Shown here: piece after piece, positions 1 through 64,000 of the stretch
Layout of the letters: every line of letters starts with the position of its first letter
Numbering within the stretch: the stretch's first letter is position 1
NCBI GenBank assembly: GCA_965230515.1
Contig: OZ246007.1
Coordinates: forward strand, 23,196 to 87,195
Origin: Pseudomonadales bacterium
Lineage (GTDB): Bacteria; Pseudomonadota; Gammaproteobacteria; Pseudomonadales; IMCC2047
DNA length: 64,000 nt
Direction of reading: 5' to 3'
The notes under the pieces: model-generated
Told to the model about the DNA's origin: nothing
What the model saw: the letters and a program-made list of their open reading frames with translations, nothing else
Database searches by the model: none
Made by a program: the position numbers and the translations under genes

Positions 1-738
1 GGGTGCAGTTGCGACATTGTCGTAGTCCATCGGCGTCATAATGACGATCACGGATTTTGGCTCAAAAGGGAAGTCTTTGTCCCAGTACAGCTCCCGTTCA
101 TGGATGATGTCGTACATGGGGTCGTAAACAAACCGCTTGTCAAAGCGGGTGATGCCGCAGCGTACAGCGCCAAACAGTTTTGCAGCACTTCGAATCATGG
201 TGGCGGCGCGCTTGGGGGAACCGAAGTCATATTGTTCGGCCTCTACATCGGATTGGTCCCAACTATGCAGCGGAGTGTTGGGCTGGGTGAACGCCTGTGG
301 CCTTGATTTCGCGGCAATTAGCGGAAACCATGCGGCATGGCCCAAAGCACGATCCGCCTGGTCGTAGCCTTCCCGTGTATTATCCGGCGGGAGCTTGTGT
401 TCAAAAGTTTGAATGTCGTAATTGAAATTAAACGTTTTATTGTGCAAACGGGCATACTGTATATTTCTTTCCGGATAGACCTCCTGGGACAATTTGGGGC
501 TGACCGCATAGCACAGCACAACGTCGCGCTGGTCCTTTGGCTTGAAGGTTTCATCAGTTTCAATGCCCTCGGATGGCGAACCGTCCAAAGAAGCTTTGGA
601 CGCTGCCAGCGTTGCTCCGCCGGCAGCCATTACACCTGCTCCGGCCAAAGCCGCTCGTTTAAAGAAGCTTCTGCGGGAGATGTTGGGTAGATCATCCAGG
701 GGCTTAACGGGAATTTGATTGTTATCCTGGTCGCTCAT
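1..738 (-). CDS. rdhA: Reductive dehalogenase catalytic subunit (RdhA-like), Tat-exported; N-terminal 246 aa only, runs off the window
   Basis: Hand translation from ATG at 738 is open to base 1: MSDQDNNQIPVKPLDDLPNISRRSFFKRAALAGAGVMAAGG... It has a twin-arginine signal, then EGYDQADRALGHAAW, IRSAAKLFGAVRCGITRFDKRFVY and FPFEPKSVIVIMTPMDY, which resemble RdhA conserved blocks. RBS GAGAGGAAG. The Fe-S motifs would lie outside the window. Confidence 0.82.
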   Translation of the reverse strand, partial: MSDQDNNQIPVKPLDDLPNISRRSFFKRAALAGAGVMAAGGATLAASKASLDGSPSEGIETDETFKPKDQRDVVLCYAVSPKLSQEVYPERNIQYARLHNKTFNFNYDIQTFEHKLPPDNTREGYDQADRALGHAAWFPLIAAKSRPQAFTQPNTPLHSWDQSDVEAEQYDFGSPKRAATMIRSAAKLFGAVRCGITRFDKRFVYDPMYDIIHERELYWDKDFPFEPKSVIVIMTPMDYDNVATAP

Positions 739-819
739 GGTGAATTCTTCCTCTCAATAATGACAACTTGTTATTCAATACCGGCTTGTGATGTGGTACC
801 GGTCTGATCCGGTGTTGGT

Positions 820-1428
820 TTAACAGATTTCAAGTAGCTCAATTTCAAAAACCAGTGCCGCATTCCCCGGTATATTGGGCGGACGACCCAGTTCGCCATA
901 GGCTAGGTTTGCAGGTATAAAAAACCGGCATTTGGTGCCAACAGGCATCAGCTGTAGGCCCTCGGTCCAGCCTGCAATAACTGACTGTAAAGGAAACTCT
1001 ACAGGGGCACCCCGTTCTACAGAGCTGTCAAATACATCACCGTTGGTCAGCGTTCCGTGATAATGAACGAGGACACTATCCAGGGGGTGGGGTTTGGCGC
1101 CGGTTCCCTGTTCCAGAATTTCATATTGCAGACCACTGGCTGTGACATGGATATCATCTCGTTGCGCATTCTGTCTCATAAAATCAGTACTTTGGTTGGC
1201 TGCAGTTTTCGCTTCCGCCTGTCTTTTTTGTTCAAGCTTTGCGGTAATGGCCTTAAAAGCGTTTTCTGCGTCTTCATCGGAGAAGGGGCTCTGATTGCCC
1301 AGGTAACAGTCTCGAAGCCCTTCATGCACGGCCTCAAGGTTGAGACCTTCGAAATCATGGGTTAGCAGGTGGCGGCCAAATTGCCAGCCAAGGCCGTAGC
1401 TAACCGTTCGTTCATCACTATTTGTCAT
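820..1428 (-). CDS. FKBP-type peptidyl-prolyl isomerase (FklB/Mip-like, dimerisation + FKBP domains)
   Basis: SYGLG N-terminal domain, SGLQYEIL, VHYHGTL..G.VFDSS.ERG.P, VIAGWTEGLQLM, IP.NAALVFEIELL. Confidence 0.95.
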   Translation of the reverse strand: MTNSDERTVSYGLGWQFGRHLLTHDFEGLNLEAVHEGLRDCYLGNQSPFSDEDAENAFKAITAKLEQKRQAEAKTAANQSTDFMRQNAQRDDIHVTASGLQYEILEQGTGAKPHPLDSVLVHYHGTLTNGDVFDSSVERGAPVEFPLQSVIAGWTEGLQLMPVGTKCRFFIPANLAYGELGRPPNIPGNAALVFEIELLEIC

Positions 1429-1431
1429 GGG

Positions 1432-1989
1432 TCACCTCGCTACCTGATTGATCGGATGGCTGATTGGCGGAACGATAGGGCCTTTGGGTGGCAGTGGCAG
1501 CAGCAATGGCGGCTCCATATATGCCTTATGGCAGGCATTGCATGTCTTGATGACTGCGCCTATGCCATTGGTGGCACCCTTGTCGTCATGCATGCGGGAG
1601 TGTTGGGCGAGGCCCATTGCTGCCGTCTCAGTGGCCAGTGACTTGGCCTTGAAATCGTTGATGTTATCCAGAATGGAGGGCCTGGCCTTCGTACCTTCAA
1701 AGGAGCCCGGAATGATAAAAAACTCATAGGACATTTTGGCCAGATACTCGAGCGCATCGGTGCGATCATTCATGCGCAGGCCGTTCCATTTTTTTTGTCC
1801 TGAAGCAAGCCTTATGGCGTCTATCAGCTGTGCTGCCATCAGCCGATGAATGCCAATTCTGGCTTCGATGGCCGGTTTTGCTTGAGTATAGGGGTCTGGC
1901 ATTTTCTGTAGTGGATTTTCCGCTGCTGCTGCGAAACTGCATAACCCGCTCATGACCAGCGGTAGTATGAGGTGAGTAAGCCTGGACAT
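1432..1989 (-). CDS. Class II (four-helix, c'/c556-like) periplasmic cytochrome c with Pro-rich tail
   Basis: Sec-type signal peptide; single C-terminal CNACH; TKARPSI resembles the T.A.P.IW motif of cytochrome c'. Confidence 0.85.
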   Translation of the reverse strand: MSRLTHLILPLVMSGLCSFAAAAENPLQKMPDPYTQAKPAIEARIGIHRLMAAQLIDAIRLASGQKKWNGLRMNDRTDALEYLAKMSYEFFIIPGSFEGTKARPSILDNINDFKAKSLATETAAMGLAQHSRMHDDKGATNGIGAVIKTCNACHKAYMEPPLLLPLPPKGPIVPPISHPINQVAR

Positions 1990-2097
1990 ATCTATTACCC
2001 TTGAGTTCGTTGCAGGGAGGCCTTTTTCCGTATTGCGCCTTCCTGTATTTGTTATCGGTTGGCAAGCTTCTTGATCGCTTGGTTGCTTAAAAACAGG

Positions 2098-2112
2098 TCA
2101 AGTTTTATGCCA
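2098..2112 (-). promoter_or_regulatory. Sigma54 -24/-12 promoter for the cytochrome-FKBP-rdhA operon
   Basis: Minus strand TGGCAT-AAAAC-TTGA vs consensus TGGCAC-N5-TTGC; ~110 bp upstream of the cytochrome start, next to a sigma54 activator gene. Confidence 0.7.
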
Positions 2113-2141
2113 TAAAATAAGCAGGATGATGTGGAAAACGC

Positions 2142-2154
2142 TAACCGATTGAAA
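2142..2154 (-). promoter_or_regulatory. Putative IHF site between enhancer and sigma54 promoter
   Basis: TTTCAATCGGTTA, one mismatch to WATCAANNNNTTR, AT-rich flank, typical position. Confidence 0.45.
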
Positions 2155-2225
2155 ACAAATATAATTTAAGTGTATAAGGGTGGGCTGTTGAGAGTGTTTT
2201 GGATAACCAGGGTTTATCAGTAATG

Positions 2226-2258
2226 CACGAAATATAGTGATAATCCCTAAATAACGTG
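2226..2258. promoter_or_regulatory. Putative tandem upstream activator sequences for the sigma54 activator
   Basis: CACGAAATATAGTG (2226-2239) and CCCTAAATAACGTG (2245-2258): related imperfect palindromes 115-145 bp upstream of the -24 box. Confidence 0.5.
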
Positions 2259-2280
2259 AATTCCAGGGCGTGTTCTAATG

Positions 2281-3735
2281 TTAGGGATTATGGTTATGCC
2301 GAGAGATCCCCAGTTTTTTCATGCGTGATTCAAGAGTGGTGGGTTTCAATCCTAGCAATCGGGCGGCACCTTTTGGGCCGCTTACCCGCCAGGAGGTTTG
2401 TTCCAGGGCTTTCAGTATGTGCTGTGACTCTGAGTCCGCTAGCGTCAAAATACCGGAATTTCCTTCGTCTGACTGCTGTTGAATAAACCATTCCCCGAGT
2501 TCAAGTTTATCGTTACTGCTGATGATAAGCGCGCGTTCGATGATGTTTTCAAGCTCTCTGACATTACCTGGCCAGTGATAGCTAACAAGGGCGTCAAAAG
2601 ATTTTTGAGGAATGGTCGCTACCCGTTTTCCCAATCGGGCACCAAGCTTGTCGACAAAATGCTGTACAAGTAAGGGGATATCTTCGCGTCTGTCTCGCAG
2701 TGCCGGTGAATAGATAGGAAACACGTTCAGGCGGTAGTAAAGATCTTCCCGGAATTTGCCCTCTCTAATCAGCTCCTTAAGATCATGGTTGGTGGCTGCG
2801 AGTACGCGCACATTCACCTTTAAGGTTTCGGAGCTTCCCACACGTTCTAACTCTCCCTCCTGCAGTACTCGAAGTAGCTTTGCCTGGAGGTCGAGAGGCA
2901 GGTCACCTATTTCATCGAGAAACAGGGTGCCCTGGTGGGCCAGCTCAAATCGTCCGGTTTTGCGAGCCATAGCTCCAGTAAAAGCACCTTTTTCATGGCC
3001 AAACAGTTCGCTTTCGATCAAATTGGATGGAAGCGCAGCACAGTTTACTTTGACCAAAGGTTTATCCGAACGCTGACTATGGCTATGAATGGCGCGGGCA
3101 ACCAGCTCTTTTCCTGTCCCCGTTTCTCCCAGTATCAGCACTGTGGTATCGGTATTGGCGACCTGTTCGATCTGTTGCAACATATATTTGAAAGGTCGGC
3201 TGGTGCCCACCATTCCACTGTTGCCCTGTTCAACCCGGATCTCTTCCTTTAGATAATGATTTTCCTTTTCCAGTTTTTCCTTTAATTCATTAAGTTCACC
3301 CAGTGCGGTTTGCAGGGCATGCTGGGTTTCTTTAATTTCCGTAATATCCCGAGCCTCAGGAACCAGAAACTGTACTTTTTGGTTCTCGTTTAACAAGGGA
3401 TTGAGCGAAAAGTCAAAAGATCGACGCTTCCCGTGGGTATCGGTGTGCTCGGTTTCAAACCGCACAAATACGCCGGTGTTTGCTTTTTCGATCGCTTTAA
3501 TTATCTGTTCCTGAATCGTTGTAGAGTGGTTCCACCATGGTGTGTCCCAAAAGAACTTGCCTAGCACCTCTTCTTCAGAAACGCCGATCATTTCCAGTGC
3601 AGTTTCATTAACCATTAACAAACGGCCATCGGTATCCAGTAGCCCGGTAAGCTGAAAGTGGTGATTGAATATCGCATTCAGTAAATCAGGGTTATTCGGA
3701 TCGATCTGGGTAAGAGATTTATTGGTTTTGGTCAT
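2281..3735 (-). CDS. PAS-domain sigma54-dependent transcriptional activator (FhlA-like AAA+ and HTH)
   Basis: N-terminal PAS ([10 protein letters not shown]), [41 protein letters not shown]-terminal HTH. Confidence 0.95.
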
Positions 3736-3972
3736 GATAAAGCCGAGTTCGCTTTTTTGATGATCCTGTTATCTTATACGAATTAAGTGTTAAGCACAGC
3801 AATTTGAAAAATAGGGTCGTTGGTGCTTCTGATGTTCTTTATTTCTGCTCGAACGTGTTACATGGGTTGATTAAATTGACGAAAGTCGTTCAATGCTGAC
3901 TTAAAATAAGCAGATGTGCATGGAGGGAAGCTCAGGTTAATCGCTCTTTACTGCAAGGCTCTGGGTAGGCGG

Positions 3973-4818
3973 TCAATTCCGTTCCCCAAAAGCCTGCGAG
4001 TGATGCGCGATATGCTCACCTATAAAGCTGGCAATAAAAAAATAACTGTGGTCATAGCCGGACTGAATTCTCAGTTCGAATGGATGATTCGCTTCGCGAC
4101 AGGCATCTGCCAGTCGTTCCGGCTTTAACTGTTCATCCAGAAACCCGTCCTGGTCGCCCTGGTCGATCAGAATAGGCAGGCGTTCTTTGGCGGATTTGAT
4201 CAGCGCGCAACTGTCGTATTGAGCCCATTGCTGCCGGTCGTTGCCAAGATAATGGCTGAGCGCTTTTTCACCCCAGGGGCAGTTCATCGGAGAGCAGATC
4301 GGCGCAAAGGCTGATACAGCTTTATAGCGTCCGGGATTTTTAAGTGCCATGGTGATGGCACCGTGGCCACCCATCGAGTGGCCCATCATCGATTGCCGGG
4401 ATGCATCCAGCGGGAGCTGCTTGAATATCAGCTCGGGAAGTTCCTCGCAGATATAGTCGTACATCTGATAGTTTTTTCGCCAGGGTTCCTGTGTCGCGTT
4501 AACATAGAATCCTGCTCCTATGCCAAAATCCCATTCATCATCGGGATCATCCGGAATGGCTTCTCCTCTGGGGCTGGTGTCTGCGGCGATCATGGCCACG
4601 CCGTGCTCACTGGCGTAGCGCTGCGCGCCCGCTTTTTGTACGAAGTTCTCGTCGGAGCAGGTCAGCCCCGAGAGCCAGAATATTGCCGGTACCGGTTTCT
4701 GCTCCGCGAGAGGTGGTAGATAAACGGAAAAATTCATCTCGCAGTTCAGACTGCCGGAGTGGTGCTGGTAGCGTTGCTGATGGCCGCCAAAGCATCGAAT
4801 GTCGCTGATCTTTTGCAT
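3973..4818 (-). CDS. fghA: S-formylglutathione hydrolase
   Basis: WLSGLTC, GHSMGGHGA, GYDHSYFFIASFI; adjacent to frmA. Confidence 0.96.
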   Translation of the reverse strand: MQKISDIRCFGGHQQRYQHHSGSLNCEMNFSVYLPPLAEQKPVPAIFWLSGLTCSDENFVQKAGAQRYASEHGVAMIAADTSPRGEAIPDDPDDEWDFGIGAGFYVNATQEPWRKNYQMYDYICEELPELIFKQLPLDASRQSMMGHSMGGHGAITMALKNPGRYKAVSAFAPICSPMNCPWGEKALSHYLGNDRQQWAQYDSCALIKSAKERLPILIDQGDQDGFLDEQLKPERLADACREANHPFELRIQSGYDHSYFFIASFIGEHIAHHSQAFGERN

Positions 4819-4830
4819 CTTTTTCGGATC

Positions 4831-5937
4831 CTAGTAAAGCACAACTGAACGAATGCTTTTGCCTGCATGCATCAGCTCGAATGCCGTATTAATCTCTTCC
4901 AGTGGCATGGTATGGGTAATCAGGTCGTCAATATTAATTTTATTATCCATATACCAGTCGACGATCTTTGGAACGTCGGTTCGGCCACGCGCACCACCAA
5001 ATGCTGTGCCGCGCCAGACTCTGCCGGTTACCAGTTGAAATGGGCGCGTGGAGATCTCCTGTCCGGCACCAGCGACGCCGATAATATAGGATTCCCCCCA
5101 GCCCTTGTGGCAGCACTCCAATGCCTGCCGCATGGTGTTGACGTTGCCGATGCATTCAAAGCTGTAATCCGCACCGCCGCCGGTCAGTTCGACGATCGAA
5201 GACACAATATCTTCCACCTCTTTAGGGTTGATGAAATCGGTCATACCAAACTGTCGAGCCAGTGGAACTTTGGATTCGTTCAGGTCAATACCCACGATTT
5301 TATTGGCGCCGGCCAGTCTTGCGCCCTGAATGACATTGAGTCCGATTCCGCCGAGACCAAAGACGACCACATTTGATCCTGGCTCTACTTTGGCATCAAA
5401 TACTACCGCACCCACTCCGGTTGTGACGCCGCAGCCAATGTAGCAGACTTTGTCGAATGGCGCGTCCTGGCGGATTTTTGCTAATGCTATCTCGGGTAAT
5501 ACGGTGTAGTTGGAAAAGGTGGAGCAACCCATGTAGTGCAAAATAGGTTTTCCATCCAACGAATATCGACTGGAGCCATCAGGCATCAGCCCGGCACCCT
5601 GAGTTTCGCGAATGGCCTGGCACAGATTGGTTTTCGGGTGAAGGCAGAAATCACACTCCCGACACTCCGGTGTATAAAGGGGAATCACGTGGTCGCCTGG
5701 CTTGAGTGAGGTCACGCCTGGGCCTACTTCCTGCACGATTCCGGCACCCTCATGGCCCAATATTGCCGGAAAGGCACCCTCCGGATCATCGCCCGAAAGG
5801 GTAAAAGCATCAGTGTGACAGACCCCTGTTGCCTTAATTTCGACCAATACTTCACCGGCTTTGGGGCCTTCGAGATCCACTTCTACAATTTCTAAAGGTT
5901 TGCCCGCCTCAAAGGCAACGGCTGCTCTTGTTTTCAT
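4831..5937 (-). CDS. frmA: S-(hydroxymethyl)glutathione dehydrogenase / class III alcohol dehydrogenase
   Basis: [49 protein letters not shown]. Confidence 0.97.
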
Positions 5938-6080
5938 GGTTATGCTCCAGTGTGTTGTTGGTTAATCGCTAGCCTATGTTTGGAAGGTGATGCCTGTTAA
6001 ATACTACATTGTTTTTTCTTGAGTTATAAACAGTATAAATGCAACATATTGTTCTTTTTGTGCAACAAAGGGTTTGGTCG

Positions 6081-6950
6081 ATGAGTAAATGGGATCAGTA
6101 TGAAGCCTTCGTTAAAGTGGTCGAACATAAGGGATTCTCTGCCGCCGCGGACAAAATGGAGGTGTCCAAGTCCTATATCAGCCGCCAGATATCAGGCCTT
6201 GAAAACCGGCTTGGCGCGCAACTGCTCAACCGCACTACACGTAAGGTAACACTGACGGAGCTTGGTGGCAGTTTTTACAGCCATTGTAAAGATCTGCTCG
6301 GAAATCTGGAATTTGCCGAACAGGCAGTGATGGACATGCAGGCACGTCCCATCGGGACGTTGCGCATCACCGCTGTTGGCGTTTTTGCGGAGGATTATGT
6401 GGTTCCGGTAGCAATCGAGTATATGAAAGCATATCCGGATATTCGAGTGGATATAGATTTTTCTGACCGGGCTATCGATCTTGTTGCCGAGGGCTTTGAT
6501 CTGGCAATCCGTTCGGGTGTGCTGCCTGATTCCAGTCTGAAAGCGCGTAAAATAGTGCCTCGAAATCTAAAAATCTGTGCCAGTCCGCATTACCTTTCCG
6601 AGCACGGTATACCCGGACGAATATCTGATCTTCATCAGCATAACTGCCTGGTGGGTTCAAATACCACCTGGCGAATAAAAGATGACGAACATCATTATGA
6701 CTTTAAGGTTGAGGGTAGCTGGCGCTCCAATAACGGAAGGGCTCTGAAACGCGCGGCATTGAGTGGATTGGGAATCGTCCAATTGCCGGAGCTTTACTTA
6801 AGAGATGATATAGAAGCAGGACGTTTACGTTCTATTTTGGATAAATATAATCCTGTAGACCCAATGTATTGGGCGGTTTACCCTTATAATCGTCACCTGG
6901 CAACCAAAGTCAGGTTGTTTATCGATCTGCTGGTGAATCGTCTGACCTAG
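6081..6950 (+). CDS. LysR-family regulator, divergent from frmA
   Basis: FSAAA..S.ISRQISGLENRLGAQLLNRTTRKV HTH; CrgA-like effector domain; start placed at ATG 6081. Confidence 0.93.
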   Translation: MSKWDQYEAFVKVVEHKGFSAAADKMEVSKSYISRQISGLENRLGAQLLNRTTRKVTLTELGGSFYSHCKDLLGNLEFAEQAVMDMQARPIGTLRITAVGVFAEDYVVPVAIEYMKAYPDIRVDIDFSDRAIDLVAEGFDLAIRSGVLPDSSLKARKIVPRNLKICASPHYLSEHGIPGRISDLHQHNCLVGSNTTWRIKDDEHHYDFKVEGSWRSNNGRALKRAALSGLGIVQLPELYLRDDIEAGRLRSILDKYNPVDPMYWAVYPYNRHLATKVRLFIDLLVNRLT

Positions 6951-7022
6951 CAACTATCCCTGCACCAAAACAGTCAATTTTTTTATTCCTCATAGATCAG
7001 AGAGACACCTTGATAAGTACTC

Positions 7023-7080
7023 ACTGTTTAAAAATTGCTGCCAATATTGAATAGTGCGCGGGTTTTGGCTGTGTTCAAAT
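7023..7080 (+). promoter_or_regulatory. Operator/promoter copy 1 of a motif shared across the catabolic cluster
   Basis: ACTGTttaaAAATTGCTGCCAATATTGAATAGTGC, then a 17-bp spacer and TCAAAT; matches the copies at 9434 and 14723. Confidence 0.6.
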
Positions 7081-7085
7081 GCGCA

Positions 7086-7169
7086 CCAGATTTAAAGTCT
7101 TCCTCCTGTTGTGCCTGGCACAACAATAAGCGCCGATATGGCCAGGCCCTTTTGAAGGGCCTTTTTTTT
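7086..7169 (+). ncRNA. Candidate small RNA (or terminated leader)
   Basis: Promoter motif directly upstream; CU-rich UCUUCCUCC tract; inverted repeat at 7107-7125; intrinsic terminator at 7144-7169; no credible ORF. Confidence 0.5.
7144..7169 (+). terminator. Rho-independent terminator
   Basis: AGGCCCTT-ttg-AAGGGCCT followed by a T run. Confidence 0.85.
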
Positions 7170-7297
7170 ATTCTTTAATTGCCATTAAGATTGCCTAAAC
7201 AGAATATTTTCTACCTTAACTGAATATCTACGGTCGGCGCCCCGCTTATATACTCTTTTAACAGCTTTCATGGCGGTTGAATATATAGGGAGGGACC

Positions 7298-7807
7298 ATG
7301 AAACGACGTTTTTTTGTTACCAATCTGAGCCGATTGAGTGTTGCAATAACTATTGCACCATGGCGTGTCTTGGCAAATTCGCCCAGTGTTAATGGGTCAA
7401 ATTCTAATTCCGCATCGCTGCAAGTCAGAGCCATGTTCGCGGAATTGGCCTACCTGCTGTTGCCGTTACAACCGGCTGACTCTGAAATCTACCAAATTGT
7501 GGCTGAGCATCTGATGCGGCAGATGGTTGCCCGGCCTGCTACTCATAAGTTACTTAGTAATGGTCTTGATCAGTTAAACCAAAGTGCTGAGCGTGGTTGG
7601 TTATCGGTATCTCGTGCTGAACGAAAAGTCGTGATGGTTAGGTTTATAGAGTTGCCTTATATCGCAATCGTGCGCTGGGTGACGCATGAACAGGTGCTGC
7701 GCAATCGGCACGTTTGGGCGCAAGTGGGGTATCAGGGCTCGGCTATTGAGAAGGGTGGTTATTTAAAGCGCGGATTTAATGATATTGATTGGCTGCCGGT
7801 GCGTTGA
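7298..7807 (+). CDS. Tat-signal small subunit of a GMC dehydrogenase (gluconate 2-dehydrogenase subunit 3-like)
   Basis: MKRRFF signal; C-terminal VW..VGYQGSAIEKGGYL.RGFNDIDWLP; directly upstream of the GMC gene. Confidence 0.8.
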   Translation: MKRRFFVTNLSRLSVAITIAPWRVLANSPSVNGSNSNSASLQVRAMFAELAYLLLPLQPADSEIYQIVAEHLMRQMVARPATHKLLSNGLDQLNQSAERGWLSVSRAERKVVMVRFIELPYIAIVRWVTHEQVLRNRHVWAQVGYQGSAIEKGGYLKRGFNDIDWLPVR

Positions 7808-7814
7808 GAGGTGA

Positions 7815-9377
7815 ATGGTAATGACGAAATTTGATCGGGATGATGACTCTGTCGTAGTAGTGATAGGTTCCGGGGCGGGAGGAGGAACCCTGTCCAATGA
7901 ATTAGCCCAGCGAGGCATCAAGGTTGTATGCCTGGAGGCGGGCAAGCGGCTCAAAGCGAGCGAAATTATTAATGATGAAGCGGTGATGTATGAGAGGTTG
8001 ACCTGGTTTGATAGACGCAAGGGTACAGGGGATGCGTCCGCCCAGTTTCCGGTCTGGACCTGTAAAACAGTCGGTGGAACAACCATGCACTGGACGGCAT
8101 CCTGCCCCCGTATGCAGGAGCATGAATTCCGTGCCCGGTCTACCTATGGCGAAATCGGAAATACCAATCTGGTTGATTGGCCGTTGAGTTACGATGAACT
8201 GGCACCCTATTACAGTCAGGCCGAGAACAGGTTGGGGGTAACCGGTACGCATGGGATTGAGCGTCTGCCGGGCAATAACAACTACAAAGTACTCGAAGCC
8301 GGAGCACGGGCCTTGGGCTACCGGCAGATTGATACCAATAATGTTGCTATCAATTCCCAGACACGGGATGGCAGACCGTCCTGTATGCAGCTCGGGTTTT
8401 GCACCAGTGGTTGTGTTGTTCGGGCAAAATGGTCAACGCTTTACACTGAGATTGAAGCGGCTGAAAAAACAGGCCATTTTGAACTGAGACCGGAATCCAT
8501 GGCGGTGCGTATAAACCATACCCCGGAAGGTCGCGTCAACAGTGTCCAGTATCGGGATGCATCAGGCCAGATGCAGACTCAAAAGGCGCGGCTGGTATGC
8601 GTGGCAGGAAATGCAGTGGAGACAGTACGTTTGCTGCTAAACTCCCGTTCTTCAATGTTTCCTGAAGGTTTGGCAAACTCAAGTGACCAGGTTGGCAGGA
8701 ATTACATGCGCCATTTTACGTTGCCTGTTATAGGCATTATGCCGGGCCCGGTCAATATGCACCGGGGCACGCATCAGGCGGGGATTGTAAAAGACGAGAG
8801 ACACCATGATTCTGATCGAGGTTTCAGTGGAGGGTTCTTGTTCCTGACAGTACCCTTTACACCTGAGATCGTCGGAAAAATCATCCTTCGTGATAAGTGG
8901 GGCGACGAGCTGGCCGGTATACTGAATCGTTATGATCATATGGCGGCTATGCTCGTGCATGGCGAGGATATGCCGCAATCCACCAACCGCATTACCTTGC
9001 ATGCTTCAGAAAAAGATGAAAATGGACTGCCGGTCCCCGTTATTCACTATAGGGATCACCCTAATACCAAAAAAATGAAGCATTATGCAAAGGAAAGGGG
9101 GGTTGCCATCTACCGGGCGTTGGGTGCCCGGGAAATATTTTCACCCGATGATGTGTTTCCGGCAACGCACAACATGGGCGTTGCCCGGATTGGCTTGGAT
9201 CCGCGAGAGTCGGTTTGTAATGCCTGGGGCCAGACCCATGATATTTCCAACCTGTTTGTATCTGATGGTAGCCTTTTGCCGACTGTTGGCTGTGAAAACC
9301 CGACCTTGACCATTGTCGCGCTGATTTTGCGCCAGGCTGATTATATTGAACAGCAGATGTTAAAGGGCGTACTATAA
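7815..9377 (+). CDS. GMC-family FAD oxidoreductase
   Basis: VIGSGAGGG FAD motif, KTVGGTTMHW, C.QLGFC..GC, HNMG, NLFVSDGS, ENPTLTI. Confidence 0.93.
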   Translation: MVMTKFDRDDDSVVVVIGSGAGGGTLSNELAQRGIKVVCLEAGKRLKASEIINDEAVMYERLTWFDRRKGTGDASAQFPVWTCKTVGGTTMHWTASCPRMQEHEFRARSTYGEIGNTNLVDWPLSYDELAPYYSQAENRLGVTGTHGIERLPGNNNYKVLEAGARALGYRQIDTNNVAINSQTRDGRPSCMQLGFCTSGCVVRAKWSTLYTEIEAAEKTGHFELRPESMAVRINHTPEGRVNSVQYRDASGQMQTQKARLVCVAGNAVETVRLLLNSRSSMFPEGLANSSDQVGRNYMRHFTLPVIGIMPGPVNMHRGTHQAGIVKDERHHDSDRGFSGGFLFLTVPFTPEIVGKIILRDKWGDELAGILNRYDHMAAMLVHGEDMPQSTNRITLHASEKDENGLPVPVIHYRDHPNTKKMKHYAKERGVAIYRALGAREIFSPDDVFPATHNMGVARIGLDPRESVCNAWGQTHDISNLFVSDGSLLPTVGCENPTLTIVALILRQADYIEQQMLKGVL

Positions 9378-9433
9378 GTAATTCCATCCGGTGCAGTACG
9401 AGCGATTGTTCTGAGTTGGCAAAGGGCGGCATT

Positions 9434-9491
9434 GCTGTGTCGAAATCGCTGCCATTTTGCAATAGATGCCAGGTTCCGTATCAGGTCTAAT
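9434..9491 (+). promoter_or_regulatory. Operator/promoter copy 2
   Basis: GCTGTgtcgAAATCGCTGCCATTTTGCAATAGATG, then a 17-bp spacer and TCTAAT; 27/35 identical to the copy at 14723. Confidence 0.7.
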
Positions 9492-9512
9492 CAAGTCAAT
9501 GAGAAAAGAAGT

Positions 9513-10529
9513 ATGAGCGATTCCGGAATGCAAAAAAATAGTGATCAGAAAGACACAGATATTAATCTTTCGGTAGTAGGCGTGGGGCGTATGGGTTGTG
9601 GCATTGCCCTTAGCTTTGCTTATGCGGGTTATGATGTTTCACTGGTGGATAGTGAAGAGCGGTCGCAGCAGGATTTCGCGACGCTGGTTGAATCGACAAT
9701 TCCGGCAATACAGGCTGACCTGGATTTTCTGAAGGGCGTCAAGGTGATCGGTGAGTCGCAGGCGCAGGCGATTTTCGAGCGTATTCATTTTGTCTCGAGA
9801 GTTGACGCAAATAGCTGTTTGGGTGAAGCAGACTTTGTTTTCGAGGCGGTGTCTGAAGTAGTGGATATCAAGCGAAGCACTTATGCCTGGTTGAACGAGA
9901 CAGCCTATGAACAAGCTATTTTTGCCTCCACCACTTCGACCATGCTGGCCAACACCCTGGCAGAATTTGTAGAAAACAAAACACGATTCTGTAATGCCCA
10001 CTGGCTCAATCCGGCTTATCTGATGCCGCTGATAGAAATTAGTCCCGCAGAGAGCACCAGTGAGCAGACTGTAGACCGCCTTCAGGCGCTGTTTGAGAAG
10101 ATTGGTAAAGTGCCGGTAATTTGCGCTGCATCACCCGGCTATATCGTTTCACGGCTCCAGGCTCTGGTGCTGAACGAATCGGCGCGTATGGTGGAAGAGG
10201 GAGTAGCGTCGGCTGAGGATATTGATAAAGCTGTTCAGGTTGGTTTCGGTGTGCGTTATGCGATTCTCGGTATGCTTGAGTTTGTCGACTGGGGTGGCGG
10301 TGACATACTTTATTATGCCTGTAACTATCTGGCGGACAACATTGATCAGCAGCGTTTTGCACCGGCTGATATCGTTAGGCAGAACATGGAAAACAATAAA
10401 AACGGATTGCGCGATGGCGAAGGGTTTTATGATTATAAAGATCGCGATATCGACGCCTACCGTAATGAAAAGCTGGCTGCTTTCGTTGGCCTGCTGGAGC
10501 ATTTGAAATTAATGCCAGACCCTGGTTAG
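9513..10529 (+). CDS. 3-hydroxyacyl-CoA dehydrogenase family protein
   Basis: VVGVGRMGCGIA Rossmann motif, FEAV.E, ASTTST, NAHWLNPAYLMPL.E; start 9513 or 9528. Confidence 0.88.
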   Translation: MSDSGMQKNSDQKDTDINLSVVGVGRMGCGIALSFAYAGYDVSLVDSEERSQQDFATLVESTIPAIQADLDFLKGVKVIGESQAQAIFERIHFVSRVDANSCLGEADFVFEAVSEVVDIKRSTYAWLNETAYEQAIFASTTSTMLANTLAEFVENKTRFCNAHWLNPAYLMPLIEISPAESTSEQTVDRLQALFEKIGKVPVICAASPGYIVSRLQALVLNESARMVEEGVASAEDIDKAVQVGFGVRYAILGMLEFVDWGGGDILYYACNYLADNIDQQRFAPADIVRQNMENNKNGLRDGEGFYDYKDRDIDAYRNEKLAAFVGLLEHLKLMPDPG

Positions 10530-10672
10530 GGTGTGGGTTGTAAGTAAGCAGTTCTTAAAACCATCTTTGGGGGAAGTTCGATTACTGTGTTGAGAGGAAA
10601 TTTTGGTGCTAAAAATAATAGAGATAGCTAGCGCAAAATCCGTGTAGTTCATTTACAGAGTGTGAGGGATAA

Positions 10673-13039
10673 ATGATGAAGACAGTTAAATATGGGTTAA
10701 CCCCACTGATAGCCACGAGTTTGCTGGCGACCAGTGGTATTCAGGCGGAGGAGAGCAGCGCAGGCTTTGCTCTGGAAGAGGTGGTGGTAACTGCCCGAAA
10801 AAGGGAAGAGAGTTTACAGGATACTCCTGTTGCAGTATCAGCGTTCACTGCGAACGAATTGAAACTGCGGAATATTAAATCTACAGACAAGTTGGGTGAT
10901 GTGACGCCTAACCTGACCTTTGATTCCAATGCGCCTTCCGGCGGCATGAATTCTTCTTCCCAGATATTTATTCGTGGCATAGGTCAGACCGACTTTACTG
11001 CGGTGACTGATCCCGGTGTCGGGCTCTATGTGGATGGTGTCTATTATTCACGATCAATAGGTGGTTCGCTGGATTTTCTGGATATGGAGCGTATTGAAAT
11101 TTTACGTGGTCCGCAGGGTACGCTGTTTGGTCGTAATACCATCGGCGGTGCAGTATCACTGCATACCAAAAGACCGGCAGAAGAGTTTGGCGGCAGTGTT
11201 GCGCTGGAGATAGGTGATGACGATATGCGCAATATTACGGCAGATCTGGATATGCCGATATCCGACACGCTACTCAGCAAGTTGAGCGTTAGCAGCCGCA
11301 AGCGTGATGGTTATGTGAAGCGTGTGTTTGACGGCAAAGAACTGGGTGATGACGATGTTCTGTCAGCGAGACTGGCATTGCAATGGATGCCGAGCGATAC
11401 GCTGGATGTTTTTTTTACGGCAGATTACACCAAGGAGCGTGAACAGGGAGCGCCGTCCTCATCGCTTGGTGTGAATGATCAGGGTACGTTTGCGATGCTG
11501 ACCAACGTGTTTCTGATTCCCACCTGTCCGCTAGGACCTCCTCCGGGACCTCCTGGGCCTGCTCGTGACACGATGAATAACCCTAACTGCCTGAATTTCT
11601 CTCGTAACAAGGGGCCCTATGTCAGTGAGGGTACTGCACCTGTCGCTTCTGAACTGGATTTCTTTGGTTTCAGTTTGACCGCAACCTGGGAGCTCAGTGA
11701 GAATATTACTGTTAAGTCAATTACCGCCTATCGCGATATGGATTCGTTTTCTGCTCGCGATGCTGATAACACAGAGTATCAGGTTTTTCATACCCAAGAC
11801 TTCTTTGAACATGACCAGCTAAGCCAGGAATTACAATTTAGCGGTTTGGCATTGGACGGGACCTTGAAGTGGCTGGTTGGTCTCTACTATTTTGAAGAGG
11901 AGGCCGATAACCCCAACCCTGTTGAGTTTCCTGTACCTTTCGTGGGTAATTTTACCAGTGGTGGTCAGACGGATAACGACAATTTCGCTGTATTTGGACA
12001 GGCGACCTGGGATATGACGGATCAGCTGCATTTGACGCTGGGTTTACGTTTTACGGATGAAACCAAGCGCTTTTCGCCGTATTCCTTTATTCCGGAAGGT
12101 GGGTTTTATGTGAAAGGTGGACCGGGAAGTCCAGCGGTACGTTTCTATGACTGTCCAACAGGAACAGAGCCGGGATGTGTTACCGCAGGTCGTCTTTTCA
12201 CACCGGGTGATCGCTTAATTCCAGAAGGCGAATATGAAGAGTCTTTTGATGATTGGACGCCGATGGTCAATATCGCCTACGATCTGACCGATGAGGTGAT
12301 GATCTATTTGACCTACTCTGAAGGATTCAAGAGTGGTGGTTTCGATCAGCGCTTCAACGTCGAGTTTCTGGATGGCCCCACCTCATTTGACCCTGAAACA
12401 GCGACTACCTACGAAATTGGTATGAAGTCATCCTGGTTGGATAACCGCATGCGCCTGAATATTGCAGCGTTTTTCACCGATTATGAAGATCAGCATATAA
12501 TTGTCCGTGAAGGCTTTGCGCCGGTTACATTTAACGCTGGTGAATCGGAGATTCAGGGTTTTGAGCTGGAAACCAGTTTTGTGCCGACGGATGCCTGGAT
12601 GCTGCAGGCGACGGTAGGTTACATTGATGCAGAATATTCCAAGCTGGATCCAACGGTAATTGCCAATGGCGGTATTGATACCGGTTCATCGTTGGCACAA
12701 ACACCGGAGTGGTCGACCAATCTGGGTGTGGCTTACACCACAGAGCTGGGTGACTGGGGTACGTTGACACCGAGAGTTGATTGGTCCTATAAGAGCGAGT
12801 CTTATAATGACGCGATTAATACACCACAGCTACGCCAGGGATCTTACCACCTGCTGAATGCTTCAGTTTCCTTTTTAAGTGCTGATGAAGCCTGGGAAGT
12901 GGTGTTGTCAGGACGTAACCTCCACAGTGAGCTGTACCTGATGACAGGTAATTCGGCGCTGGCAACGGGTGCTTCTTATGCGGAAGGCCTGTGGGCGCGT
13001 CAAACTGAGTGGAGCTTGTCAGCGAAATACAGTTTTTAA
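10673..13039 (+). CDS. TonB-dependent outer-membrane receptor
   Basis: Signal peptide, LEEVVVTARKREESLQ, ERIEILRGPQGTLFGRNTIGGAV, terminal YSF. Confidence 0.96.
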   Translation: MMKTVKYGLTPLIATSLLATSGIQAEESSAGFALEEVVVTARKREESLQDTPVAVSAFTANELKLRNIKSTDKLGDVTPNLTFDSNAPSGGMNSSSQIFIRGIGQTDFTAVTDPGVGLYVDGVYYSRSIGGSLDFLDMERIEILRGPQGTLFGRNTIGGAVSLHTKRPAEEFGGSVALEIGDDDMRNITADLDMPISDTLLSKLSVSSRKRDGYVKRVFDGKELGDDDVLSARLALQWMPSDTLDVFFTADYTKEREQGAPSSSLGVNDQGTFAMLTNVFLIPTCPLGPPPGPPGPARDTMNNPNCLNFSRNKGPYVSEGTAPVASELDFFGFSLTATWELSENITVKSITAYRDMDSFSARDADNTEYQVFHTQDFFEHDQLSQELQFSGLALDGTLKWLVGLYYFEEEADNPNPVEFPVPFVGNFTSGGQTDNDNFAVFGQATWDMTDQLHLTLGLRFTDETKRFSPYSFIPEGGFYVKGGPGSPAVRFYDCPTGTEPGCVTAGRLFTPGDRLIPEGEYEESFDDWTPMVNIAYDLTDEVMIYLTYSEGFKSGGFDQRFNVEFLDGPTSFDPETATTYEIGMKSSWLDNRMRLNIAAFFTDYEDQHIIVREGFAPVTFNAGESEIQGFELETSFVPTDAWMLQATVGYIDAEYSKLDPTVIANGGIDTGSSLAQTPEWSTNLGVAYTTELGDWGTLTPRVDWSYKSESYNDAINTPQLRQGSYHLLNASVSFLSADEAWEVVLSGRNLHSELYLMTGNSALATGASYAEGLWARQTEWSLSAKYSF

Positions 13040-13090
13040 TAAGATTGGATTATTGGGCCGGCAAAAAGGCCTTGGTACGAAGGGAGCTTT

Positions 13091-13120
13091 CACCCCGGTT
13101 GGCGATGTCCAACCGGGGTG
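13091..13120 (+). other. Intercistronic 12-bp hairpin (mRNA stabiliser or partial terminator)
   Basis: CACCCCGGTTGG-cgatgt-CCAACCGGGGTG with no immediate U tract. Confidence 0.6.
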
Positions 13121-13165
13121 CGTGTGTTTTAGAGAAAATCTGGGCATAACCAACGGAGAATTCAG

Positions 13166-14638
13166 ATGACAAAGGGGTCTACCCGTCGTAGTTTCTTAAA
13201 GAAAATCACATCAGCTTGTGCTGTTGGTGTGGCGATCAGCCTGCAGTCAACGGTAACTTTTGCCAAAAAGGCGGGAGATATGCTGAGTCGTATTAAGGGA
13301 ACCGTGATTCATAAAACCGATAAGTTTTATGAGGTCTGGCGAGAAGGAATGACCTGGTATGTACGTAAACCGAAGCGCTACCCACAGACTATGGTGTTGG
13401 CGAGTTCAACGCAGGACGTTATCAATGCGGTTAACTATGCCCGGGAAAATGGGCTAAAAGTGTCCATTCGTAGTACCGGGCACAGTATTTCCGCCTCTCA
13501 CCTTCGCGATGACTCGGTGATGATAGACCTGTCCCAGCTACGCGAGGTGAGTTTTGATGCCGAGGCTCAAACAGCCTGGCTTCAGCCGGGTATGCGAGCG
13601 CAGGAGTTCCAGGAGCTGGCCAATGCCCAGGGCCTTGCGTTTCCGACTGCACATACCAATGTGGTTGGTTTGGGTGGTTTTTTGCTAGGTGGAGGCTTAG
13701 GCTGGAATCTACAAAAATGGGATATTTCCTGTCGTTCAGTCATCGGTGCTGAAATTGTTACAGCCGATGGTAAGCTGATTAACGTCAATGAAAATGAAAA
13801 TCCGGATTTGTTGTGGGCGATCAGGGGAGCCGGGCCGGGCTTTTTCGGAATTATTGTACGTTATCATGTCAAGATGTATCCAATGCCCAGAGCGATTACC
13901 AAAAGTTCCTATATTCTGACGGAAGAGCACATACCTATGGCCGTAAGTGAGCTTGAAAAGCTGGCCAGGGAAAAAGATATCAATGCTGAAATATTGGGTG
14001 TGTTAAAACACAGTGCGGATATTCCGGGTATGCCTAAAGAGGGGATTGCTTTTATTGTCAGTGTCATTGCTTTTGCCGATAGTAAGGCGCAGGCGCAACA
14101 GATATTGGCGCCTTTTGCCGCTAGCCCGATTGCGGATAAGGCCTATCTGAAAAAAGTTGACAGACCTCATACCTTCCCGGAGCTGTTTGAGGGGCAGCTA
14201 ATTACCGACGCGACCGCACCGGACCGGACCAGTATTGATAATATGTGGACAGACAGACTGGGCGAGGCTGTTCTGAAAATGGTTGATATTTTACGGGAAT
14301 CGGTATCCAAGCGTTCTTTCGTGATCACTGTGTGGGGGGTCAACCCCAGCAAACGTACTGATACCGCGTTACCCCATTTTGCCGATGATTATATGTCCTA
14401 TTATGCACTGGCGGATAAACCTGAGCATACTGAACCAAACTATCTATGGATGGACAAGATCAAAGAGACCATGGATCAGGGGTTTGCCAAAGGACACTAT
14501 ATTAACGAGACGGAGTTCCTGCGCTATCCTGAGCATGTAAAACAGTGCTTTACTGAGGATGGCTGGAAGAGGCTTGGGAAATTGCGTACTCAATATGATC
14601 CACAAGGTTTGTTTCACACCTATATTGGTTATTCCTGA
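13166..14638 (+). CDS. Tat-exported FAD-linked oxidase (VAO/BBE, 6-hydroxy-D-nicotine-oxidase-like fold)
   Basis: STRRSFLK signal, RSTGHS (His for covalent FAD), VGLGGFLLGGG, DLLWAIRGAG, LRTQYDPQGLF. Confidence 0.9.
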   Translation: MTKGSTRRSFLKKITSACAVGVAISLQSTVTFAKKAGDMLSRIKGTVIHKTDKFYEVWREGMTWYVRKPKRYPQTMVLASSTQDVINAVNYARENGLKVSIRSTGHSISASHLRDDSVMIDLSQLREVSFDAEAQTAWLQPGMRAQEFQELANAQGLAFPTAHTNVVGLGGFLLGGGLGWNLQKWDISCRSVIGAEIVTADGKLINVNENENPDLLWAIRGAGPGFFGIIVRYHVKMYPMPRAITKSSYILTEEHIPMAVSELEKLAREKDINAEILGVLKHSADIPGMPKEGIAFIVSVIAFADSKAQAQQILAPFAASPIADKAYLKKVDRPHTFPELFEGQLITDATAPDRTSIDNMWTDRLGEAVLKMVDILRESVSKRSFVITVWGVNPSKRTDTALPHFADDYMSYYALADKPEHTEPNYLWMDKIKETMDQGFAKGHYINETEFLRYPEHVKQCFTEDGWKRLGKLRTQYDPQGLFHTYIGYS

Positions 14639-14722
14639 TGATTAGATTCCGGTAGTCTGATTGCCAGCTGGACAATAATTATAGTTAAGAGCGAGAATAA
14701 CGCTTAACCGCAATTAGTGTGA

Positions 14723-14780
14723 GCTGTACACAAATCGCTGCCATTATGGGATAGACGTATTTCTACCTTTGCTTTTAAAT
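14723..14780 (+). promoter_or_regulatory. Operator/promoter copy 3
   Basis: GCTGTacacAAATCGCTGCCATTATGGGATAGACG, then a 17-bp spacer and TTAAAT; contains a TGCC-N6-GGATA XylS/BenR-like half-site. Confidence 0.7.
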
Positions 14781-14905
14781 GTCCTTGATGGGTTAGTCGT
14801 GCCGTTTGCAAATGACAAAAAGGGCTGTGAATATCAGCCGGTTTTATTTTTCGGACCTCCGGGTCTTTATCGATGAGCAGAATTATAATATAGGAGGCTA
14901 TTTCA

Positions 14906-16345
14906 ATGTCCGATGTTAAACAGACCGAGTTATGGATTAATGGTGAGTGGGTTGCGCCTTCATCAGGAGCCTATTTGGATGATTTTAATCCAGTTGATGA
15001 TTCGCTTTATTCGCGTATTGCCAGCGCTACGCCCGAAGACGTTGATAAGGCGGTGGAAACAGCATTGGTAGCATTCAAGGCGAATAAAGGGTTGCTCGCG
15101 CACCAGAGAGAACTCTGGTTTATGAAAGCGGCTGAGTTGGTTGAACGTGACCGTCAGGAGTTTCTGGATATACTTGTTGATGAAGTCGGTTCGCCGTTGT
15201 TTAAGGCGCAATTTGAAGTGAATTACTGCATTAATGCATTGCGCGCGATTGCCAGTGTGCCTCGACGTATTCGTGGTGAAGTTATTCCCTCAGAGTCACC
15301 GGATGTGTTTAGCATGGCTGTGCGCTCTCCAGTGGGCGTGGTGGCTGCAATTTCACCTTTTAACGTGCCTTTGTTAAAAGTAACCAAACAGTGTGCGATG
15401 CCATTGGCCTGCGGTAACGCAGTAGTCCATATGCCGTCGGAGTTTTCATCGCAGGTATCCATTAAATTTGCGGAAATCTTACATGAAGCCGGTGTGCCCA
15501 ATGGTTTGTTTAACGTTGTGACTGGTAATCCTTTTGAGATTGGCGATGTGCTGACTTCTCACAAAAAAGTACGTTCAATTACTTTCTGCGGGTCACCTGT
15601 CGTAGGCAAGCACGTTGCGCAACTGGCGGCTAAAGATCTCAAACCGCTCACTCTTGAACTGGGCGGCAAAAGCCCCTTGATTGTACTAGATGATGCGGAT
15701 GTTGATGCAGCTGTAGAAGCAGCGGTGTTTGGAATTTTCTTCTTCCAGGGGCAGGCGTGTATGGCTTCAAGTCGAATATTGTTGCAACAAGGAATAGCGG
15801 ATGAGTTTACCGAGAAATTTGTAGCCGCCGCGGGTCAGGTGAGCCTGGGTGATTTGCGATCACCGGAAGCTTTTGTTGGCCCCATTATCAGTGAAAAACA
15901 GCGTAATCGCGTCCGTACTCATATTGAACAGGCTAAGGAGCAGGGTGCAGAGATTCTGGCTGGTGGTGACTGGGAAGGGAATAGATGTAAGCCTACCATT
16001 TTGCGTGGAGTCAATGAAAGCATGGAGGTTTGTCGCAATGAGACTTTTGGCCCGGTCACCAGCCTCTACACTTTTGATACTATTGAAGAAGCAATGGAGC
16101 AGGCCAATGACACAGATTACGGCTTGAGCTTCTCGATATTCACGCGTGATATAGAGAAAGCACTTTCTATGGCGCAGCAGGCAGAGTCAGGTGCGGTGCA
16201 TATCAACCGTCCAACAATTCAGGATGAGCCTAACCCTCCTTTTGGTGGTGCAGGATTAAGCGGATTTGGTCGCGAAGGCACTGAGGCCGAATTGGATGTG
16301 CTGACCGAATGGAAATGGATTACGGTTAATAATCCTAAGGTTTAA
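14906..16345 (+). CDS. Aldehyde dehydrogenase (aromatic aldehyde/vanillin dehydrogenase-like)
   Basis: ISPFNVP, LELGGKSP, QGQACM catalytic Cys, ETFGP, PFGG..SGFGREG. Confidence 0.93.
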   Translation: MSDVKQTELWINGEWVAPSSGAYLDDFNPVDDSLYSRIASATPEDVDKAVETALVAFKANKGLLAHQRELWFMKAAELVERDRQEFLDILVDEVGSPLFKAQFEVNYCINALRAIASVPRRIRGEVIPSESPDVFSMAVRSPVGVVAAISPFNVPLLKVTKQCAMPLACGNAVVHMPSEFSSQVSIKFAEILHEAGVPNGLFNVVTGNPFEIGDVLTSHKKVRSITFCGSPVVGKHVAQLAAKDLKPLTLELGGKSPLIVLDDADVDAAVEAAVFGIFFFQGQACMASSRILLQQGIADEFTEKFVAAAGQVSLGDLRSPEAFVGPIISEKQRNRVRTHIEQAKEQGAEILAGGDWEGNRCKPTILRGVNESMEVCRNETFGPVTSLYTFDTIEEAMEQANDTDYGLSFSIFTRDIEKALSMAQQAESGAVHINRPTIQDEPNPPFGGAGLSGFGREGTEAELDVLTEWKWITVNNPKV

Positions 16346-16450
16346 TCGAAGCGGCGAATTCTGGTTAAAAGGGAAGTGGGCCATCAGGCCCATTTCTCTA
16401 TTGAATGAAAAAGCTCTCTGGAATATCTGGGGGCTTCGGGGTAATAGTAA

Positions 16451-18106
16451 ATGACAAACGATAGAAGTATTACAGTCTCAGACTATTTATTGATGCGCTT
16501 GAAATCCTTGGGAGTGGATCATATTTTTGGTATTCCCGGTGATTTCATCCTTCCATTTTTCCAGAAAATGGAAGGCAGTGGCATTGAACATGTCGCGGCC
16601 TGCAATGAACTTAATGCCGGTTATGCGGCTGATGGCTATGCGCGGATTAGCGGACTGGGGGCAGTTGCAGCGACTTATGGGCCGGGTGCCTTTAGTTTTG
16701 TGAATGCCGCAGCTGGTGCGTTTGCTGAGAGGGTTCCGGTTCTATTTATATCGGGCGGACCGGAAACTGAGTCTTATCAGACACAACCCATTTTGCATCA
16801 CCTGTTACCTGATAAATATGATGCCTCAATGAAAATCTTTGAGCAGGTCACGGCGCACTCCAAACTTGTTGATAATCCTGCCACAGCAACACAGGATATC
16901 GACCGGGCGCTGCAGATCTGTCTGGCAGAGAAGAGACCGGTCTATTTAGAGATTCCCAGGGATATTCAGACTTCTGTGTGTAGTGTGCCGGAACCGTTTG
17001 GAATGATAGATAGCGTTAGTGATGAGCAGTCTTTAACGGAATCCGTAGAGGTGGTCGCGAACCGTATTAAGGCGGGTAAGAGAACGATAATTCTGCCTGG
17101 ACATGAAATTCACCGGTTTAACCTTCAGGATAAGGTTACTGACTTGATCAAGCGTAAAGGACTTCCTTGCGGAACCATGTTTATTGGCAAGGCTGATTTT
17201 ATAGAGCACATGCCTGAATGCATCGGTTTGTATCAGGGAGCAGGTAGTTTGCAACATGTAAAAGATTTTGTCGAAGCTGCGGATAATGTGATCTTTTTAG
17301 GTGCAGTTCCTTCAGATTTTAATCTTGGCGGGTTTACGGCCAAACTCAATGATGAGCAAATGATCAGAGTGTTAGAGGATCGCGTAATATTTGCTGACCA
17401 ACAGTTTGATGCGGTGAAAATAGCTGAATTTATCGATGCTTTGCTGGCTGCATTACCGGATAACCCCGATTTGGAAGCGGAGCGACCGCAACAGGGCTTC
17501 TCCCATAAACCGAGTGTCGCATACGAGCCGGATAGCGATGCGCTGATGAGTAACAAGAGGTTTTACGATCGTATTGTTCATTTTATTCGCCCGGGTGATA
17601 TTGTCTGTGCGGATGCGGGGTGTGCGATTAATTCAAGCCATCTGCAGTTGCCTGAAGGAACTACTTATGTTGCCTCCTGTTATTGGGCCTCTATTGGTAT
17701 GGGCTTTGGTGCTTCACTTGGCGCCTGTTTTGCTGCAAATGAAAACCAGCGGGTTATTGCTCTGGAGGGGGACGGTTCTTTTCAAATGACCGCCCAGGAG
17801 CTTTCCAGCATGGCGCGCTATGGTAAGGCACCGATTATTTTTGTGGTGAATAATAAGGGTTATACTGCGGAGCGTCTGATCCATGATGGTCCATTTAATG
17901 ATATCGCTGACTGGAAATATCATAAGCTGCCGGAAGCATTTGGTGGAAAGGGGTTGGATGTTCATACTGAAGGTGATTTGGAAGAGGCATTGGCGATTGC
18001 TGAAGGCTATAATGGATCGGGAGCGCTTGTGATTGAGGTTCATGTAGACCCTTGGGATGCATCCGAAGCATTCACCTTAATGAGTGAAACGCTACGCGGT
18101 AAATAA
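16451..18106 (+). CDS. Thiamine-diphosphate 2-keto-acid decarboxylase (indolepyruvate/phenylpyruvate decarboxylase family)
   Basis: GIPGDF, CNELNAGYAADGYAR, LHH motif, GDGSFQMT..E..NNKGYT.ER. Confidence 0.92.
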   Translation: MTNDRSITVSDYLLMRLKSLGVDHIFGIPGDFILPFFQKMEGSGIEHVAACNELNAGYAADGYARISGLGAVAATYGPGAFSFVNAAAGAFAERVPVLFISGGPETESYQTQPILHHLLPDKYDASMKIFEQVTAHSKLVDNPATATQDIDRALQICLAEKRPVYLEIPRDIQTSVCSVPEPFGMIDSVSDEQSLTESVEVVANRIKAGKRTIILPGHEIHRFNLQDKVTDLIKRKGLPCGTMFIGKADFIEHMPECIGLYQGAGSLQHVKDFVEAADNVIFLGAVPSDFNLGGFTAKLNDEQMIRVLEDRVIFADQQFDAVKIAEFIDALLAALPDNPDLEAERPQQGFSHKPSVAYEPDSDALMSNKRFYDRIVHFIRPGDIVCADAGCAINSSHLQLPEGTTYVASCYWASIGMGFGASLGACFAANENQRVIALEGDGSFQMTAQELSSMARYGKAPIIFVVNNKGYTAERLIHDGPFNDIADWKYHKLPEAFGGKGLDVHTEGDLEEALAIAEGYNGSGALVIEVHVDPWDASEAFTLMSETLRGK

Positions 18107-18137
18107 CGATAAAAAAGCAAATAGCTGAGAGGAAAAT

Positions 18138-19478
18138 ATGGCAACTGTGGAAATAGATAGTCACGTCGAACAACAACCGGAATCGATGGGTACCGCCTGG
18201 TATATGGTGGTGCTTTGTATGATCGCCTATCTGTTTTCCTTTGTCGACAGGCAAATTGTGGCCTTGTTAATTGAGCCAATTCGAGCCGATTTGGAAATAA
18301 GCGATACTCAGTTTAGTTTGATCCACGGACTGGCATTTGCAATCTTCTATGCGGTGATGGGTTTGCCTATCGCCCGACTGGCGGATACCAAGTCGAGGCC
18401 GGTTATTATAGCTGTTGGTATTGCCGTCTGGAGCGTAGCAACCGCAATCTGTGGGACAGCTAAAAATTTCTGGCAGCTATTCGCCGCGCGCATGGGTGTG
18501 GGTGTCGGAGAGGCGGCACTTTCACCAGCAGCATACTCCATGATTACTGATGCGTTCCCAAAATCCAAGCTGGGTTTGGCGCTTGGTGTTTACTCAATGG
18601 GCTCCTTCCTGGGCGCAGGGCTGGCTTATATCATCGGTGGTGTTGCCATTGATATGGTTAGCAAAATTGGTATTGTTGAGATGCCGGTTATTGGCACGGT
18701 TAAGCCCTGGCAAATGACGTTTTTTATTGTTGGTTTGCCTGGTTTGATTGTGGCGGCGTTGTTTTATCTCACTGTTAAAGATCCCGAACGAAAAGGTGTG
18801 GTTGAGGGTGATAGCGGTTATGCGATTAAGGATGTTTTTGCGTATATTGGTAAAAATAAAGCTGCATTTTCTGCCCACTATGTCGGTTTTGGACTGCTTG
18901 CATTGGTGCTTTATGCGCTGATGTCGTGGGCTCCAGCCTTCTTGTTGCGCAATTACGAACTCACAACTCGAGATGTAGGTATCTATCTCGGAACATTGGT
19001 ATTGATCTGTAATGTCGGTGGCGTCTTGAGCAGTGGTTGGCTTATTGATTTCTTCACCAAGCGGGGCAGAACTGATGCTTCTATGCTTGCAGGTGTGGTC
19101 GGTGGGTTGGGTGCAATAATCCCTGCTGCGCTATTTCCTTTTATGCCATCACTGACATCTACTCTGGTGGTATTGGGAATTGCACTTTATTTTGCCAGCT
19201 TCCCGATGGCCACTTCTGCGGCTGCGCTGCAGCTCATGGCTCCCAACCAAATGCGGGCACAAGTGACAGCCTTGTTCTTCCTGTTTATGAATCTGTTTGG
19301 AATTACAGGTGGCGCGAGCCTGGTGGCAATGTCAACTGATTACCTCTTTCAGGATGAGAAAGCGGTGGGTTTCTCGATGGCTTTGGTAGCGTGTGGAGCT
19401 GCGTTGATTGCGGTTGTGCTGATGGCCCGGGGATTGAAGCCGTTTCGGGCAACAATCGAGAAATTGCAACAATCATAG
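18138..19478 (+). CDS. MFS transporter (spinster-like)
   Basis: SFVDRQI, ARLADTKSR, ARMGVGVGEA, about 12 hydrophobic segments. Confidence 0.93.
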   Translation: MATVEIDSHVEQQPESMGTAWYMVVLCMIAYLFSFVDRQIVALLIEPIRADLEISDTQFSLIHGLAFAIFYAVMGLPIARLADTKSRPVIIAVGIAVWSVATAICGTAKNFWQLFAARMGVGVGEAALSPAAYSMITDAFPKSKLGLALGVYSMGSFLGAGLAYIIGGVAIDMVSKIGIVEMPVIGTVKPWQMTFFIVGLPGLIVAALFYLTVKDPERKGVVEGDSGYAIKDVFAYIGKNKAAFSAHYVGFGLLALVLYALMSWAPAFLLRNYELTTRDVGIYLGTLVLICNVGGVLSSGWLIDFFTKRGRTDASMLAGVVGGLGAIIPAALFPFMPSLTSTLVVLGIALYFASFPMATSAAALQLMAPNQMRAQVTALFFLFMNLFGITGGASLVAMSTDYLFQDEKAVGFSMALVACGAALIAVVLMARGLKPFRATIEKLQQS

Positions 19479-19647
19479 AGGTTGCGATATTGATTGAGTG
19501 AAGTTGATTTAACGATTTGTGGGAGCGTGCATTTAGTTATTAAAAACAAATGGTTAGTTTCCCGGTCTGGTCGCTCAAGTTGACTTTAAAATCTATATGG
19601 GATATACCATCACCTTAAGTTTTTAAGGGCTAGCTAATTAGCATAAG

Positions 19648-20679
19648 ATGGAATATCCCCATTTCACAGTTACCGGGCAAAACCGTTCTGGGCGCTCGCT
19701 GTTCAGCTCAAATCCGTTGCAGAGCCGGATGCTTTGCAAGACGGATGATATTGATGAGTTAAGTCAGCATATCGGGCATGTACTCTTGCCCCACCATTGC
19801 AAGGTCTTAAGCAGTTCCAAAGGGGCGCATCGAGCGGTGTTCCATCACGCACCATTGTCCGATATTTCTGTTAACTACCTGCGTTATGGTGCAGAGGCGA
19901 GTGTCGACGTTGATCAATTGGGTTTCTTCCTGATTGAGGTTCCTGTATCCGGAGTATCAGAGACCTGGTATGGGAATGCGAAGGTGATTACCAATGCCGG
20001 TTCCGGTGTCGTTGCCAGCCCCTACCAGAAGTTTTCAACGCGCTGGAATGCTGAGTGCTCAAAATTACTGATTAAAATTAATCGATTGGCATTGGAACGC
20101 TACCTGAGCAAAATGCTGGGTTGTGATCTGCAAAAGCCATTGGATTTTGAGGTGGGTTTGGATCTCTTTTCACCGGAGAGTGCATCGCTCTGGCACATGG
20201 TGCAATGGTTGGTAGCCGAGCTTGAGAACGATCAGTCGCTACTGAATAATGCGCCTTTAGGTTACACGCAATATGAACAGATGTTGATGTGGGTGTTGCT
20301 CAATGCTCAACCGAATAATTATTCCACTGAACTGGCTTCGCGTACACCGGTTGCTGCGCCGCATTATGTGCATCGGGTGGAGGAGTATATAGACGCGCAC
20401 TGTGCCGAACCAATTACTTTAACGCAGTTGGTTGATATTTCGAGTGTTAGTGGCAGAACCCTGCTTGAAGGATTTAAAAAGCATAAAGGAACTTCGCCGA
20501 TGAAATATCTAAAGGCGGTTCGCATGGAGCGGGTTCACATAGACTTGAAGCAGTCCGAAGCGACAAATAGAAACGTTACTGAGATTGCGCTTGCCTGGGG
20601 CTTTACACAATTAGGTAAGTTTTCCGTAGAGTATAAGCAAAAATTTGGTGAATCCCCTTCCGATACACTAAAAAAATAA
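19648..20679 (+). CDS. AraC/XylS-family regulator
   Basis: N-terminal ligand domain; SGRTL.EGFK..KGTSPM.YL..VR; VTEIALAWGF.QLG.FS..YK..FGESPSDTL. Confidence 0.94.
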   Translation: MEYPHFTVTGQNRSGRSLFSSNPLQSRMLCKTDDIDELSQHIGHVLLPHHCKVLSSSKGAHRAVFHHAPLSDISVNYLRYGAEASVDVDQLGFFLIEVPVSGVSETWYGNAKVITNAGSGVVASPYQKFSTRWNAECSKLLIKINRLALERYLSKMLGCDLQKPLDFEVGLDLFSPESASLWHMVQWLVAELENDQSLLNNAPLGYTQYEQMLMWVLLNAQPNNYSTELASRTPVAAPHYVHRVEEYIDAHCAEPITLTQLVDISSVSGRTLLEGFKKHKGTSPMKYLKAVRMERVHIDLKQSEATNRNVTEIALAWGFTQLGKFSVEYKQKFGESPSDTLKK

Positions 20680-20957
20680 CGGTAAAATTAACAATAAAAT
20701 TATTTTAATTTTTCCCCGTATTGCTATCATATACAACTAAAGAGCACTGGATACAGGCCGTTGCCATTGTGGTTTCGATGCTGGCAATTTAGACCAAACC
20801 GGATCGGTATTGAACTTCCAATATGCCATTGATTTGCTAAAAGCATGAATAAAAGGTAATTTATCGCCTGATTTTTTAATGCTTTAATGAGCACAGACTT
20901 AAGTGATAACTTAATAACTGTTAATAAACACCCGTAAGGAAAAAGTAGGAATTAACT

Positions 20958-21203
20958 TTGACAGGTAATCTATTAAACCAAGGATTTACTTTGCTGATTT
21001 ATGGAATGGGCATGGTGTTTACGTTCCTTACGCTTTTGGTTATCGGAACGACCCTGATGTCTAAAATCATCGCAAAGCTATTTCCTGAGGCAGAGATAGA
21101 GCCGGTTTTGCAATCAGGCCGAACTACAGCGCAGACTGACGCACAGCTAACGGCTGTGATAACCGCTGCGATTCATCAGTATCGGTCACGAAAAAAAGAG
21201 TAA
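20958..21203 (+). CDS. oadG: Oxaloacetate decarboxylase gamma subunit
   Basis: GMGMVFTFL.LL transmembrane segment, AVITAAIHQYR; precedes oadA. Confidence 0.92.
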   Translation: MTGNLLNQGFTLLIYGMGMVFTFLTLLVIGTTLMSKIIAKLFPEAEIEPVLQSGRTTAQTDAQLTAVITAAIHQYRSRKKE

Positions 21204-21288
21204 CGGTTTATCAGTCTGAAAAGACCCTGTTAACCTTTTCGTTAGCGCAATTATTAATTTGGAATCAACAATCAGGACGCTTAATACC

Positions 21289-23079
21289 ATGAGTGATGTT
21301 AAAAAGCCGCTCGGAATAACTGATGTAGTGCTTCGTGATGCACATCAGTCTTTATTTGCAACCAGACTGCGTTTGGATGATATGTTACCCATCGCAGAAA
21401 AACTGGATAAGGTTGGGTTTTGGTCTCTTGAATCCTGGGGCGGCGCTACCTTTGACGCATGCATTCGCTATTTAGGCGAGGATCCCTGGGAGCGCATACG
21501 GGAACTGAAGGCTGCGATGCCGAACACGCCTCAGCAGATGCTGTTTCGGGGACAGAATATTCTGGGTTATCGTCATTATGCAGATGATGTGGTCGAAAAG
21601 TTTGTAGAACGGGCCGCGGTGAATGGGGTGGATGTATTTCGCGTATTTGATGCAATGAACGATATGCGTAACCTGGAAACTGCCATTAGAGCCGTTATAA
21701 AACAGGGTAAACATGCGCAGGGTACGATTTCCTATACTGTCAGTCCGGTGCACACCATGGATTTGTGGGTGGATCTTGGCAGGCAGTTGGAGGATATGGG
21801 TGCGCACTCCATCGCAATCAAGGATATGGCGGGATTGCTGCGACCCTACGAGGGTCACGAACTGGTCACGCGTCTGAAGAAAGCGGTTGATATACCTATA
21901 CATATGCAGTGCCATGCAACCACAGGACTTTCCACTTCAACCATTGTTAAATGTGTGGAAGCGGGCATCGATAACGTGGACACTGCGATCTCTTCGATGA
22001 GTATGACCTATGGTCACTCTCCGACCGAGTCTGTGGTCGCAATTTTTGAGGGAACGGAATACGACACTGGCTTAGATATTAACCTGCTGGAAGAGATTGC
22101 TGGTTACTTCAGAGAAGTGCGTAAAAAATATGCGAAATTTGAGGGTTCTCTTAGGGGTACCGATTCGCGCATTCTTGTTGCTCAGGTTCCGGGTGGCATG
22201 TTAACCAATATGGAAAACCAGCTTCGAGAGCAGGGGGCTGCGGACAAATTGGATGAGGTGTTGGAGGAGATTCCCCGAGTCAGGAAGGATCTAGGTTACA
22301 TACCTCTGGTGACCCCGACATCCCAGATTGTTGGGACTCAATCAGTAATTAACATTTTAACAGGCGAGCGTTACAAATCTATCTCCAAGGAAACTGCCGG
22401 AGTGCTGAAGGGTGAATATGGAGCTACACCGGCACCAATGAATACTGAGTTGCAGGCAAAAGTACTGGACGGCGCTGAGGCGATCACCTGTCGACCTGCC
22501 GATCTTCTCCAGCCGGAGCTGCAAAAGTTGACCGATGAATTAACTGAACTGGCTGACAAGGACTCCATTAAACTCGCTACAGAGTCCGTTGATGATGTGC
22601 TGACCTATGCATTGTTCCCCCAGATAGGGCTGAAGTTCCTGACAAACCGGGGTGATGCGTCTGCATTTGAGCCGGCTCCGACGGGACAGGAGGACCAACC
22701 TCAACCCCAGGAAGTGGTCACGAAAGCAGTTTCCGGGGCCGAAGTCTATACGGTATCAGTGAATGGCGAGCGTTACGTTGTTGAAGTTGCTGAAGGTGGA
22801 GAGTTGGAGTCGGTGCAGCCGGTCACACAATCCGCACCGCCTGCGGCCACACCACACTCGGGAGAGGTGGAGGCCATTACTGCGCCTTTGGCGGGCAATA
22901 TATTTAAAGTTAACGTTGGTCCTGGTGATCATGTCCAGCAGGGCGATGTCATCATTATCCTTGAAGCGATGAAAATGGAAACGGAAGTTCGGGCTGCTCA
23001 CGCCGGGACCGTTGCAGATGTGATGGTCAAGGTCGGTGATAGCGTCGCAGTGGGTAACCCCCTCCTTACACTCAGCTAA
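21289..23079 (+). CDS. oadA: Oxaloacetate decarboxylase alpha subunit
   Basis: [29 protein letters not shown], biotinyl EAMKM; start placed at ATG 21289. Confidence 0.97.
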
Positions 23080-23098
23080 GATTCAGGTATAAGACTTT

Positions 23099-24268
23099 AT
23101 GGAACCACTACTTGGGTTGTGGCTGGATTCGGGACTAAGTCAAATTGGTGCCGGTCAGGTTTTTATGATGGCTATCGGCCTGCTATTGCTGTTCCTGGCC
23201 ATTCGCAAAGGCTTTGAACCGCTGTTATTGGTGCCGATTGGCTTTGGGGCTATTTTGGTCAATGTTCCCGGTGCCGGATTTAGTGATGCACCGGTTTACG
23301 ATAGTCTGGGCCACCTGTTGTCTCCGGGAGGTATGCTCTACTATATTTATAATATTGGTATCGCCACGGGTGTTTTTCCTTTGGTGATCTTTATGGGGGT
23401 CGGTGCGATGACCGACTTCGGCCCGTTGCTGGCCAATCCAAAAACGCTATTTTTGGGTGCAGCTGCACAATTTGGTATTTTTGCCACGGTGTTGGGTGCT
23501 GTCGGGCTCTCGGTGTCGGGGTTGATGGATTTCTCAATTGCCGATGCGGCGGCGATCGGGATTATCGGGGGTGCAGATGGCCCAACTGCAATTTTTGTCT
23601 CCAGCAAGCTAGCACCTGATTTACTCGGAGCAATAGCGGTAGCGGCATACTCTTATATGGCGCTGGTGCCGATGATACAGCCACCGATTATGCGTGCGCT
23701 GACTTCCAAGTCCGAACGTGAAATCGAGATGAAACAGCTGCGCCATGTTTCACGACGGGAAAAAATCACCTTTCCGTTAGTGGTATTGATTCTGGTCGCA
23801 ATGTTTTTGCCCAGCGCGGCACCACTGCTGGGGATGTTTTGTTTTGGTAACCTGATGCGCGAATGCGGTGTTGTTGATCGTTTGAGCGATACTACGCAGA
23901 ATGCCCTGATCAACATAGTCACCATTTTTCTGGGGCTCGGTGTTGGCTCCAAGCTCAGTGCAGATAAATTTTTGGATCTCAAAACGCTCGGAATCCTGTC
24001 TTTGGGAATGGTAGCTTTTTGTATTGGTACAGCAGCCGGTGTGATCATGGCCAAGATGATGAATAAGCTCTCGAAAAACCCAATCAACCCGCTGATCGGG
24101 GCGGCCGGTGTATCAGCGGTGCCAATGGCTGCCCGCGTTGCCAATAAAGTGGGCCTCGAGGCTAACCCGAATAACTATCTGCTGATGCATGCTATGGGTC
24201 CCAATGTGGCCGGTGTGATCGGTTCTGCTGTAGCAGCTGGTGTGATGATCAGTATGGTGGGCGGTTAG
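23099..24268 (+). CDS. oadB: Na+-translocating oxaloacetate decarboxylase beta subunit
   Basis: [47 protein letters not shown]. Confidence 0.97.
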
Positions 24269-24396
24269 CCTCTCCATTCGTTTAACAGTGGTAAGTCAGT
24301 TAGTGTAGGAGCGGCAAGGTGCCGGATATACCAAAGGGGTGCTTTTAAAACATCCCCCTCTCGTCTATTACCCTCATTTTACGGTAAGCTTGCATT

Positions 24397-25857
24397 ATGG
24401 AAATTTTAACCACGCTCAGTTTGCCTATACAGTTATTACTTTGTACGCTGGCAGGATTGCTGTTTGGCATCCTGTTAAGCTGGCTGGTAACCCGCAGTCG
24501 GCGTATGGTACTTGAGCAGAAGCTGGAATCAGCGACACAGGAACTAGTTGCATCACAGGGTTTGATTAGTCATCTGGAAGGTGATTTAGCGGATGCAAAA
24601 AGAGGTTTGAGTGAAGCGCAAACCTCTCTTGTTGAAGTGAATACACGATTGGAGTTTCTTGATAAACAGTATAACGAACTTGCTCAACGAGAGGCAGATA
24701 CGGTACAGGAGTTAAAGGGGCTGCGGCAGGACAAGGTTGGACTGGAGACGCGTCTGGATGCAGAGCGAAAACAGGCAGAGGAAAAACTGGCGATTTTGAA
24801 TGAAGCCAAGGAAAAGCTGACCCACGAGTTTAAGAATCTGGCAAATGATATTCTGGAAGAGAAGAGTAGTAAGTTTACAGAGTTAAACAAGGTCAATATT
24901 GAGTCGGTTCTTAAGCCTCTAAGCGGGCAAATCAAGGATTTTCAAAAGCGTGTCGAAGATACCTATGATAAGGAATCCAAGGACCGGTTTTCGTTGGTTC
25001 GTGAGATTCGCGGTTTGCAGGAGTTGAATAGCCGGATTAGCGAAGATGCTGTTAATCTGACTAATGCGCTCAAAGGGGAGAGTAAAACACAGGGTACGTG
25101 GGGTGAACTTAAGTTAGAGCGTATTTTGGAAGCTTCCGGCCTTGTTAAAGGCAGGGAATATGATGTGCAGGTCAGTATGAAAAATGATTCAGGAGCTCGC
25201 CTGCAGCCTGATGTTGTCGTTCATTTGCCTGATCAGAAAGATGTCATCATTGACTCAAAAGTAACGTTGACCGCATACCACCGTTATGTGTCGGTAGATA
25301 CCGAAGAGGAGAGACAGGTAGAGGCAGTTAAGCATCTGCAGTCGCTACAGAAACATATCAAAGACCTGGGCAGTAAAGATTATCAGAATCTTCCTGACGT
25401 GCGTACTCTGGATTTTGTATTACTGTTCCTGCCTGTGGAAGACGCATTTAATCTGGCGGTACAGAGAGATCCTGACCTTTTCAGTAAGGCGTTTGAAAAG
25501 AATATTATTCTGGTTGGACCTTCGACCCTGCTTGCAACTCTGAGAACAATTCAACATATCTGGCGTAACGAGTACCAATCGCAAAATGCGCAGGAGATCG
25601 CCAAGCGATCGGGTGATCTGTACGATAAATTTGTCAATTTTGTTGCAGATCTGGAGGAGGTTGGTCAGCGCCTTGATAAGGCACAGGATGCCTACGATAA
25701 GGCACATAACAAGCTTTCTTCCGGGCGTGGAAATCTGGTAAATCGTGCAGAAACGCTGAAAAAACTGGGAGCCAAGACCAGCAAAAATTTACCACAGAAG
25801 TTGCTGGATCAAAGTGATCAGGGATTACAGGTGGTAGAGCTGAATGATAAACAGTAG
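24397..25857 (+). CDS. rmuC: DNA recombination protein RmuC
   Basis: N-terminal TM and coiled coil, K.QG.WGE..LERILE.SGL, PDVVVHLP, IIDSK. Confidence 0.94.
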   Translation: MEILTTLSLPIQLLLCTLAGLLFGILLSWLVTRSRRMVLEQKLESATQELVASQGLISHLEGDLADAKRGLSEAQTSLVEVNTRLEFLDKQYNELAQREADTVQELKGLRQDKVGLETRLDAERKQAEEKLAILNEAKEKLTHEFKNLANDILEEKSSKFTELNKVNIESVLKPLSGQIKDFQKRVEDTYDKESKDRFSLVREIRGLQELNSRISEDAVNLTNALKGESKTQGTWGELKLERILEASGLVKGREYDVQVSMKNDSGARLQPDVVVHLPDQKDVIIDSKVTLTAYHRYVSVDTEEERQVEAVKHLQSLQKHIKDLGSKDYQNLPDVRTLDFVLLFLPVEDAFNLAVQRDPDLFSKAFEKNIILVGPSTLLATLRTIQHIWRNEYQSQNAQEIAKRSGDLYDKFVNFVADLEEVGQRLDKAQDAYDKAHNKLSSGRGNLVNRAETLKKLGAKTSKNLPQKLLDQSDQGLQVVELNDKQ

Positions 25858-26180
25858 CCCGGATTTGGCACCGCAGTGGTGTTTTTTAGTAGTTACCCCT
25901 TGGCTCAGGACAGTGCGATAGTCGTAGGGTGCATATCTATTTTTTTGAACAGCCCAGTCGCCTGTATCACTTAGCAGGAATAGCTAACCCCGTTATTCAC
26001 TGAGCACCACTCTTGCGTCACTTACTTTCAGTCTATTGATCCACAATCATGATTTTTCTGTCAGTTAATGACTATATTTTTGGTTTACGCGCGAGTATTT
26101 TTATTCTTCGTCTATACTTCGTAGATAACGTACTTTTGGCTGCGGGTTTATTGCTGCGTGTTTAAATGGTCAGGTAATCC

Positions 26181-27425
26181 ATGGTATTGAAGCAGGACAA
26201 ACATTTTGCGGAGGCTGTTTTCTTTTTCAAAGGGAAAGAGGTCATCAAGGAGCTTCTTTATGTTGAATTTGATGCAGTACTGGAAAGTGTTGTTGGTATA
26301 CCCGAGTTTGCCAATGGAGAGTATGTGGCCGCTTATGTGACAGTTGGCTCTTATCTGACCACACATTCGGTGGTGCTATTCAAAATTCAGTTTGACCAGG
26401 ATGGGCATGTTGAAAAGTCCTGGAACCTGCCTCTGCATGCTCTAGCAAGAGACGCGGTTCTCGGGCCTGATCTTGGGCAGGGTAGTATCCTGGTGTTAAC
26501 ACGCAGTAACTGTGATAACGAGCATAAAAATGATTTGTGGGCACCGGGTAAGAATGAAATCGCTATTCTGACCGCTATTCGTGATGCGGTTAAGCGTAAT
26601 AAGCTGGGGATATATGATGGTGGTGATCGCCGTCGCTATGGAGCAGACGGATTGCGCTTTGGTGTGCCTGATTTTGAGCTTGAGGAAGAACTGGTCGACG
26701 ATAACGATGATTACAAAAAAGACCTGATTACAAATATTGAAAAAACACTCAAGCACAAGTATGACGACAAGATAAAAAAAATGCATCAGCATCGTGATGA
26801 GGTGGTTAATCAGCTGGAGTCACAAATCAAAGTGCTGGAAAATCAAGCGGCAGATCTTAAAAAACAGATCTCTGCGCTAGAGAAAGAAGGTAAAGTGCAT
26901 GTGGATGCGATTGCCGAAAAGTATAAAAAGAAAATGGATAAAAAACTGGCTCAGCTGAAGGATAGCTTGACCCAGGAACTGGATACAAAGGCGTTGGAAC
27001 TGCACTATAGCCAGGATTCTGAAATACAGGCACAGGAAGAGATTTGCCAGTTAAAAGAGAGTATCGAAGGTGAAAAACGGCAGGCAGTGAATGGTTTTTT
27101 AATGAGCTTGCTGGGTGCCGGTGTTGAGTTGATTGTTACACGGTCAGGAATTGGTAGCTATAGTCTTAAACCCGAGCAGGTGGACCCCTATCTGGAGAGC
27201 GCGACAGAGTTTTGGGCCAAGCAACTGGGTGTTACCGAAATCCAGTACAGCACCTGGTATGAGCACTACCAAAATCCGGTATGTCAGGCAGGAAATGCAG
27301 CGGACTGCTCTTGCGGTGAGCCCTTAACGCGTGTTGATCACCCACAGGATTTCGTCTCCGGATATAGTGATCTGTGCCAGGCACATCAACTGAAACAGTC
27401 GAAAGATGTTGTGCAGGGGTATTAG
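26181..27425 (+). CDS. Conserved hypothetical protein with long coiled coil and C-terminal Cys/His cluster
   Basis: 414-aa ORF with a K/E-rich heptad region and CQAG...CSCG...CQAH. Confidence 0.8.
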   Translation: MVLKQDKHFAEAVFFFKGKEVIKELLYVEFDAVLESVVGIPEFANGEYVAAYVTVGSYLTTHSVVLFKIQFDQDGHVEKSWNLPLHALARDAVLGPDLGQGSILVLTRSNCDNEHKNDLWAPGKNEIAILTAIRDAVKRNKLGIYDGGDRRRYGADGLRFGVPDFELEEELVDDNDDYKKDLITNIEKTLKHKYDDKIKKMHQHRDEVVNQLESQIKVLENQAADLKKQISALEKEGKVHVDAIAEKYKKKMDKKLAQLKDSLTQELDTKALELHYSQDSEIQAQEEICQLKESIEGEKRQAVNGFLMSLLGAGVELIVTRSGIGSYSLKPEQVDPYLESATEFWAKQLGVTEIQYSTWYEHYQNPVCQAGNAADCSCGEPLTRVDHPQDFVSGYSDLCQAHQLKQSKDVVQGY

Positions 27426-27445
27426 AACACCTTTTTTTGGTCGCG

Positions 27446-28157
27446 CTATGCCAGGTATTTTGTTGCACTTCCCCAGAGAAAGCAGGCATCCGGATAGATG
27501 AAGTTTTTGAAGGGGGTGCGCAATGTGCTCACCTTCATGGCTTGAGGTTTTTTTCGACTACAGTGCCTGCCATAGATTGTTCTTTTGGAGATTGCAGACT
27601 TTTTTAGCTCTAAAAGCCGGCCAAAGCGTTGATTTCCATATGGGTCTGCTTCTGTGCCCAGAATTCTCAAATTGCTATTGGGACCTGATTCAAGTGAACG
27701 GCCTTTGTTTTCAGTCTTCGATGACCAGATAGTGTTATTCAGCTTATCTATAATACGAAGTGATCCGTTTTCATCAAAACACAGTTTACGTTTGCTCTCC
27801 CCTTCGTCTTTTGTTCATGTATTGGTTGCCCACACAGCGCGGTACCGCTTCTTTTTACTTTTTTGGGGATTTGATAGAGGACCAGATTGCCTTCATCCAG
27901 CAGGCAGAGACTTTTTCTGCTATGTTGAGTTTAGGATTGCCACAGAATTTCGTTGCCGTAAGCTTCCTTGAGTTTTAGTGTCAGGTTACCATTTGGTTGC
28001 CAGTCGAGGGCGGCAAGGTCGTTTCCCAAAATAGTTTGAGGTTGATCTTTGGTCAAACAGCTTACAGGCTCAAACGCGAAGGTGGGCTGTGCGTAGCTAG
28101 CGACGATGCTGATGAATAGAGTTGTATAGAGTCTAAAAGATATTTTTATCGCGACAT
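27446..28157 (-). pseudogene. Degraded secreted bulb-type (GNA/B-) lectin-domain gene
   Basis: Hand translation gives a signal-like segment, then WQPNGNLTL..ILWQS*, LLDEGNLVLY..ALWATNT*, FDENGSLRII..TIWSSKT. Stops at 27931-27933 and 27815-27817, a TG slip near 27833, and a broken start. Confidence 0.72.
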
Positions 28158-28350
28158 GGTCTATGATTCTTCATACGATAGAGACTGATTATCACTGTAG
28201 AAAGCGCTTTTCTTATTGCAAGCTGGCATTATACATAGTGCCGTAGCGGTTCCAAGCCAGATAATCATGCCTGGTCAATATTATTGGTATGTGGGGCCCA
28301 TCGGTTAACGGCTGGATCAAGATGAAACCGCGTAAAGAGGTGGTGCCGGA

Positions 28351-29298
28351 GTGAAAAGTCGGTCGGTAAATGATTTGTTAGAGGAGGTCCATCATCCGCT
28401 GCTCGCACAAAAGAAGGTTCGACTGCTGATCAGTCGTGAGGATTTGCAGCATCCGCAAATATCAGGGAATAAGTGGTACAAGCTGAAACACAATATAGCG
28501 CAGGCTAAAGCAAGCGGTGTGCGTCGGTTGGTCAGTTTTGGCGGTGCCTACTCAAACCACCTGCATGCGCTGGCTTATGCCGGCCAGTTGAATGATATGG
28601 AGACAGTGGGTTTGGTTCGCGGGGAGCTGATTGAACCCTTGAATGCAACTTTGAGTGATGCTGTTCAGTGGGGAATGAAGCTGATTGCGGTGTCTAGAGC
28701 AGAGTACCGTTCGCGCCATGATGCCAGTGCTATGCAACGGTTTGCAGCACCCTTTATGCCCTGTATGGTGATTCCGGAAGGCGGTGCTAATTGTCTGGCC
28801 GTTAGAGGTTGTTCGAAAATCGCACAAAATATTGAAACACAGATGGAGGATGTTGATTACCTTTGTGTTCCCTGTGGCACAGGGGCTACGCTTGCCGGTC
28901 TGGTTTCCGGGTTGACCAATAGTAACACACAGGTTTTGGGGTTTAGTGCGTTGAAAGGGTTGCTGGATATCGAAGAGAAGGTAGCAAAGCTTTTGTGTTC
29001 AGTGAATGCCGGTATGGATATCTCATGGCAAATCAATCATCAATACCATTGCGGCGGATTTGCCCGCGTTTCGCCGGAGCTGGTGAGCTTTCTGGATGAG
29101 TGGCAAGCGTTCTCAGACATACCCCTAGAGCCAATTTATACAGGTAAAATGCTGTTTGGACTGTTCCAGTTAATTGAGGCGGACTATTTTCCTGGAGGGA
29201 GCAATATTGTTGCGATCCACACGGGGGGGTTGCAGGGTCGAAGGGGTATGGAGCATAAAATGGCTCGAATGAGAGAGCCGGCCAGGACAGCGCGCTAA
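28351..29298 (+). CDS. ACC deaminase / D-cysteine desulfhydrase family PLP enzyme
   Basis: ISGNKWYKL, SFGGAYSNHLHALA, IPEGG, CGTGATLAG, LEPIYTGK, IHTGGLQG. Confidence 0.92.
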   Translation: MKSRSVNDLLEEVHHPLLAQKKVRLLISREDLQHPQISGNKWYKLKHNIAQAKASGVRRLVSFGGAYSNHLHALAYAGQLNDMETVGLVRGELIEPLNATLSDAVQWGMKLIAVSRAEYRSRHDASAMQRFAAPFMPCMVIPEGGANCLAVRGCSKIAQNIETQMEDVDYLCVPCGTGATLAGLVSGLTNSNTQVLGFSALKGLLDIEEKVAKLLCSVNAGMDISWQINHQYHCGGFARVSPELVSFLDEWQAFSDIPLEPIYTGKMLFGLFQLIEADYFPGGSNIVAIHTGGLQGRRGMEHKMARMREPARTAR

Positions 29299-30188
29299 TA
29301 TCCGGCCCAGTTGTCAGGGGTGATAAAGTAGCGCCGGGATTCCTGATACCCCTTCGGTGTTGGCACTAAATCTACCACCATTTTTGGAAACTGGTTGGAC
29401 GCAAAGTATTCGCATAACTGCTCGTATAATTCACCGCTACTCAAAACCTTTTTATGATTATCTACTGAGATTGGTGCGAGCCAGGAGGCTTTATCGACGA
29501 CCAACCAAAACCTGCTATCCAGTAGCGAATGAAAATCCTTAATGGAAAGCCAATACCCCTTTAAATGCTGATCATTAGCGTTATTGGGCGGCTGACTTAG
29601 TTCTGCGAATGGATAAAAAAAGTAGCCCTTGAGGCAGATTTCCGGGGAGATCATTTGAATGCCTAAATTTGCAATTTCAGCAGCTCCCGCATCGGTTCTA
29701 GAGAGCTGAGACTGCTTATACAGTAGTTTATCCAGTTTCAGGTTCAGACGGTCTTTTTTGCCTGGACCTACCCATTGGCTCCAGGAGCCTGTTTTGCCAC
29801 TGTTATCAGGTATGCCGAGATAGAATTTTACAGCGGTTTCCAGATGATAGTGTTTTTTACGGTGGTGACAGAAATAGATAAAATCAAACTCACCCAGGGT
29901 CACACCGTTGGCACGCACCGGGAGGTTGTGAGCAATAAGATCGAACGACTCATGTTGCTGCAGAACATATCGCCACAGAGCTTCGAAGTAGATTCCCAAT
30001 CGTTTTGAGCCAAGCGGTTGAAGGTGCTCGATTAACGGCTGTTGATGAAAGGTATCGCTTGCCCAGCGAACCAGATTTTCGTCTGTTGCTATGCCACAGT
30101 GTACGTCAGGATGAGTCATTAGCTGAGGACTGGACAGTGTCCATATTAAATCCTGATGCAGCTTCTCAGTGTCTAACTGATAAAACAC
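29295..30188 (-). CDS. DUF1853-family protein (PD-(D/E)XK-like)
   Basis: RLGIYFEALW, TLGEFDF, HLETAVKFYL, W.GP...DRL..K; usual position opposite nadK. Confidence 0.82.
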   Translation of the reverse strand: MFYQLDTEKLHQDLIWTLSSPQLMTHPDVHCGIATDENLVRWASDTFHQQPLIEHLQPLGSKRLGIYFEALWRYVLQQHESFDLIAHNLPVRANGVTLGEFDFIYFCHHRKKHYHLETAVKFYLGIPDNSGKTGSWSQWVGPGKKDRLNLKLDKLLYKQSQLSRTDAGAAEIANLGIQMISPEICLKGYFFYPFAELSQPPNNANDQHLKGYWLSIKDFHSLLDSRFWLVVDKASWLAPISVDNHKKVLSSGELYEQLCEYFASNQFPKMVVDLVPTPKGYQESRRYFITPDNWAGY

Positions 30189-30295
30189 GAATTATTCCAG
30201 GGAGTCTATTACTTTGAGATACGTCAGCGATCACTATATCATACAGTCCATATGGCCAAAGCAGCCTTTTGTTTGAGAACGGGATAATAGTCTGA

Positions 30296-31189
30296 ATGCA
30301 TGAGTTTAGAACCGTAGGAATAGTGGGGCGTCGGGAAGGTAATACTGACGTTGCGGATTCATTAAAACAGCTGGTCGAGTACCTGTTAAAAAGAAACTGT
30401 AATGTGGTGCTGGAAGAGTACGCAGCGCAGCTTCTGCCGGATATGCAGTTAACGGTGCATAGCCATGAAGTGCTTGGCAGTCAATGTGACCTGGCCGTTG
30501 TGGTCGGTGGTGATGGCAGTATGCTGACTGCCGCAAGGGCACTGGCCAAGCATAGTGTTCCGGTAGTGGGTATTAATCGTGGTGGACTCGGTTTTTTGAC
30601 CGATATTTCTCCCGATGAAATGGAACAGAGAATGGATGAGGTTTTGGCCGGTCAGTATACAACTGAGGAGCGCTTTTTACTTCATACCAAAATTCGAACT
30701 CACGAGGATAGTGATGTATCAAAAGGCTATGGCCAGGCTTTGAATGATGTGGTGCTCAGCTCAGGAAAGTCAGCACGCATGATAGAGTTTGAGTTGTATA
30801 TTGATGATCGGTTTGTCTATAGCCAACGCTCAAACGGGCTGATTGTGTCAACGCCAACCGGTTCCACGGCGTACGCTTTGTCTGGAGGGGGGCCGATCAT
30901 GCATCCGGCCATCGATGCAATCGTGCTGGTACCCATGTTCCCCCACACACTCACAGCACGACCGTTGGTGGTAGAAGGTAATAGCCGAATTAAAATTGTA
31001 CCTGGCAGCTTACACGACACCTATCCATTATTGAGTTGTGATGGTCACGAGAATTTTACCATAGCACCTGGCGATGAAGTATTTATCCGCAAAATGGAGG
31101 ATTGCCTGACCCTGGTGCACCCTCTGTCTCATGATTTTTATGAAAGTTGTCGCAGCAAGTTAAACTGGGGGAGCCGGTTAGGGGATTAG
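30296..31189 (+). CDS. nadK: NAD kinase
   Basis: VGGDGSML, GINRG.LGFLT, ALNDVV, STPTGSTAYALSGGGP. Confidence 0.97.
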   Translation: MHEFRTVGIVGRREGNTDVADSLKQLVEYLLKRNCNVVLEEYAAQLLPDMQLTVHSHEVLGSQCDLAVVVGGDGSMLTAARALAKHSVPVVGINRGGLGFLTDISPDEMEQRMDEVLAGQYTTEERFLLHTKIRTHEDSDVSKGYGQALNDVVLSSGKSARMIEFELYIDDRFVYSQRSNGLIVSTPTGSTAYALSGGGPIMHPAIDAIVLVPMFPHTLTARPLVVEGNSRIKIVPGSLHDTYPLLSCDGHENFTIAPGDEVFIRKMEDCLTLVHPLSHDFYESCRSKLNWGSRLGD

Positions 31190-32166
31190 TGGTGAACGCG
31201 GTAGAACAAACGCCGACAGGATACGATATCATCGGCGATGTACATGGCTGTTATGATGCTCTGACAGCACTTCTCGATAAGTTAGGCTATCAATACCGGT
31301 CCGGACGCTATCGGCACACTGAACGGAAAGCAGTCTTTCTTGGTGATCTGCTCGATCGAGGCCCGAAAATCAGAGAAACGTTGCACCTGGTTTACAATAT
31401 GGTTTCGAGTGGCGACGCGTATATGGTGCTGGGCAATCACGAGCTTAATGTGATCAAATTCCATACCCGGTCTCGCGATTCCACCCGAGGTTACCTGAGA
31501 GAACGTAATGACAGGCATACTGATCAGATCAAGGAAACGCTGGACCAATTTTCGGGGTTTGAGGATGAACTGGACAGCTTTATTAATTGGTTCGCAACGC
31601 TGCCGCTGTTTTTGAATTTTGATAATTTTCGCGTAGCGCACGCCTGCTGGGATCAGCAACTGATCGATCAGTACTACAAACAATACCGTTCTGCCACAAT
31701 AAACGAGGACGTATTGCATAGAAGCATGGATACTAAGAGCACGGAGTTCAGGCTGATCAACCGTTTAACGCGTGGGACCAACATGTTACTGCCGGATAAT
31801 GAAGTGATTCAGGGTAGTGATGGATTAAAACGAAGGTCCTTCCGCACAAAATTCTGGTTAAAAAACCCGCAGACCTACGGCGAGGTGATTTTTCAGCCCG
31901 ACCCTCTACCGCGCAAGTTAATAGAAAAAAACCTTACTCAGGAAGACAGGCAAAAGTTAGTGTATTATTCGGCCTCTGAAAAGCCTCTTTTTGTGGGTCA
32001 TTACTGGCGTCGAGGAGCACCGGAGCTGATAAGATCCAATATTGCCTGTCTTGATTACAGTGCGGTTTATGGAGGAAAACTGGTCGCTTACCAGCGACAT
32101 GAAGCCGGTGCATTAGATCCGGGTAACTTTGTTTGTGTCGATGTAGAACATGATAAGCCCAAGTGA
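31189..32166 (+). CDS. Metallophosphoesterase (calcineurin-like)
   Basis: DIIGDVHG, GDLLDRG, GNHE, GHYW; GTG start overlapping the nadK stop assumed. Confidence 0.9.
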   Translation: MVNAVEQTPTGYDIIGDVHGCYDALTALLDKLGYQYRSGRYRHTERKAVFLGDLLDRGPKIRETLHLVYNMVSSGDAYMVLGNHELNVIKFHTRSRDSTRGYLRERNDRHTDQIKETLDQFSGFEDELDSFINWFATLPLFLNFDNFRVAHACWDQQLIDQYYKQYRSATINEDVLHRSMDTKSTEFRLINRLTRGTNMLLPDNEVIQGSDGLKRRSFRTKFWLKNPQTYGEVIFQPDPLPRKLIEKNLTQEDRQKLVYYSASEKPLFVGHYWRRGAPELIRSNIACLDYSAVYGGKLVAYQRHEAGALDPGNFVCVDVEHDKPK

Positions 32167-32181
32167 CAGGCAATTGAGTCA

Positions 32182-33015
32182 ATGATCAAAGCTCTGGTAA
32201 TCCCTTTGTCAAAAGATATACGCCCGCTCAGTCGCCTGCTATGGTCCGAGAGTATATCGCACCGTATTAGTGAGAAAGATGGCCAGCAGGTGGTTTGGGT
32301 TAGCAGAGAACCCGATGCCAGAATTGTGCAGGAACTTTATCATCGTTTTCAGGCAGGAGAGTTGGATGGTCAGATGACCGAAACTGTTCAGCAGCATTCA
32401 GTGTCAACACCCCGGTTTTCGCTGGCACAGGCATGGCAATATCTTCTGGCGTCACCGATTGTATCAGTGTTGATACTGGCCAGTATGTTGGCCACGCTGT
32501 TGCTTTATGGGGTGGAGCAGCCGGTGTTTTTCGCGCTCAGGATGGGTTCGTTGGCTTACATTCTGGAAAGTAGTGAATATTGGCGCTTGATTACACCAAT
32601 TTTCTTGCATTTCGGTTTGATGCACCTGGCCTTTAATTTGCTGATGCTTTGGGTGTTTGGCCACCAAATTGAGATGCGGGGAGAGAAAATACGATTACTG
32701 TTGCTGGTATTTGGTTCGGCGGCGTTATCGAATTCGGCACAATATTATGTTTCCGGTTCAGGCTTTGGTGGAATGTCCGGTGTGGTATTTGCGATCCTCG
32801 CCTATTGCTGGATGTGGGATCGGCTAAATCCGCAGCAGTCATATCACTTTCCCCCCGCATTAATGGGGCTGATGATGCTGTGGTTGGCGCTCGGATTTAC
32901 CAATGTTCTTCGATCGCTTGGATTTGGGGCCATCGCCAATACAGCGCATCTGGTTGGCCTGGTGTTTGGACTCATTTTTGCCTGGGTGATTACTCGAGTA
33001 AAGCGTCCCGTCTGA
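32182..33015 (+). CDS. Rhomboid intramembrane serine protease (GlpG-like)
   Basis: WRLITPIFLHF...HL.FN, GGMSGV, AHLVG. Confidence 0.93.
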   Translation: MIKALVIPLSKDIRPLSRLLWSESISHRISEKDGQQVVWVSREPDARIVQELYHRFQAGELDGQMTETVQQHSVSTPRFSLAQAWQYLLASPIVSVLILASMLATLLLYGVEQPVFFALRMGSLAYILESSEYWRLITPIFLHFGLMHLAFNLLMLWVFGHQIEMRGEKIRLLLLVFGSAALSNSAQYYVSGSGFGGMSGVVFAILAYCWMWDRLNPQQSYHFPPALMGLMMLWLALGFTNVLRSLGFGAIANTAHLVGLVFGLIFAWVITRVKRPV

Positions 33016-33031
33016 TAATTTCACAAAGTAG

Positions 33032-33328
33032 ATGAAAACTATGGAAAAAGATTTTGTTCAATTTTCGCAAAACCTCAGTCCAGAGGTATACCAAAACCTG
33101 AAGCGTGCTCTGGAGTTGGGCAAATGGCCTGATGGCAAAACCCTTTCCCCTGAGCAAAGGGAAACCTGTATGCAGGCTATTATCAGCTACGAGGCGTTGC
33201 ATGTGGCAGAAGAGGAGCGGGCCGGTTATCTGGGGCAAACCTGTCAAAGTAAGAAAAGTGGTCAGGCACCCGAAGCGGCAGGCAATGGTCAAGTAGACTA
33301 CTTTGAACAGGAAGATGACGGTGACTAG
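33032..33328 (+). CDS. YeaC/DUF1315-family protein
   Basis: PEVYQNLKRALELGKWPDG..L..EQ.E.CMQAI. Confidence 0.85.
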   Translation: MKTMEKDFVQFSQNLSPEVYQNLKRALELGKWPDGKTLSPEQRETCMQAIISYEALHVAEEERAGYLGQTCQSKKSGQAPEAAGNGQVDYFEQEDDGD

Positions 33329-33400
33329 ACGGTTCGAAAGGTCAGATTCAGCCTTGAATGCGGGATCGTTTGTCGGGAGCTTTCTGTTTTGGGCTCTGTA

Positions 33401-34216
33401 ATGAGCGGAGGCCTGCGCAAAATGCAGGTTGCACTTGATCGGCCGGTAGCTTACCAGTTACCTCTGTCAGATGAGCTTTTTGCTCTGAATGATTGGTTGG
33501 GGCAAAAAATACGGTTAGCCTTTCAACAACAGATTCACTGTGTGCATTGTGGGCGTAAAACCAATAAGAGCTTTAGCCAGGGCTATTGTTTCCCTTGCAT
33601 GAAAAAATTGGCGCAGTGCGATATCTGTATCCTCAGCCCGGAAAAATGCCACTACGATGATGGCACTTGTCGCGAACCGGAGTGGGGGGAGAAACATTGC
33701 ATGCAGCCCCATTATGTTTATCTGGCGAACTCTTCAGGCGTAAAAGTAGGCATTACGCGAGCCAGCAATATCCCGTCGCGGTGGATTGATCAGGGGGCGA
33801 TACAGGCGATTCCTGTGTTGGCGGTGCAAACGCGGTACCAGTCCGGATTGGCCGAGGTATTGTTTAAACAGCATATCGCGGATAAAACAAACTGGCGGAA
33901 GATGCTCAAAGGTCAGGTTGATAAAATAGATCTAGTCCAGGCGCGGGATGAGCTGTTAGCGTTACTGGCGAACTCGATAGAGGAGATGCAGAGTCGTTTT
34001 GGAATTCAGGCTCTACAGATATGTGAGCAGGCTGAAACAGTGGATATCGAATATCCTGTTCTCGAGTACCCCGATAAAATTTCATCACTGAATTTTGATA
34101 AGACACCGATTATCGAGGGGACGTTACTGGGTATCAAAGGGCAGTATCTGATTCTGGACACTGGCGTGCTAAACATCAGGAAATTCACCGGATACCAGAT
34201 TGAATGCTCCCTGTAA
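33401..34216 (+). CDS. DUF2797-domain protein (Cys-rich)
   Basis: C..CGRKT.KSFSQGYCFPC, H.VYLANSS..KVGITR, RWIDQGA; precedes pepN. Confidence 0.87.
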   Translation: MSGGLRKMQVALDRPVAYQLPLSDELFALNDWLGQKIRLAFQQQIHCVHCGRKTNKSFSQGYCFPCMKKLAQCDICILSPEKCHYDDGTCREPEWGEKHCMQPHYVYLANSSGVKVGITRASNIPSRWIDQGAIQAIPVLAVQTRYQSGLAEVLFKQHIADKTNWRKMLKGQVDKIDLVQARDELLALLANSIEEMQSRFGIQALQICEQAETVDIEYPVLEYPDKISSLNFDKTPIIEGTLLGIKGQYLILDTGVLNIRKFTGYQIECSL

Positions 34217-34291
34217 TAAGCATGTGGTTAACGTTAATTGCTTGCTATAACACATTAATTAAATACCATAACTAATTGAAATAAAACATAT

Positions 34292-36904
34292 ATGAAAGAC
34301 AGTCAGCCCCAAGAAATACGTTTGTCTGATTATCAGGTGCCACCCTATCTTGTTGATGCTACGCGTCTTCATTTCGAGTTAGGGGAAGCGGCAACATTGG
34401 TCAAATCAAATCTGAAACTACGTTTGAATCCGGCCTGCGAGTCCCCAAAAAATGCTCCTCTGGTGCTCAATGGCGTTAATTTGGAGCTAAAGCGGATTGC
34501 CCTGGACGGGGTAAATCTGGGTCAGGATCGCTTTGAAATCGATGGAGAGAATTTAACCGTTCACGAAGTACCCAGGCAATTTGAATTGGAGTGCGTGACG
34601 CTGATAAGGCCTGACCAAAACAGCTCGTTGGAGGGACTTTATAAGTCCAATAAGATGTTTTGTACTCAATGTGAAGCCGAAGGATTTCGTAAAATCACCT
34701 ATTATCCGGATCGTCCGGATGTTATGTCTGTCTTTACCACGACACTGGTGGCGGACAAATCAAAGTATCCGGTGCTGTTATCAAATGGCAATGATATAGA
34801 GCGCGGCGAGATGGATAATGGACGTCATTGGGTGACCTGGCATGATCCTTTTAAAAAGCCCGCGTACCTGTTTGCATTGGTGGCTGGGGATTTAAAACAT
34901 ATTGAGGACAGTTTTCGTACCTGCTCCGGTCGAGATGTGCAATTGCAGATTTTTGTAGAGCCGGAGAATATTGATAAGTGTGAGTTTGCCATGGATTCCC
35001 TGAAACGCTCTATGAGCTGGGATGAGCAGGTTTATGGTCGAGAGTATGATCTCGATAAATTCATGATCGTCGCGGTAAACGATTTTAATATGGGGGCAAT
35101 GGAAAACAAGGGACTCAATATATTCAATTCATCCTGTGTGTTAACCCGGCCTGAAACCACCACAGATGCGGCATACCAGAGAGTCGAGGGTGTGGTGGCG
35201 CATGAGTATTTTCATAATTGGTCAGGCAATCGTGTTACCTGCAGGGATTGGTTTCAGCTCAGTCTCAAGGAAGGTTTTACTGTGTTCAGGGACCAGGAGT
35301 TTTCGGCGGATATGGGGTCACGCACAGTTAAGCGAATAGATGATGTCGCCCTGTTGAGAACCATGCAGTTTGCTGAAGATGCGAGTCCCATGGCGCACCC
35401 GGTGCGTCCTTCATCCTATCTGGAGATATCCAATTTTTATACGGTGACCATCTACGAAAAAGGAGCTGAATTGGTGCGTATGATGCACCAGCTGTTGGGC
35501 CCGGATCGTTTTCGTCAGGGCACCGACCTTTATTTTGAACGGCATGACGGCCAGGCGGTGACGACAGATGAATTTGTCAAAGCGCTGGAGGATGCCAGCG
35601 GTGTTGATTTGACTCAGTTCACCGGTTGGTATTGGCAGGCCGGAACGCCAATGGTAACAGTCAGTGATGAGTATGATCCGGAGCAGTGTGAATATCGCCT
35701 CACGCTTACCCAATCATTGGCACCTGCGTCGATAAAGATAGATTATCAGGCTTTACATATTCCCATCAGGGTTGGACTGCTCGATGGTGAGGGGAATGAA
35801 ATTGAAGATAGAATGCTTGACCTTACCGGGCTGGAACAGACCTTTGTTTTTAAGAATATTAATACCAAACCGGTCCCTTCACTGTTAAGAGGGTTTTCAG
35901 CACCGGTCAAAATTAATTATCCCTATCAACGCGATGAACTGGTGTTTTTAATGACACATGATCAGGATGGTTTCAATCGCTGGGATGCCGGACAGAAGCT
36001 GGCCATTGATATCATTCAGCAGATGATTACGGAATACCAGGCTGAAGGAACCCCCGGCCTTGATAGTCGTTTAGGGAGTGCATTCAGGCTGTTATTGCAG
36101 GATCATAGTCTGGATAAGGCGATGGTGGCACGAATGCTTACGCTGCCATCAGAGGCTTATCTTAGCGAGCTGTCAGAGACGGTGGATCCGCACGCCATTC
36201 ATCATGTTCGCAGAAAGGTGCGCTTCGAGCTTGCTCAGTTATTAAAAGAGGAGTTCATTGCCTGCTATCGGAACAATCTATCGCAAGCAAGCTATGCGCC
36301 AAACGCGGCGGATATCGCACAGCGCAGTTTGAAGAATATTTGTTTGCACTATTTGATGTTATTACCCGATTCGGACGTTCTGGAGCTTTGCCAGCAGCAA
36401 ATTGACAGTAGCCACAATATGACTGATACCAGCGCCGCATTATCGGCACTGGCGCACTCGGCAAACAGAAACGAAAGAACGACCGCGCTGGAAGCTTTTT
36501 ATCAGCGCTGGCAGCATGATCCCCTGGTGGTTGATCAGTGGTTCGCTATTCAGGCGTCCAGTCCGCAGGATGATGCGCTTAGCGAGGTTCTGCGCCTGCT
36601 TGAGCATCCAGCGTTCAGTATTAAGAATCCCAACAAAGTCCGCTCACTGATTGGTGTGTTCTGTAACCAGAATGCGGTGGGGTTTCATCGCAATGATGGT
36701 GCAGGCTACCAGTTTCTCGCTGACAGGGTTATTGAACTCAATGCGATTAACCCATCGATTGCCGCCAGATTATTGGTGCCACTGACACGATGGCGTAAAT
36801 ATACACCGAAGTTGAGTGCAATGATGAAGGAGCAGCTGCAAAGGGTGAGATCCCAGTCCAATTTATCCAAGGATGTTTTGGAGATAGCTTCCAAGAGCCT
36901 TTAG
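34292..36904 (+). CDS. pepN: Aminopeptidase N
   Basis: TQCEAEGFR, GAMENKGLN, HEYFH..W, LKEG, YEKGAE. Confidence 0.97.
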   Translation: MKDSQPQEIRLSDYQVPPYLVDATRLHFELGEAATLVKSNLKLRLNPACESPKNAPLVLNGVNLELKRIALDGVNLGQDRFEIDGENLTVHEVPRQFELECVTLIRPDQNSSLEGLYKSNKMFCTQCEAEGFRKITYYPDRPDVMSVFTTTLVADKSKYPVLLSNGNDIERGEMDNGRHWVTWHDPFKKPAYLFALVAGDLKHIEDSFRTCSGRDVQLQIFVEPENIDKCEFAMDSLKRSMSWDEQVYGREYDLDKFMIVAVNDFNMGAMENKGLNIFNSSCVLTRPETTTDAAYQRVEGVVAHEYFHNWSGNRVTCRDWFQLSLKEGFTVFRDQEFSADMGSRTVKRIDDVALLRTMQFAEDASPMAHPVRPSSYLEISNFYTVTIYEKGAELVRMMHQLLGPDRFRQGTDLYFERHDGQAVTTDEFVKALEDASGVDLTQFTGWYWQAGTPMVTVSDEYDPEQCEYRLTLTQSLAPASIKIDYQALHIPIRVGLLDGEGNEIEDRMLDLTGLEQTFVFKNINTKPVPSLLRGFSAPVKINYPYQRDELVFLMTHDQDGFNRWDAGQKLAIDIIQQMITEYQAEGTPGLDSRLGSAFRLLLQDHSLDKAMVARMLTLPSEAYLSELSETVDPHAIHHVRRKVRFELAQLLKEEFIACYRNNLSQASYAPNAADIAQRSLKNICLHYLMLLPDSDVLELCQQQIDSSHNMTDTSAALSALAHSANRNERTTALEAFYQRWQHDPLVVDQWFAIQASSPQDDALSEVLRLLEHPAFSIKNPNKVRSLIGVFCNQNAVGFHRNDGAGYQFLADRVIELNAINPSIAARLLVPLTRWRKYTPKLSAMMKEQLQRVRSQSNLSKDVLEIASKSL

Positions 36905-36956
36905 CGTTGGTCAGCATAAAAAAGGGGATAGGAAAGTGTATTGAGATTGAAAAGTT

Positions 36957-37002
36957 AAAAAAAGCCCTGGCTTAATAGGGGATGGGAAAGGAGCCAGGGC
37001 TT
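36957..37002 (-). terminator. Terminator downstream of the porin gene
   Basis: AAGCCCTGGCT...AGCCAGGGCTT stem with an A run on the plus strand (U tract on minus). Confidence 0.65.
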
Positions 37003-37038
37003 GTAGTATTGCCGCATAAAAACATTAACTACAAATAC

Positions 37039-38352
37039 TTAAAAGCCATACTTCATGGAGAATATAAACCTGTCCAGGTCGCCGTCGGCACCGCTTTCAA
37101 TTTCGCGTTCAGCATACATATATTCTGCCCCCACCGTAATTTTAGGTGTCGGTGAGTAGAGTAGATTTAGGTGTACGCTATACACTTCTTTGGTCACACT
37201 GCTGCCGGTCAGATCAGTATCATTGTCTGCTGTAAATGCAGATAAGGTTAAATTGGAGCGCCAGTTTTCGTTCCAGAAATGCCTAAGTGATACAAACCCG
37301 GATGTGGAATCGATCGCTTCAAGATCGCCTTTCGCATCGACAACCACACCGTTTGCGGTGTTCAATCCTACGTAGCGGCCCAGTCCACTGCCGCGGGTTA
37401 ACATAAAGCGAATATCGTCACGACCAAGCTTAACCTTACCCGACAGGCTGATACCGAACCCTGTTTCTGTATCATCGATACCGGAAGCGTTATCTTCATA
37501 GCTTAGTTGACGTGCAATGGTGGCAGCACTCAACCAACCCCAGTCTTCCTTATGGGTGTAGCGCATCACGACATCGGGAATCGCATTATCATCCGTGACA
37601 ATTCTTCCGCCACCGCCAAATGGTGTCACGGTTGTTTCGGGATTTTCCAGGGCAAACTGCCAGTTACCGTGGGTGTAGCGAATCTGAGGTTGCCGTTCAA
37701 ACACAGTGCCCTCTGCCGGTCCTACAAAATCGAGGTTTTCGGCCAGTGCACCGACATCCTGAAATGTTGACCAGGTTTGCCCAGCCATCCATTTTCCATA
37801 TTTGACAAAAGCGTGGCGTAATCTAGGCTGATACCCGTTGCTGACACGTTCGTTACCGCCGGGGGCAAGCAGGAAGTCCATCTCGATATAACTGATCAGA
37901 GCTTTGCCATTAAAATCGGATTCTGTTTTAAGGAAAAATCTGGATTCCTTGGCTGAGTAATCAGTATCAGTACTTTCATCCTGCCCGCCGACCGGGATGG
38001 TGCCGGGAATATAGAAGTCACGACCTGCGCTACCTGCTGCCAGATCACCGCCGCTGTAGCTGCTATATGTGGTGTCCGCTTTGATGTAACCGCCAATGGT
38101 CACTTTAGGGCCACGCTTTGAGCTGGTCACCCTTTTGGCATCGGATGCGACAGTAAACTCTTTGACGGTTGTAATCGCCTTATCCTGCGCGGACACTTTA
38201 CCTTCTAGTTTTTGAATCAGTGCTTCCAGATGCGCAATTCGGGATTCAAGTTGCTCTGTTGTTGCTGCAACAGCGGCGTTAGGATTGGCGGTTAAAAGTA
38301 GCGAGCTGATCGCTACACTAAGAGCCAATCGAGTTGGGCTTTTGCTGGTCAT
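37039..38352 (-). CDS. DcaP-family trimeric outer-membrane porin
   Basis: Signal peptide, N-terminal coiled coil, GGYIKAD, PRLRHAF, GQTWSTF, terminal YGF. Confidence 0.88.
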   Translation of the reverse strand: MTSKSPTRLALSVAISSLLLTANPNAAVAATTEQLESRIAHLEALIQKLEGKVSAQDKAITTVKEFTVASDAKRVTSSKRGPKVTIGGYIKADTTYSSYSGGDLAAGSAGRDFYIPGTIPVGGQDESTDTDYSAKESRFFLKTESDFNGKALISYIEMDFLLAPGGNERVSNGYQPRLRHAFVKYGKWMAGQTWSTFQDVGALAENLDFVGPAEGTVFERQPQIRYTHGNWQFALENPETTVTPFGGGGRIVTDDNAIPDVVMRYTHKEDWGWLSAATIARQLSYEDNASGIDDTETGFGISLSGKVKLGRDDIRFMLTRGSGLGRYVGLNTANGVVVDAKGDLEAIDSTSGFVSLRHFWNENWRSNLTLSAFTADNDTDLTGSSVTKEVYSVHLNLLYSPTPKITVGAEYMYAEREIESGADGDLDRFIFSMKYGF

Positions 38353-38420
38353 TTCGATTCCCCACTGGTTTTAGTTTAAACTGCGAGCATAGTTTGCGGA
38401 TATTTGAGCTGAGAGTGTAT

Positions 38421-38497
38421 TAGCGGAAAGTCTATAAATTTGATGAAATAGGGGTGTTTAGGTGGTGGAATCACCAGCAAAACTCGACTAACGTCTA
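38421..38497. promoter_or_regulatory. Two CrbR/ErdR-type boxes between the porin and response regulator genes
   Basis: TAGCG-GAAA-GTCTA (38421-38434) and TCGAC-TAAC-GTCTA (38484-38497). Confidence 0.62.
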
Positions 38498-38584
38498 ATT
38501 GCGCAATCTATCAGATGTGGTGGTATGGCGCTTAACCTAAAAATAAAAACAGATCATCGTTCTCCCCCAAGACAGGATGGCCTT

Positions 38585-39250
38585 ATGTATGTAGCTAATA
38601 AAATAATTATTGCAGATGATCACCCGTTGTTTAGGGATGCGCTGCATCAGGCGATAAAACAGTCATTTGGTGATCTCGATGTTATTGATGCAGATAGTTT
38701 TTCATCATTGCAAAGGGTGATACGGCACCATGATGACAGTGATTTGATCCTGCTGGATTTGCATATGCCCGGTGCCGTCGGTTTTTCAGCGCTTAGCTAT
38801 TTGGGGCTGCAATGCCCACAAATTCCGGTCACCATGATCTCGGCCAGTGAGGACCTGGATACCATCGCCAGGGCGATGGAGTTTGGCGCTGCGGGCTTTA
38901 TTCCAAAATCTTCACAGATCTCTCTCATCGTTGAAGCAATTGAACAGGTTCTGGCTGGTGAGGTATGGCTACCTAAAGGGATGGCTGAGAGGATCAACAG
39001 TGCAGAGCGGCAGGAAACTGATTTTATCGACCGGGTCGCAACTTTGACACCCAAGCAATTCAGAATACTGATGATGTTGACCGACGGGCGCCTGAACAAG
39101 CAGATCGCGGATGAAGTTTGTGTATCGGAAGCGACGATCAAAGCGCACTTGACGGAAATTTTCAAAAAGCTGGGTGTCAGTAACCGTACCCAGGCGGCGG
39201 CAATTGCCGCTACTCATCTGGAGGTTGATACGCCAGATACGGGTGCCTAG
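38585..39250 (+). CDS. crbR: LuxR/NarL-family response regulator CrbR/ErdR
   Basis: IIADDHPLFR, LLDLHMPG, GFIPKS, LTPKQ..G.LNKQIA HTH; paired with the SLC5-fused kinase; start placed at ATG 38585. Confidence 0.85.
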   Translation: MYVANKIIIADDHPLFRDALHQAIKQSFGDLDVIDADSFSSLQRVIRHHDDSDLILLDLHMPGAVGFSALSYLGLQCPQIPVTMISASEDLDTIARAMEFGAAGFIPKSSQISLIVEAIEQVLAGEVWLPKGMAERINSAERQETDFIDRVATLTPKQFRILMMLTDGRLNKQIADEVCVSEATIKAHLTEIFKKLGVSNRTQAAAIAATHLEVDTPDTGA

Positions 39251-39262
39251 GCTTTCAGCAGG

Positions 39263-42200
39263 TTACACTCTAGATTGCATTTGCCGGGAAATTTTAGAAA
39301 TCAGACTTCGCAGCGCTCCCGGATTTACAGGTTTTCGCAGGTATCTATAACCCTCTTCAAGGGCCTGCTCTTTAACTTCCTCACTAAAATCAGCAGTGAT
39401 TAAAACTCCTGGAATCTGGGTTCCAAGTTGTTGTTTGACCGCTTGCATGGCCTCAATCCCTGTTTGCCCCTTATCGAGGTGATAGTCGACCAGCATGATA
39501 TCAATGCCTATCTCTGTATTTTGAGACAATAGCGAGAGCGCATCATCTGCGCAAAGCGCTGCAATAACCTGGCATGACCAGCCATCCAGCAGAGCTTTCA
39601 TCGCATCCAGCACATCCGGATCATTATCAATACAGAGCACATTCAGATTGCTCAGATCCGATGCGCCGAGAGGTCTCCGTTCAGCGGCTTGGCTCGATGG
39701 GGACTGTTCCTGATCACCAGAGGTGTTGGTATTGGTGCTGACAGGGACTTCCAGACTAAAGACTGTTCCTTTGCCCAGCTGCGATTGCACAGATATCGGA
39801 TGACTAAGAATTTGGCTGATGCGTTTCGCGATAGCCAAGCCCAGACCGACGCCCTTGTCATGGCCGCCACGCTGATTATCCAGTTGCTCGAACTCTTTAA
39901 ACATTCTGCTGATGTCTGACTCGGCAATGCCGACACCGGTATCCCATACCTGGATCAGTAGTTTCGGATTCTCGGAGCCGCTTTGTATACGCCTGCAACC
40001 GATCAAAACTCTGCCTTCCCGAGTGTAGCGCAAGGCATTGGACAAAAAATTCTGCAGTATACGTCGAAGTAAATGAGGGTCACTCTCAATAGTTACTGAA
40101 CAGGGCAGGGTATCAAACTGGATATTGCGCTGTTCGGCAATCACGGAAAATTCGTCACATAGGGTCTCCAGGATTTCGGCTACAGGAAAGCACTCTATGT
40201 TGGCCTTAAGTGCACCGCTATCTAATTTAGAAATATCAACCAGAGTATTTAGAATCTCTTCGGCAGATTGCAGTGATTTGGCAATTCTACGAACCAGCTT
40301 TTCGTCACCATCCGGTTGTTGTAACAGTGATGAGGTAAACAGGCGTGCGGCATTCAGCGGCTGCATCAGATCATGGTTAACCGCTGCGATAAAATGGGTC
40401 TTGCTGGCATTAGCCGCGCGCAGTTCCTGGTTGACAACGGATAGCTCCTGGGTTCTTTCGTTAACCCTTTGCTCAAGGTTTTCGTTTATTTCAACCAGTT
40501 CCTGCTGTATTTTTTTATGCTCTGTAATATCACTGAAACTGGTGACAAATCCTCCGCCCGGCATAGGGTTGCCGTGCATTTCCAGTACTGTTCCGTTATC
40601 CCGATAACGCTGAAAGGAGTGTGGCGTGCCGGCAGAAAGAAATTGCAGACGCTTATTCACGTGTGCATCAATATCCCCAGGGCCGCACTCACCGTTTTCG
40701 GCATTGTAGCGAATAACTTCGGCGATCGGTCGTCCAACTTGTATCAGACCGGGCGGATAATCAAACAGCTCCAGATACCGTGTGTTCCATGCGACCAGCT
40801 GTAGATTCTTATCGACCACGCTAATTCCCTGGTCGATATGCTCGATCGTCGTGTGTAACAGATCCTGGTTAAACTGTATTGCCTGTGAAGCTTCATCGAC
40901 GATGTTTACAATATCTTCGATGGGTACGTCTTTCTTTTTGCGTAGCATCGATGTGATAACGAGTCTCGCTGAGGACGCACCGATCGCGCCGGCCAGCAGA
41001 TGTTCGGTAAACCGGACCAACTCGCTATCAGCCTGTTCAGAGGGGCCTAATTCGGCTCCTTTCTCGCGAGCATATTCAGCAAAAGCTTTTTGACTGCTGG
41101 CTTTTCCAATGTAACGCTCTGCCAACAACCGTAACTCGCCTACTTCTGCGGTGCTCCACCAGGGTAATCTTGGTTTGGGTTGTTGTGCTAAAAATGTCTG
41201 GGTGAAATGGGCTGCCTGAATACGATCGGTCAGGCTGGCTGTGCTATTGAGAGAAAAATAGATGTAAAACCAGATGTTGATGGACAGACTCCAGATAAGG
41301 CTGTGTGTGATGGGGTCAAACATATCCAGACCGAATAGTGCATTGGGTCGGAGCCAGCTGATACTCCACAGCCCGTCTTCGATAAATGCTTCCGGTAGCC
41401 ATCCGGTATCAACCAGGGTTGGTAATAGCAGGGTGTAAAGCCAGATTGAGAAGCCGGCGGTGAGTCCCAGTGTCGCTCCTTTGCGATGTCCCTGTTTCCA
41501 GTAAACACCACCAATTACTGCCGGTGCAAACTGGGCTGCTGCGACAAAAGAGATCAAGCCAATGGAGGCAAGTGTTGCGATTTCGCTGATATAGCGATAA
41601 TAGATATAACCCAGTAACAGTATTGCCAGAATGGCACAACGCCGAATGCCAAGTAATAATCCGGTCAGGTCAGACCTTTCCTTAAGGTTTAGCCGGCTAA
41701 TCTTAAACAGCCCGGGCATCACAATATCGTTACAGACCATTGTGCTGAGTGTGATAACGGCCACGATAACCATGCTGGTAGCTGCAGAAAATCCGCCGAT
41801 GAAAGCCGCAAGCGTCAATAGATTGCTTCCCTCTGACATGGGTAAGGTCAGCACAAACATATCGGGGTTGACGGGTAGCCCTTGAAATAACTGGGATCCG
41901 GTAATGGTGATCGGGATGATGATGAGGCAAGTGATCAGCAGGTAAAGCGGAAATAGCCAGCGGGCTGTTTTCAGGTGTGCGCTGTCTGTACTTTCTACAA
42001 AGGTGACATGGAATTGTCTGGGCAGGCAGAAAATCACCATCATCGCCAGTATCGTTGGCGTAATAAAATCGGTATTCCAGAAATGTTCTCCCAGTGATGG
42101 CTCGAACCATAGACGCACCAGTTCGGGAGATCTATTGGCAGCATTTACAAAAGATTGCCAGTCGCCATGAATACCATAAACGGCAAAAACGGCAACGGCG

Positions 42201-42841
42201 ATGAGTGCAAACAGCTTTACAATCGATTCAAAGGCGATGGCGACGATAATGCCCTCATGGTGCTCGGATGCATTGACGTAACGGGTACCGAATAAAATAC
42301 TGAATATCGCCATCAATAATGCGACTACCAGGCCCGTATCCGGTCCGTGATTTCCCCAGAAGAGTGCTGTGGAGATTCGTGCGTCGGAAGTAATTTCATT
42401 GGTTACCACCTGGTAACTGAGTGCCACCGCTTTCAGTTGAAGTGCGATGTAGGGAAGTGTGCCGGTAATGGCGATCAGAGCTACCAGAACCGCTAATAGT
42501 GGCGATTTGCTATAGCGGGACGAAATAAAATCTGAAATGGTGGTTATATTCTGTTCCTTACAAATGACCATCACCCGGCGTAGAAACGGATAACCAAACA
42601 GGAAGGTGATGATGGGGCCAACATAGATCGACAGGTAACTCCAACCGTGACTGGATGCTTTCCCGACAGCGCCATAATAGGTCCATGAGGTGCAGTAAAC
42701 CGCCAGAGAAAGGCTGAAAATCAGTGCGCGGTGAGGGAGGGGGCGACCATTTTTTACCCGGTTGTCGCTGTAATAAGCAATGCAAAAAAGCACGCCGATA
42801 TAAGCGAGAGAGCAGAGGATTAGCAGCCAGGGTTGCAGCAT
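39263..42841 (-). CDS. crbS: Hybrid sensor kinase CrbS/MxtR (SLC5 transporter-like, STAC, PAS, HisKA/HATPase, REC)
   Basis: SLAVYCTSWT, LPYIALQLK, LPRQFH; HDLMQPLNAA; DTGVGI, GVGLGL; C-terminal receiver domain. Confidence 0.9.
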   Translation of the reverse strand: MLQPWLLILCSLAYIGVLFCIAYYSDNRVKNGRPLPHRALIFSLSLAVYCTSWTYYGAVGKASSHGWSYLSIYVGPIITFLFGYPFLRRVMVICKEQNITTISDFISSRYSKSPLLAVLVALIAITGTLPYIALQLKAVALSYQVVTNEITSDARISTALFWGNHGPDTGLVVALLMAIFSILFGTRYVNASEHHEGIIVAIAFESIVKLFALIAVAVFAVYGIHGDWQSFVNAANRSPELVRLWFEPSLGEHFWNTDFITPTILAMMVIFCLPRQFHVTFVESTDSAHLKTARWLFPLYLLITCLIIIPITITGSQLFQGLPVNPDMFVLTLPMSEGSNLLTLAAFIGGFSAATSMVIVAVITLSTMVCNDIVMPGLFKISRLNLKERSDLTGLLLGIRRCAILAILLLGYIYYRYISEIATLASIGLISFVAAAQFAPAVIGGVYWKQGHRKGATLGLTAGFSIWLYTLLLPTLVDTGWLPEAFIEDGLWSISWLRPNALFGLDMFDPITHSLIWSLSINIWFYIYFSLNSTASLTDRIQAAHFTQTFLAQQPKPRLPWWSTAEVGELRLLAERYIGKASSQKAFAEYAREKGAELGPSEQADSELVRFTEHLLAGAIGASSARLVITSMLRKKKDVPIEDIVNIVDEASQAIQFNQDLLHTTIEHIDQGISVVDKNLQLVAWNTRYLELFDYPPGLIQVGRPIAEVIRYNAENGECGPGDIDAHVNKRLQFLSAGTPHSFQRYRDNGTVLEMHGNPMPGGGFVTSFSDITEHKKIQQELVEINENLEQRVNERTQELSVVNQELRAANASKTHFIAAVNHDLMQPLNAARLFTSSLLQQPDGDEKLVRRIAKSLQSAEEILNTLVDISKLDSGALKANIECFPVAEILETLCDEFSVIAEQRNIQFDTLPCSVTIESDPHLLRRILQNFLSNALRYTREGRVLIGCRRIQSGSENPKLLIQVWDTGVGIAESDISRMFKEFEQLDNQRGGHDKGVGLGLAIAKRISQILSHPISVQSQLGKGTVFSLEVPVSTNTNTSGDQEQSPSSQAAERRPLGASDLSNLNVLCIDNDPDVLDAMKALLDGWSCQVIAALCADDALSLLSQNTEIGIDIMLVDYHLDKGQTGIEAMQAVKQQLGTQIPGVLITADFSEEVKEQALEEGYRYLRKPVNPGALRSLISKISRQMQSRV

Positions 42842-42905
42842 AGTTAGTCCGCATTTGATGAGCCAGTGTCCGGCCATTGTATAGCAACTCGGTGATGCAA
42901 AAAAA

Positions 42906-42919
42906 TAGACGAAGGTCTA
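42906..42919. promoter_or_regulatory. CrbR/ErdR box (perfect palindrome) upstream of the symporter operon
   Basis: TAGAC-GAAG-GTCTA. Confidence 0.75.
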
Positions 42920-42997
42920 AGTGCCTGAAATTGGCTGCCTTGTTAAATTGCTACCGTCCCAGTATCCGATTAACCCGTGAAAATATGAGGTGCGGTA

Positions 42998-43264
42998 ATG
43001 ACCGATAAGAATAGTTCATCCAATGAAGCCTATTGGCGCGAGAATATCAGTCTCGTGTTAAAGCTTTTGGCCGTGTGGTTCCTGGTTTCCTTTGGTTGCG
43101 GCATTTTATTTGTCGATCAGTTAAATCAGATCCAGTTTTTTGGTTTTAAGCTGGGTTTCTGGTTCGCTCAACAAGGAGCCATTTATGTTTTCGTTGCTTT
43201 GATTTTTTTCTATGTAGCGAAAATGAACAAAATAGACCAAAAGCACGATGTGCATGAAGACTAG
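42998..43264 (+). CDS. DUF4212 small membrane partner of the solute symporter
   Basis: YW.ENI, GF.LGFWFAQQG. Confidence 0.9.
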   Translation: MTDKNSSSNEAYWRENISLVLKLLAVWFLVSFGCGILFVDQLNQIQFFGFKLGFWFAQQGAIYVFVALIFFYVAKMNKIDQKHDVHED

Positions 43265-43273
43265 GAGTCGATA

Positions 43274-44980
43274 ATGGATATTCAAACACTTACTTTTATT
43301 CTTATCGGCCTCAGCTTTGCGCTCTATATTGGCATTGCAATCTGGGCGCGTGCCGGGTCGACTAAAGAATTTTACGTGGCGGGCGGGGGAGTCCACCCGG
43401 TCGCTAACGGGATGGCGACTGCAGCGGACTGGATGTCAGCAGCTTCTTTTATCTCTATGGCCGGGCTTATCTCCTTTATGGGCTATGACGGGGCGGTTTA
43501 TCTGATGGGCTGGACAGGCGGCTACGTACTGCTGGCTTTATGTCTGGCACCTTACCTGCGTAAGTTTGGTAAATTTACGGTGCCGGATTTCGTGGGCGAC
43601 CGATATTATTCACAAACTGCCAGAACAGTTGCTGTGGTGTGCGCAATTTTTGTGTCATTCACCTATGTGGCAGGCCAGATGCGCGGCGTGGGCGTGGTGT
43701 TCTCCCGTTTCCTGGAGGTGGATATCACCATGGGCGTGATCATTGGTATGGCGATTGTGTTCTTTTACGCTGTGCTGGGAGGCATGAAAGGCATCACCTA
43801 TACTCAGGTTGCACAGTACTGTGTATTGATTTGTGCCTATCTGGTACCGGCGATCTTTATCTCTATCATGATGACCGGAAATGCGATTCCACAGCTGGGA
43901 TTTGGCAGTACCATGGCCGACGGGTCAGGTGTTCATTTGCTGGATAAGCTGGATGGCTTATCACAGGAGCTCGGCTTTACGGCCTATACATCGGGGACAA
44001 AGAGTACTATTGATGTGTTCTTTATTACTGCAGCCCTGATGGTTGGCACAGCAGGTTTGCCGCACGTAATTGTGCGTTTCTTCACTGTACCCAAAGTACG
44101 TGATGCCCGTAAGTCTGCGGGTTGGGCGCTACTGTTTATTGCTCTGCTTTATACCACTGCGCCTGCTGTTGCCACCTTTGCGCGTGTGAATATGATCAAC
44201 ACCATTAACGGTGAGGATATGCAGGGCACTTCCTATGAGACAGCCCCGAGCTGGATTAAAAACTGGGAACGAACCGGTTTGATCACGTGGGAAGATAAAA
44301 ACGATGACGGTAAGATGTTTTACGCCGCTGATGAACGTAATGAGATGAAGATTGACCGCGATATTATGGTGTTGGCCAATCCGGAAATTGCCAAGTTACC
44401 CAACTGGGTGATCGCGCTGGTGGCTGCAGGCGGTATTGCCGCGGCGTTGTCTACTTCCGCCGGATTGTTGCTGGTGATATCGACCTCCATTTCGCATGAT
44501 CTGCTTAAACGAAATCTGATGCCTCGAATAACCGATCGGCAGGAGCTGCTGTTTGCCCGTATAGCTGCTGCCGTTGGCATCTCGGTTGCGGGCTATCTCG
44601 GTATTCATCCACCAGGATTTGTGGCGCAGGTGGTCGCCTTCGCGTTCGGACTGGCTGCTTCCTCTTTCTTCCCGGCTATTATTCTGGGTATATTCTACAA
44701 GCGCATGAATAAAGAAGGAGCAATCAGTGGTATGTTAAGCGGTATCCTGTTTACTGCGGCCTATATCGTTTACTTTAAATTCATCAATCCTGCGGCGAAC
44801 ACTCCGGAAAACTGGCTGTTTGGAATATCGCCGGAAGGTATTGGTACCCTCGGTATGCTGTTGAACTTTGGTGTGGCGCTACTGGTCAACAAACTGACCA
44901 ACGATGCTCCAGCAGAGGTTCAGGAAATGGTTGAGGGTATTCGTTATCCTAAAGGAGCTGGAGTTGCACAGGCGCATTAA
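43274..44980 (+). CDS. Sodium:solute symporter (ActP-like acetate/monocarboxylate permease)
   Basis: [32 protein letters not shown]...RFFT. Confidence 0.93.
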
Positions 44981-45005
44981 GCGACTGATTATGGAGTCTT
45001 AACAG

Positions 45006-45039
45006 GGAATCTCCCTGTCCCTTTGGACAGGGAGATTCC
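45006..45039 (+). other. 15-bp perfect intercistronic hairpin
   Basis: GGAATCTCCCTGTCC-cttt-GGACAGGGAGATTCC with no U tract. Confidence 0.7.
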
Positions 45040-45079
45040 GACATTTCAGAAGTCATGCCAAGAAGAGAGGGTTGCTACA

Positions 45080-46939
45080 GTGACCATTAGCGTCGAAGTA
45101 CAGGAAATTAAGGATTACCTTGCTACCTGCGTACCTTTCGACCAGTTGCCGGAGGCGCTACTTTCAAAAGCGGCTCAGAATATTCAAATCAGTTATTATC
45201 GCAAGGGCTCCGAAGCGAGTGTTCTCGATTACCAGAAACCTCAACTGTATATCGTGCGTACCGGTGCTTTTGAAGTTCGAAGTGATACCGGAGAGTTGGT
45301 GGATCGAGTGGATGAGGGGGGCTATTTCGGTTACCCCTCACTGCTGACCGGTGACGCAATCAGCAACCAGGTCGCCGTACTAGAGGATGGTTTGCTGTAT
45401 CAGATTGACGAGGAGACCTTTAGCTACCTGCGAAGCCAGAGTCGTCCCTTTGAGCGTTTCTTTAATCAGGCACATGCGAAAAGACTGAAGCAGGCAGTGC
45501 TCACGCGCAATCTCGATCACCAATTAGCGCAGCGGGTGGTTGATGTCATCAGCCCCGGTGTGGTAACCATCGAACAGTCAGCTGATGTGGCAGATGCGGC
45601 GCGAATCATGACGGAACAGCGGGTGTCATCGATACTGGTAATGGATCGGGACAACCTGGTGGGGATTATTACAGATCGGGATATGCGTTCCAGAGTGCTG
45701 GCAGAAGGAAAAGGCAGTGATACTCCGGTCACCGAGATCATGACCGAAAACCCGATTACCGTATCGGTGAGCAATTTTGTATTCGAGGCCACGATGCTCA
45801 TGACAGGGCACAATATTCATTACCTGCCGGTCATGGAAGAACAGAATAATCAGGTCTATGGCGTCTTGTCCACGACAGACTTGGTGAAGGCTCAGAAGTC
45901 GGATCCGGTGTACCTGATCAGTGAAATCAGCCGACAGGAGGATATCGAAGGGCTCAAAGCGGTCAGCTGGGATATTGCCAAACTGCTTCAAAACCTGATT
46001 GAGGCAGACGCCCGCGCTGATGAAATCGGACGAATTATTACCTGTGTCAGTGACGCTTTTACCAAGCAGTTGATTCTGCAGGCCAAAGAAAAGCTCGGTG
46101 AGCCTCCGGTGCCTTTTGCCTGGCTGGCATTTGGCTCCCAGGGACGTCAGGATCAAACAGCGGTGTCTGATCAGGATAATGCGCTGCTGATAGACGATGC
46201 ATGTAAACCGGAGCATGAAGCCTATTTTTCTGATTTTGCGGAATACGTTTGTGCGGGACTGGACGCCTGTGGCTATGTATATTGCCCCGGGGAGATAATG
46301 GCCAAAACAGAACGTTGGCGGCAGCCCCTTCAGGTTTGGCAGGAGCGTTTTCAAAGCTGGATTAACGAACCTGACTCCGAGGCGTTGATGCATACCAGTA
46401 TCTTTTTTGATATGCGCTGCGTCGTCGGTGAGCAGTCGTTGTTTGACGCACTTCACAAAGTCATTTGCGAAGCTGCAAAAGACAATGACATCTTCCTGGC
46501 CTATCTGACTCAGAATGCATTAAAAACCACACCACCGCTGGGGTTCTTCAAAACCTTTGTACTGGAACGCGATGGTGAACATATCAATACGCTGGATCTT
46601 AAACACAGAGGTGTAGTTCCGATCGTCGATCTGGCAAGAGTCTATGCGCTGTCGGTGGGCATGGAGCGTATCAATACCACGGACAGGCTGCGGGCGTTGG
46701 CAAATGATCGTGTTATTACAAAAAAAGATGCTCGCAATCTGCTGGATGCCTATGAATTTATCTCTCACCAACGGTTGTTGCATCAGGGAGCCAAACTGGC
46801 TCGGGGCGAAAGACCTGATAACTACCTGATACCGGATGAAATGTCGGGATTGGTAAGACATCAGTTGAAGGATGCGTTTGAGGTAGTGAATCGCGCACAG
46901 TCAGCACTTCGTCTTAAGTTTACTCGCGGATTTCTCTGA
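45080..46939 (+). CDS. cNMP-binding / CBS / DUF294 nucleotidyltransferase-like protein
   Basis: N-terminal cNMP-like domain, CBS pair (GIITDRD.R), GSQGRQDQ...SDQDN NTase motif, DLKHRG; GTG 45080 start assumed. Confidence 0.9.
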   Translation: MTISVEVQEIKDYLATCVPFDQLPEALLSKAAQNIQISYYRKGSEASVLDYQKPQLYIVRTGAFEVRSDTGELVDRVDEGGYFGYPSLLTGDAISNQVAVLEDGLLYQIDEETFSYLRSQSRPFERFFNQAHAKRLKQAVLTRNLDHQLAQRVVDVISPGVVTIEQSADVADAARIMTEQRVSSILVMDRDNLVGIITDRDMRSRVLAEGKGSDTPVTEIMTENPITVSVSNFVFEATMLMTGHNIHYLPVMEEQNNQVYGVLSTTDLVKAQKSDPVYLISEISRQEDIEGLKAVSWDIAKLLQNLIEADARADEIGRIITCVSDAFTKQLILQAKEKLGEPPVPFAWLAFGSQGRQDQTAVSDQDNALLIDDACKPEHEAYFSDFAEYVCAGLDACGYVYCPGEIMAKTERWRQPLQVWQERFQSWINEPDSEALMHTSIFFDMRCVVGEQSLFDALHKVICEAAKDNDIFLAYLTQNALKTTPPLGFFKTFVLERDGEHINTLDLKHRGVVPIVDLARVYALSVGMERINTTDRLRALANDRVITKKDARNLLDAYEFISHQRLLHQGAKLARGERPDNYLIPDEMSGLVRHQLKDAFEVVNRAQSALRLKFTRGFL

Positions 46940-47616
46940 TGCTGGCCACGCTCAGACAGCAGTGGTATCGGCGAGAGGTGAAAAATACGCATGTCTACGC
47001 TTATCTCAAGACCCGGCTGCCAGACAAAAGTAGCGACTACAGGACGCTGGAGTTTCTTGCCGCTGACCTGGAACTGACGAGTCTGAATGCTCAAACGGGT
47101 GAAATCGTTTGCATTGCCTATGTTCCGGTTATTGAAGGTAAAGTGGTGATGTCTAAGGCAGAGCGCCTGATGATAAGAACCAGCGCCGGTGTTGGTGATA
47201 GTGCAACCATTCATGGCATACATGACCGGGAGTTAGAGAAGGCAGTACCACTTGAATACGGATTGCAGCGTTTTCTGGCGTGTTTGAGGGGCAGGGTATT
47301 GCTGCTGCATCACGCGCCGCTGGATATGAAGTTTCTTAATGCGGCCTTTAAATGCCTCTACGGTGCGCCACTTGTAGCCAGGGTCGTTGATACGCTCAAG
47401 CTAGAGATGAGTCGACTCTATGCGAGAGGGCACCATAGAGAACCGGACGCGTTGCGCTTATACCGCTGTCGGGAACGATACAACTTACCCGTCTATAAGG
47501 CACACGATGCATTATCTGATTCGGTCGCAACCGCTGAACTTTTTTTGGCGCAAGCCGAACACATTTCGGGTAATCAATTGCTCACATTAAAAACCCTGTT
47601 AAAAAAATCGGGGTGA
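46939..47616 (+). CDS. DEDDh 3'-5' exonuclease-family protein
   Basis: DLE, HAPLD..FL, HDALSD; start overlaps the DUF294 stop. Confidence 0.88.
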   Translation: MLATLRQQWYRREVKNTHVYAYLKTRLPDKSSDYRTLEFLAADLELTSLNAQTGEIVCIAYVPVIEGKVVMSKAERLMIRTSAGVGDSATIHGIHDRELEKAVPLEYGLQRFLACLRGRVLLLHHAPLDMKFLNAAFKCLYGAPLVARVVDTLKLEMSRLYARGHHREPDALRLYRCRERYNLPVYKAHDALSDSVATAELFLAQAEHISGNQLLTLKTLLKKSG

Positions 47617-47629
47617 ATGGAGGATTCTA

Positions 47630-49531
47630 ATGAACCAATATGCCGAACAATACAATCAATCAATTTCCGACCCAAAAGCTTTTTGGGGAGAGAAAGCGAA
47701 GGCGCTTTCATGGTTTAAATTTCCACAGCAGATTCTTGGTCAGGATGATAATGGCATCGATCGCTGGTTTCCCGATGGTGAGCTTAACACAGCGTATCTG
47801 GCACTGGATTACCATGTGGAACAGGGCCGGGGAGAACAGGCTGCGATTATCTATGATTCTCCTGTGACAAATAGAAAAGAGACCATCAGTTACTCTGATC
47901 TGACCCGTCGTGTTGCAGTTCTGGCAGGTGGACTGGTTAAGCTTGGTGTTGCCAAAGGCGATCGTGTCCTGATCTATATGCCGATGGTGCCCGAAGCTGC
48001 GGTGGCGATGTTGGCCTGCGCAAGGATTGGCGCAATTCATTCGGTCGTTTTTGGCGGGTTTGCCGCGCATGAATTGGCGGTACGCATAGATGATGCCCAG
48101 CCGAAGGTGGTGCTATCGGCTTCCTGTGGCATCGAGATGGACCGAGTGATTGAATATAAACCGTTATTAGATAAAGCGATCTCGGTTGCAGAGCATCCGC
48201 CTGCACACTGTGTCATTCTGCAACGAGAGCAATGTCCGGCGGAGCTGAAAGCAGGGCGCGATGTGGATTGGCGTGAGTTATGCGCGCTGGCAGAGCCAGC
48301 GGTATGCACACCGGTTAAAGCGACCGACCCTCTCTATATTCTTTATACATCGGGTACCACCGGAACGCCAAAGGGCATTGTTCGGGATAATGGCGGACAT
48401 GCGGTAGCCATGCACTACAGCATGTCGGCGATCTACAACATTCAGCCCGGCGAAGTGTTCTGGGCAGCTTCGGATGTCGGTTGGGTGGTTGGACATTCCT
48501 ATATTGTCTATGCCCCGTTGATCAGCGGATGCACAACCGTCCTGTATGAGGGCAAACCGGTACGCACACCGGATGCGGGGGCTTTCTGGCGAGTAATCTC
48601 TGAATACGGAGTAAAAGCCGTGTTTTCTGCACCAACTGCTTTTCGGGCGATTAAGAAAGAGGATCCAAACGCAGCGTTAGCGCAGCAGTATGATTTGTCC
48701 ACTTTAGAGGTGATTTACCTGGCGGGTGAACGTCTGGATCCACCTACCTACCATTGGTTGCAGGAAACATTCCAGGTGCCGGTGGTCGATCACTGGTGGC
48801 AGACGGAAACTGGCTGGGCGATTGCCGCTAATATGATGGGCGTTGAACCAAAACCGACCAAGCCGGGTTCGGCGACCTATCCGGTGCCGGGCTATCATGT
48901 GCAGATTCTGGATGATGACGGGCAACCGGTGGCAGCGGGGGTTCAGGGTAATATTGTGATCAAACGACCGATGCCGCCGGGTTGCCTGCCAACCGTGTGG
49001 CGGAATTTCGAGCGATTCCAGGCGGGTTATCTGGAGGAATTTCCGGGGTTCTATCTGTCAGGTGACGGCGGGTATCTGGATGATGAGGGATACCTCTTTG
49101 TCATGGGGCGTACTGACGATGTGATGAATGTTGCAGGGCACCGTTTTTCGACCGGACAAATAGAGGAGGTGGTTGCCTCACATTCGGGCGTGGCAGAATG
49201 TGCCGTAATTGGTATTCAGGATGATTTGAAGGGGCAGGTGCCGATTGCGCTGGTACTGCTGAAAGATGGCGAGACGATTGAGGAGGCCGCTCTGCAAGAG
49301 CAGGTAGTGGCATTGGTGCGCCGGGAGATCGGTGCCGTTGCCTGTCTGCAACAGGTGTATCGGGTTAAACGATTACCAAAAACGCGCTCTGGCAAGATTT
49401 TGAGGAAAGTGATTCGAAAGATCGCTGCGGGGGAGGCCTATACCGTTCCCTCTACGATTGATGATCCCGAGAGTTTACGTGAGATAGAGGCTCTGTTTCA
49501 GGTAAAAGGGCTGCTGAAGAACTCAGCGTAA
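47630..49531 (+). CDS. prpE: Propionyl-CoA synthetase
   Basis: [39 protein letters not shown]. Confidence 0.87.
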   Translation: MNQYAEQYNQSISDPKAFWGEKAKALSWFKFPQQILGQDDNGIDRWFPDGELNTAYLALDYHVEQGRGEQAAIIYDSPVTNRKETISYSDLTRRVAVLAGGLVKLGVAKGDRVLIYMPMVPEAAVAMLACARIGAIHSVVFGGFAAHELAVRIDDAQPKVVLSASCGIEMDRVIEYKPLLDKAISVAEHPPAHCVILQREQCPAELKAGRDVDWRELCALAEPAVCTPVKATDPLYILYTSGTTGTPKGIVRDNGGHAVAMHYSMSAIYNIQPGEVFWAASDVGWVVGHSYIVYAPLISGCTTVLYEGKPVRTPDAGAFWRVISEYGVKAVFSAPTAFRAIKKEDPNAALAQQYDLSTLEVIYLAGERLDPPTYHWLQETFQVPVVDHWWQTETGWAIAANMMGVEPKPTKPGSATYPVPGYHVQILDDDGQPVAAGVQGNIVIKRPMPPGCLPTVWRNFERFQAGYLEEFPGFYLSGDGGYLDDEGYLFVMGRTDDVMNVAGHRFSTGQIEEVVASHSGVAECAVIGIQDDLKGQVPIALVLLKDGETIEEAALQEQVVALVRREIGAVACLQQVYRVKRLPKTRSGKILRKVIRKIAAGEAYTVPSTIDDPESLREIEALFQVKGLLKNSA

Positions 49532-49644
49532 TCCAGAAGTGATTTTGCAGGCAAGGTTGCTCATATTGATGAGCGATTTCGGGATGGAATGGAAAAACCG
49601 GGTACGGTCTGTGCTTTAATTGCCTGTTAACAGACCCTCATGAG

Positions 49645-49676
49645 AAAAGCCCGAAGCAGGAAAACTTCGGGCTTTT
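49645..49676. terminator. Bidirectional terminator between prpE and acs
   Basis: AAAAGCCCGAAG-caggaaaa-CTTCGGGCTTTT. Confidence 0.85.
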
Positions 49677-49682
49677 GCTTTT

Positions 49683-51620
49683 TTACAGGGCTGGACGGTT
49701 GCTGATAATTTCCTGAACTACGGAGGGATCTGCCAGGGTGCTGATGTCGCCCAGATTATCCAGTTCATTGGCCGCCACTTTACGCAGGATTCGGCGCATG
49801 ATTTTTCCGGATCGTGTTTTCGGTAAGCCGGGAGACCACTGAATAACGTCTGGTTTGGCGATTGGCCCAATCTCCTGATTCACCATGCCAACCAGTTCCG
49901 CCTGCAATTGCGGTGATGGTTCACAATCATGCATCAGAGTGACATAGGCATAGATTCCCTGACCCTTGATGTCATGGGGAAAGCCTACCACCGCAGCTTC
50001 TGCAACCGCATCGTGGAGCACCAGAGCGCTTTCGATCTCGGCGGTACCCATGCGATGACCGGAGACGTTCAATACGTCGTCAACCCGGCCGGTTATCCAG
50101 TAATAACCGTCTTCATCACGTCGCGCACCATCGCCGGTAAAGTAGTACCCCGGGTAGGTTGAGAAATAGGTGTCAATCATACGCTGGTGATCACCATAAA
50201 CGCTGCGAATCTGGCTGGGCCACGAGCGTGAAATCACCAGATTGCCCTCACCGGGGCCCTCAATAATATTGCCATCGGTATCCAGTAGCTCTGGCTTCAC
50301 ACCAAAAAATGGGCGGGTTGCTGAACCGGGCTTGAGCTCTGTTGCGCCTGGTAGCGGTGTGATCATGACGGCTCCGGTTTCGGTTTGCCACCAGGTATCG
50401 ACAATAGGGCAGCGCTTTTCTCCGACAATCTGGTAATACCACTCCCAGGCTTCAGGGTTGATTGGCTCCCCGACGGTACCCAGCAGTTTTAAGGAGGAGC
50501 GGGCGGTGCGGGTGACATATTCGTCGCCGGCACCCATCAGCGCACGGATTGCAGTGGGTGCGGTATAAAAAATATTGACCTGGTGTTTATCAATCACCTG
50601 CCAGAACCGTGACGCATCAGGGTAGGTGGGCACACCCTCAAAAACCAGTGTTGTCGCGCCGTTGGCGAGCGGTCCGTAAACAATATAGGAGTGGCCTGTA
50701 ATCCAGCCTACATCAGCGGTACACCAGTAGATGTCACCTTCCTGATAGTCAAAAATGTACTTGTGAGTCATCGCTGATTGCAAGAGATAACCGGCAGTGG
50801 TGTGCAAGACGCCTTTTGGTTTTCCTGTTGATCCGGAAGTATAGAGTATAAAAAGCGGATCTTCTGCGTCCATTGGCTCAGGATCGCATTGATCACTCAC
50901 CTGAGTCATGGCTTCATGGAGCCAGAGATCACGCGCCTTATTCCACGCAACAGGGTTTCCCGTGCGCTTGACCACTACACATGTGGATACATTCGGGCAA
51001 TCTGACAGCGCTTTATCGGCATTGGCTTTCAACGGGATATTCTTGCCGCCCCGAACACTCTCGTCTGCGGTGATCAATGTGCGGCAATCGGAATTCAAAA
51101 TACGATCCTTCAGCGCTTCCGGAGAAAAACCGCCAAAAACCACCGAGTGGACTGCACCAATACGCGCACACGCCAGCATTGCGTAAGTCGCCTCCGGTAT
51201 CATCGGCATATAAATACAGACCCGGTCACCCTTTTGTACACCGCGTTGTTTAAGAACATTGGCAAAACGGCAAACCTGTTGGTAGAGCTCCTGGTAACTG
51301 ATATTTTTGGATTCATCAGGGTTGTCACTTTCCCAGATAATTGCGGTCTGGTCCGCGCGAGTGGCAAGATGCCGGTCTATACAGTTAACACTGACATTGA
51401 GCTTTCCACCGTCAAACCATGCTGTCTCCCCTTTTTCAAAGTTAAAGGTACATACGTTGCTCCAAGGATCTTGCCAGTCCAGAAATTGATTGGCCTGTTG
51501 TGCCCAAAAACTATCTGGATCCTGGATTGATGCCTGGTACATCTCCTTGTACTGTGATTCATTGATATGGGCAGTTCTCTGGAACTGCTCCGGGACAGGA
51601 TGGCTGGTGATTTCAAGCAT
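49683..51620 (-). CDS. acs: Acetyl-CoA synthetase
   Basis: [33 protein letters not shown]. Confidence 0.96.
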
Positions 51621-51695
51621 ATTTGATCTCCTGATTGATTACCAAAACGGAGTTAATAAACAGTTAAGACTACAGGAGTCTTGACTAAAACAAAT

Positions 51696-51709
51696 TAGAC
51701 CTTGGTATA
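51696..51709. promoter_or_regulatory. CrbR/ErdR box upstream of acs
   Basis: TAGAC-CTTG-GTATA. Confidence 0.68.
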
Positions 51710-51909
51710 TTTTTCTGGCGGTATGGGGAGTAACGATTCAATTATTAGAGATTGTATTAATAATCAGATTTTTCTTGATGATTAAGACCCTGACAAGTTA
51801 CAGTTCTCAGGGTCTGATAGCATTAATAGGCTTTAGACAATCTGGTTCTGCAACAAAAAGGCATTTGATGTCTCTAAATGGAGATGGTGACAAACAGGAG
51901 GTAGCTGGC

Positions 51910-52515
51910 ATGCGTCGCATATTCAAGTCCGCAATACACCTATTCTTAGTATCCACGATGGTTTTTCCGCTATTTGTATTGGCATCAAGCGTAAGGCAGC
52001 TTGATATGGAGCAGGTCGTTGATGGTTCTAATCTGGTGATTGATGCGACAGTGGTCGGGGTAACTGCTGAACCCACAACAAGTGGAAGGGCAATTATGAC
52101 CAGGGTCACTTTTCAGGTTAACGAGGTAGTCAAAGGGGAGTGGGGAGATGATCAGATTAACCTGCGTTTTCTGGGTGGAAGCCTGGCTGGCCGGCAACTG
52201 AAAATTGATAATATGCAGATTCCCAGGCTCGGTGAGAGAGGGATCTACTTTGTACGTGATCCGAATAAGGTTTCCGTGCATCCGCTAAAGGGATGGAGTC
52301 AGGGGCATTTTATTGTCGATGAAAGCAGTTCCGGTGAGGACAGGATTAAAGCGGCAAACGGGCATTATCTGTTGGAGTTGCCTGGTGGAGCGTCAGGCAA
52401 CTCGAATACGACAAGCGTGTTGGGAGGAAGAGTAGCGAGTGGATTGAAGTTAAAAAGCCAATCTGATTCACAAGTGAGCGCACAACAGTTTAAAGACTGG
52501 ATCAAATCAAGGTAG
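51910..52515 (+). CDS. Secreted hypothetical protein, probable partner of the downstream metalloprotease
   Basis: Strong RBS CAGGAGG before ATG 51910; signal peptide; beta-rich (V.EVVKG, FLGG...G, GWSQGHF). Confidence 0.75.
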   Translation: MRRIFKSAIHLFLVSTMVFPLFVLASSVRQLDMEQVVDGSNLVIDATVVGVTAEPTTSGRAIMTRVTFQVNEVVKGEWGDDQINLRFLGGSLAGRQLKIDNMQIPRLGERGIYFVRDPNKVSVHPLKGWSQGHFIVDESSSGEDRIKAANGHYLLELPGGASGNSNTTSVLGGRVASGLKLKSQSDSQVSAQQFKDWIKSR

Positions 52516-52526
52516 GGAGACCAGGT

Positions 52527-53648
52527 ATGTCTAAAAAGATAGCAGCTCTGCTTTTATTGACCATATGGTGTCAGACATTGCACGCCTATGAGCTCAGGTT
52601 TCGTAATCTGCAGGAGCCATTGCCCATCCTGCTCAATTTTTCAGGTTCAAGTGCTTCCGGTCAAACTTGGCGCGCTGCAGCGATTGAGGCGCTTGATATG
52701 TGGAGCGGCCATACCGATTTTGAGTTTACCCTGATATCTTCCCAGGCCGACCCTTGTACGGTGTTTCCGCCACATTTTATCGGGGATGATAGGAATTCGG
52801 TAGCCTTTTCAGATGATGCCTGCGGTGTCCCGTTTGACGAGGACACGCTTGCTATAACATTTTCAATATCCATCATTACCGATGATATCTACACGCTGGA
52901 GTCAGATATTGTTATGAATAGCAATGTAGAGTGGGATATCTATGATGGGCCTTTACGTCTGTTTACCATGGACTTTAAGCGGGTGTTGGTTCATGAGCTT
53001 GGCCATGTGATCGGCCTCAATCATGAGGATGACGTGCCTGCTATCATGGCAAGTTTTATTGGCAGCATTGATGAACCGACTGCTGATGATATTAAAGGTG
53101 TCGAAGTGCTCTATTCAAACCCCACATTTAGCGATGATGGTATTGAGGTCATACTGGAAGAGCCGGGAGATAATGCCACGGTCAGTGGGGTTAGCAATAT
53201 CAGGGGTTGGGCGGTAGGAAACGCTGATATTTTGCGAATTGATCTGTTGCTTGACGGGGAAACCTTTACGCGTGTGCCGCGGGGTGGTACTCGAGATGAT
53301 GTTCAAAAATTATATAAAGATCGTCCAGGATCGGACAGCGCAGGGTTTTCCATGGCCATGGCCTGGAGTCTTCTGGAACCGGGGGATCATACACTGACGG
53401 TGCGTGTTACGGATTGGTTTTACCGTACTACGGAGGTCACCCATACCTTTACTGTTGAGGCATTTGATTCAGCGTTTATTTCCGATTCCAGTCTGGTGTC
53501 ACTGGATGGAGAGTATGAAAAAGTTTCGCAAAACCGTTTTAAAATTAAAAGTATGACAGTCGAAGGAAAAAGCTATGATGTTACTTTTGCCTGGAAGACT
53601 GCATCCCAAAAGTTTGAAATGGTGGAGATAACACCTTCAACACCCTGA
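52527..53648 (+). CDS. Secreted matrixin-like metzincin with C-terminal Ig-like domain
   Basis: Signal peptide, HELGHVIGLNH, AIMAS Met-turn, DDIKGV..LY, SG..NIRGWAV. Confidence 0.88.
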   Translation: MSKKIAALLLLTIWCQTLHAYELRFRNLQEPLPILLNFSGSSASGQTWRAAAIEALDMWSGHTDFEFTLISSQADPCTVFPPHFIGDDRNSVAFSDDACGVPFDEDTLAITFSISIITDDIYTLESDIVMNSNVEWDIYDGPLRLFTMDFKRVLVHELGHVIGLNHEDDVPAIMASFIGSIDEPTADDIKGVEVLYSNPTFSDDGIEVILEEPGDNATVSGVSNIRGWAVGNADILRIDLLLDGETFTRVPRGGTRDDVQKLYKDRPGSDSAGFSMAMAWSLLEPGDHTLTVRVTDWFYRTTEVTHTFTVEAFDSAFISDSSLVSLDGEYEKVSQNRFKIKSMTVEGKSYDVTFAWKTASQKFEMVEITPSTP

Positions 53649-53674
53649 TTGGCCGGTTTAACGGTATTGCCCCT

Positions 53675-53971
53675 TTATTTATCGGTGCTTTGCTGGTGGT
53701 GAAGTACTGCATGGATAACGGTGTTGTACTCGAAATAAACAGTAAAGTCCCCATAAACCCATTTACTGATCGGCGGATCGCCGACCGGTGCCATCATCTC
53801 CTGTGGAGAACCAAAGCGGTTCTCCACGGTATCCTTGCTCATTCCGTTAGCCGGGCGCTCAACGTTTTGTAATCCGGGCGCCTGTTTGGATACACTGATT
53901 TCAAGTGTTTCGGAAATTGCTGTGGTGTTGAATAACAATGCAATGATGAACAGCATGGTTCTATTCTTCAT
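53675..53971 (-). CDS. Small exported conserved protein (SmpA/BamE-like fold possible)
   Basis: Signal peptide; GMSK..VE..FG.P, VGDPPISKW.Y..FTVYFE. Confidence 0.75.
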   Translation of the reverse strand: MKNRTMLFIIALLFNTTAISETLEISVSKQAPGLQNVERPANGMSKDTVENRFGSPQEMMAPVGDPPISKWVYGDFTVYFEYNTVIHAVLHHQQSTDK

Positions 53972-54567
53972 GGTTGACCTGTCTCCTTCTCTTTGCTGCT
54001 GATGCTTTCCCGGCGCTGTTTTGCCTGATGCTGTAGTACGTGTCGTGCAATTAAATGTCGATCATTGCCTGATAGATTCTCAAAAACGAGGTTGATCAAA
54101 AAGTTACCGCTAATGTGCTCGTTACAGTTCACGACTCGCCCAATTAATAATAGACCAACATAGGAGGGTAGCAACACCAGTTTTAGGGCCAGATAAGTAT
54201 CCAAATCCAGCGTATTGGTATGCGTAAAGGAGAGTCCACCCTCGCTTAGGGTGATCTCCTGTAGAGGCAAACTATCAATATCCTCGCTTTGTTCAACAAT
54301 TGTATGGGCTAACAATTCCAGTTTTTCATTGATGCTTTTAAGATAGGACGCGACATCCCTGTTTTTGTCGGCGATGGCTTTGAATATTACACTGTGTTCT
54401 GAATCAATGGTTTGCAACTGGTTTAGAAGTTGGAATTGAGGAGGAACCTCCAGTGGGAAAATAACCCGGCCAGACTTGATCTGTTCGGGGTCGATCTCCT
54501 CGAACTCCAAAAAAGCCATATCCTGGATGCGATAAAAATCCCTATTATCCTGTACACCTGATGTCAT
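53968..54567 (-). CDS. PilZ-domain protein
   Basis: RDFYRI (RxxxR) and degenerate TLSEGG motif; usual position opposite the lol genes. Confidence 0.82.
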   Translation of the reverse strand: MTSGVQDNRDFYRIQDMAFLEFEEIDPEQIKSGRVIFPLEVPPQFQLLNQLQTIDSEHSVIFKAIADKNRDVASYLKSINEKLELLAHTIVEQSEDIDSLPLQEITLSEGGLSFTHTNTLDLDTYLALKLVLLPSYVGLLLIGRVVNCNEHISGNFLINLVFENLSGNDRHLIARHVLQHQAKQRRESISSKEKETGQP

Positions 54568-54702
54568 TCAGTTAAAATCCGCACAATCGTAAATTAAATG
54601 CTCACCAAGAGCTTTGTTTACCAACCCCTATAAGTATAACAGCTAAATGGATTCTTTCCGCTATATGGGCATATTCACCATCACGATGGTTTCACGCTAG
54701 TC

Positions 54703-55944
54703 ATGTACCGCTTGCTACCCTTTTTTATTGGATTGCGTTATACCCGCGCAAAACGAAGGAACCACTTTATATCCTTTATCTCCATGACCGCTATGTTGGG
54801 TATGATTCTGGGTGTTGCAGTGTTGATTTTAGTGCTTTCCGTCATGAATGGTTTTGACCGGGAGTTAAGAGAGCGTATTTTGGGTATGGTTCCGCATGCC
54901 TCCATTCATAGCTCCGGGCCGATTAAGGATTGGCAATTGGTAGCGGAAACGGCCAGCCAGGATGAGGAAGTGGTGGCAGTAGCGCCCTTCATACAGGGCC
55001 AGGGCATGTTGACCTATGCCGGTAGTGTGCACGGTGTATTGGTCAGCGGTATTCTTCCGGACTGGGAATCGCAAGTCTCTATTATCGGTCAGCACATGGT
55101 CGAAGGAACGCTCGATGAATTAAGAGCGGGAGAGTTCGGGATTATTTTGGGTGATTTGCTGGCCCGAAGCCTGCGAGTAAAAAAGGGAGATAAAGTTACC
55201 CTGGTTTTGCCCGAGGCAACGGCTTCTCCAGCGGGTGTGCTACCAAGACTCAAGCGCTTCAAGGTGCAGGGTGTCTTTAAAGTGGGTGCCCAACTGGACA
55301 GCAATATGGCGCTCGTTCATCTGTCTGACGGCGCTAAACTCTATAGGCTGGGTGATGGGGTGCACGGTGTACGCTTGAAGCTTAAAGATCTGTTTCGTTC
55401 CGGCGAGGTTGGCTGGCGCATAGCGTCTGCGCTGCCTGGCAGGTACTGGGCAAGTGACTGGACACGCAGTCAGGGGAATCTGTTTCAGGCGATTAAACTG
55501 GAAAAGACCATGATTGGTCTGCTGTTGTTGATGATCGTAGCGGTAGCGGCGTTTAATATTATTTCAACGTTGGTGATGGTCGTAACAGACAAACGTGCGG
55601 ATATCGCAATCCTCAGGACAATGGGAGCGAGCCCTCGTACGATTATGGCAACCTTTATGGTTCAGGGAGCGATTATCGGTGTGATTGGTACATTGTTGGG
55701 TACGCTGTTAGGGGTGGTGTTAGCTTTGTCAGTCAGTGATGTCATTGCCTGGATGGAGCGAGCGCTTGAAATCCAGTTTTTAAGCTCAGATGTCTATTTT
55801 ATCAGTTACATTCCTTCTCAAATATTGTGGGAGGACGTCGCTACTGTGGCGTTATCGGCGTTGGGTCTTAGTTTTCTGGCGACCCTCTATCCTTCATTGA
55901 GAGCGGCTAAAATACAACCGGCTGAGGCATTGAGATATGAATAG
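54703..55944 (+). CDS. Lipoprotein-releasing ABC transporter permease (LolC/E/F type)
   Basis: [53 protein letters not shown]. Confidence 0.95.
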
Positions 55945-56635
55945 TGCGGAAGCTGAACAGGCTGTATTGAGTTGCGAGGCGCTGAGTAAAACCTATCATG
56001 AAGGACCGCGCGATTTAGCAGTTCTTAATGGCATCAACCTGTCGGTCAGTCGGGGAGAACGAATAGCCATTGTCGGGGCATCAGGATCCGGCAAATCCAC
56101 GTTGCTTAATCTGCTGGGCGGAATTGATAACCCAGATCAGGGTGCGGTCTTTTTGGGTGGTCAAAATCTGGCGACAATTACTGAGCGCGAGCGAGGAGAA
56201 TTACGAAATAAAAAACTTGGTTTTGTTTACCAGTTTCATCATCTTTTACCTGAGTTTACGGCCCTTGAAAATGCCTGTATGCCACGATTGATTGCGAAGC
56301 AGAGCCATACCGAAGCATCAGAAGCGGCGCTCGATCTGTTGGAAAAAGTGGGTTTGGGGGACCGCGCTGATCATAAGCCGCCGGAACTGTCGGGTGGTGA
56401 GAGGCAGCGTGTTGCGATCGCAAGAGCCCTGGTGATGCGGCCTGATTGTGTGTTGCTGGATGAACCTACGGGTAATCTGGATCGTAAAACAGCAGAATCC
56501 ATTCATGATTTGATGATTGCGCTAAACCGAGAGTTTGCGATCAGTTTCGTCATGGTGACGCACGATACCCAGTTGGCGGACAGAATGGATTGCACTTATT
56601 TGCTGGAGGATGGGGCTTTAACGCGCACGGGTTAG
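55937..56635 (+). CDS. lolD: Lipoprotein-releasing ABC transporter ATPase
   Basis: [43 protein letters not shown]. Confidence 0.96.
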
Positions 56636-56677
56636 TTGTTGCCAGGTTCCGAACCGGAGGTGAGCAGTCGATGTGTA

Positions 56678-57253
56678 TCACTTGGAGCTTTTGGTCAGAA
56701 TTCTTTTTGCTCTTCTCATCTGTCTGGGCCTGCTTTTTCGCATCTGTTTACGAATCTCCCAGCGAGTTGTTACTTTCCATACCCAGAACCAGTGAATGGC
56801 GAGATAACTTAGATAACCAAAAACCAGTCCGTTGATCAGTGAACCAATCACCAGTGGCTTGCCTATGGCATCGAAGTTTTTGGTTAGCCATCCCCAAATA
56901 TCGTTAGTGGGCACTTGATGGTAGACAGAGGGATCGCTGAAAATCAGGCTGCCAACCCAATAATTAAAGTAGAATATGGGTGGCATGGTTAACGGATTGG
57001 TAATAAAAACCAATGCAACGGAGAGCGCCAGATTGCGTTTGAAGAGTACTGCAAGGAAAGCTGCCAGCAGGGTTTGCAGGGGAATGGGTAAAAAAGCACA
57101 GAATATACCGATAAAAAAAGCGCCGGCTACTGAGCGTTTTGTCAGGTGCCAGAGTTCCGAGTCATGAATACTGTCGCCTAACAGAGACAGGTATCTGTTC
57201 TCTTTAATTGTCGCGGGATCTGGTAAAAAACGCTTAAAGATTCTACGTGGCAT
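56678..57253 (-). CDS. DUF2062 membrane protein
   Basis: LWH..RSVA.A..G, P.P.Q, ITNPLT. Confidence 0.87.
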   Translation of the reverse strand: MPRRIFKRFLPDPATIKENRYLSLLGDSIHDSELWHLTKRSVAGAFFIGIFCAFLPIPLQTLLAAFLAVLFKRNLALSVALVFITNPLTMPPIFYFNYWVGSLIFSDPSVYHQVPTNDIWGWLTKNFDAIGKPLVIGSLINGLVFGYLSYLAIHWFWVWKVTTRWEIRKQMRKSRPRQMRRAKRILTKSSK

Positions 57254-57290
57254 AAATTAACATATCGTGTACCGCCAAGAGAAGGAACTC

Positions 57291-59600
57291 ATGATGCGAT
57301 TATGGATAATTGTTTGCTGTGCCGGTATCGGCGCAGTCACTCTGTTAACAGTGTTACCAGAACCAGTCTGGCTTCTTCCACTGGTCGTCTGTTTTACTGC
57401 CTCATTAAAGTATAAACCATTAAAACTTTTTGGTGCATTAAGTTTCGGTTGCATCTGGGGTGTCATTTACGGTTGGGTTGGCCTAAGTCAAATTTTACCT
57501 TATCAGTACCAGAATATAGATTTGCGGGTTCAGGGTGAAGTGGTGGATTTGCCTTTCGTTTCGAATACGGGAGGTCGACGCGCCAGACAGCGTTTTATCT
57601 TCAAGGTTAATTCGTTGCAAACTCCGGATGGAGAAAGTGTAGAGAAGAATGTTAAAAAAATTAGAGTTAGCTGGTATCAAATTGACAAGTTAGTAAAGCC
57701 CGGAGAGCATTGGCAGCTCACGGTCAGGTTGAAAAGACCGAAGGGAATGGCAAACCCGGGAGCTTTTGATTATGAAACCTATCTGTTTCGACAGGGCATC
57801 GGCGCGACGGGCTATGTACGAAAAGATGGCGACAACATGATGTTGGCTGGTCCGGGGTGGAGTGGATTGGTTCATCAGCTGCGTTACCGGATCATACAAC
57901 AATTGAGCTTGCTTGAAGCGCATTACCATTACCCGCAGGTATTACAGGCTTTGATCGTTGGTGATCGATCAGCAATGGATGAAGAGCTCTGGCAGCGGGT
58001 AACAAGAACCGGTACTAATCATCTTTTTGTGATCAGCGGATTGCATGTTGGTCTGATAGCTCTGTTTTTCTACTCGATCGTTATGGTGATCAGCCGCTGG
58101 TTTTTGTTGGGGGCTCCCAGAATTGCATCTCAGCAATTGGCATCACTTGCAGCATTGGCTGGAAGCACCTTCTATAGTGCGCTAGCGGGATTTTCTTTGC
58201 CCACGCAAAGGGCTTTGATTATGTTGCTGGTAATGATGATGGGAAAAATCTGCAAAAGGCAGATTGATGTTGTTGACAGTTTTCTGTTGGCTCTTTTTGC
58301 TGTGCTGATATGGGATCCACTCGCTGTCAGAGCCATCGGGTTTTGGCTCTCCTTTGGTGCGGTTGCAGTTTTAATCGCCGGTTTTAAAGGCTATACAGGT
58401 GCGCCGGGATACTGGTGGCGATGGGGACGACCTCAATGGCTGGTGTTTCTGGTCTTTATCCCGGCACTTCTGTTTTTCTTTGGTCAATTTTCACTGGTTT
58501 CACCGTTGGCGAACAGCTTTGCAATTCCTTTAGTGGGGTTGTTAGCTGTTCCCCTTTGTCTGGCTGGTGGGGCATTACTTTTTATCGCCAATGGGCTGGG
58601 ATCTAATGTGCTGGTTTTGGCAGATCAGATTATTTGGCTGACATTTAAAGGGTTGGCTTTTCTGGAGCAGTGGTCATTTGCGTTGATTGAAATTAGCCCG
58701 TCCCCCTTAAGTCTGATTGTCGGAACTATCGGAGTACTGCTGCTGATTTTGCCCCGGGGATTGCCCGGAAGATGTCTGGCAGTGCTGATGATAATTCCCT
58801 TGTTTTTCGAGCATCAAACGGGCCTTGATAAGGGGAGTTACAATCTAACGGTTTTTGATGTCGGGCAGGGGCTTTCAGTAATGGTTGAAACTGCACAACA
58901 CAGGCTTATTTACGATGTGGGCCCCAGTTACAGTAAGAAGTTTAATACGGCGACAGCGGTATTACTGCCCTACATCAAGAAGAATAATATAGAGTACGTT
59001 GATCGGATTTTGCTTAGTCACAGTGACAATGACCATGCGGGTGCGTTCACAGCATTGACCGCAAATCTGGCATATGGCGATCTCACGTCTGGCTCAGAGC
59101 CGCCGGTTTCCTCATTAGAGCGAGCTTTCCCCTGCAGTTCTGGCTACCGGTGGTCATGGGATGGTGTTAACTTTCAGTTGATGCAGGCAACGGAAGACGC
59201 GTGGCGTAACGAGAATAACAGGTCCTGCGTGTTAAAGGTTGATAATGGCTCCTTTGTCACACTGTTAACGGGTGATATAGAGAAAGAAGCGGAGCAATCA
59301 CTGATAACTCAGTTTTCGAATCAGTTGAAAGCAGATCTGCTGATCGCGCCCCACCATGGTAGTCGAACCTCTTCAAGCCCTGATTTTATTAAACGTGTGA
59401 TGCCACAAACAGTTGTTTTTACAGCAGGCTACCTGAACCGATTTGGTCATCCCAAACCAGATGTTGTTGACCGATATCGATCGTTAGGTGCTGAAACGAT
59501 AAACACTGTGGATTCAGGGGCGGCCAGCTTTGTAATTGAAAATCAGGGGTTGACTGAGCAACGGTTCTTTCGTGAACAACAGCGGGGATATTGGTACTGA
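57291..59600 (+). CDS. comEC: DNA internalisation competence protein ComEC/Rec2
   Basis: NPG.FDYE, HLFVISGLHVG, DVGQG, SHSDNDHAG, PHHGSRTSS, NRFGHP. Confidence 0.95.
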   Translation: MMRLWIIVCCAGIGAVTLLTVLPEPVWLLPLVVCFTASLKYKPLKLFGALSFGCIWGVIYGWVGLSQILPYQYQNIDLRVQGEVVDLPFVSNTGGRRARQRFIFKVNSLQTPDGESVEKNVKKIRVSWYQIDKLVKPGEHWQLTVRLKRPKGMANPGAFDYETYLFRQGIGATGYVRKDGDNMMLAGPGWSGLVHQLRYRIIQQLSLLEAHYHYPQVLQALIVGDRSAMDEELWQRVTRTGTNHLFVISGLHVGLIALFFYSIVMVISRWFLLGAPRIASQQLASLAALAGSTFYSALAGFSLPTQRALIMLLVMMMGKICKRQIDVVDSFLLALFAVLIWDPLAVRAIGFWLSFGAVAVLIAGFKGYTGAPGYWWRWGRPQWLVFLVFIPALLFFFGQFSLVSPLANSFAIPLVGLLAVPLCLAGGALLFIANGLGSNVLVLADQIIWLTFKGLAFLEQWSFALIEISPSPLSLIVGTIGVLLLILPRGLPGRCLAVLMIIPLFFEHQTGLDKGSYNLTVFDVGQGLSVMVETAQHRLIYDVGPSYSKKFNTATAVLLPYIKKNNIEYVDRILLSHSDNDHAGAFTALTANLAYGDLTSGSEPPVSSLERAFPCSSGYRWSWDGVNFQLMQATEDAWRNENNRSCVLKVDNGSFVTLLTGDIEKEAEQSLITQFSNQLKADLLIAPHHGSRTSSSPDFIKRVMPQTVVFTAGYLNRFGHPKPDVVDRYRSLGAETINTVDSGAASFVIENQGLTEQRFFREQQRGYWY

Positions 59601-59756
59601 AAACCCGACGTGATCTGGCTGATTAAGGATTCGCTTTAGGTATCCTTTGATACTGATCAATGAAGCTTATAAATTAGTTCAGGCTTACCAGTGACAATCA
59701 TGTACACTTGTGCGCGAATGACCGTCCCCTGGATTTTAAGTGAGGAATCAACCTAC

Positions 59757-60212
59757 ATGAGATTTAGAGAAAAATTGCTTGTCGCTGCCACTCTGGTGTT
59801 TGGGGTTATCGTAGCGGCGGGCATCTACATATCGCAGGAATCGATGGAGTTTAAAACGTTTCATGAGTCTTTCGTGCGGACTTTTGTTGAGGATTTGTCA
59901 CAATCCTGGGAGTTGCAGGACATAGCGGGTCGATTAAGTGAAGAGTTTCTGGAGCAGGCAGAAAGCGTTGACGGGCAGGAGCAACTTGAGAAATTCAGCA
60001 TCCTGGGCATGCTAAATGAAATTAAGGAGGTAGAAATTGGGAAGTACTTCTCCGGTAGCGGTGGAACACTTGGTGAATTCCTGATAACCGCCAGATTTGA
60101 GAAAGAAGAGGTTCTAGTTAAAGTGACAGTGCACGAGCAATCCGGTGAGGTTAAAGTTCGTGGTGTGACAATCAACCGCTTGGATGCAGAGGGTAATTAT
60201 TCTGATTTCTAA
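59757..60212 (+). CDS. Hypothetical membrane-anchored protein
   Basis: Single N-terminal TM segment followed by an acidic domain; RBS GAGGA before ATG 59757. Confidence 0.65.
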   Translation: MRFREKLLVAATLVFGVIVAAGIYISQESMEFKTFHESFVRTFVEDLSQSWELQDIAGRLSEEFLEQAESVDGQEQLEKFSILGMLNEIKEVEIGKYFSGSGGTLGEFLITARFEKEEVLVKVTVHEQSGEVKVRGVTINRLDAEGNYSDF

Positions 60213-60321
60213 CAGGCAGATTCAGAATGCCATTTTCTATAGTGGAGTGATGTTCACGGATGGTGAATCCAATACGCGCGAAAGCGACACCTTAAAGGCT
60301 ACATTTGGCACTTCATAGAAT

Positions 60322-61266
60322 ATGAAAGATACGTTGAATCGCTGGAACGACAGGCGTTATTACCCGATCAGTCAGTACTTTAAGTCTCGTTTTGGAGAAA
60401 AGGTAGGTAAAGTTTCAGTGAGTGTTGCTGAGACCTGCCCCAATCGGCAAAGTCCCAAAATGGAGGCCTGTATATTTTGCGATGAATGGGGTTCGGCCGC
60501 CTACCCCAGGGAAAGGGATCTTTCGCTGAGTGAACAGATTGCCAGTAACCGTAAGCACGTAAAGCGACGATTAAGAGCAAAAAAATTCCTGGTTTATTTT
60601 CAAGCCTATACCAACACATTAGGTCGCATATCTGCTTTACAGGAACGTTTCAAAACGGCCTTGTCTGAGCCGGATATCGCGGGTCTGGTTGTGGGTACTC
60701 GACCGGATTGTCTTCCGGAGCGCATCTATCCCCTGTTTAAAGAAACCGCAGAACAAAGCTATCTGATGGTTGAACTTGGCGTGCAGAGCTTTTTCGATGA
60801 ACAGTTGGAGTTTTTACGCAGGGGGCATGACGTTGAAACGGCTATTAGTGCGATTCATCGTCTGCACGAAAAGACTCAGGCAGATATTGGCATACACCTG
60901 ATTTTTGGATTGCCGAACGAAACGGATGACCAGCTGATTGCAACCGCAAGGCAGATTAATCGGTTACCTATTGATAATGTCAAACTGCATAACCTGCATG
61001 TCCTTGCAGGTACACCCCTTGCAGAGCTATACCGACAGGGTGAATTTGAAGCGCTTGAACTGGAAGAGTATGCACGCCGGGTTATTATTTTTCTGAGGCA
61101 TCTTTCCCCATGCGTGTCAGTTCAAAGATTGGCCGCTGTTGCTAACCGATGGGATGAGTTGGTGGCCCCTCAATGGACGAGGGAGAAGATGCAACCGCTG
61201 CTCTATATTGAACGGCAGATGGAAATAGCCGGTTATTTTCAGGGTGATAGTTGTCCCGATCTATAG
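60322..61266 (+). CDS. Radical SAM protein, YhcC/TIGR01212 family
   Basis: CPNR..CIFC, YFQAYTNT, GTRPDC, ELGVQS, HLIFGLP, KLHNLH. Confidence 0.9.
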   Translation: MKDTLNRWNDRRYYPISQYFKSRFGEKVGKVSVSVAETCPNRQSPKMEACIFCDEWGSAAYPRERDLSLSEQIASNRKHVKRRLRAKKFLVYFQAYTNTLGRISALQERFKTALSEPDIAGLVVGTRPDCLPERIYPLFKETAEQSYLMVELGVQSFFDEQLEFLRRGHDVETAISAIHRLHEKTQADIGIHLIFGLPNETDDQLIATARQINRLPIDNVKLHNLHVLAGTPLAELYRQGEFEALELEEYARRVIIFLRHLSPCVSVQRLAAVANRWDELVAPQWTREKMQPLLYIERQMEIAGYFQGDSCPDL

Positions 61267-61329
61267 CACTTTAATCTTGTCGCAAATTGGTTTAGGGTTG
61301 TTCTATATTTGGCAAAGGAGATGTGAATA

Positions 61330-61647
61330 ATGCGCCTCAATTCCCTTTTTAATCATTTTTTAATGCTGCTTTTATTTTTGGCTATGCCGGTTATTGTGCA
61401 GGCAGAGTGCAAGCAGGATTCTATCGGCTATGTTTGGTGTTCCGAATTTCCGTCTGGTGGTATCGAGACTGACAGTACCGGAAATATACAGTGTGGCAAG
61501 GGTAAGTGCCTGCGAGATAATATTGGTTCGGTTTATTGCTCCAAAATTGAAGCGGGTGGCGCAGCAAAAGATAAGTTTGGAATGATAAAGTGCCTTGGCG
61601 GGTGTGAGCGAGGCAGCCACAGGAGTTGTGTAAAAGCGGATAATTAA
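61330..61647 (+). CDS. Small secreted Cys-rich repeat protein
   Basis: Signal peptide, 8 Cys, four D-x-x-G-x-[VI]-x-C units; RBS AAGGAG. Confidence 0.75.
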   Translation: MRLNSLFNHFLMLLLFLAMPVIVQAECKQDSIGYVWCSEFPSGGIETDSTGNIQCGKGKCLRDNIGSVYCSKIEAGGAAKDKFGMIKCLGGCERGSHRSCVKADN

Positions 61648-61690
61648 TGTACGCAGCAATCGATTGTAATAGCAGTATAAGTGATAGCAG

Positions 61691-62524
61691 ATGGCAAAAG
61701 TGCGTGATTTAACACAGCAAGATATAGAGGCTTATAACAGTGACGGCGTTATTCATATAAAAAACGCGGTAGGCCAACCCTGGGTTGATCGTATGCTAGC
61801 AGTGGTAGAGCATCAGCTCAATCACCCCAGTCGGTGGGCCAATGATGAAAATCCGGGTAACAGGGAAAATCGTCTTTTTACCGACCGTTATCAGTGGCGT
61901 AATAACCCGGAGATAAAAAACTATCTGTATGAGTCGGGTGTCGCCAGACTGGCTGGTCAGGCCATGCAAAGCAGACAGGTTCGTTTTTATTTTGACCATA
62001 TGCTGGTTAAAGAGCCGGGAACCGCTACGCCAACTCCATGGCATCAGGATGTACCCTATTGGCCCTTTAAGGGGCGTCAGATCTGTTCAGTCTGGCTGGC
62101 GTTGACGGATGTGACAGTCGAACAAAGTGCCATGGAGTTTGTTCGGGGTTCACATCGTGATGGAAAATACTATATGCCCGAAGTGTTTGGTGATCGGGAG
62201 AACCATCCAGGTCTTTGGGCCAAGGAGGCGGTTGGGGAAAAAGTGCCGGATATTGAAGCTGACCGGTCGAGCTTCGATATTGTGGGCTGGGATATGAAAG
62301 CGGGTGATGCAGTACTCTTTTCAGCCTGGTTGTTGCACTGGGCTCCCGGTAACAGTTCTGCCAGCCGGCGCCGGGCAGCGCTGTCAACGCGCTGGCTTGG
62401 CGATGATGCGATCTGGTTCCCCCATTCGGGAGCGGATCCTACCGTCAAACAAAGCGATGTTGCCGTTGCAGCAGGTGAACTGGCAAGGGATGACAATGTC
62501 TTTCCGGTAGTATGGGAAAAGTGA
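61691..62524 (+). CDS. Phytanoyl-CoA dioxygenase (PhyH) family Fe/2-oxoglutarate oxygenase
   Basis: TPWHQD.PYW, SVWLAL, FVRGSH, GDAVLF...LH, RRAALSTRW. Confidence 0.9.
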   Translation: MAKVRDLTQQDIEAYNSDGVIHIKNAVGQPWVDRMLAVVEHQLNHPSRWANDENPGNRENRLFTDRYQWRNNPEIKNYLYESGVARLAGQAMQSRQVRFYFDHMLVKEPGTATPTPWHQDVPYWPFKGRQICSVWLALTDVTVEQSAMEFVRGSHRDGKYYMPEVFGDRENHPGLWAKEAVGEKVPDIEADRSSFDIVGWDMKAGDAVLFSAWLLHWAPGNSSASRRRAALSTRWLGDDAIWFPHSGADPTVKQSDVAVAAGELARDDNVFPVVWEK

Positions 62525-62704
62525 ACAGCAAAGAGTTCGGCGTGGTTGTAAATCCGGGTAAATGAGGAGGGTCTTTCGGGGTAACCCCGAAGGCTATCAT
62601 CCATTTGATTTTTGCGGTAAGCTCGGGGCATTAATTGAGGGGTGATTTCGAGGAACCATACAGGACCTGTAAACAGGTCCCAACAATAATCAGGGGCTCC
62701 CATT

Positions 62705-63343
62705 GTGTTAGAAATGATTAAATCCGGCGGCTGGCTGATGCTGCCCATTATTCTGTGTTCTGTGCTGGCTTTCGCAATTGTGGCGGAGCGTTTCTGGACA
62801 CTTCGACCCAATCGTATCGCGCCAAAAAATCTGCTGGCAGAAGTGTGGGGCTGGATACGCGGAAATGAACTGACTGTTGAGCGGATGAAGCAGCTGCGTA
62901 CCTCAACGCCTCTTGGTCAGATACTTGCTGCCGGGTTGTCAAATTCAAAGTATGGCAGGGATATCATGAAGGAGAGCATCCAGGAGGTTGCAAGCCACGT
63001 TATACATGAGATGGAACGCTACCTGAACACCCTGGGGACCATTGCCTTGATAACGCCACTCTTGGGATTGCTGGGCACTGTGATTGGCATGATTAAAGTA
63101 TTTACCGCGATAATGATTCAGGGTACCGGAAATGCCAGTGTTTTGGCCGGCGGGATATCAGAAGCATTGATTACAACTGCCGCCGGACTGAGTGTAGCGA
63201 TTCCAACCTTGATATTTCACCGGTTGTTTCAGCGGCGAATAGACGAATTGGTGATTCATATGGAGCAGGAGGCTGTCAAGCTGGTTGATGTGTTCCATGG
63301 TGACCGCGGCAAAGAAGAGTCGTCAGATGCGAGTGGGGAATAG
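62705..63343 (+). CDS. exbB: MotA/TolQ/ExbB proton channel protein
   Basis: PLLGLLGTV.GMI, GISEALITTAAGL.VAIP. Confidence 0.88.
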   Translation: MLEMIKSGGWLMLPIILCSVLAFAIVAERFWTLRPNRIAPKNLLAEVWGWIRGNELTVERMKQLRTSTPLGQILAAGLSNSKYGRDIMKESIQEVASHVIHEMERYLNTLGTIALITPLLGLLGTVIGMIKVFTAIMIQGTGNASVLAGGISEALITTAAGLSVAIPTLIFHRLFQRRIDELVIHMEQEAVKLVDVFHGDRGKEESSDASGE

Positions 63344-63348
63344 CCGCG

Positions 63349-63771
63349 ATGAAATTTCGTCGCCAACGACGTGAAGAGGTCGGCGTTAATCTTACACCAC
63401 TGATCGATGTGGTGTTTCTGCTGCTGATCTTCTTTATGGTTTCCACTACCTTTAAGAAAGAGTCCCATATTAGTTTAAATTTGCCCGAAGCCAACGGAGA
63501 GGCAGTTGCTGAAAAAGAGCATCAAATTGAGATCGTAATTAGTGCCAAGGGTGAATATGCGGTGAATGACCAGGCGCTGGTGAATAATAAAATTGATACA
63601 CTTCGGGCGGCTATAAGCCGGGTGGCCAAGGGGGATACAGGCTTGCCGTTGATTATTTCAGCGGATGCTATTTCGCCTCACCAGTCAGTGGTCACGGCAA
63701 TGGATGCTGCAGGTCAGCTCGGTTTTGTTAATTTGAGTATTACCACTCGCCAACGAGACTCCTCGGAATAA
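63349..63771 (+). CDS. exbD: ExbD/TolR biopolymer transport protein
   Basis: NLTPLIDVVFLLLIFFMV. Confidence 0.9.
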   Translation: MKFRRQRREEVGVNLTPLIDVVFLLLIFFMVSTTFKKESHISLNLPEANGEAVAEKEHQIEIVISAKGEYAVNDQALVNNKIDTLRAAISRVAKGDTGLPLIISADAISPHQSVVTAMDAAGQLGFVNLSITTRQRDSSE

Positions 63772-63785
63772 TCAACGGCGTTCTT

Positions 63786-64000
63786 TTGAATAACCAAGCG
63801 AATTTTGCAGACAAGTTGGTACAGGCCTGGTACCAGGGAAGCTCCTGGTTAAACCTGTTGCGCCCGCTTTCTATGGTGTTTCGCTGGCAGGTGGGCCGAC
63901 GGCGTAATGCTTACCTGATCGGAAAAAAACAGTCCTGGAAAGCGCCGGTGCCAGTCGTTGTAATTGGAAATATTTCGGTAGGCGGGGTGGGGAAGACACC
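63786..64000 (+). CDS. lpxK: Tetraacyldisaccharide 4'-kinase, 5' part (runs off the window; not in the ORF track)
   Basis: Hand translation MNNQANFADKLVQAWYQGSSWLNLLRPLS...APVPVVVIGNISVGGVGKT; start codon uncertain. Confidence 0.9.
   Translation, partial: MNNQANFADKLVQAWYQGSSWLNLLRPLSMVFRWQVGRRRNAYLIGKKQSWKAPVPVVVIGNISVGGVGKT

Follow-up and report, generated by a model that had tools for sequence, protein, structure and literature searches.

Among described reductive dehalogenase (RdhA) systems, the closest to the locus reported here are PceA-PceB(-PceC, PceT) of Desulfitobacterium/Dehalobacter (8q4h) and the PceA of Sulfurospirillum (4uqu). Judged from its sequence, the locus likewise appears to encode a Tat-exported RdhA carrying a cobamide and two [4Fe-4S] clusters, and it shares with PceA-PceB systems a small membrane anchor, RdhB, and an RdhC marked by an FMN motif together with a pair of CX3CP motifs. 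RdhC proteins have been defined by multiple transmembrane segments, an FMN motif of the form [S/T]G[A/S]TX[S/T], and two CX3CP motifs (PMC5928378). How electrons get across from the quinol pool, at about -75 mV, to the cobamide of RdhA, at about -360 mV, is described as unresolved (PMC7031245, PMC5928378). Sigma54-dependent regulators adjoining rdh genes are already known from marine Desulfoluna, where their genes lie beside rdhA-rdhB-rdhC (PMC7031245).

The window, a 64,000-nucleotide stretch of DNA from a Pseudomonadales bacterium, carries the following features at its left edge.

1..738, minus strand: rdhA, the first 246 of its 489 codons, with an ATG start, a Tat motif and an open 3' end.
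820..1428, minus strand: cytoplasmic Mip/FkpA/FklB-type FKBP of 202 aa, the rdh-linked paralogue, with FKBP_N and FKBP_C domains.
1432..1989, minus strand: periplasmic class II (c'-fold) cytochrome c of 185 aa, with a PF01322 match and a signal peptide.
2098..2112, minus strand: candidate sigma54-type -24/-12 element TGGCATAAAACTTGA, 123 nt before the cytochrome ATG.
2240..2291, unstranded: perfect 11-bp inverted repeat ATAATCCCTAA-N30-TTAGGGATTAT, a candidate activator site.
2281..3735, minus strand: PAS-Sigma54_activat-HTH_8 enhancer-binding protein (PF00158, 8.1e-76; HTH_8, 1.9e-07).

The frame running from 738 to 1 is absent from the ordinary ORF list because its 3' end runs off the left edge of the window. 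The initial annotation had recognised it as a 246-codon frame with a Tat signal, and SRRSFFK indeed occupies residues 21-27, with R22, R23, F26 and K27 nearly invariant in the RdhA alignment. The RdhA-like blocks reported in it were testable only with the full gene, since family HMM searches with only the 246-aa fragment gave no dehalogenase match; the remainder of rdhA, left of the window, was fetched from the genome (L002 12738..11269, equivalent to G000:C1:22464-23933). Of the two models suggested for checking the full 489-aa protein, TIGR02486 recognises it (187.6 bits, cut-off 160.35), while the Pfam N-terminal Dehalogenase model PF13486 stays below threshold (18.7 bits, cut-off 24.3). 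A precomputed PF13486 match is carried by just 3 of the 120 RdhA homologues listed, which makes the model a poor fit for the subclade as a whole. Pfam matches to Fer4_7 and Fer4_16 were also obtained. The best PDB match is not an unrelated Tat family but PceA (8q4h_A, 1.3e-54), with 4uqu at 1.5e-39; QueG, a non-dehalogenase of the same superfamily, gave weak matches. Both of the anticipated Fe-S motifs are present and invariant in 20 of 20 sequences, the first being C343-x2-C346-x2-C349-x3-C353-P354 (CX2CX2CX3CP) and the second C396...C407-x2-C410-x3-C414. Y258 and R317 are equally invariant (20/20), and their counterparts in the PceA alignment are Tyr246 and Arg305, which have a catalytic role in that enzyme. 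By these sequence features, we identify the frame as a true rdhA of the respiratory type. We regard it as very unlikely that this homologue reduces no organohalides in nature and that the cytochrome and FKBP serve another reaction. The literature searched reports a tested substrate for no member of the subclade, and both the sub-threshold PF13486 score and the weakly matching QueG, a non-dehalogenase of the superfamily, would suit such a reading, but TIGR02486 passes its cut-off, the rdhB and rdhC partners are present, and identity to PceA spans the catalytic core, taking in Y258 and R317, the counterparts of Tyr246 and Arg305.

Left of the window, rdhA is followed by rdhB and rdhC, the downstream genes that had been expected, and then by IS21 and IS481. 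The rdhB gene, 10 nt after rdhA, encodes a protein of 96 aa with three hydrophobic stretches visible in its sequence, and the top PDB match of its profile is PceB (8q4h_C), with a weak score (7e-4). The next protein contains FMN_bind and Fer4_5 domains, the FMN motif SGATVS and two CX3CP motifs, CGYLCP and CRLFCP. In this motif and domain search it corresponds to RdhC as defined in PMC5928378. RdhC alone could be the point of electron entry, leaving the cytochrome another role; against its being the sole entry stand three loci with full flanks, L008, L010 and L012, at which rdhC was not found within 10 kb.

HMM searches confirmed the identities of the FKBP, class II cytochrome c and PAS-sigma54 activator genes, which are co-oriented and closely spaced as first noted. 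In transcription order, 291 nt separate the activator from the cytochrome, 3 nt the cytochrome from the FKBP, and 81 nt the FKBP from rdhA; the intergenic gaps inside the rdh unit are 3, 81, 10 and 13 nt. A synteny survey found the cytochrome-FKBP-rdhA-rdhB unit at all 11 genome loci with an RdhA identity of 66-88%, in Photobacterium, Psychromonas, Shewanella and Thalassotalea, with two further cases at loci L110 and L119. Among the 69 loci with an RdhA identity of 59% or less, none had the cytochrome and FKBP directly upstream of rdhA. The suggestion that these two genes belong to an rdhA module is thus borne out, and the four genes are inherited together within a single RdhA subclade that extends over several marine gammaproteobacterial genera. 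The initial annotation did not recognise the combination as characterised, and no description of cytochrome, FKBP and rdhA together was found in the literature searched. An RdhA lineage paired with a small cytochrome and a folding helper of its own seems to be previously undescribed.

The FKBP matches PF00254 (2e-29) and PF01346 (2.2e-21), and its closest PDB entries are 7dek (164.9 bits), FkpA 1q6h (121 bits) and Mip 1fd9. Its best NCBIfam matches are of the FklB/FkpA type. Membership of the trigger-factor-type RdhT/PceT family was considered and excluded, only FKBP_N and FKBP_C being matched. In a phylogenetic tree, the rdh-linked FKBPs form one clade (14/14, support 99/99, branch length 0.46) apart from the housekeeping FklB/FkpA proteins. 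Three rdh-bearing genomes contain the linked FKBP together with separate FklB-type and FkpA-type copies, and across the FKBPs of 20 relatives the highest identity to the rdh-linked protein is 49%. The FKBP may act as an RdhT-like chaperone, though one of another family.

The cytochrome scores 58.7 bits against PF01322 (Cytochrom_C_2; cut-off 26.5) and combines this match with a four-helix bundle and a C-terminal CxxCH. Its AlphaFold2 model (pLDDT 81.3) superposes on cytochromes c' with a TM score of 0.90 and an rmsd of 1.2-1.6. The sequence places His48 at the distal position, followed by C150-x-x-C153-H154, Met158 and an LLPLPP tail. His48 aligns with Leu16 of 5agf and Phe16 of 4cx9, and Met158 occupies the proximal Arg124/Lys position. 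His48, Met158 and C150/C153/H154 are kept in 12 of 12 aligned sequences and the LLPLPP tail in 11 of 12; in a second set, His48, Met158 and the tail are retained in all ten sequences. The hallmark of five-coordinate, gas-binding cytochromes c', a hydrophobic distal Leu16 or Phe16, was considered, and the alignment places the invariant His48 there instead.

Because the distal His is invariant and the LLPLPP tail conserved, we infer that the cytochrome is a six-coordinate electron carrier in which, judging from the alignment, His48 would ligate the heme. A gas-binding or protective c'-type protein with no role in electron transfer, scavenging or sensing periplasmic NO, CO or O2 and so shielding the reduced cobamide and Fe-S clusters of RdhA, is an unlikely alternative given the residues at its heme pocket: the two gas-binding determinants of the Alcaligenes protein are both exchanged, distal Leu16/Phe16 for His and proximal Arg124/Lys for Met, and each exchange is invariant. 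Corrinoids are inactivated by NO and N2O, which would give such protection a use, and the PF01322 membership, the c' fold and the TM score of 0.90 to NO-binding cytochromes c' are all compatible with it. A ScdA/hemerythrin (YtfE-like) gene also lies behind the TetR gene in the four Shewanella loci, but the window lacks it, as do the loci of Photobacterium, Psychromonas and Thalassotalea.

The description of the module as sigma54-controlled is only partly supported. The activator encodes a PAS domain (28-133), an AAA+ sigma54-interaction domain (176-341) with an intact GAFTGA motif, and HTH_8 (431-475), the combination of AAA+ Sigma54_activat, GAFTGA and HTH that characterises bacterial enhancer-binding proteins (EBPs). 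The candidate promoter predicted by pattern scan reads TGGCAT-N5-TTGA, with GA rather than GC in the -12 element. At L110, the closest metagenomic relative and the closest with upstream DNA, a near-consensus candidate, TGGCATGCCCTTTGC (TGGCAT-N5-TTGC), occupies the same relative place before the cytochrome gene, in an intergenic region that is otherwise unalignable with that of the window. Both candidates fit the strict -24/-12 pattern, whose background rate is 0.011 per 330 nt per strand. The inverted repeat lies about 130-180 nt upstream of the -24 element and overlaps the activator stop codon; as a pair it occurs nowhere else in the 3.58-Mb genome.

The activator itself is less well anchored to the predicted operon. 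No orthologue of it was found in 40 relatives or beside any related rdh cluster in the relatives' loci, and no rdh, cytochrome or FKBP gene adjoins its five best homologues in relatives. The upstream neighbour at L110 is a HAD-family hydrolase gene. Ten relatives carry a divergent TetR gene; within the flanks covered at these loci there is no EBP gene, and the strict motif was found before the cytochrome gene in none of the ten. The activator might therefore be a mere neighbour left by the mosaic history of the island, with another promoter or regulator in charge and the motif arising by chance, a possibility that we hold to be real though clearly the lesser one. Besides the activator's absence from related clusters, it could draw on the TTGA of the window's -12 element, on a loose -24/-12 pattern that is not enriched window-wide (2 found, 1.07 expected), and on a sigma70-like site at 2260..2231. 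Set against it are the independent motif of L110 in unalignable DNA at so low a background, the perfect and unique inverted repeat at a typical enhancer distance, the co-oriented position of the activator directly upstream within the genome-specific segment, and the scarcity of sigma70-like sites (1, against 4.3 expected in shuffled sequence).

On the minus strand, the island comprises, in this order, the activator, the sigma54-type candidate promoter, the cytochrome, FKBP, rdhA, rdhB, rdhC, IS21 and IS481. RdhA was found in none of 40 relatives. The flanks alaS-ask and LysR-frmA-fghA are kept in genomes G001 and G002, and the segment between them is not; this genome-specific segment is roughly 12 kb and includes the activator. 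The host genome encodes RpoN, TatC, CcmE and ApbE, together with a BtuB gene behind a B12 riboswitch; CobS and CbiC were not found in it. We consider it probable that the left edge of the window holds the promoter-proximal end of an organohalide-reduction island gained by horizontal transfer, working as follows.

The FKBP is proposed to hold or fold pre-RdhA in the cytoplasm during insertion of imported cobamide and two Fe-S clusters, a different protein family thereby performing an RdhT/PceT-like task. Folded RdhA would then leave the cytoplasm through Tat, with RdhB as its membrane anchor. Quinol electrons would reach it via RdhC (FMN), via the dedicated periplasmic cytochrome, or via both, with the distal His48 making the cytochrome six-coordinate and low-potential, unlike gas-binding c'. 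Transcription in the window lineage would start from the sigma54 promoter, with the neighbouring PAS activator as its probable driver, and in sister lineages a divergent TetR repressor would take the activator's place. More tentatively, a c'-fold cytochrome converted by its distal His into a low-potential six-coordinate donor dedicated to a respiratory RdhA of facultative marine Gammaproteobacteria, and an FKBP22-type replacement for RdhT, could together represent a third, cytochrome-dependent design of organohalide respiration, carried as a mobile four-gene cassette under either TetR or sigma54. A conserved, operon-encoded periplasmic cytochrome offers a concrete and purifiable candidate for the electron gap between quinol and RdhA. 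Active RdhA is hard to produce heterologously, and the FKBP is a candidate helper for making it. Movement of organohalide reduction among marine gammaproteobacterial genera as a small cassette with exchangeable regulators bears on natural halogen cycling.

Compared with the Pce systems, the island has no trigger-factor-like RdhT and carries a Mip/FklB-type FKBP in the operon instead, a class II cytochrome c gene heads that operon, and the host is a gammaproteobacterium in which CobS and CbiC were not found. The FKBP shares the FKBP_N and FKBP_C architecture of the dimeric PPIase-chaperones FkpA, Mip and FklB (FKBP22). It lacks the signal peptide of FkpA and Mip, however, and in the data examined its separate long-branch clade occurs only beside this RdhA subclade. 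The cytochromes c' of Shewanella (4cx9, 6a3k, 6a3l) and Alcaligenes xylosoxidans (1e83 and others) have the same four-helix bundle, C-terminal CxxCH and PF01322 match, whereas the rdh-linked protein has an invariant His for Phe/Leu16 and an invariant Met for Lys/Arg124, ends in an additional, conserved Pro-rich stretch of about 10-28 residues, and is operon-linked to rdhA. The Desulfoluna clusters resemble the island in their marine host and in a sigma54-dependent activator gene beside the rdh genes, although neither a cytochrome c' nor an FKBP gene comes up in the passages of PMC7031245 that describe them. Here, in contrast to Desulfoluna, the link to sigma54 is confined to one sublineage; TetR genes accompany the sister loci.

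The initial annotation called a Tat-bearing, RdhA-like open frame at the left edge of the window. The frame has an ATG start, is still open at the edge, and carries SRRSFFK as residues 21-27. Family searches identified the three genes upstream of it:

738->1, minus strand: start of rdhA, a 246-codon frame from an ATG with no stop before the window edge
820-1428, minus strand: FKBP_N+FKBP_C protein
1432-1989, minus strand: class II cytochrome c (PF01322)
2281-3735, minus strand: PAS / Sigma54_activat / HTH_8 protein, a sigma54 enhancer-binding protein (EBP; here the activator)

The 246-aa fragment alone matched no dehalogenase model in the family search. The source genome is a single 3.58-Mb contig, in which the complete rdhA ORF encodes 489 aa. 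The full protein is an RdhA of the respiratory type. It exceeds the cut-off of the reductive dehalogenase model TIGR02486 (187.6 vs 160.35 bits) but falls below that of Pfam PF13486 (18.7 vs 24.3). Among solved structures, PceA from the RdhA-RdhB complex 8q4h (1.3e-54) and PceA 4uqu (1.5e-39) are its closest matches. The two anticipated Fe-S motifs are both present, C343/C346/C349/C353-P354 and C396/C407/C410/C414 being invariant in a 20-sequence alignment. Y258 and R317 are also invariant in that alignment and, counted on the structure-match alignment, correspond to PceA Tyr246 and Arg305, for which Bommer et al. in 2014 reportedly described a catalytic role.

The expected rdhB and rdhC genes are present downstream. 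rdhB begins 10 nt after rdhA and encodes a 96-aa hydrophobic protein whose best PDB profile match is PceB (8q4h_C, 7e-4). A further 13 nt on, rdhC encodes a 462-aa FMN_bind/Fer4_5 protein with SGATVS and two CX3CP motifs; judged by these motifs, it fits the definition of RdhC in PMC5928378 as an FMN motif plus two CX3CP motifs. A complex prediction of RdhA 50-489, RdhB, cytochrome 25-185 and heme, run without controls and with the cytochrome set as the partner, scored 0.02 (mark 0.32) and carries no weight for or against an interaction.

A scan of species-representative genomes yielded 80 RdhA loci, whose ORFs were searched with six window proteins (phmmer, E<=1e-5). Wherever RdhA is 66-88% identical (11/11 loci), the cytochrome and FKBP genes lie directly upstream and rdhB downstream of rdhA, while none of the 69 loci with RdhA identity of 59% or less has this arrangement. 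The 11 loci belong to Photobacterium (three), Psychromonas (two), Shewanella (four), a Thalassotalea MAG and a short Desulfatibia-binned contig. Two further cassettes were found, L119 (an additional copy carried by a Photobacterium genome) and L110 (a metagenome contig, the closest metagenomic relative with upstream DNA). Both the assignment of the genes and the existence of the cassette are well supported. The position of rdhC varies among the loci: in the window, L003 and L109 it stands downstream, whereas L004, L006, L007 and L013 have it upstream, and in L008, L010 and L012 no rdhC occurs within 10 kb. L003, a 4.8-kb contig with the order cytochrome-FKBP-rdhA-rdhB-rdhC and an 88% identical RdhA, is assigned to a Desulfatibia (Thermodesulfobacteriota) MAG, perhaps by misbinning or through transfer between phyla. 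The RdhC-like ORF of L109 (2181-5027), a metagenomic relative with 88% identity, encodes 948 aa, roughly double the normal size, possibly as a fusion with an additional domain.

The island FKBP lacks a signal peptide and resembles the dimeric FkpA/Mip/FklB type (7dek, 164.9 bits; FkpA, 121 bits). Only one other FKBP_N protein is encoded in the source genome, a 246-aa exported type. In Psychromonas, Shewanella and Photobacterium genomes the rdh-linked copy is 53-57% identical to the window FKBP, and the same genomes have separate FklB-like (46-48%) and FkpA-like copies. An IQ-TREE phylogeny was built from 31 rows, comprising all linked copies with a full ORF (omitting a 52-aa fragment in L109), the best FKBP match of each other fetched locus and the FkpA-type protein of the source genome. 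All 14 linked FKBPs form one group (support 99/99, branch length 0.46). This separate clade, together with a top identity of 49% to any FKBP in 20 relatives, rules out the protein being the host's housekeeping FklB. The pattern of linked copies looks like that of a dedicated accessory factor. PceT, which binds the Tat signal peptide, is trigger-factor-like and has a PPIase domain of the FKBP type. The island FKBP, in contrast to PceT/RdhT, has no trigger-factor homology in the family search. By analogy, we lean slightly towards its acting as an RdhT-like cytoplasmic chaperone for pre-RdhA. RdhT is listed among the few characterised rdh products in PMC5928378.

The AF2 model of the cytochrome is a four-helix bundle (pLDDT 81.3) that superposes on the cytochromes c' of Shewanella and Alcaligenes with a TM of 0.90 and an rmsd of 1.2-1.6. 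This likeness speaks for a less likely rival explanation, in which the protein has a protective gas-binding role. Leu16 and Arg124 of the Alcaligenes protein are, per PDB titles, the residues studied for gas binding. In the profile alignment, the position of His48 is taken by Phe16 in 4cx9 and by Leu16 in the Alcaligenes protein, and that of Met158 by Arg124 (Alcaligenes) or Lys (Shewanella). His48, Met51, CxxCH and Met158 are invariant in 12/12 operon-linked cytochromes, 11 of which also have an L[LI]LP[LI]P tail, and a second set drawn from a protein collection shows every one of these features in 10/10 sequences. A protein-collection search with a word filter, reaching close homologues only, returned nine homologues at 60-94% identity, among them three of 77-94% encoded on contigs of up to 17.8 kb, and no other PF01322-like protein was detectable in the source genome with the cytochrome as query. 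Bis-His hemes have low potentials; among class II cytochromes, searchable papers on such ligation gave only de novo designs and unrelated work. We tentatively suggest that the heme would be six-coordinate, of lower potential and suited to electron transfer, and rate a role as electron carrier at somewhat less than even. In the four Shewanella loci (L009-L012, about 7050-7810), a ScdA_N/hemerythrin gene, YtfE-like and of the iron-centre repair type, stands behind the TetR gene (4/4); it is absent from the loci of other genera.

Sigma54 control of the module had also been claimed. In the window the activator is co-oriented and separated by a 291-nt gap from the cytochrome gene, whose start lies 123 nt beyond the candidate motif TGGCATAAAACTTGA; the strict sigma54 pattern has a genomic rate of 0.011 per 330 nt per strand. 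Among the other non-TetR loci, upstream DNA is available for L110 alone; there TGGCATGCCCTTTGC precedes the cytochrome gene by about 56 nt, and the two promoter regions do not align. The gene upstream of the L110 cytochrome encodes a HAD-family hydrolase, so adjacency of the activator is unique to the source genome. A divergent ORF of 185-196 aa precedes the cytochrome gene in 10/10 relatives with upstream DNA. It is TetR_N in 3/3 tested, and its beginning is also visible in L119. The flanks of these TetR-type loci yielded no EBP, and the sigma54 motif occurs in 0/10 of them. The window shows no enrichment of the loose pattern (2 observed vs 1.07 expected), and only 1/79 rdhA genes has even a loose match directly upstream. 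Pattern search also returned a second sigma54-type motif, TGGCATCTCGGTTGC, at 44575-44589 (+). RpoN is present in the host, a perfect 11-bp inverted repeat unique in the genome lies at 2240-2291, and terminator scans gave no more sites than shuffled sequence. Sigma54 regulators beside rdh genes are described for Desulfoluna in PMC7031245. We consider sigma54 control by the neighbouring activator evenly balanced.

The module lies on an acquired island. With RdhA as query, no orthologue was found in 40 relatives. The weak matches (E around 1e-15) in two same-genus genomes and the source genome are a different ORF of ~730-790 aa. In the source genome, outside the window, a second RdhA-family gene encodes 725 aa (G000:C1:603159-605336, equal to 259-2436 of locus L096; TIGR02486 172.5 vs 160.35 bits) with no obvious twin-arginine motif at its N-terminus. 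Given the ORFs in the same-genus genomes it looks like a core dehalogenase homologue, possibly cytoplasmic or catabolic-type. In the genomes G001 and G002 two blocks are conserved: amino-acid identity is 87-94% and 75-85% for alaS-ask, and 63-97% for LysR-frmA-fghA. The DNA between or beside these blocks differs. Beyond rdhC follow IS21 istA/istB, a PEP-CTERM fragment of 92 aa and a transposase of IS481, then aspartate kinase and alaS. The island is bounded on the left by this mobile-element debris, which lies left of the window at 4512-9033 of L002 (source-genome DNA). At the right border lies a formaldehyde-detoxification unit kept in the same-genus genomes:

3973-6950: S-formylglutathione hydrolase (TIGR02821, 424.9 bits), class III ADH / S-(hydroxymethyl)glutathione dehydrogenase (TIGR02818, 645.1 bits) and a divergent LysR gene

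The activator has no orthologue in the 40 relatives, which rules it out as a core gene of the genus. Its best match, on a 2-kb contig, is 54% over residues 124-483, followed by 43-47% in four other families; the five best activator-homologue loci in relatives contain no rdh, cytochrome or FKBP genes. Further along, at 7298-9377, an ORF of 169 aa without family match, whose N-terminus (KRRFF) is twin-arginine-like, precedes a 520-aa protein with weak GMC-oxidoreductase-type matches; the pair may be a Tat-exported two-subunit dehydrogenase.

The host encodes TatC, ApbE and CcmE. CobS and CbiC were not found in the genome (98.9% complete) and its single cobalamin riboswitch precedes a BtuB-type receptor gene; RdhA would therefore depend on imported cobamide.

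In the searchable literature no paper reports that rdh clusters include an FKBP/peptidyl-prolyl or cytochrome c' gene, and within that scope the cytochrome-FKBP-rdhA combination is, as first supposed, undescribed. Known systems supply the respiratory rdhA-rdhB-rdhC type, and the new element is its combination with the cytochrome and FKBP genes.

Follow-up and report, generated by a model that had tools for sequence, protein, structure and literature searches.

The window, by which we mean the whole 64,000-nucleotide stretch of DNA analysed here, begins inside a reductive dehalogenase gene and carries on its minus strand a gene for a class II cytochrome c with a histidine at the distal haem-face position. 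This His-type gene (c'-alpha fold; 1432..1989, minus strand) has an ATG start, encodes 185 amino acids and comes first in a module, the rest of which was read by adding the DNA that precedes the window (L005). Only 3 nt past its stop lies the start of a gene for an FKBP-type peptidyl-prolyl isomerase with FKBP_N and FKBP_C domains (820..1428, minus strand; Pfam, 102 and 77 bits); this protein scores 186 bits against NF008602, under the cut-off of 198, and a hydrophobicity scan found neither a signal peptide nor a hydrophobic segment in it. The next gene is rdhA, whose first 246 codons lie in the window (1..738, minus strand) and whose full length of 489 amino acids is encoded by L005:9465-10934(-). 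The RdhA protein scores 187.6 bits against TIGR02486 (cut-off 160.35), carries the Tat motif RRSFFK at residue 22 and the Fe-S motif CESCQKCAEACP at residue 343, and has 8q4h (1.3e-54) and 4uqu (1.5e-39) as its best solved relatives.

Directly after rdhA, on the same strand, there follows a gene for an RdhB-like protein of 96 amino acids with three hydrophobic segments, which matches no family model, and after it a gene, also on the minus strand, for an RdhC-like protein of 462 amino acids with FMN_bind (51.2 bits) and Fer4_5 (37.8 bits) domains. The latter has six hydrophobic segments and the motifs SGAT at residue 147, CGYLCP at 275 and CRLFCP at 366. RdhC is defined in PMC5928378 by transmembrane segments, an FMN-binding motif and two CX3CP motifs, and with its SGAT sequence, two CX3CP motifs and FMN_bind and Fer4_5 domains this RdhC-like protein fits that definition. 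IS21-like open frames, recognised by eye as IstA/IstB, lie directly downstream of rdhC and just outside the window (L005:4934-7229, minus strand).

Upstream of the cytochrome gene lies a gene for an enhancer-binding protein with PAS, sigma-54-interaction and HTH_8 domains (2281..3735, minus strand; Pfam and NCBIfam), such that the order along the minus strand reads enhancer-binding protein, cytochrome, FKBP, RdhA, RdhB-like protein, RdhC-like protein and IS21-like frames. Searching the whole window for a sigma-54 pattern with up to two mismatches returned 40 matches against 41.9 expected, which is chance level, and no minus-strand match with up to two mismatches falls in the intergenic region between the cytochrome and enhancer-binding protein genes (1990..2280, minus strand). 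A TGGCAT-N5-TTGAC sequence seen by eye near 2097-2112(-) has three mismatches and we do not claim it as a promoter. One weak sigma-70-like site is located upstream of the cytochrome gene at 2260-2231. Adjoining the regulator of the rdh module is an ordinary formaldehyde-detoxification pair (3973-6950), with genes for S-formylglutathione hydrolase and a class III alcohol/S-(hydroxymethyl)glutathione dehydrogenase and, in divergent orientation, one for a LysR regulator.

The product of the first gene is an exported c-type cytochrome with the c' fold. Its signal peptide comprises residues 1-23 (MSRLTHLILPLVMSGLCSFAAAA, then ENP; 1921..1989, minus strand), the cleavage site having been placed by eye, and the sole hydrophobic 19-mer of the protein (residues 4-22) is contained within this signal sequence ending AAA/ENP. 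Residues 40-157 score 58.7 bits against PF01322 (Cytochrom_C_2), for which the cut-off is 26.5, and the match spans 119 of the 121 profile positions (2-120); none of the NCBIfam models matches. A single CxxCH haem-attachment motif near the C-terminus of helix D, CNACH at Cys150-His154 (1528..1542, minus strand), provides the proximal ligand His154 and is invariant in 31 out of 31 aligned class II sequences. Helix A reads AIEARIGIHRLMAAQ in the open reading frame 1432-1989(-), and both this helix and the His codon in it (1846-1848) are exactly as the first-pass annotation had given them; the Pro-rich C-terminal end that it described is likewise present, as a tail of residues 160-185 (1435..1512, minus strand), and the protein ends EPPLLLPLPPKGPIVPPISHPINQVAR. 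The mature cytochrome is predicted to be basic (pI 9.3) and the mature RdhA acidic (pI 5.4), an opposition that is weakly compatible with a complex between the two.

The location of the unusual histidine relative to the haem was deduced from the printed alignments of a phmmer search of the cytochrome against all solved chains. This search returned class II cytochromes only, the best matches being the Shewanella entries 4cx9, 8h28, 6a3l and 6a3k, followed by many entries of the Alcaligenes xylosoxidans protein (AXCP). Query residues 37-91 align without a gap to residues 5-59 of AXCP (2ykz), and the alignment from query residue 38 onward with residue 6 onward of the Shewanella frigidimarina protein (4cx9) is equally gapless; consequently Arg44 pairs with Arg12, and His48 (codon CAT, 1846..1848, minus strand) pairs with Leu16 of AXCP and with Phe16 of the S. 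frigidimarina protein. From query residue 98 the offset is 34, which places Cys150, Cys153 and His154 at Cys116, Cys119 and His120 of AXCP and Met158 (1516..1518, minus strand) at Arg124. Residue 16 is the occluding distal residue above the haem in cytochromes c', namely Leu16 in AXCP, Phe16 in Shewanella and Tyr16 in Hydrogenophilus, and Arg124 (Lys126 or Arg132 in other proteins) is the proximal residue that moves upon proximal NO binding and is key to it, as set out in PMC5390784 and PMC11365222.

An AlphaFold2 model of the cytochrome, haem-free and built on 15 sequences of its clade, has a mean pLDDT of 83.4 and a pTM of 0.74 and forms a four-helix bundle with helices at residues 37-63, 70-91, 110-132 and 136-157. 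In a Foldseek search the model superimposes on the AXCP and Shewanella cytochromes c' with target-normalised TM scores of 0.88-0.91, rmsd values of about 1.6-2.3 A and a probability of 1.00 (TM 0.90 and 1.6-1.7 A for AXCP alone), and cytochrome c556 (1s05) and cb562 appear among the lower-ranked matches with TM scores of 0.65-0.71. The proposal of the first-pass annotation that a histidine occupies the distal capping position is thus borne out by the alignments to PF01322 and to solved structures together with a confident, albeit haem-free, model. Strict cytochromes c', which bind gases at a five-coordinate haem with high-spin or quantum-mixed spectra, have a non-ligating hydrophobic or aromatic residue 16 and a basic proximal residue (Arg124 in AXCP, Lys126 in SFCP), and here these places are taken by His48 and Met158, respectively; the c556 type uses a Met from helix A as the sixth ligand, and that column is a His. 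The protein fits the Pfam family and the fold, and two defining residues set it apart from both the strict cytochromes c' and the c556 type.

The His-type family is rare: among 1.84 billion representative proteins there are 47 matches at E <=0.001, seven at <=1e-10 and three at <=1e-30, and the ESM Atlas contributed generic PF01322 clusters only. A word-indexed search produced nine close relatives with 60-94% identity, all of which have His48, and the residue is invariant in 15 out of 15 clade members down to an identity of 32%. A profile made from distant members retrieved 23 proteins at E <=1e-10, 20 of them scoring 174-252 bits and having the His, and three scoring <=69 bits and having Phe. 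When the clade profile was scored against every protein collected in the analysis, His was present in all 38 rows at >=172 bits and in none of the 34 rows at <=108 bits that cover the distal column, which have Phe (16), Met (13), Tyr (3) or Leu (2); ten fragments that do not extend over the distal column are outside these residue counts. The gap in score between the His clade and all others, 172 versus 108 bits, is large. The soil and alphaproteobacterial proteins with a CHxxYM motif (L007-L009, L042-L047) score <=49 bits and were rejected as members of the clade; of these only L043 extends over the distal column, where its residue is Met. G680, G920 and L054/L055, considered as intermediates, were also rejected as Phe or Met types without rdh neighbours.

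A careful IQ-TREE phylogeny of 68 rows (34 His-type and 34 others, near-duplicates and fragments having been excluded) places the His rows on one side of a branch with an ultrafast bootstrap of 100 and an SH-aLRT of 99, which is kept in 100% of 200 bootstrap trees; an earlier quick tree of the same rows had put the His group beside four Phe-type rows and one Tyr-type row. The groups in these trees are labelled by the residue under study, and the score gap and the branch support are independent of that single column. At the position of AXCP residue 124, 0.97 of the 34 clade rows have Met, while the 34 others have Arg (22), Lys (9), Gln (2) or Leu (1). In the clade, both of the residues that flank the iron in cytochrome c' change together. 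The columns that separate the two groups are Pro31 and Asp32 (within an N-terminal PDP[YF] motif), His48, Asp57, Lys66, Gly70, Phe90, position 93, Gly126 and Met158.

The first-pass annotation had suggested asking whether, across genomes, the genes with this His go together with a neighbouring rdhA, and they do. Five further clade loci were recovered: L006, a contig titled as a Candidatus Desulfatibia MAG, whose end truncates the cytochrome gene so that the His column falls outside it; the metagenome contigs L040 and L041; and L070 and L071, from genomes of another order within the same class. When the operon proteins of the window were compared by tblastn with the full set of 71 loci, the order cytochrome-FKBP-rdhA proved to be kept in six out of six independent clade loci, the L041 contig having room for the first 56 codons of rdhA only, and the gene for the RdhB-like protein comes next in all five that extend that far. 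RdhC is adjacent in four clade loci, downstream in G000 (the window's genome), L006 and L040 and upstream in L070. At the 46 places with an ordinary cytochrome c' (29 in the window's order, 16 in a second order and one in the phylum around the MAG), the same search found no FKBP or RdhA within flanks of ~1.5 kb, which sets 6/6 against 0/46 for the proximity of rdhA. The regulators differ between the loci, being a sigma-54 enhancer-binding protein in the window, a LysR protein in L041 and a divergent TetR protein in L070/L071, and this variation implies that the cytochrome belongs with the enzyme and not with a sensor.

In all four host genomes just one RdhA passes the family cut-off, namely the one encoded next to the cytochrome, and an RdhC is present as well. 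A second RdhA-like match in the window's genome (G000:C1:604320-604886(+), 154.4 bits) falls just below the TIGR02486 cut-off, and the 738-residue open frame within which it lies may encode a fused, catabolic-type reductive dehalogenase. The constant adjacency to one type of RdhA argues that the cytochrome is probably dedicated to a single reductive dehalogenase lineage, as the electron carrier of that enzyme. The window's genome also encodes, at another place, an ordinary class II cytochrome c with a distal Met (L001:1408-1884(+), on G000:C1 at about 954.8-955.9 kb), whose gene is followed by one for a 198-residue membrane protein that resembles cytochrome b561 by eye (L001:1891-2487(+)). Similarly, a genome (G920) from the phylum sampled around the Desulfatibia-titled MAG has a Met-type class II cytochrome c beside a 220-residue membrane protein that is cytochrome b561-like by eye (L051:764-1947); this pairing with cytochrome b561 is the usual neighbourhood of c' and contrasts with the rdh linkage of the His type.

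The distribution of the cytochrome was assessed in samples of 401 genomes each, which are not censuses. In the window's order, 64 of the 401 genomes have a class II cytochrome at E <=1e-10, and the best-scoring 29 places in other genomes have Phe (26), Leu (2) or Met (1) in the distal column; matches were absent from all four same-genus and all 11 same-family genomes of this sample. Only one other genome matches in the sample of the window's phylum, with a protein of the Phe type, whereas the sample of the second order includes two His-type genomes and that of the phylum around the MAG includes the MAG alone. Psychromonas, Shewanella and Photobacterium occur among the source names of clade members. 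The window's RdhA shares 88% identity with its counterpart on the Desulfatibia-titled contig and 73% with those of same-class genomes, and the cytochrome follows the same pattern with 77% versus 44%. This shared pattern indicates that the module moves horizontally as a unit, and horizontal acquisition is consistent with the IS21-like copy at the end of the module. GC values of 0.50-0.53 in the rdh stretch against 0.46-0.51 elsewhere in the window differ too little for the stretch to be regarded as a base-composition island.

The C-terminal tail is conserved in part. Its start, EPxLLLPLPP, is retained in the close clade, and a comparable (T)E(V)ILPLP is found in the branch whose source names include Psychromonas, Shewanella and Photobacterium; the far tail (GPIVPPISHPINQVAR) is confined to four sequences, all close relatives, two of which have Leu in place of His179. 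In the model of the window's cytochrome the pLDDT drops along the tail from about 77 to 44, and a second model, made for P0070, gives a pLDDT of 93 to the block that includes the first tail residues and of 67 to the last nine residues. A C-terminal His (or HK) follows a Pro/Ala-rich tail in 19 of the 38 His-type rows (P0011, P0013, P0062-P0072, P0074-P0077 and L070:9442-10002(-)) and in none of the window's own sub-clade. The terminal His could act as an extra ligand or as a metal or partner contact, and it is possible that the tail docks a partner.

A c-type haem with His/His ligation is low-spin and considerably more negative in potential than one with His/Met ligation or the five-coordinate haem of c'. 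We consider it somewhat better than an even bet that the cytochrome, with a six-coordinate His/His haem of low potential, carries electrons in the periplasm to the adjacent RdhA. According to this proposal the gene encodes a monohaem cytochrome with a four-helix-bundle fold that is exported by Sec and matured by Ccm; His48 would serve as the sixth ligand of the iron and give a low-spin His/His haem, the potential of which would lie below those of c' or c556, and the gas-binding site would be closed. RdhA would be folded in the cytoplasm, with the cytoplasmic FKBP probably acting as its chaperone, and exported via Tat, and the cytochrome would shuttle electrons to it in the periplasm, acting after RdhA export. 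The transferable module has as its fixed parts the cytochrome, the cytoplasmic FKBP, the Tat-exported RdhA and the RdhB-like membrane protein.

Two comparisons lead us to propose ligation by His48: residue 16 of the homologues lies over the iron, as described in PMC5390784, and the M7H variant of cytochrome b562 is reported to have strong double axial His ligation (PMC8082397, citing Hay and Wydrzynski 2005). A further argument for His48 as a ligand is that, with its basic proximal residue gone, the protein seems to have given up gas-binding chemistry. A low His/His potential would suit a donor to an enzyme with a cobalt couple near -360 mV, the value given in PMC7031245. RdhC is NapH/NosR-like, and its periplasmic FMN domain would be the likely donor to the cytochrome. 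Two hosts have an RdhC to which a flavodoxin domain is joined: a protein of 945 residues (L072:1619-4456(-), on G1397:C19) combines FMN_bind, Fer4_5, Flavodoxin_1, FAD_binding_1 and NAD_binding_1, and another (L006:2941-4788(+)), truncated by the contig end after its flavodoxin domain, has FMN_bind, Fer4_5 and Flavodoxin_1. The RdhC of the window's genome (462 amino acids) is unfused. Such a fusion of RdhC with a diflavin reductase suggests that NAD(P)H drives electrons through the membrane to the FMN domain in the periplasm. On a more tentative note, and with the chances rather against it, the clade may represent natural bis-His, low-potential cytochromes of the c' fold that are the missing periplasmic donor of a marine RdhA lineage and are fed via RdhC, the whole system forming a route that bypasses quinones and leads from NAD(P)H in the cytoplasm across the membrane to a corrinoid enzyme in the periplasm. 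Against the carrier reading, the respiratory RdhA/RdhB systems of Firmicutes, according to the study behind 8q4h, reportedly run without any cytochrome.

A residue capable of ligation in the distal column is in itself insufficient for ligation; 13 of the 34 ordinary relatives have Met there. One of these, P0023, has the cytochrome c' 1gqa as its closest solved structure, and Met16 of the R. molischianum protein is not known to bind the iron. This coexistence of Met with c'-like proteins lends some weight to the idea that His48 stays off the iron as a distal base of the globin or peroxidase kind, in which case a five-coordinate haem would bind or turn over a small molecule such as O2, NO or H2O2 and shield RdhA, an oxygen-sensitive corrinoid enzyme, in hosts that are facultative and marine. 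The genera among the clade's source names (Psychromonas, Shewanella and Photobacterium) are facultative and marine, and the parent family does bind gases (PMC5390784 and PMC11365222). We nevertheless deem such a gas-binding, protective haem unlikely. Residue 16 sits directly over the haem (PMC5390784), which makes an unligated imidazole sterically unlikely, and the proximal Arg or Lys of NO chemistry is lost throughout the clade; furthermore, the window's genome already has its ordinary class II cytochrome with a cytochrome b561, and the strict position ahead of FKBP-rdhA-rdhB in 6/6 loci suggests a stoichiometric partner of the enzyme.

A subtler departure from permanent His/His ligation, and to our minds quite an improbable one, is that the haem is six-coordinate in one redox state only, with His48 detaching on reduction or upon partner binding and thereby gating electron transfer or coupling it to protons. 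The ligand-switching cytochrome c'' of Methylophilus offers an analogue. The c' scaffold permits large movements of residue 16 upon ligand binding, as PMC5390784 describes, and the C-terminal His that half of the clade rows (19/38) carry on a flexible tail is a possible competing ligand; the window's own sub-clade, however, lacks this terminal His. A further view would take the substitution to be incidental, the protein to be an ordinary cytochrome c' and its adjacency to rdhA to be a coincidence; both its Pfam match and its fold are indeed those of c'. The comparative data already contradict this and we give it hardly any credence: the 38 rows, with identities as low as about 32-35%, all keep the His, the clade forms one side of the 100/99 branch, and the gene order is kept in 6/6 loci of unrelated hosts. 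We favour the dedicated His/His electron carrier of RdhA over these alternatives.

How electrons reach the periplasmic reductive dehalogenases is an open question; menaquinol at -75 mV is far too positive for a Co(II)/Co(I) couple at about -360 mV (PMC7031245). A cytochrome that is co-inherited with one RdhA lineage represents a concrete and expressible candidate for the carrier, and its hosts, by source name, include culturable marine genera. If the proposal is true, it would add a natural third type of ligation, His/His, to a fold for which only five-coordinate (c') and His/Met (c556, b562) haems are known, and the family offers a built-in comparison set of His16/Met124 versus Phe16/Arg124 proteins. 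In the open-access rdh papers and preprints searched, no cytochrome of the class II family figures as an rdh accessory, and a search of open-access papers and preprints brought up nothing on a natural bis-His class II cytochrome. By this open-access literature, the His-type cytochrome is best filed as an unreported variant of class II cytochrome c.

Among known systems the closest is cytochrome c' itself (AXCP 2ykz and 1e83; Shewanella 4cx9 and 6a3k), with which the clade protein shares the Pfam family, the four-helix bundle, the C-terminal CxxCH, the equivalent of Arg12 (Arg44) and a signal peptide. It departs from cytochrome c' in having His at residue 16 instead of Leu, Phe, Tyr or Met and Met in place of the proximal Arg124/Lys126, in its N-terminal PDP[YF] motif and Pro-rich C-terminal tail, and in being encoded with rdhA instead of cytochrome b561. 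The four-helix bundle is also shared with cytochromes c556 (1s05) and b562, as would be the sixth ligand from helix A and the electron-transfer role proposed here; in those proteins, however, the sixth ligand is Met and the potentials are high, whereas His is proposed for the clade protein, which is closer in sequence to c' than to c556. In a relative, the distal column corresponds to residue 12 of 1s05 provided that the alignment, given as a range only, starts gapless, and Met12 is presumably the ligand of that c556. The FKBP-type isomerase, which is cytoplasmic, occupies the place that the trigger-factor-like PceT (RdhT) has in Firmicutes, where PceT plays the role of a chaperone. As in other rdh clusters, by the definitions in PMC5928378, RdhB-like (three hydrophobic segments) and RdhC-like proteins are present. 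The nearest parallel to the proposed ligation is the engineered cytochrome b562 M7H, a related bundle in which a His placed at the ligand site on helix 1 is reported to give double axial His ligation (PMC8082397). That protein is man-made, holds a b-type haem and has no physiological partner, whereas the clade protein is natural, of the c-type and conserved together with its partner enzyme.

Follow-up and report, generated by a model that had tools for sequence, protein, structure and literature searches.

A conserved intergenic unit behind a cluster-specific promoter motif is a candidate genus-restricted small RNA gene in a Pseudomonadales bacterium

What does a promoter motif of a catabolic gene cluster drive where no conserved gene follows it? 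In the 64,000-nt stretch of DNA analysed here (the window), which belongs to the 3.58-Mb genome of a Pseudomonadales bacterium (G000), a gap of 347 nt separates a LysR-family gene (6039-6950, + strand) from a two-gene GMC-oxidoreductase operon (7298-9377, + strand). Read from 5' to 3', this gap contains a promoter/operator motif that we call P1, about 85 nt without a conserved open reading frame, an intrinsic terminator and a second promoter-like region, P2. The preliminary description of this DNA had proposed either a substrate-induced small RNA (sRNA) of the Hfq type or an attenuated leader. Four other genomes of the same genus (G001, G002, G003 and G004) are used for comparison throughout. 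The features to which we refer are the following.

7023-7055, + strand: P1, 33-nt promoter/operator motif, with the core AAATTGCTGCCAATATTGAATAG at 7032-7054
7061-7169, + strand: predicted non-coding transcript of about 109 nt, its start placed from P1 and its end from the terminator
7068-7080, + strand: conserved 5' block GCTGTGTTCAAAT, from the multi-genome alignments (GCTCTGGTCAAAT in G002)
7098-7106, + strand: CU-rich, anti-Shine-Dalgarno-like tract TCTTCCTCC
7098-7114, + strand: invariant 17-mer TCTTCCTCCTGTTGTGC, the candidate seed, whose 3' half is the 5' arm of hairpin 1
7107-7125, + strand: hairpin 1, perfect 9-1-9 inverted repeat TGTTGTGCC-T-GGCACAACA, arms of 8-9 bp
7120-7129, + strand: A-rich motif ACAACAATAA
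7079-7129, + strand: 16-codon open reading frame, ATG at 7079 to TAA at 7127-7129, translation MRTRFKVFLLLCLAQQ
7144-7169, + strand: intrinsic terminator, stem 7144-7151 / 7155-7162, loop TTG, T-run to 7169
7192-7254, + strand: P2, promoter-like region of the GMC operon, direct repeats at 7192-7206 and 7212-7226, TATACT at 7249-7254
7298-9377, + strand: GMC operon, 169-aa subunit and GMC oxidoreductase, always adjoining the element
9434-9466, + strand: P1 copy 2, 47 nt upstream of a 3-hydroxyacyl-CoA-dehydrogenase-like gene (ATG 9513)
14723-14755, + strand: P1 copy 3, 150 nt upstream of an aldehyde dehydrogenase gene (ATG 14906)
19648-20679, + strand: AraC-family regulator gene (AraC_binding_2 and HTH_18)

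The CU-rich tract, the palindrome, the motif ACAACAATAA, the terminator, both repeats and TATACT lie exactly where the preliminary description had placed them. Its estimate of an RNA of about 85 nt is too short. With a start about 6-8 nt past AATAGT (7050-7055), the RNA would comprise about 105-110 nt including the terminator, and the G002 version of the predicted transcript has a length of about 130 nt.

The operator/promoter that had been described as shared with the catabolic genes is a real repeat family with the three copies listed above. The window contains three matches to its 17-nt core where 0.35 would be expected; none of 100 shuffled sequences reached three. Exactly three copies exist in the 3.58-Mb genome, all in forward orientation and all in this cluster, while a reversed control pattern gave none. 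All three are intergenic and stand ahead of + strand units. Searching with a 23-nt P1 pattern, we find exactly three perfect copies each in G000, G001, G002 and G003, at orthologous positions and with orthologous spacing. Elsewhere in the order, 4 of 397 other genomes contain the pattern, each as a single match with one mismatch, and the controls gave no match. Within P1, TTTAAA (7027-7032) may serve as a -35-like and AATAGT (7050-7055) as a -10-like hexamer; they match sigma-70 at 8 of 12 positions, and a scan with the sigma-70 consensus did not list them. It is the position and the orientation of the motif that suggest promoter function. We regard P1 as probably a cluster-specific, activator-dependent promoter.

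Each P1 copy (7032, 9443 and 14732) has its own variant of the motif, for example TTGCTGCCAAT compared to TCGCTGCCATT. As each variant is kept across four species, a copy-specific tuning of affinity or strength is suggested. Downstream of copy 3, a leader of 150 nt (14756-14905) precedes the aldehyde dehydrogenase gene. Within it, a short hairpin, GGCTG-TGAATAT-CAGCC, is followed by the T-rich tail GGTTTTATTTTT, and the whole could be another regulated leader.

The cluster comprises nine genes and is syntenic in G000, G001 and G002. Its order is small subunit, GMC oxidoreductase, 3HCDH-like gene, TonB receptor, FAD-linked oxidase, ALDH, TPP decarboxylase-like gene, MFS transporter and AraC. 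No regulator gene other than that of the AraC family is syntenic with the cluster in these three genomes, which makes the AraC-family product a candidate binder of P1 or P2. The cluster thereby combines two unrelated operator types, P1 and P2, with a single syntenic regulator gene. The small subunit, a 169-aa protein encoded by the first gene of the operon (7298-7807), has a twin-arginine-like N-terminus (MKRRFF...) and belongs to no Pfam or NCBIfam family. With 46-54% identity, compared to 77-84% for its GMC partner, it evolves far faster than the latter.

The terminator could in principle do nothing but stop read-through from the LysR gene. The comparison of the gene neighbourhoods rules this out. 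Upstream of the element we find LysR in G000 and G001, a divergent class-III ADH with no LysR gene in between in G003, and a UPF0176/rhodanese gene in G002. Wherever the element occurs, P2 and the GMC operon follow downstream, and the element directly adjoins the operon in all four genomes that contain it and in both metagenome homologues. With the upstream gene varying while the GMC operon stays, the terminator is not simply a LysR terminator. In G003, judged from the gene order, the + strand terminator has nothing but the predicted P1 transcript to end. Beyond the gap, the region 3973-6950 carries a formaldehyde-detoxification pair on the minus strand, an S-(hydroxymethyl)glutathione dehydrogenase (645 bits) and an S-formylglutathione hydrolase (425 bits), and beside it the divergent LysR gene, which is YafC-like. 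G003 lacks the LysR gene at this place, and in G002 the neighbour is a different one.

The preliminary description had also seen a separate promoter-like element that could serve the GMC operon. This holds as well: P2 is conserved in four genomes despite indels of 10-22 nt just upstream, between the terminator and P2, and a 29-nt P2 pattern (CAGAATAT...CTGAATATC) occurs once in the genome. In the reading that we favour, the transcript would end at the terminator, 80 nt before the P2 region. P2 is built from two 15-nt direct repeats 20 nt apart, of which the proximal one ends about 20 nt before TATACT and abuts the -35 position of this -10 element. By analogy, such spacing resembles that of activator-dependent promoters. 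The GMC operon thus probably has its own promoter, and with a conserved and unique P2 between terminator and operon, it would not need P1.

The same arrangement can be read in a different way. The GMC operon could have P1 as a promoter further upstream and the RNA of about 110 nt as its 5' leader, so that conditional read-through of the terminator, brought about by a protein or by antitermination of another sort, would add to transcription from P2. We consider a cis-acting leader or attenuator of this kind unlikely, if worth keeping in view. The constant linkage of the element to the GMC operon, whatever stands upstream, fits such a function, and the succession of promoter, leader, terminator and operon is the classic order of an attenuator. 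In G000, the CU tract can moreover pair with the ribosome-binding site of the operon (AGGGAGGGA) at -15.3 kcal/mol. This pairing with the ribosome-binding site of the first gene weakens to -9.9 in G001 and to -10.9 in G002 and is therefore not conserved, and the conserved, unique P2, whose activity we presume from its sequence, lies between terminator and operon. No antiterminator was found when the G000 RNA was folded without the 3' arm of the terminator: the helix that forms instead has only 2-3 nt in common with the 5' arm and takes another register in G002, and no alternative structure in this fold comparison competes with the terminator. Besides the terminator there is one simple hairpin, too little for a known aptamer, and no Rfam match. 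Among the open reading frames of the cluster, Pfam finds no antiterminator protein gene. The leader open reading frame lacks both conservation and a Shine-Dalgarno sequence. Taken together, the attenuated-leader alternative is weakened.

A terminator for LysR read-through only was one of two findings that the preliminary description had named as arguments against its proposal; the other, a lack of conservation at homologous loci, is refuted as well. A DNA query of 421 nt was compared with 41 related genomes, five of which matched, G000 included. G001 matches with 81% identity over 355 nt, G003 with 82% over 218 aligned columns (206 query nt), and G002 with 82% over 72 nt from the CU tract to the terminator, together with a separate match to P1. 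The remaining match, in G026, covers 30 nt of the spacer and is at chance level. The fifth genome of the genus, G004, which is 83% complete, showed neither the element nor a small-subunit gene, nor a copy of P1 without mismatch. The element is thus conserved at homologous loci in three of the four other genomes of the genus and on two metagenome contigs.

The known sequences come from four related marine-type species and one metagenome variant only, three of them very similar to each other. Our alignment comprises G000, G001, G003, G002 and the metagenome variant L020. It resolves into blocks: an invariant P1 core, the 5' block, a linker that varies and is 20 nt longer in G002, the invariant 17-mer, the hairpin, the terminator, and the P2 repeats with TATACT. 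Both the 17-mer TCTTCCTCCTGTTGTGC, which is identical throughout, and the terminator are conserved in all five aligned sequences. The neutral background was taken from the four-fold degenerate sites of the adjacent GMC gene, at which G000 is 36% identical to G001 and 34% to G002; it is near saturation. Protein identity of the 169-aa subunit to G000 is 54% in G001, 52-53% in G003 and 46-47% in G002. Long invariant non-coding runs next to four-fold sites that are near saturation argue for purifying selection on the non-coding blocks, and judged from these sequences the non-coding unit is under strong purifying selection. Between G000 and G001, the four-fold sites of the LysR gene (6039-6950) are 59% identical and those of the GMC gene (7815-9377), 900 nt away, 36%. 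These two segments seem to differ in their history or in the constraint on their codons.

Outside the genus, we could not find any homologue by pattern scans of genomes and metagenomes or by a covariance model over 151 genomes. The metagenome pattern scan returned 17 loci. Two of them are true homologues (L020 and L022), and the other 15 are chance matches with neither P1 nor terminator nor P2. An exact-core scan with one genome per species gave two loci only, both on contigs of metagenome-assembled genomes already known from the genus. Among 151 genomes of the order, the covariance model of the RNA found strong matches only in G000 and G002, with one copy per genome; three further matches (E 0.04-0.06, 29-31 bits) were judged to be chance. 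Upstream of eight distant homologues or paralogues of the small subunit, the model found nothing. Two DNA matches, L006 and L005, were likewise attributed to chance, one consisting of 22 nt within a coding-looking region and the other of 30 nt to the spacer. Close orthologues of the small subunit occur, among 401 genomes, within the same genus only. The element is single-copy, confined to one genus and co-distributed with the cluster.

The predicted transcript of G000 folds with a minimum free energy of -37.5 kcal/mol (z -3.3), and 1 of 200 shuffled sequences folds as well; the G002 version has z -2.5. The terminator consists of an 8-bp stem with five G-C pairs at -12.6 kcal/mol, followed by seven U. 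In the predicted folds UCCUCC is unpaired, so that the candidate seed is, in these models, both accessible and conserved. The perfect 9-1-9 palindrome pointed out in the preliminary description is indeed present at 7107-7125. Its occurrence by itself does not exceed chance: the window contains five perfect palindromes with 9-nt arms, and 30 block shuffles gave a mean of 1.9 and a maximum of five. For the palindrome it is conservation that counts and not occurrence. Eight pairs of hairpin 1 are kept in all five sequences, and the only change is from U-A to U-G in two of them.

The RNAalifold consensus consists of hairpin 1, a 3-bp helix and the terminator. For the 19 pairs of these three helices, 93.7% of the alignment cells can pair, compared to 32-56% when the partners are slid. 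The 3-bp 5' helix contains one "compensatory" pair and was dismissed as too short. A long-range helix between the 5' and 3' parts of the G000 fold does not keep its register in G002 and was also set aside. Covariation lends the structure no proof: we count no compensatory change in the 19 pairs, the changes that occur being of the U-A to U-G type, in a set of five sequences and two sequence types that has almost no power. The modelled structure is compatible with the data, and with no compensatory change in 19 pairs selection could have kept the sequence as DNA just as well as RNA.

This leads to the possibility that the function lies in the DNA itself. In that case, a regulator of P2 or P1 would bind the palindrome with its flanks, the copy of P1 found here would be one more operator, and the terminator would do no more than shield the GMC operon from upstream transcription. 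Perfect palindromes are typical of operators, the changes in the helix are one-sided without compensation, and the half-site TTGTGCC bears a resemblance, though no more than that, to TTGCTGCC in P1. A + strand gene lies upstream in G000, G001 and G002, whose read-through the terminator could stop. Other observations speak against this. The invariant block includes 9 nt on the 5' side of the palindrome (TCTTCCTCC), and another block further 5' is conserved as well. In G003 and G002 the top of the palindrome decays (C-A and A-A) in the manner of a hairpin loop, where operator half-sites would be expected to stay symmetric. G003 retains an intact terminator with no + strand gene upstream, and the TGGCAC within the palindrome is not a sigma-54 promoter. 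On balance we find a function at the DNA level quite unlikely.

Sigma-54 promoters are defined by GG and GC elements at fixed spacing. At TGGCAC (7116-7121), GG and GC stand one base too far apart, and neither G003 (TAGCAC) nor G002 (TAGCGC) retains the GG. A gene for a PAS-domain sigma-54 activator lies nearby (2281-3735, - strand), and no conserved sigma-54 promoter was seen in the intergenic region studied.

The unit also contains the 16-codon open reading frame, which could encode a hydrophobic micro-peptide or a leader peptide. G000, G001 and G003 keep it open in the same frame. Yet no Shine-Dalgarno sequence precedes the ATG, and four of the five differences between G000 and G001 within the frame are non-synonymous. 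Both G002 and L020 have ATA instead of ATG, an insertion of 20 nt and no stop codon at that place. Conservation of the nucleotides and not of the frame argues against translation, and the open reading frame is probably not functional. We regard a small protein as the product of this locus as extremely improbable.

Read on the minus strand, AGGAGGAAGA would be a Shine-Dalgarno sequence; this reading was discarded, as it offers no start codon at a usable distance. There is no T-run after the hairpin on the minus strand. A search of the whole window against Rfam gave no match at gathering scores. With a permissive limit (E up to 10), the best matches were Atu_C8 with 19.4 bits and AniS with 19.1 bits against a cut-off of 50. 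These sub-threshold matches are driven by the terminator and stay at or below 20 bits, with cut-offs of 41-70.

We consider that the stretch 7023-7169 is a P1-driven gene for a genus-restricted non-coding RNA of about 110 nt, which probably acts in trans via its CU-rich seed, and assign this reading a probability of roughly 0.55. Its sequence features, its uniqueness, its synteny and the strong purifying selection on it are observed. Transcription would start at P1, the motif that also precedes two catabolic transcription units of the cluster, and would end at the strong intrinsic terminator ahead of P2 of the GMC-oxidoreductase operon. The resulting RNA would present the invariant CU-rich tract (UCUUCCUCCUGUUGUGC), running into the conserved hairpin, followed by the A-rich stretch and the terminator hairpin with its U-tail. 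Such a layout would be that of a base-pairing sRNA of the Hfq type. Upon induction of the cluster, the RNA would be made together with the catabolic genes. Its seed may then pair with the purine-rich ribosome-binding region of at least one mRNA elsewhere and change the translation or stability of this target. P1 activity and transcription, co-induction, dependence on Hfq, action in trans and targets are what we infer from the sequence.

An hfq gene is present in the genome (103 bits), and ProQ was not found there. To look for targets, the seed region was scanned for duplexes with 3148 crudely defined gene starts across the genome, with six shuffled seeds as control. The best duplex energy is -29.3, and the best duplexes of the shuffled seeds range from -25.7 to -28.9. 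At or below -16 kcal/mol we find 851 genes, compared to 303-665 for the shuffled seeds. Such a surplus of moderate duplexes is as expected for any sequence that resembles an anti-Shine-Dalgarno. Perfect complementary runs of at least 10 nt occur at 62 sites, one of which is the locus itself and one of which lies near a predicted start; the shuffled seeds have 10-127 such sites, 0-5 of them near starts. Among the mRNAs of the cluster itself, that of AraC included, neither the seed nor the 5' block finds a conserved pairing in G000, G001 and G002. In the start-region, perfect-run and cluster-mRNA scans, no target stands above the shuffled-seed controls or is conserved in relatives. Two sites (G001:C17:49020 and 49846) were dropped because their strands are inconsistent relative to the genes.

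The preliminary description had noted an 8-mer complementary to the ribosome-binding site GAGGAAGA at 746-753 (- strand) of a gene called rdhA. The match is real, and it is of the Shine-Dalgarno type and no better than many others. The gene label itself fails, as the open reading frame 1-738 (- strand) belongs to no Pfam and no NCBIfam family. Elsewhere in the genome, a membrane-protein gene contains a perfect 15-nt complement of the seed in its final codons; the start of the gene that follows is about 75 nt further on. The membrane-protein gene is part of a 6.9-kb segment that is present twice (G000:C1 near 1,640,172 and 2,910,799) with 99.7% identity. The complement is only partly kept in relatives, and at the level of sequence it stays a lead.

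The lack of a single outstanding target, together with the 851 genes at or below -16 kcal/mol, would also fit a broader mode of action. The RNA could be an inducible mimic of the 16S rRNA anti-Shine-Dalgarno, in which the invariant UCUUCCUCC would occupy strong ribosome-binding sites of the GGAGG type across many mRNAs. The substrate of the cluster, via a pathway-specific activator and the RNA, would then bring about a broad translational reprogramming instead of acting on one or two dedicated targets. We rate this as very unlikely.

Of the two options offered in the preliminary description, a substrate-induced Hfq-type sRNA or an attenuated leader, neither is fully borne out: the unit is conserved and probably independent, and neither covariation nor a convincing target was found in the alignment and scans described above. 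How does a dedicated sRNA of this kind compare to known systems? In Gammaproteobacteria, Hfq-dependent trans-acting sRNAs are intergenic units of about 100 nt with a regulated promoter, a single-stranded seed, a hairpin, a U-tailed terminator and an A-rich stretch. The candidate is likewise intergenic and of about this length, with a hairpin, a U-tailed terminator and an A-rich stretch; its conserved seed is predicted to be single-stranded and its promoter is a putative one. AACAAUAAG fits the A-R-N triplet pattern, and the hfq gene is there. The candidate differs in that it matches no Rfam family and is confined to a single genus.

MicL and DapZ are sRNAs that have their own promoter inside a 3' UTR. 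Similarly, the unit in G000, G001 and G002 follows just after a + strand gene with which it shares the terminator, so that it would double as the 3' end of the mRNA of this gene. Unlike in MicL and DapZ, the upstream gene is not conserved and lies on the other strand in G003; the link is to the downstream operon.

ToxT is a regulator of the AraC family. The promoter of the sRNA TarB of Vibrio cholerae is directly controlled by ToxT (PMC3136459). This sRNA promoter carries the regulator-binding motif of the structural genes of the regulon and lies within the same gene island. P1 of our candidate would be a comparable case, with a regulon that is in contrast catabolic and has three sites in all. 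RssR (STnc2160) of Salmonella is an sRNA encoded in the myo-inositol degradation island and tied to the regulation of this pathway: it stabilises the mRNA of the island activator ReiD and is activated by SsrB (PMC6288124). The candidate resembles RssR in that it would be an sRNA gene inside a catabolic gene island; it differs in that no conserved pairing to the AraC mRNA or to any mRNA of the cluster was found, and there is no sequence similarity.

The RNA would thus be a new family of an already known kind, where newness is claimed as absence from Rfam. General concepts are left unchanged by it, since sRNA genes in catabolic or virulence islands under the control of the island regulator are already known. 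If the RNA is real, it would bring post-transcriptional control to a small regulon that is specific to one pathway and has three P1 sites. The bacteria belong to a little-studied group of gammaproteobacteria, from which Rfam lists no sRNAs. A single-copy unit with an invariant 17-nt seed, behind a promoter motif that it has in common with two other transcription units only, would make a clean test case.
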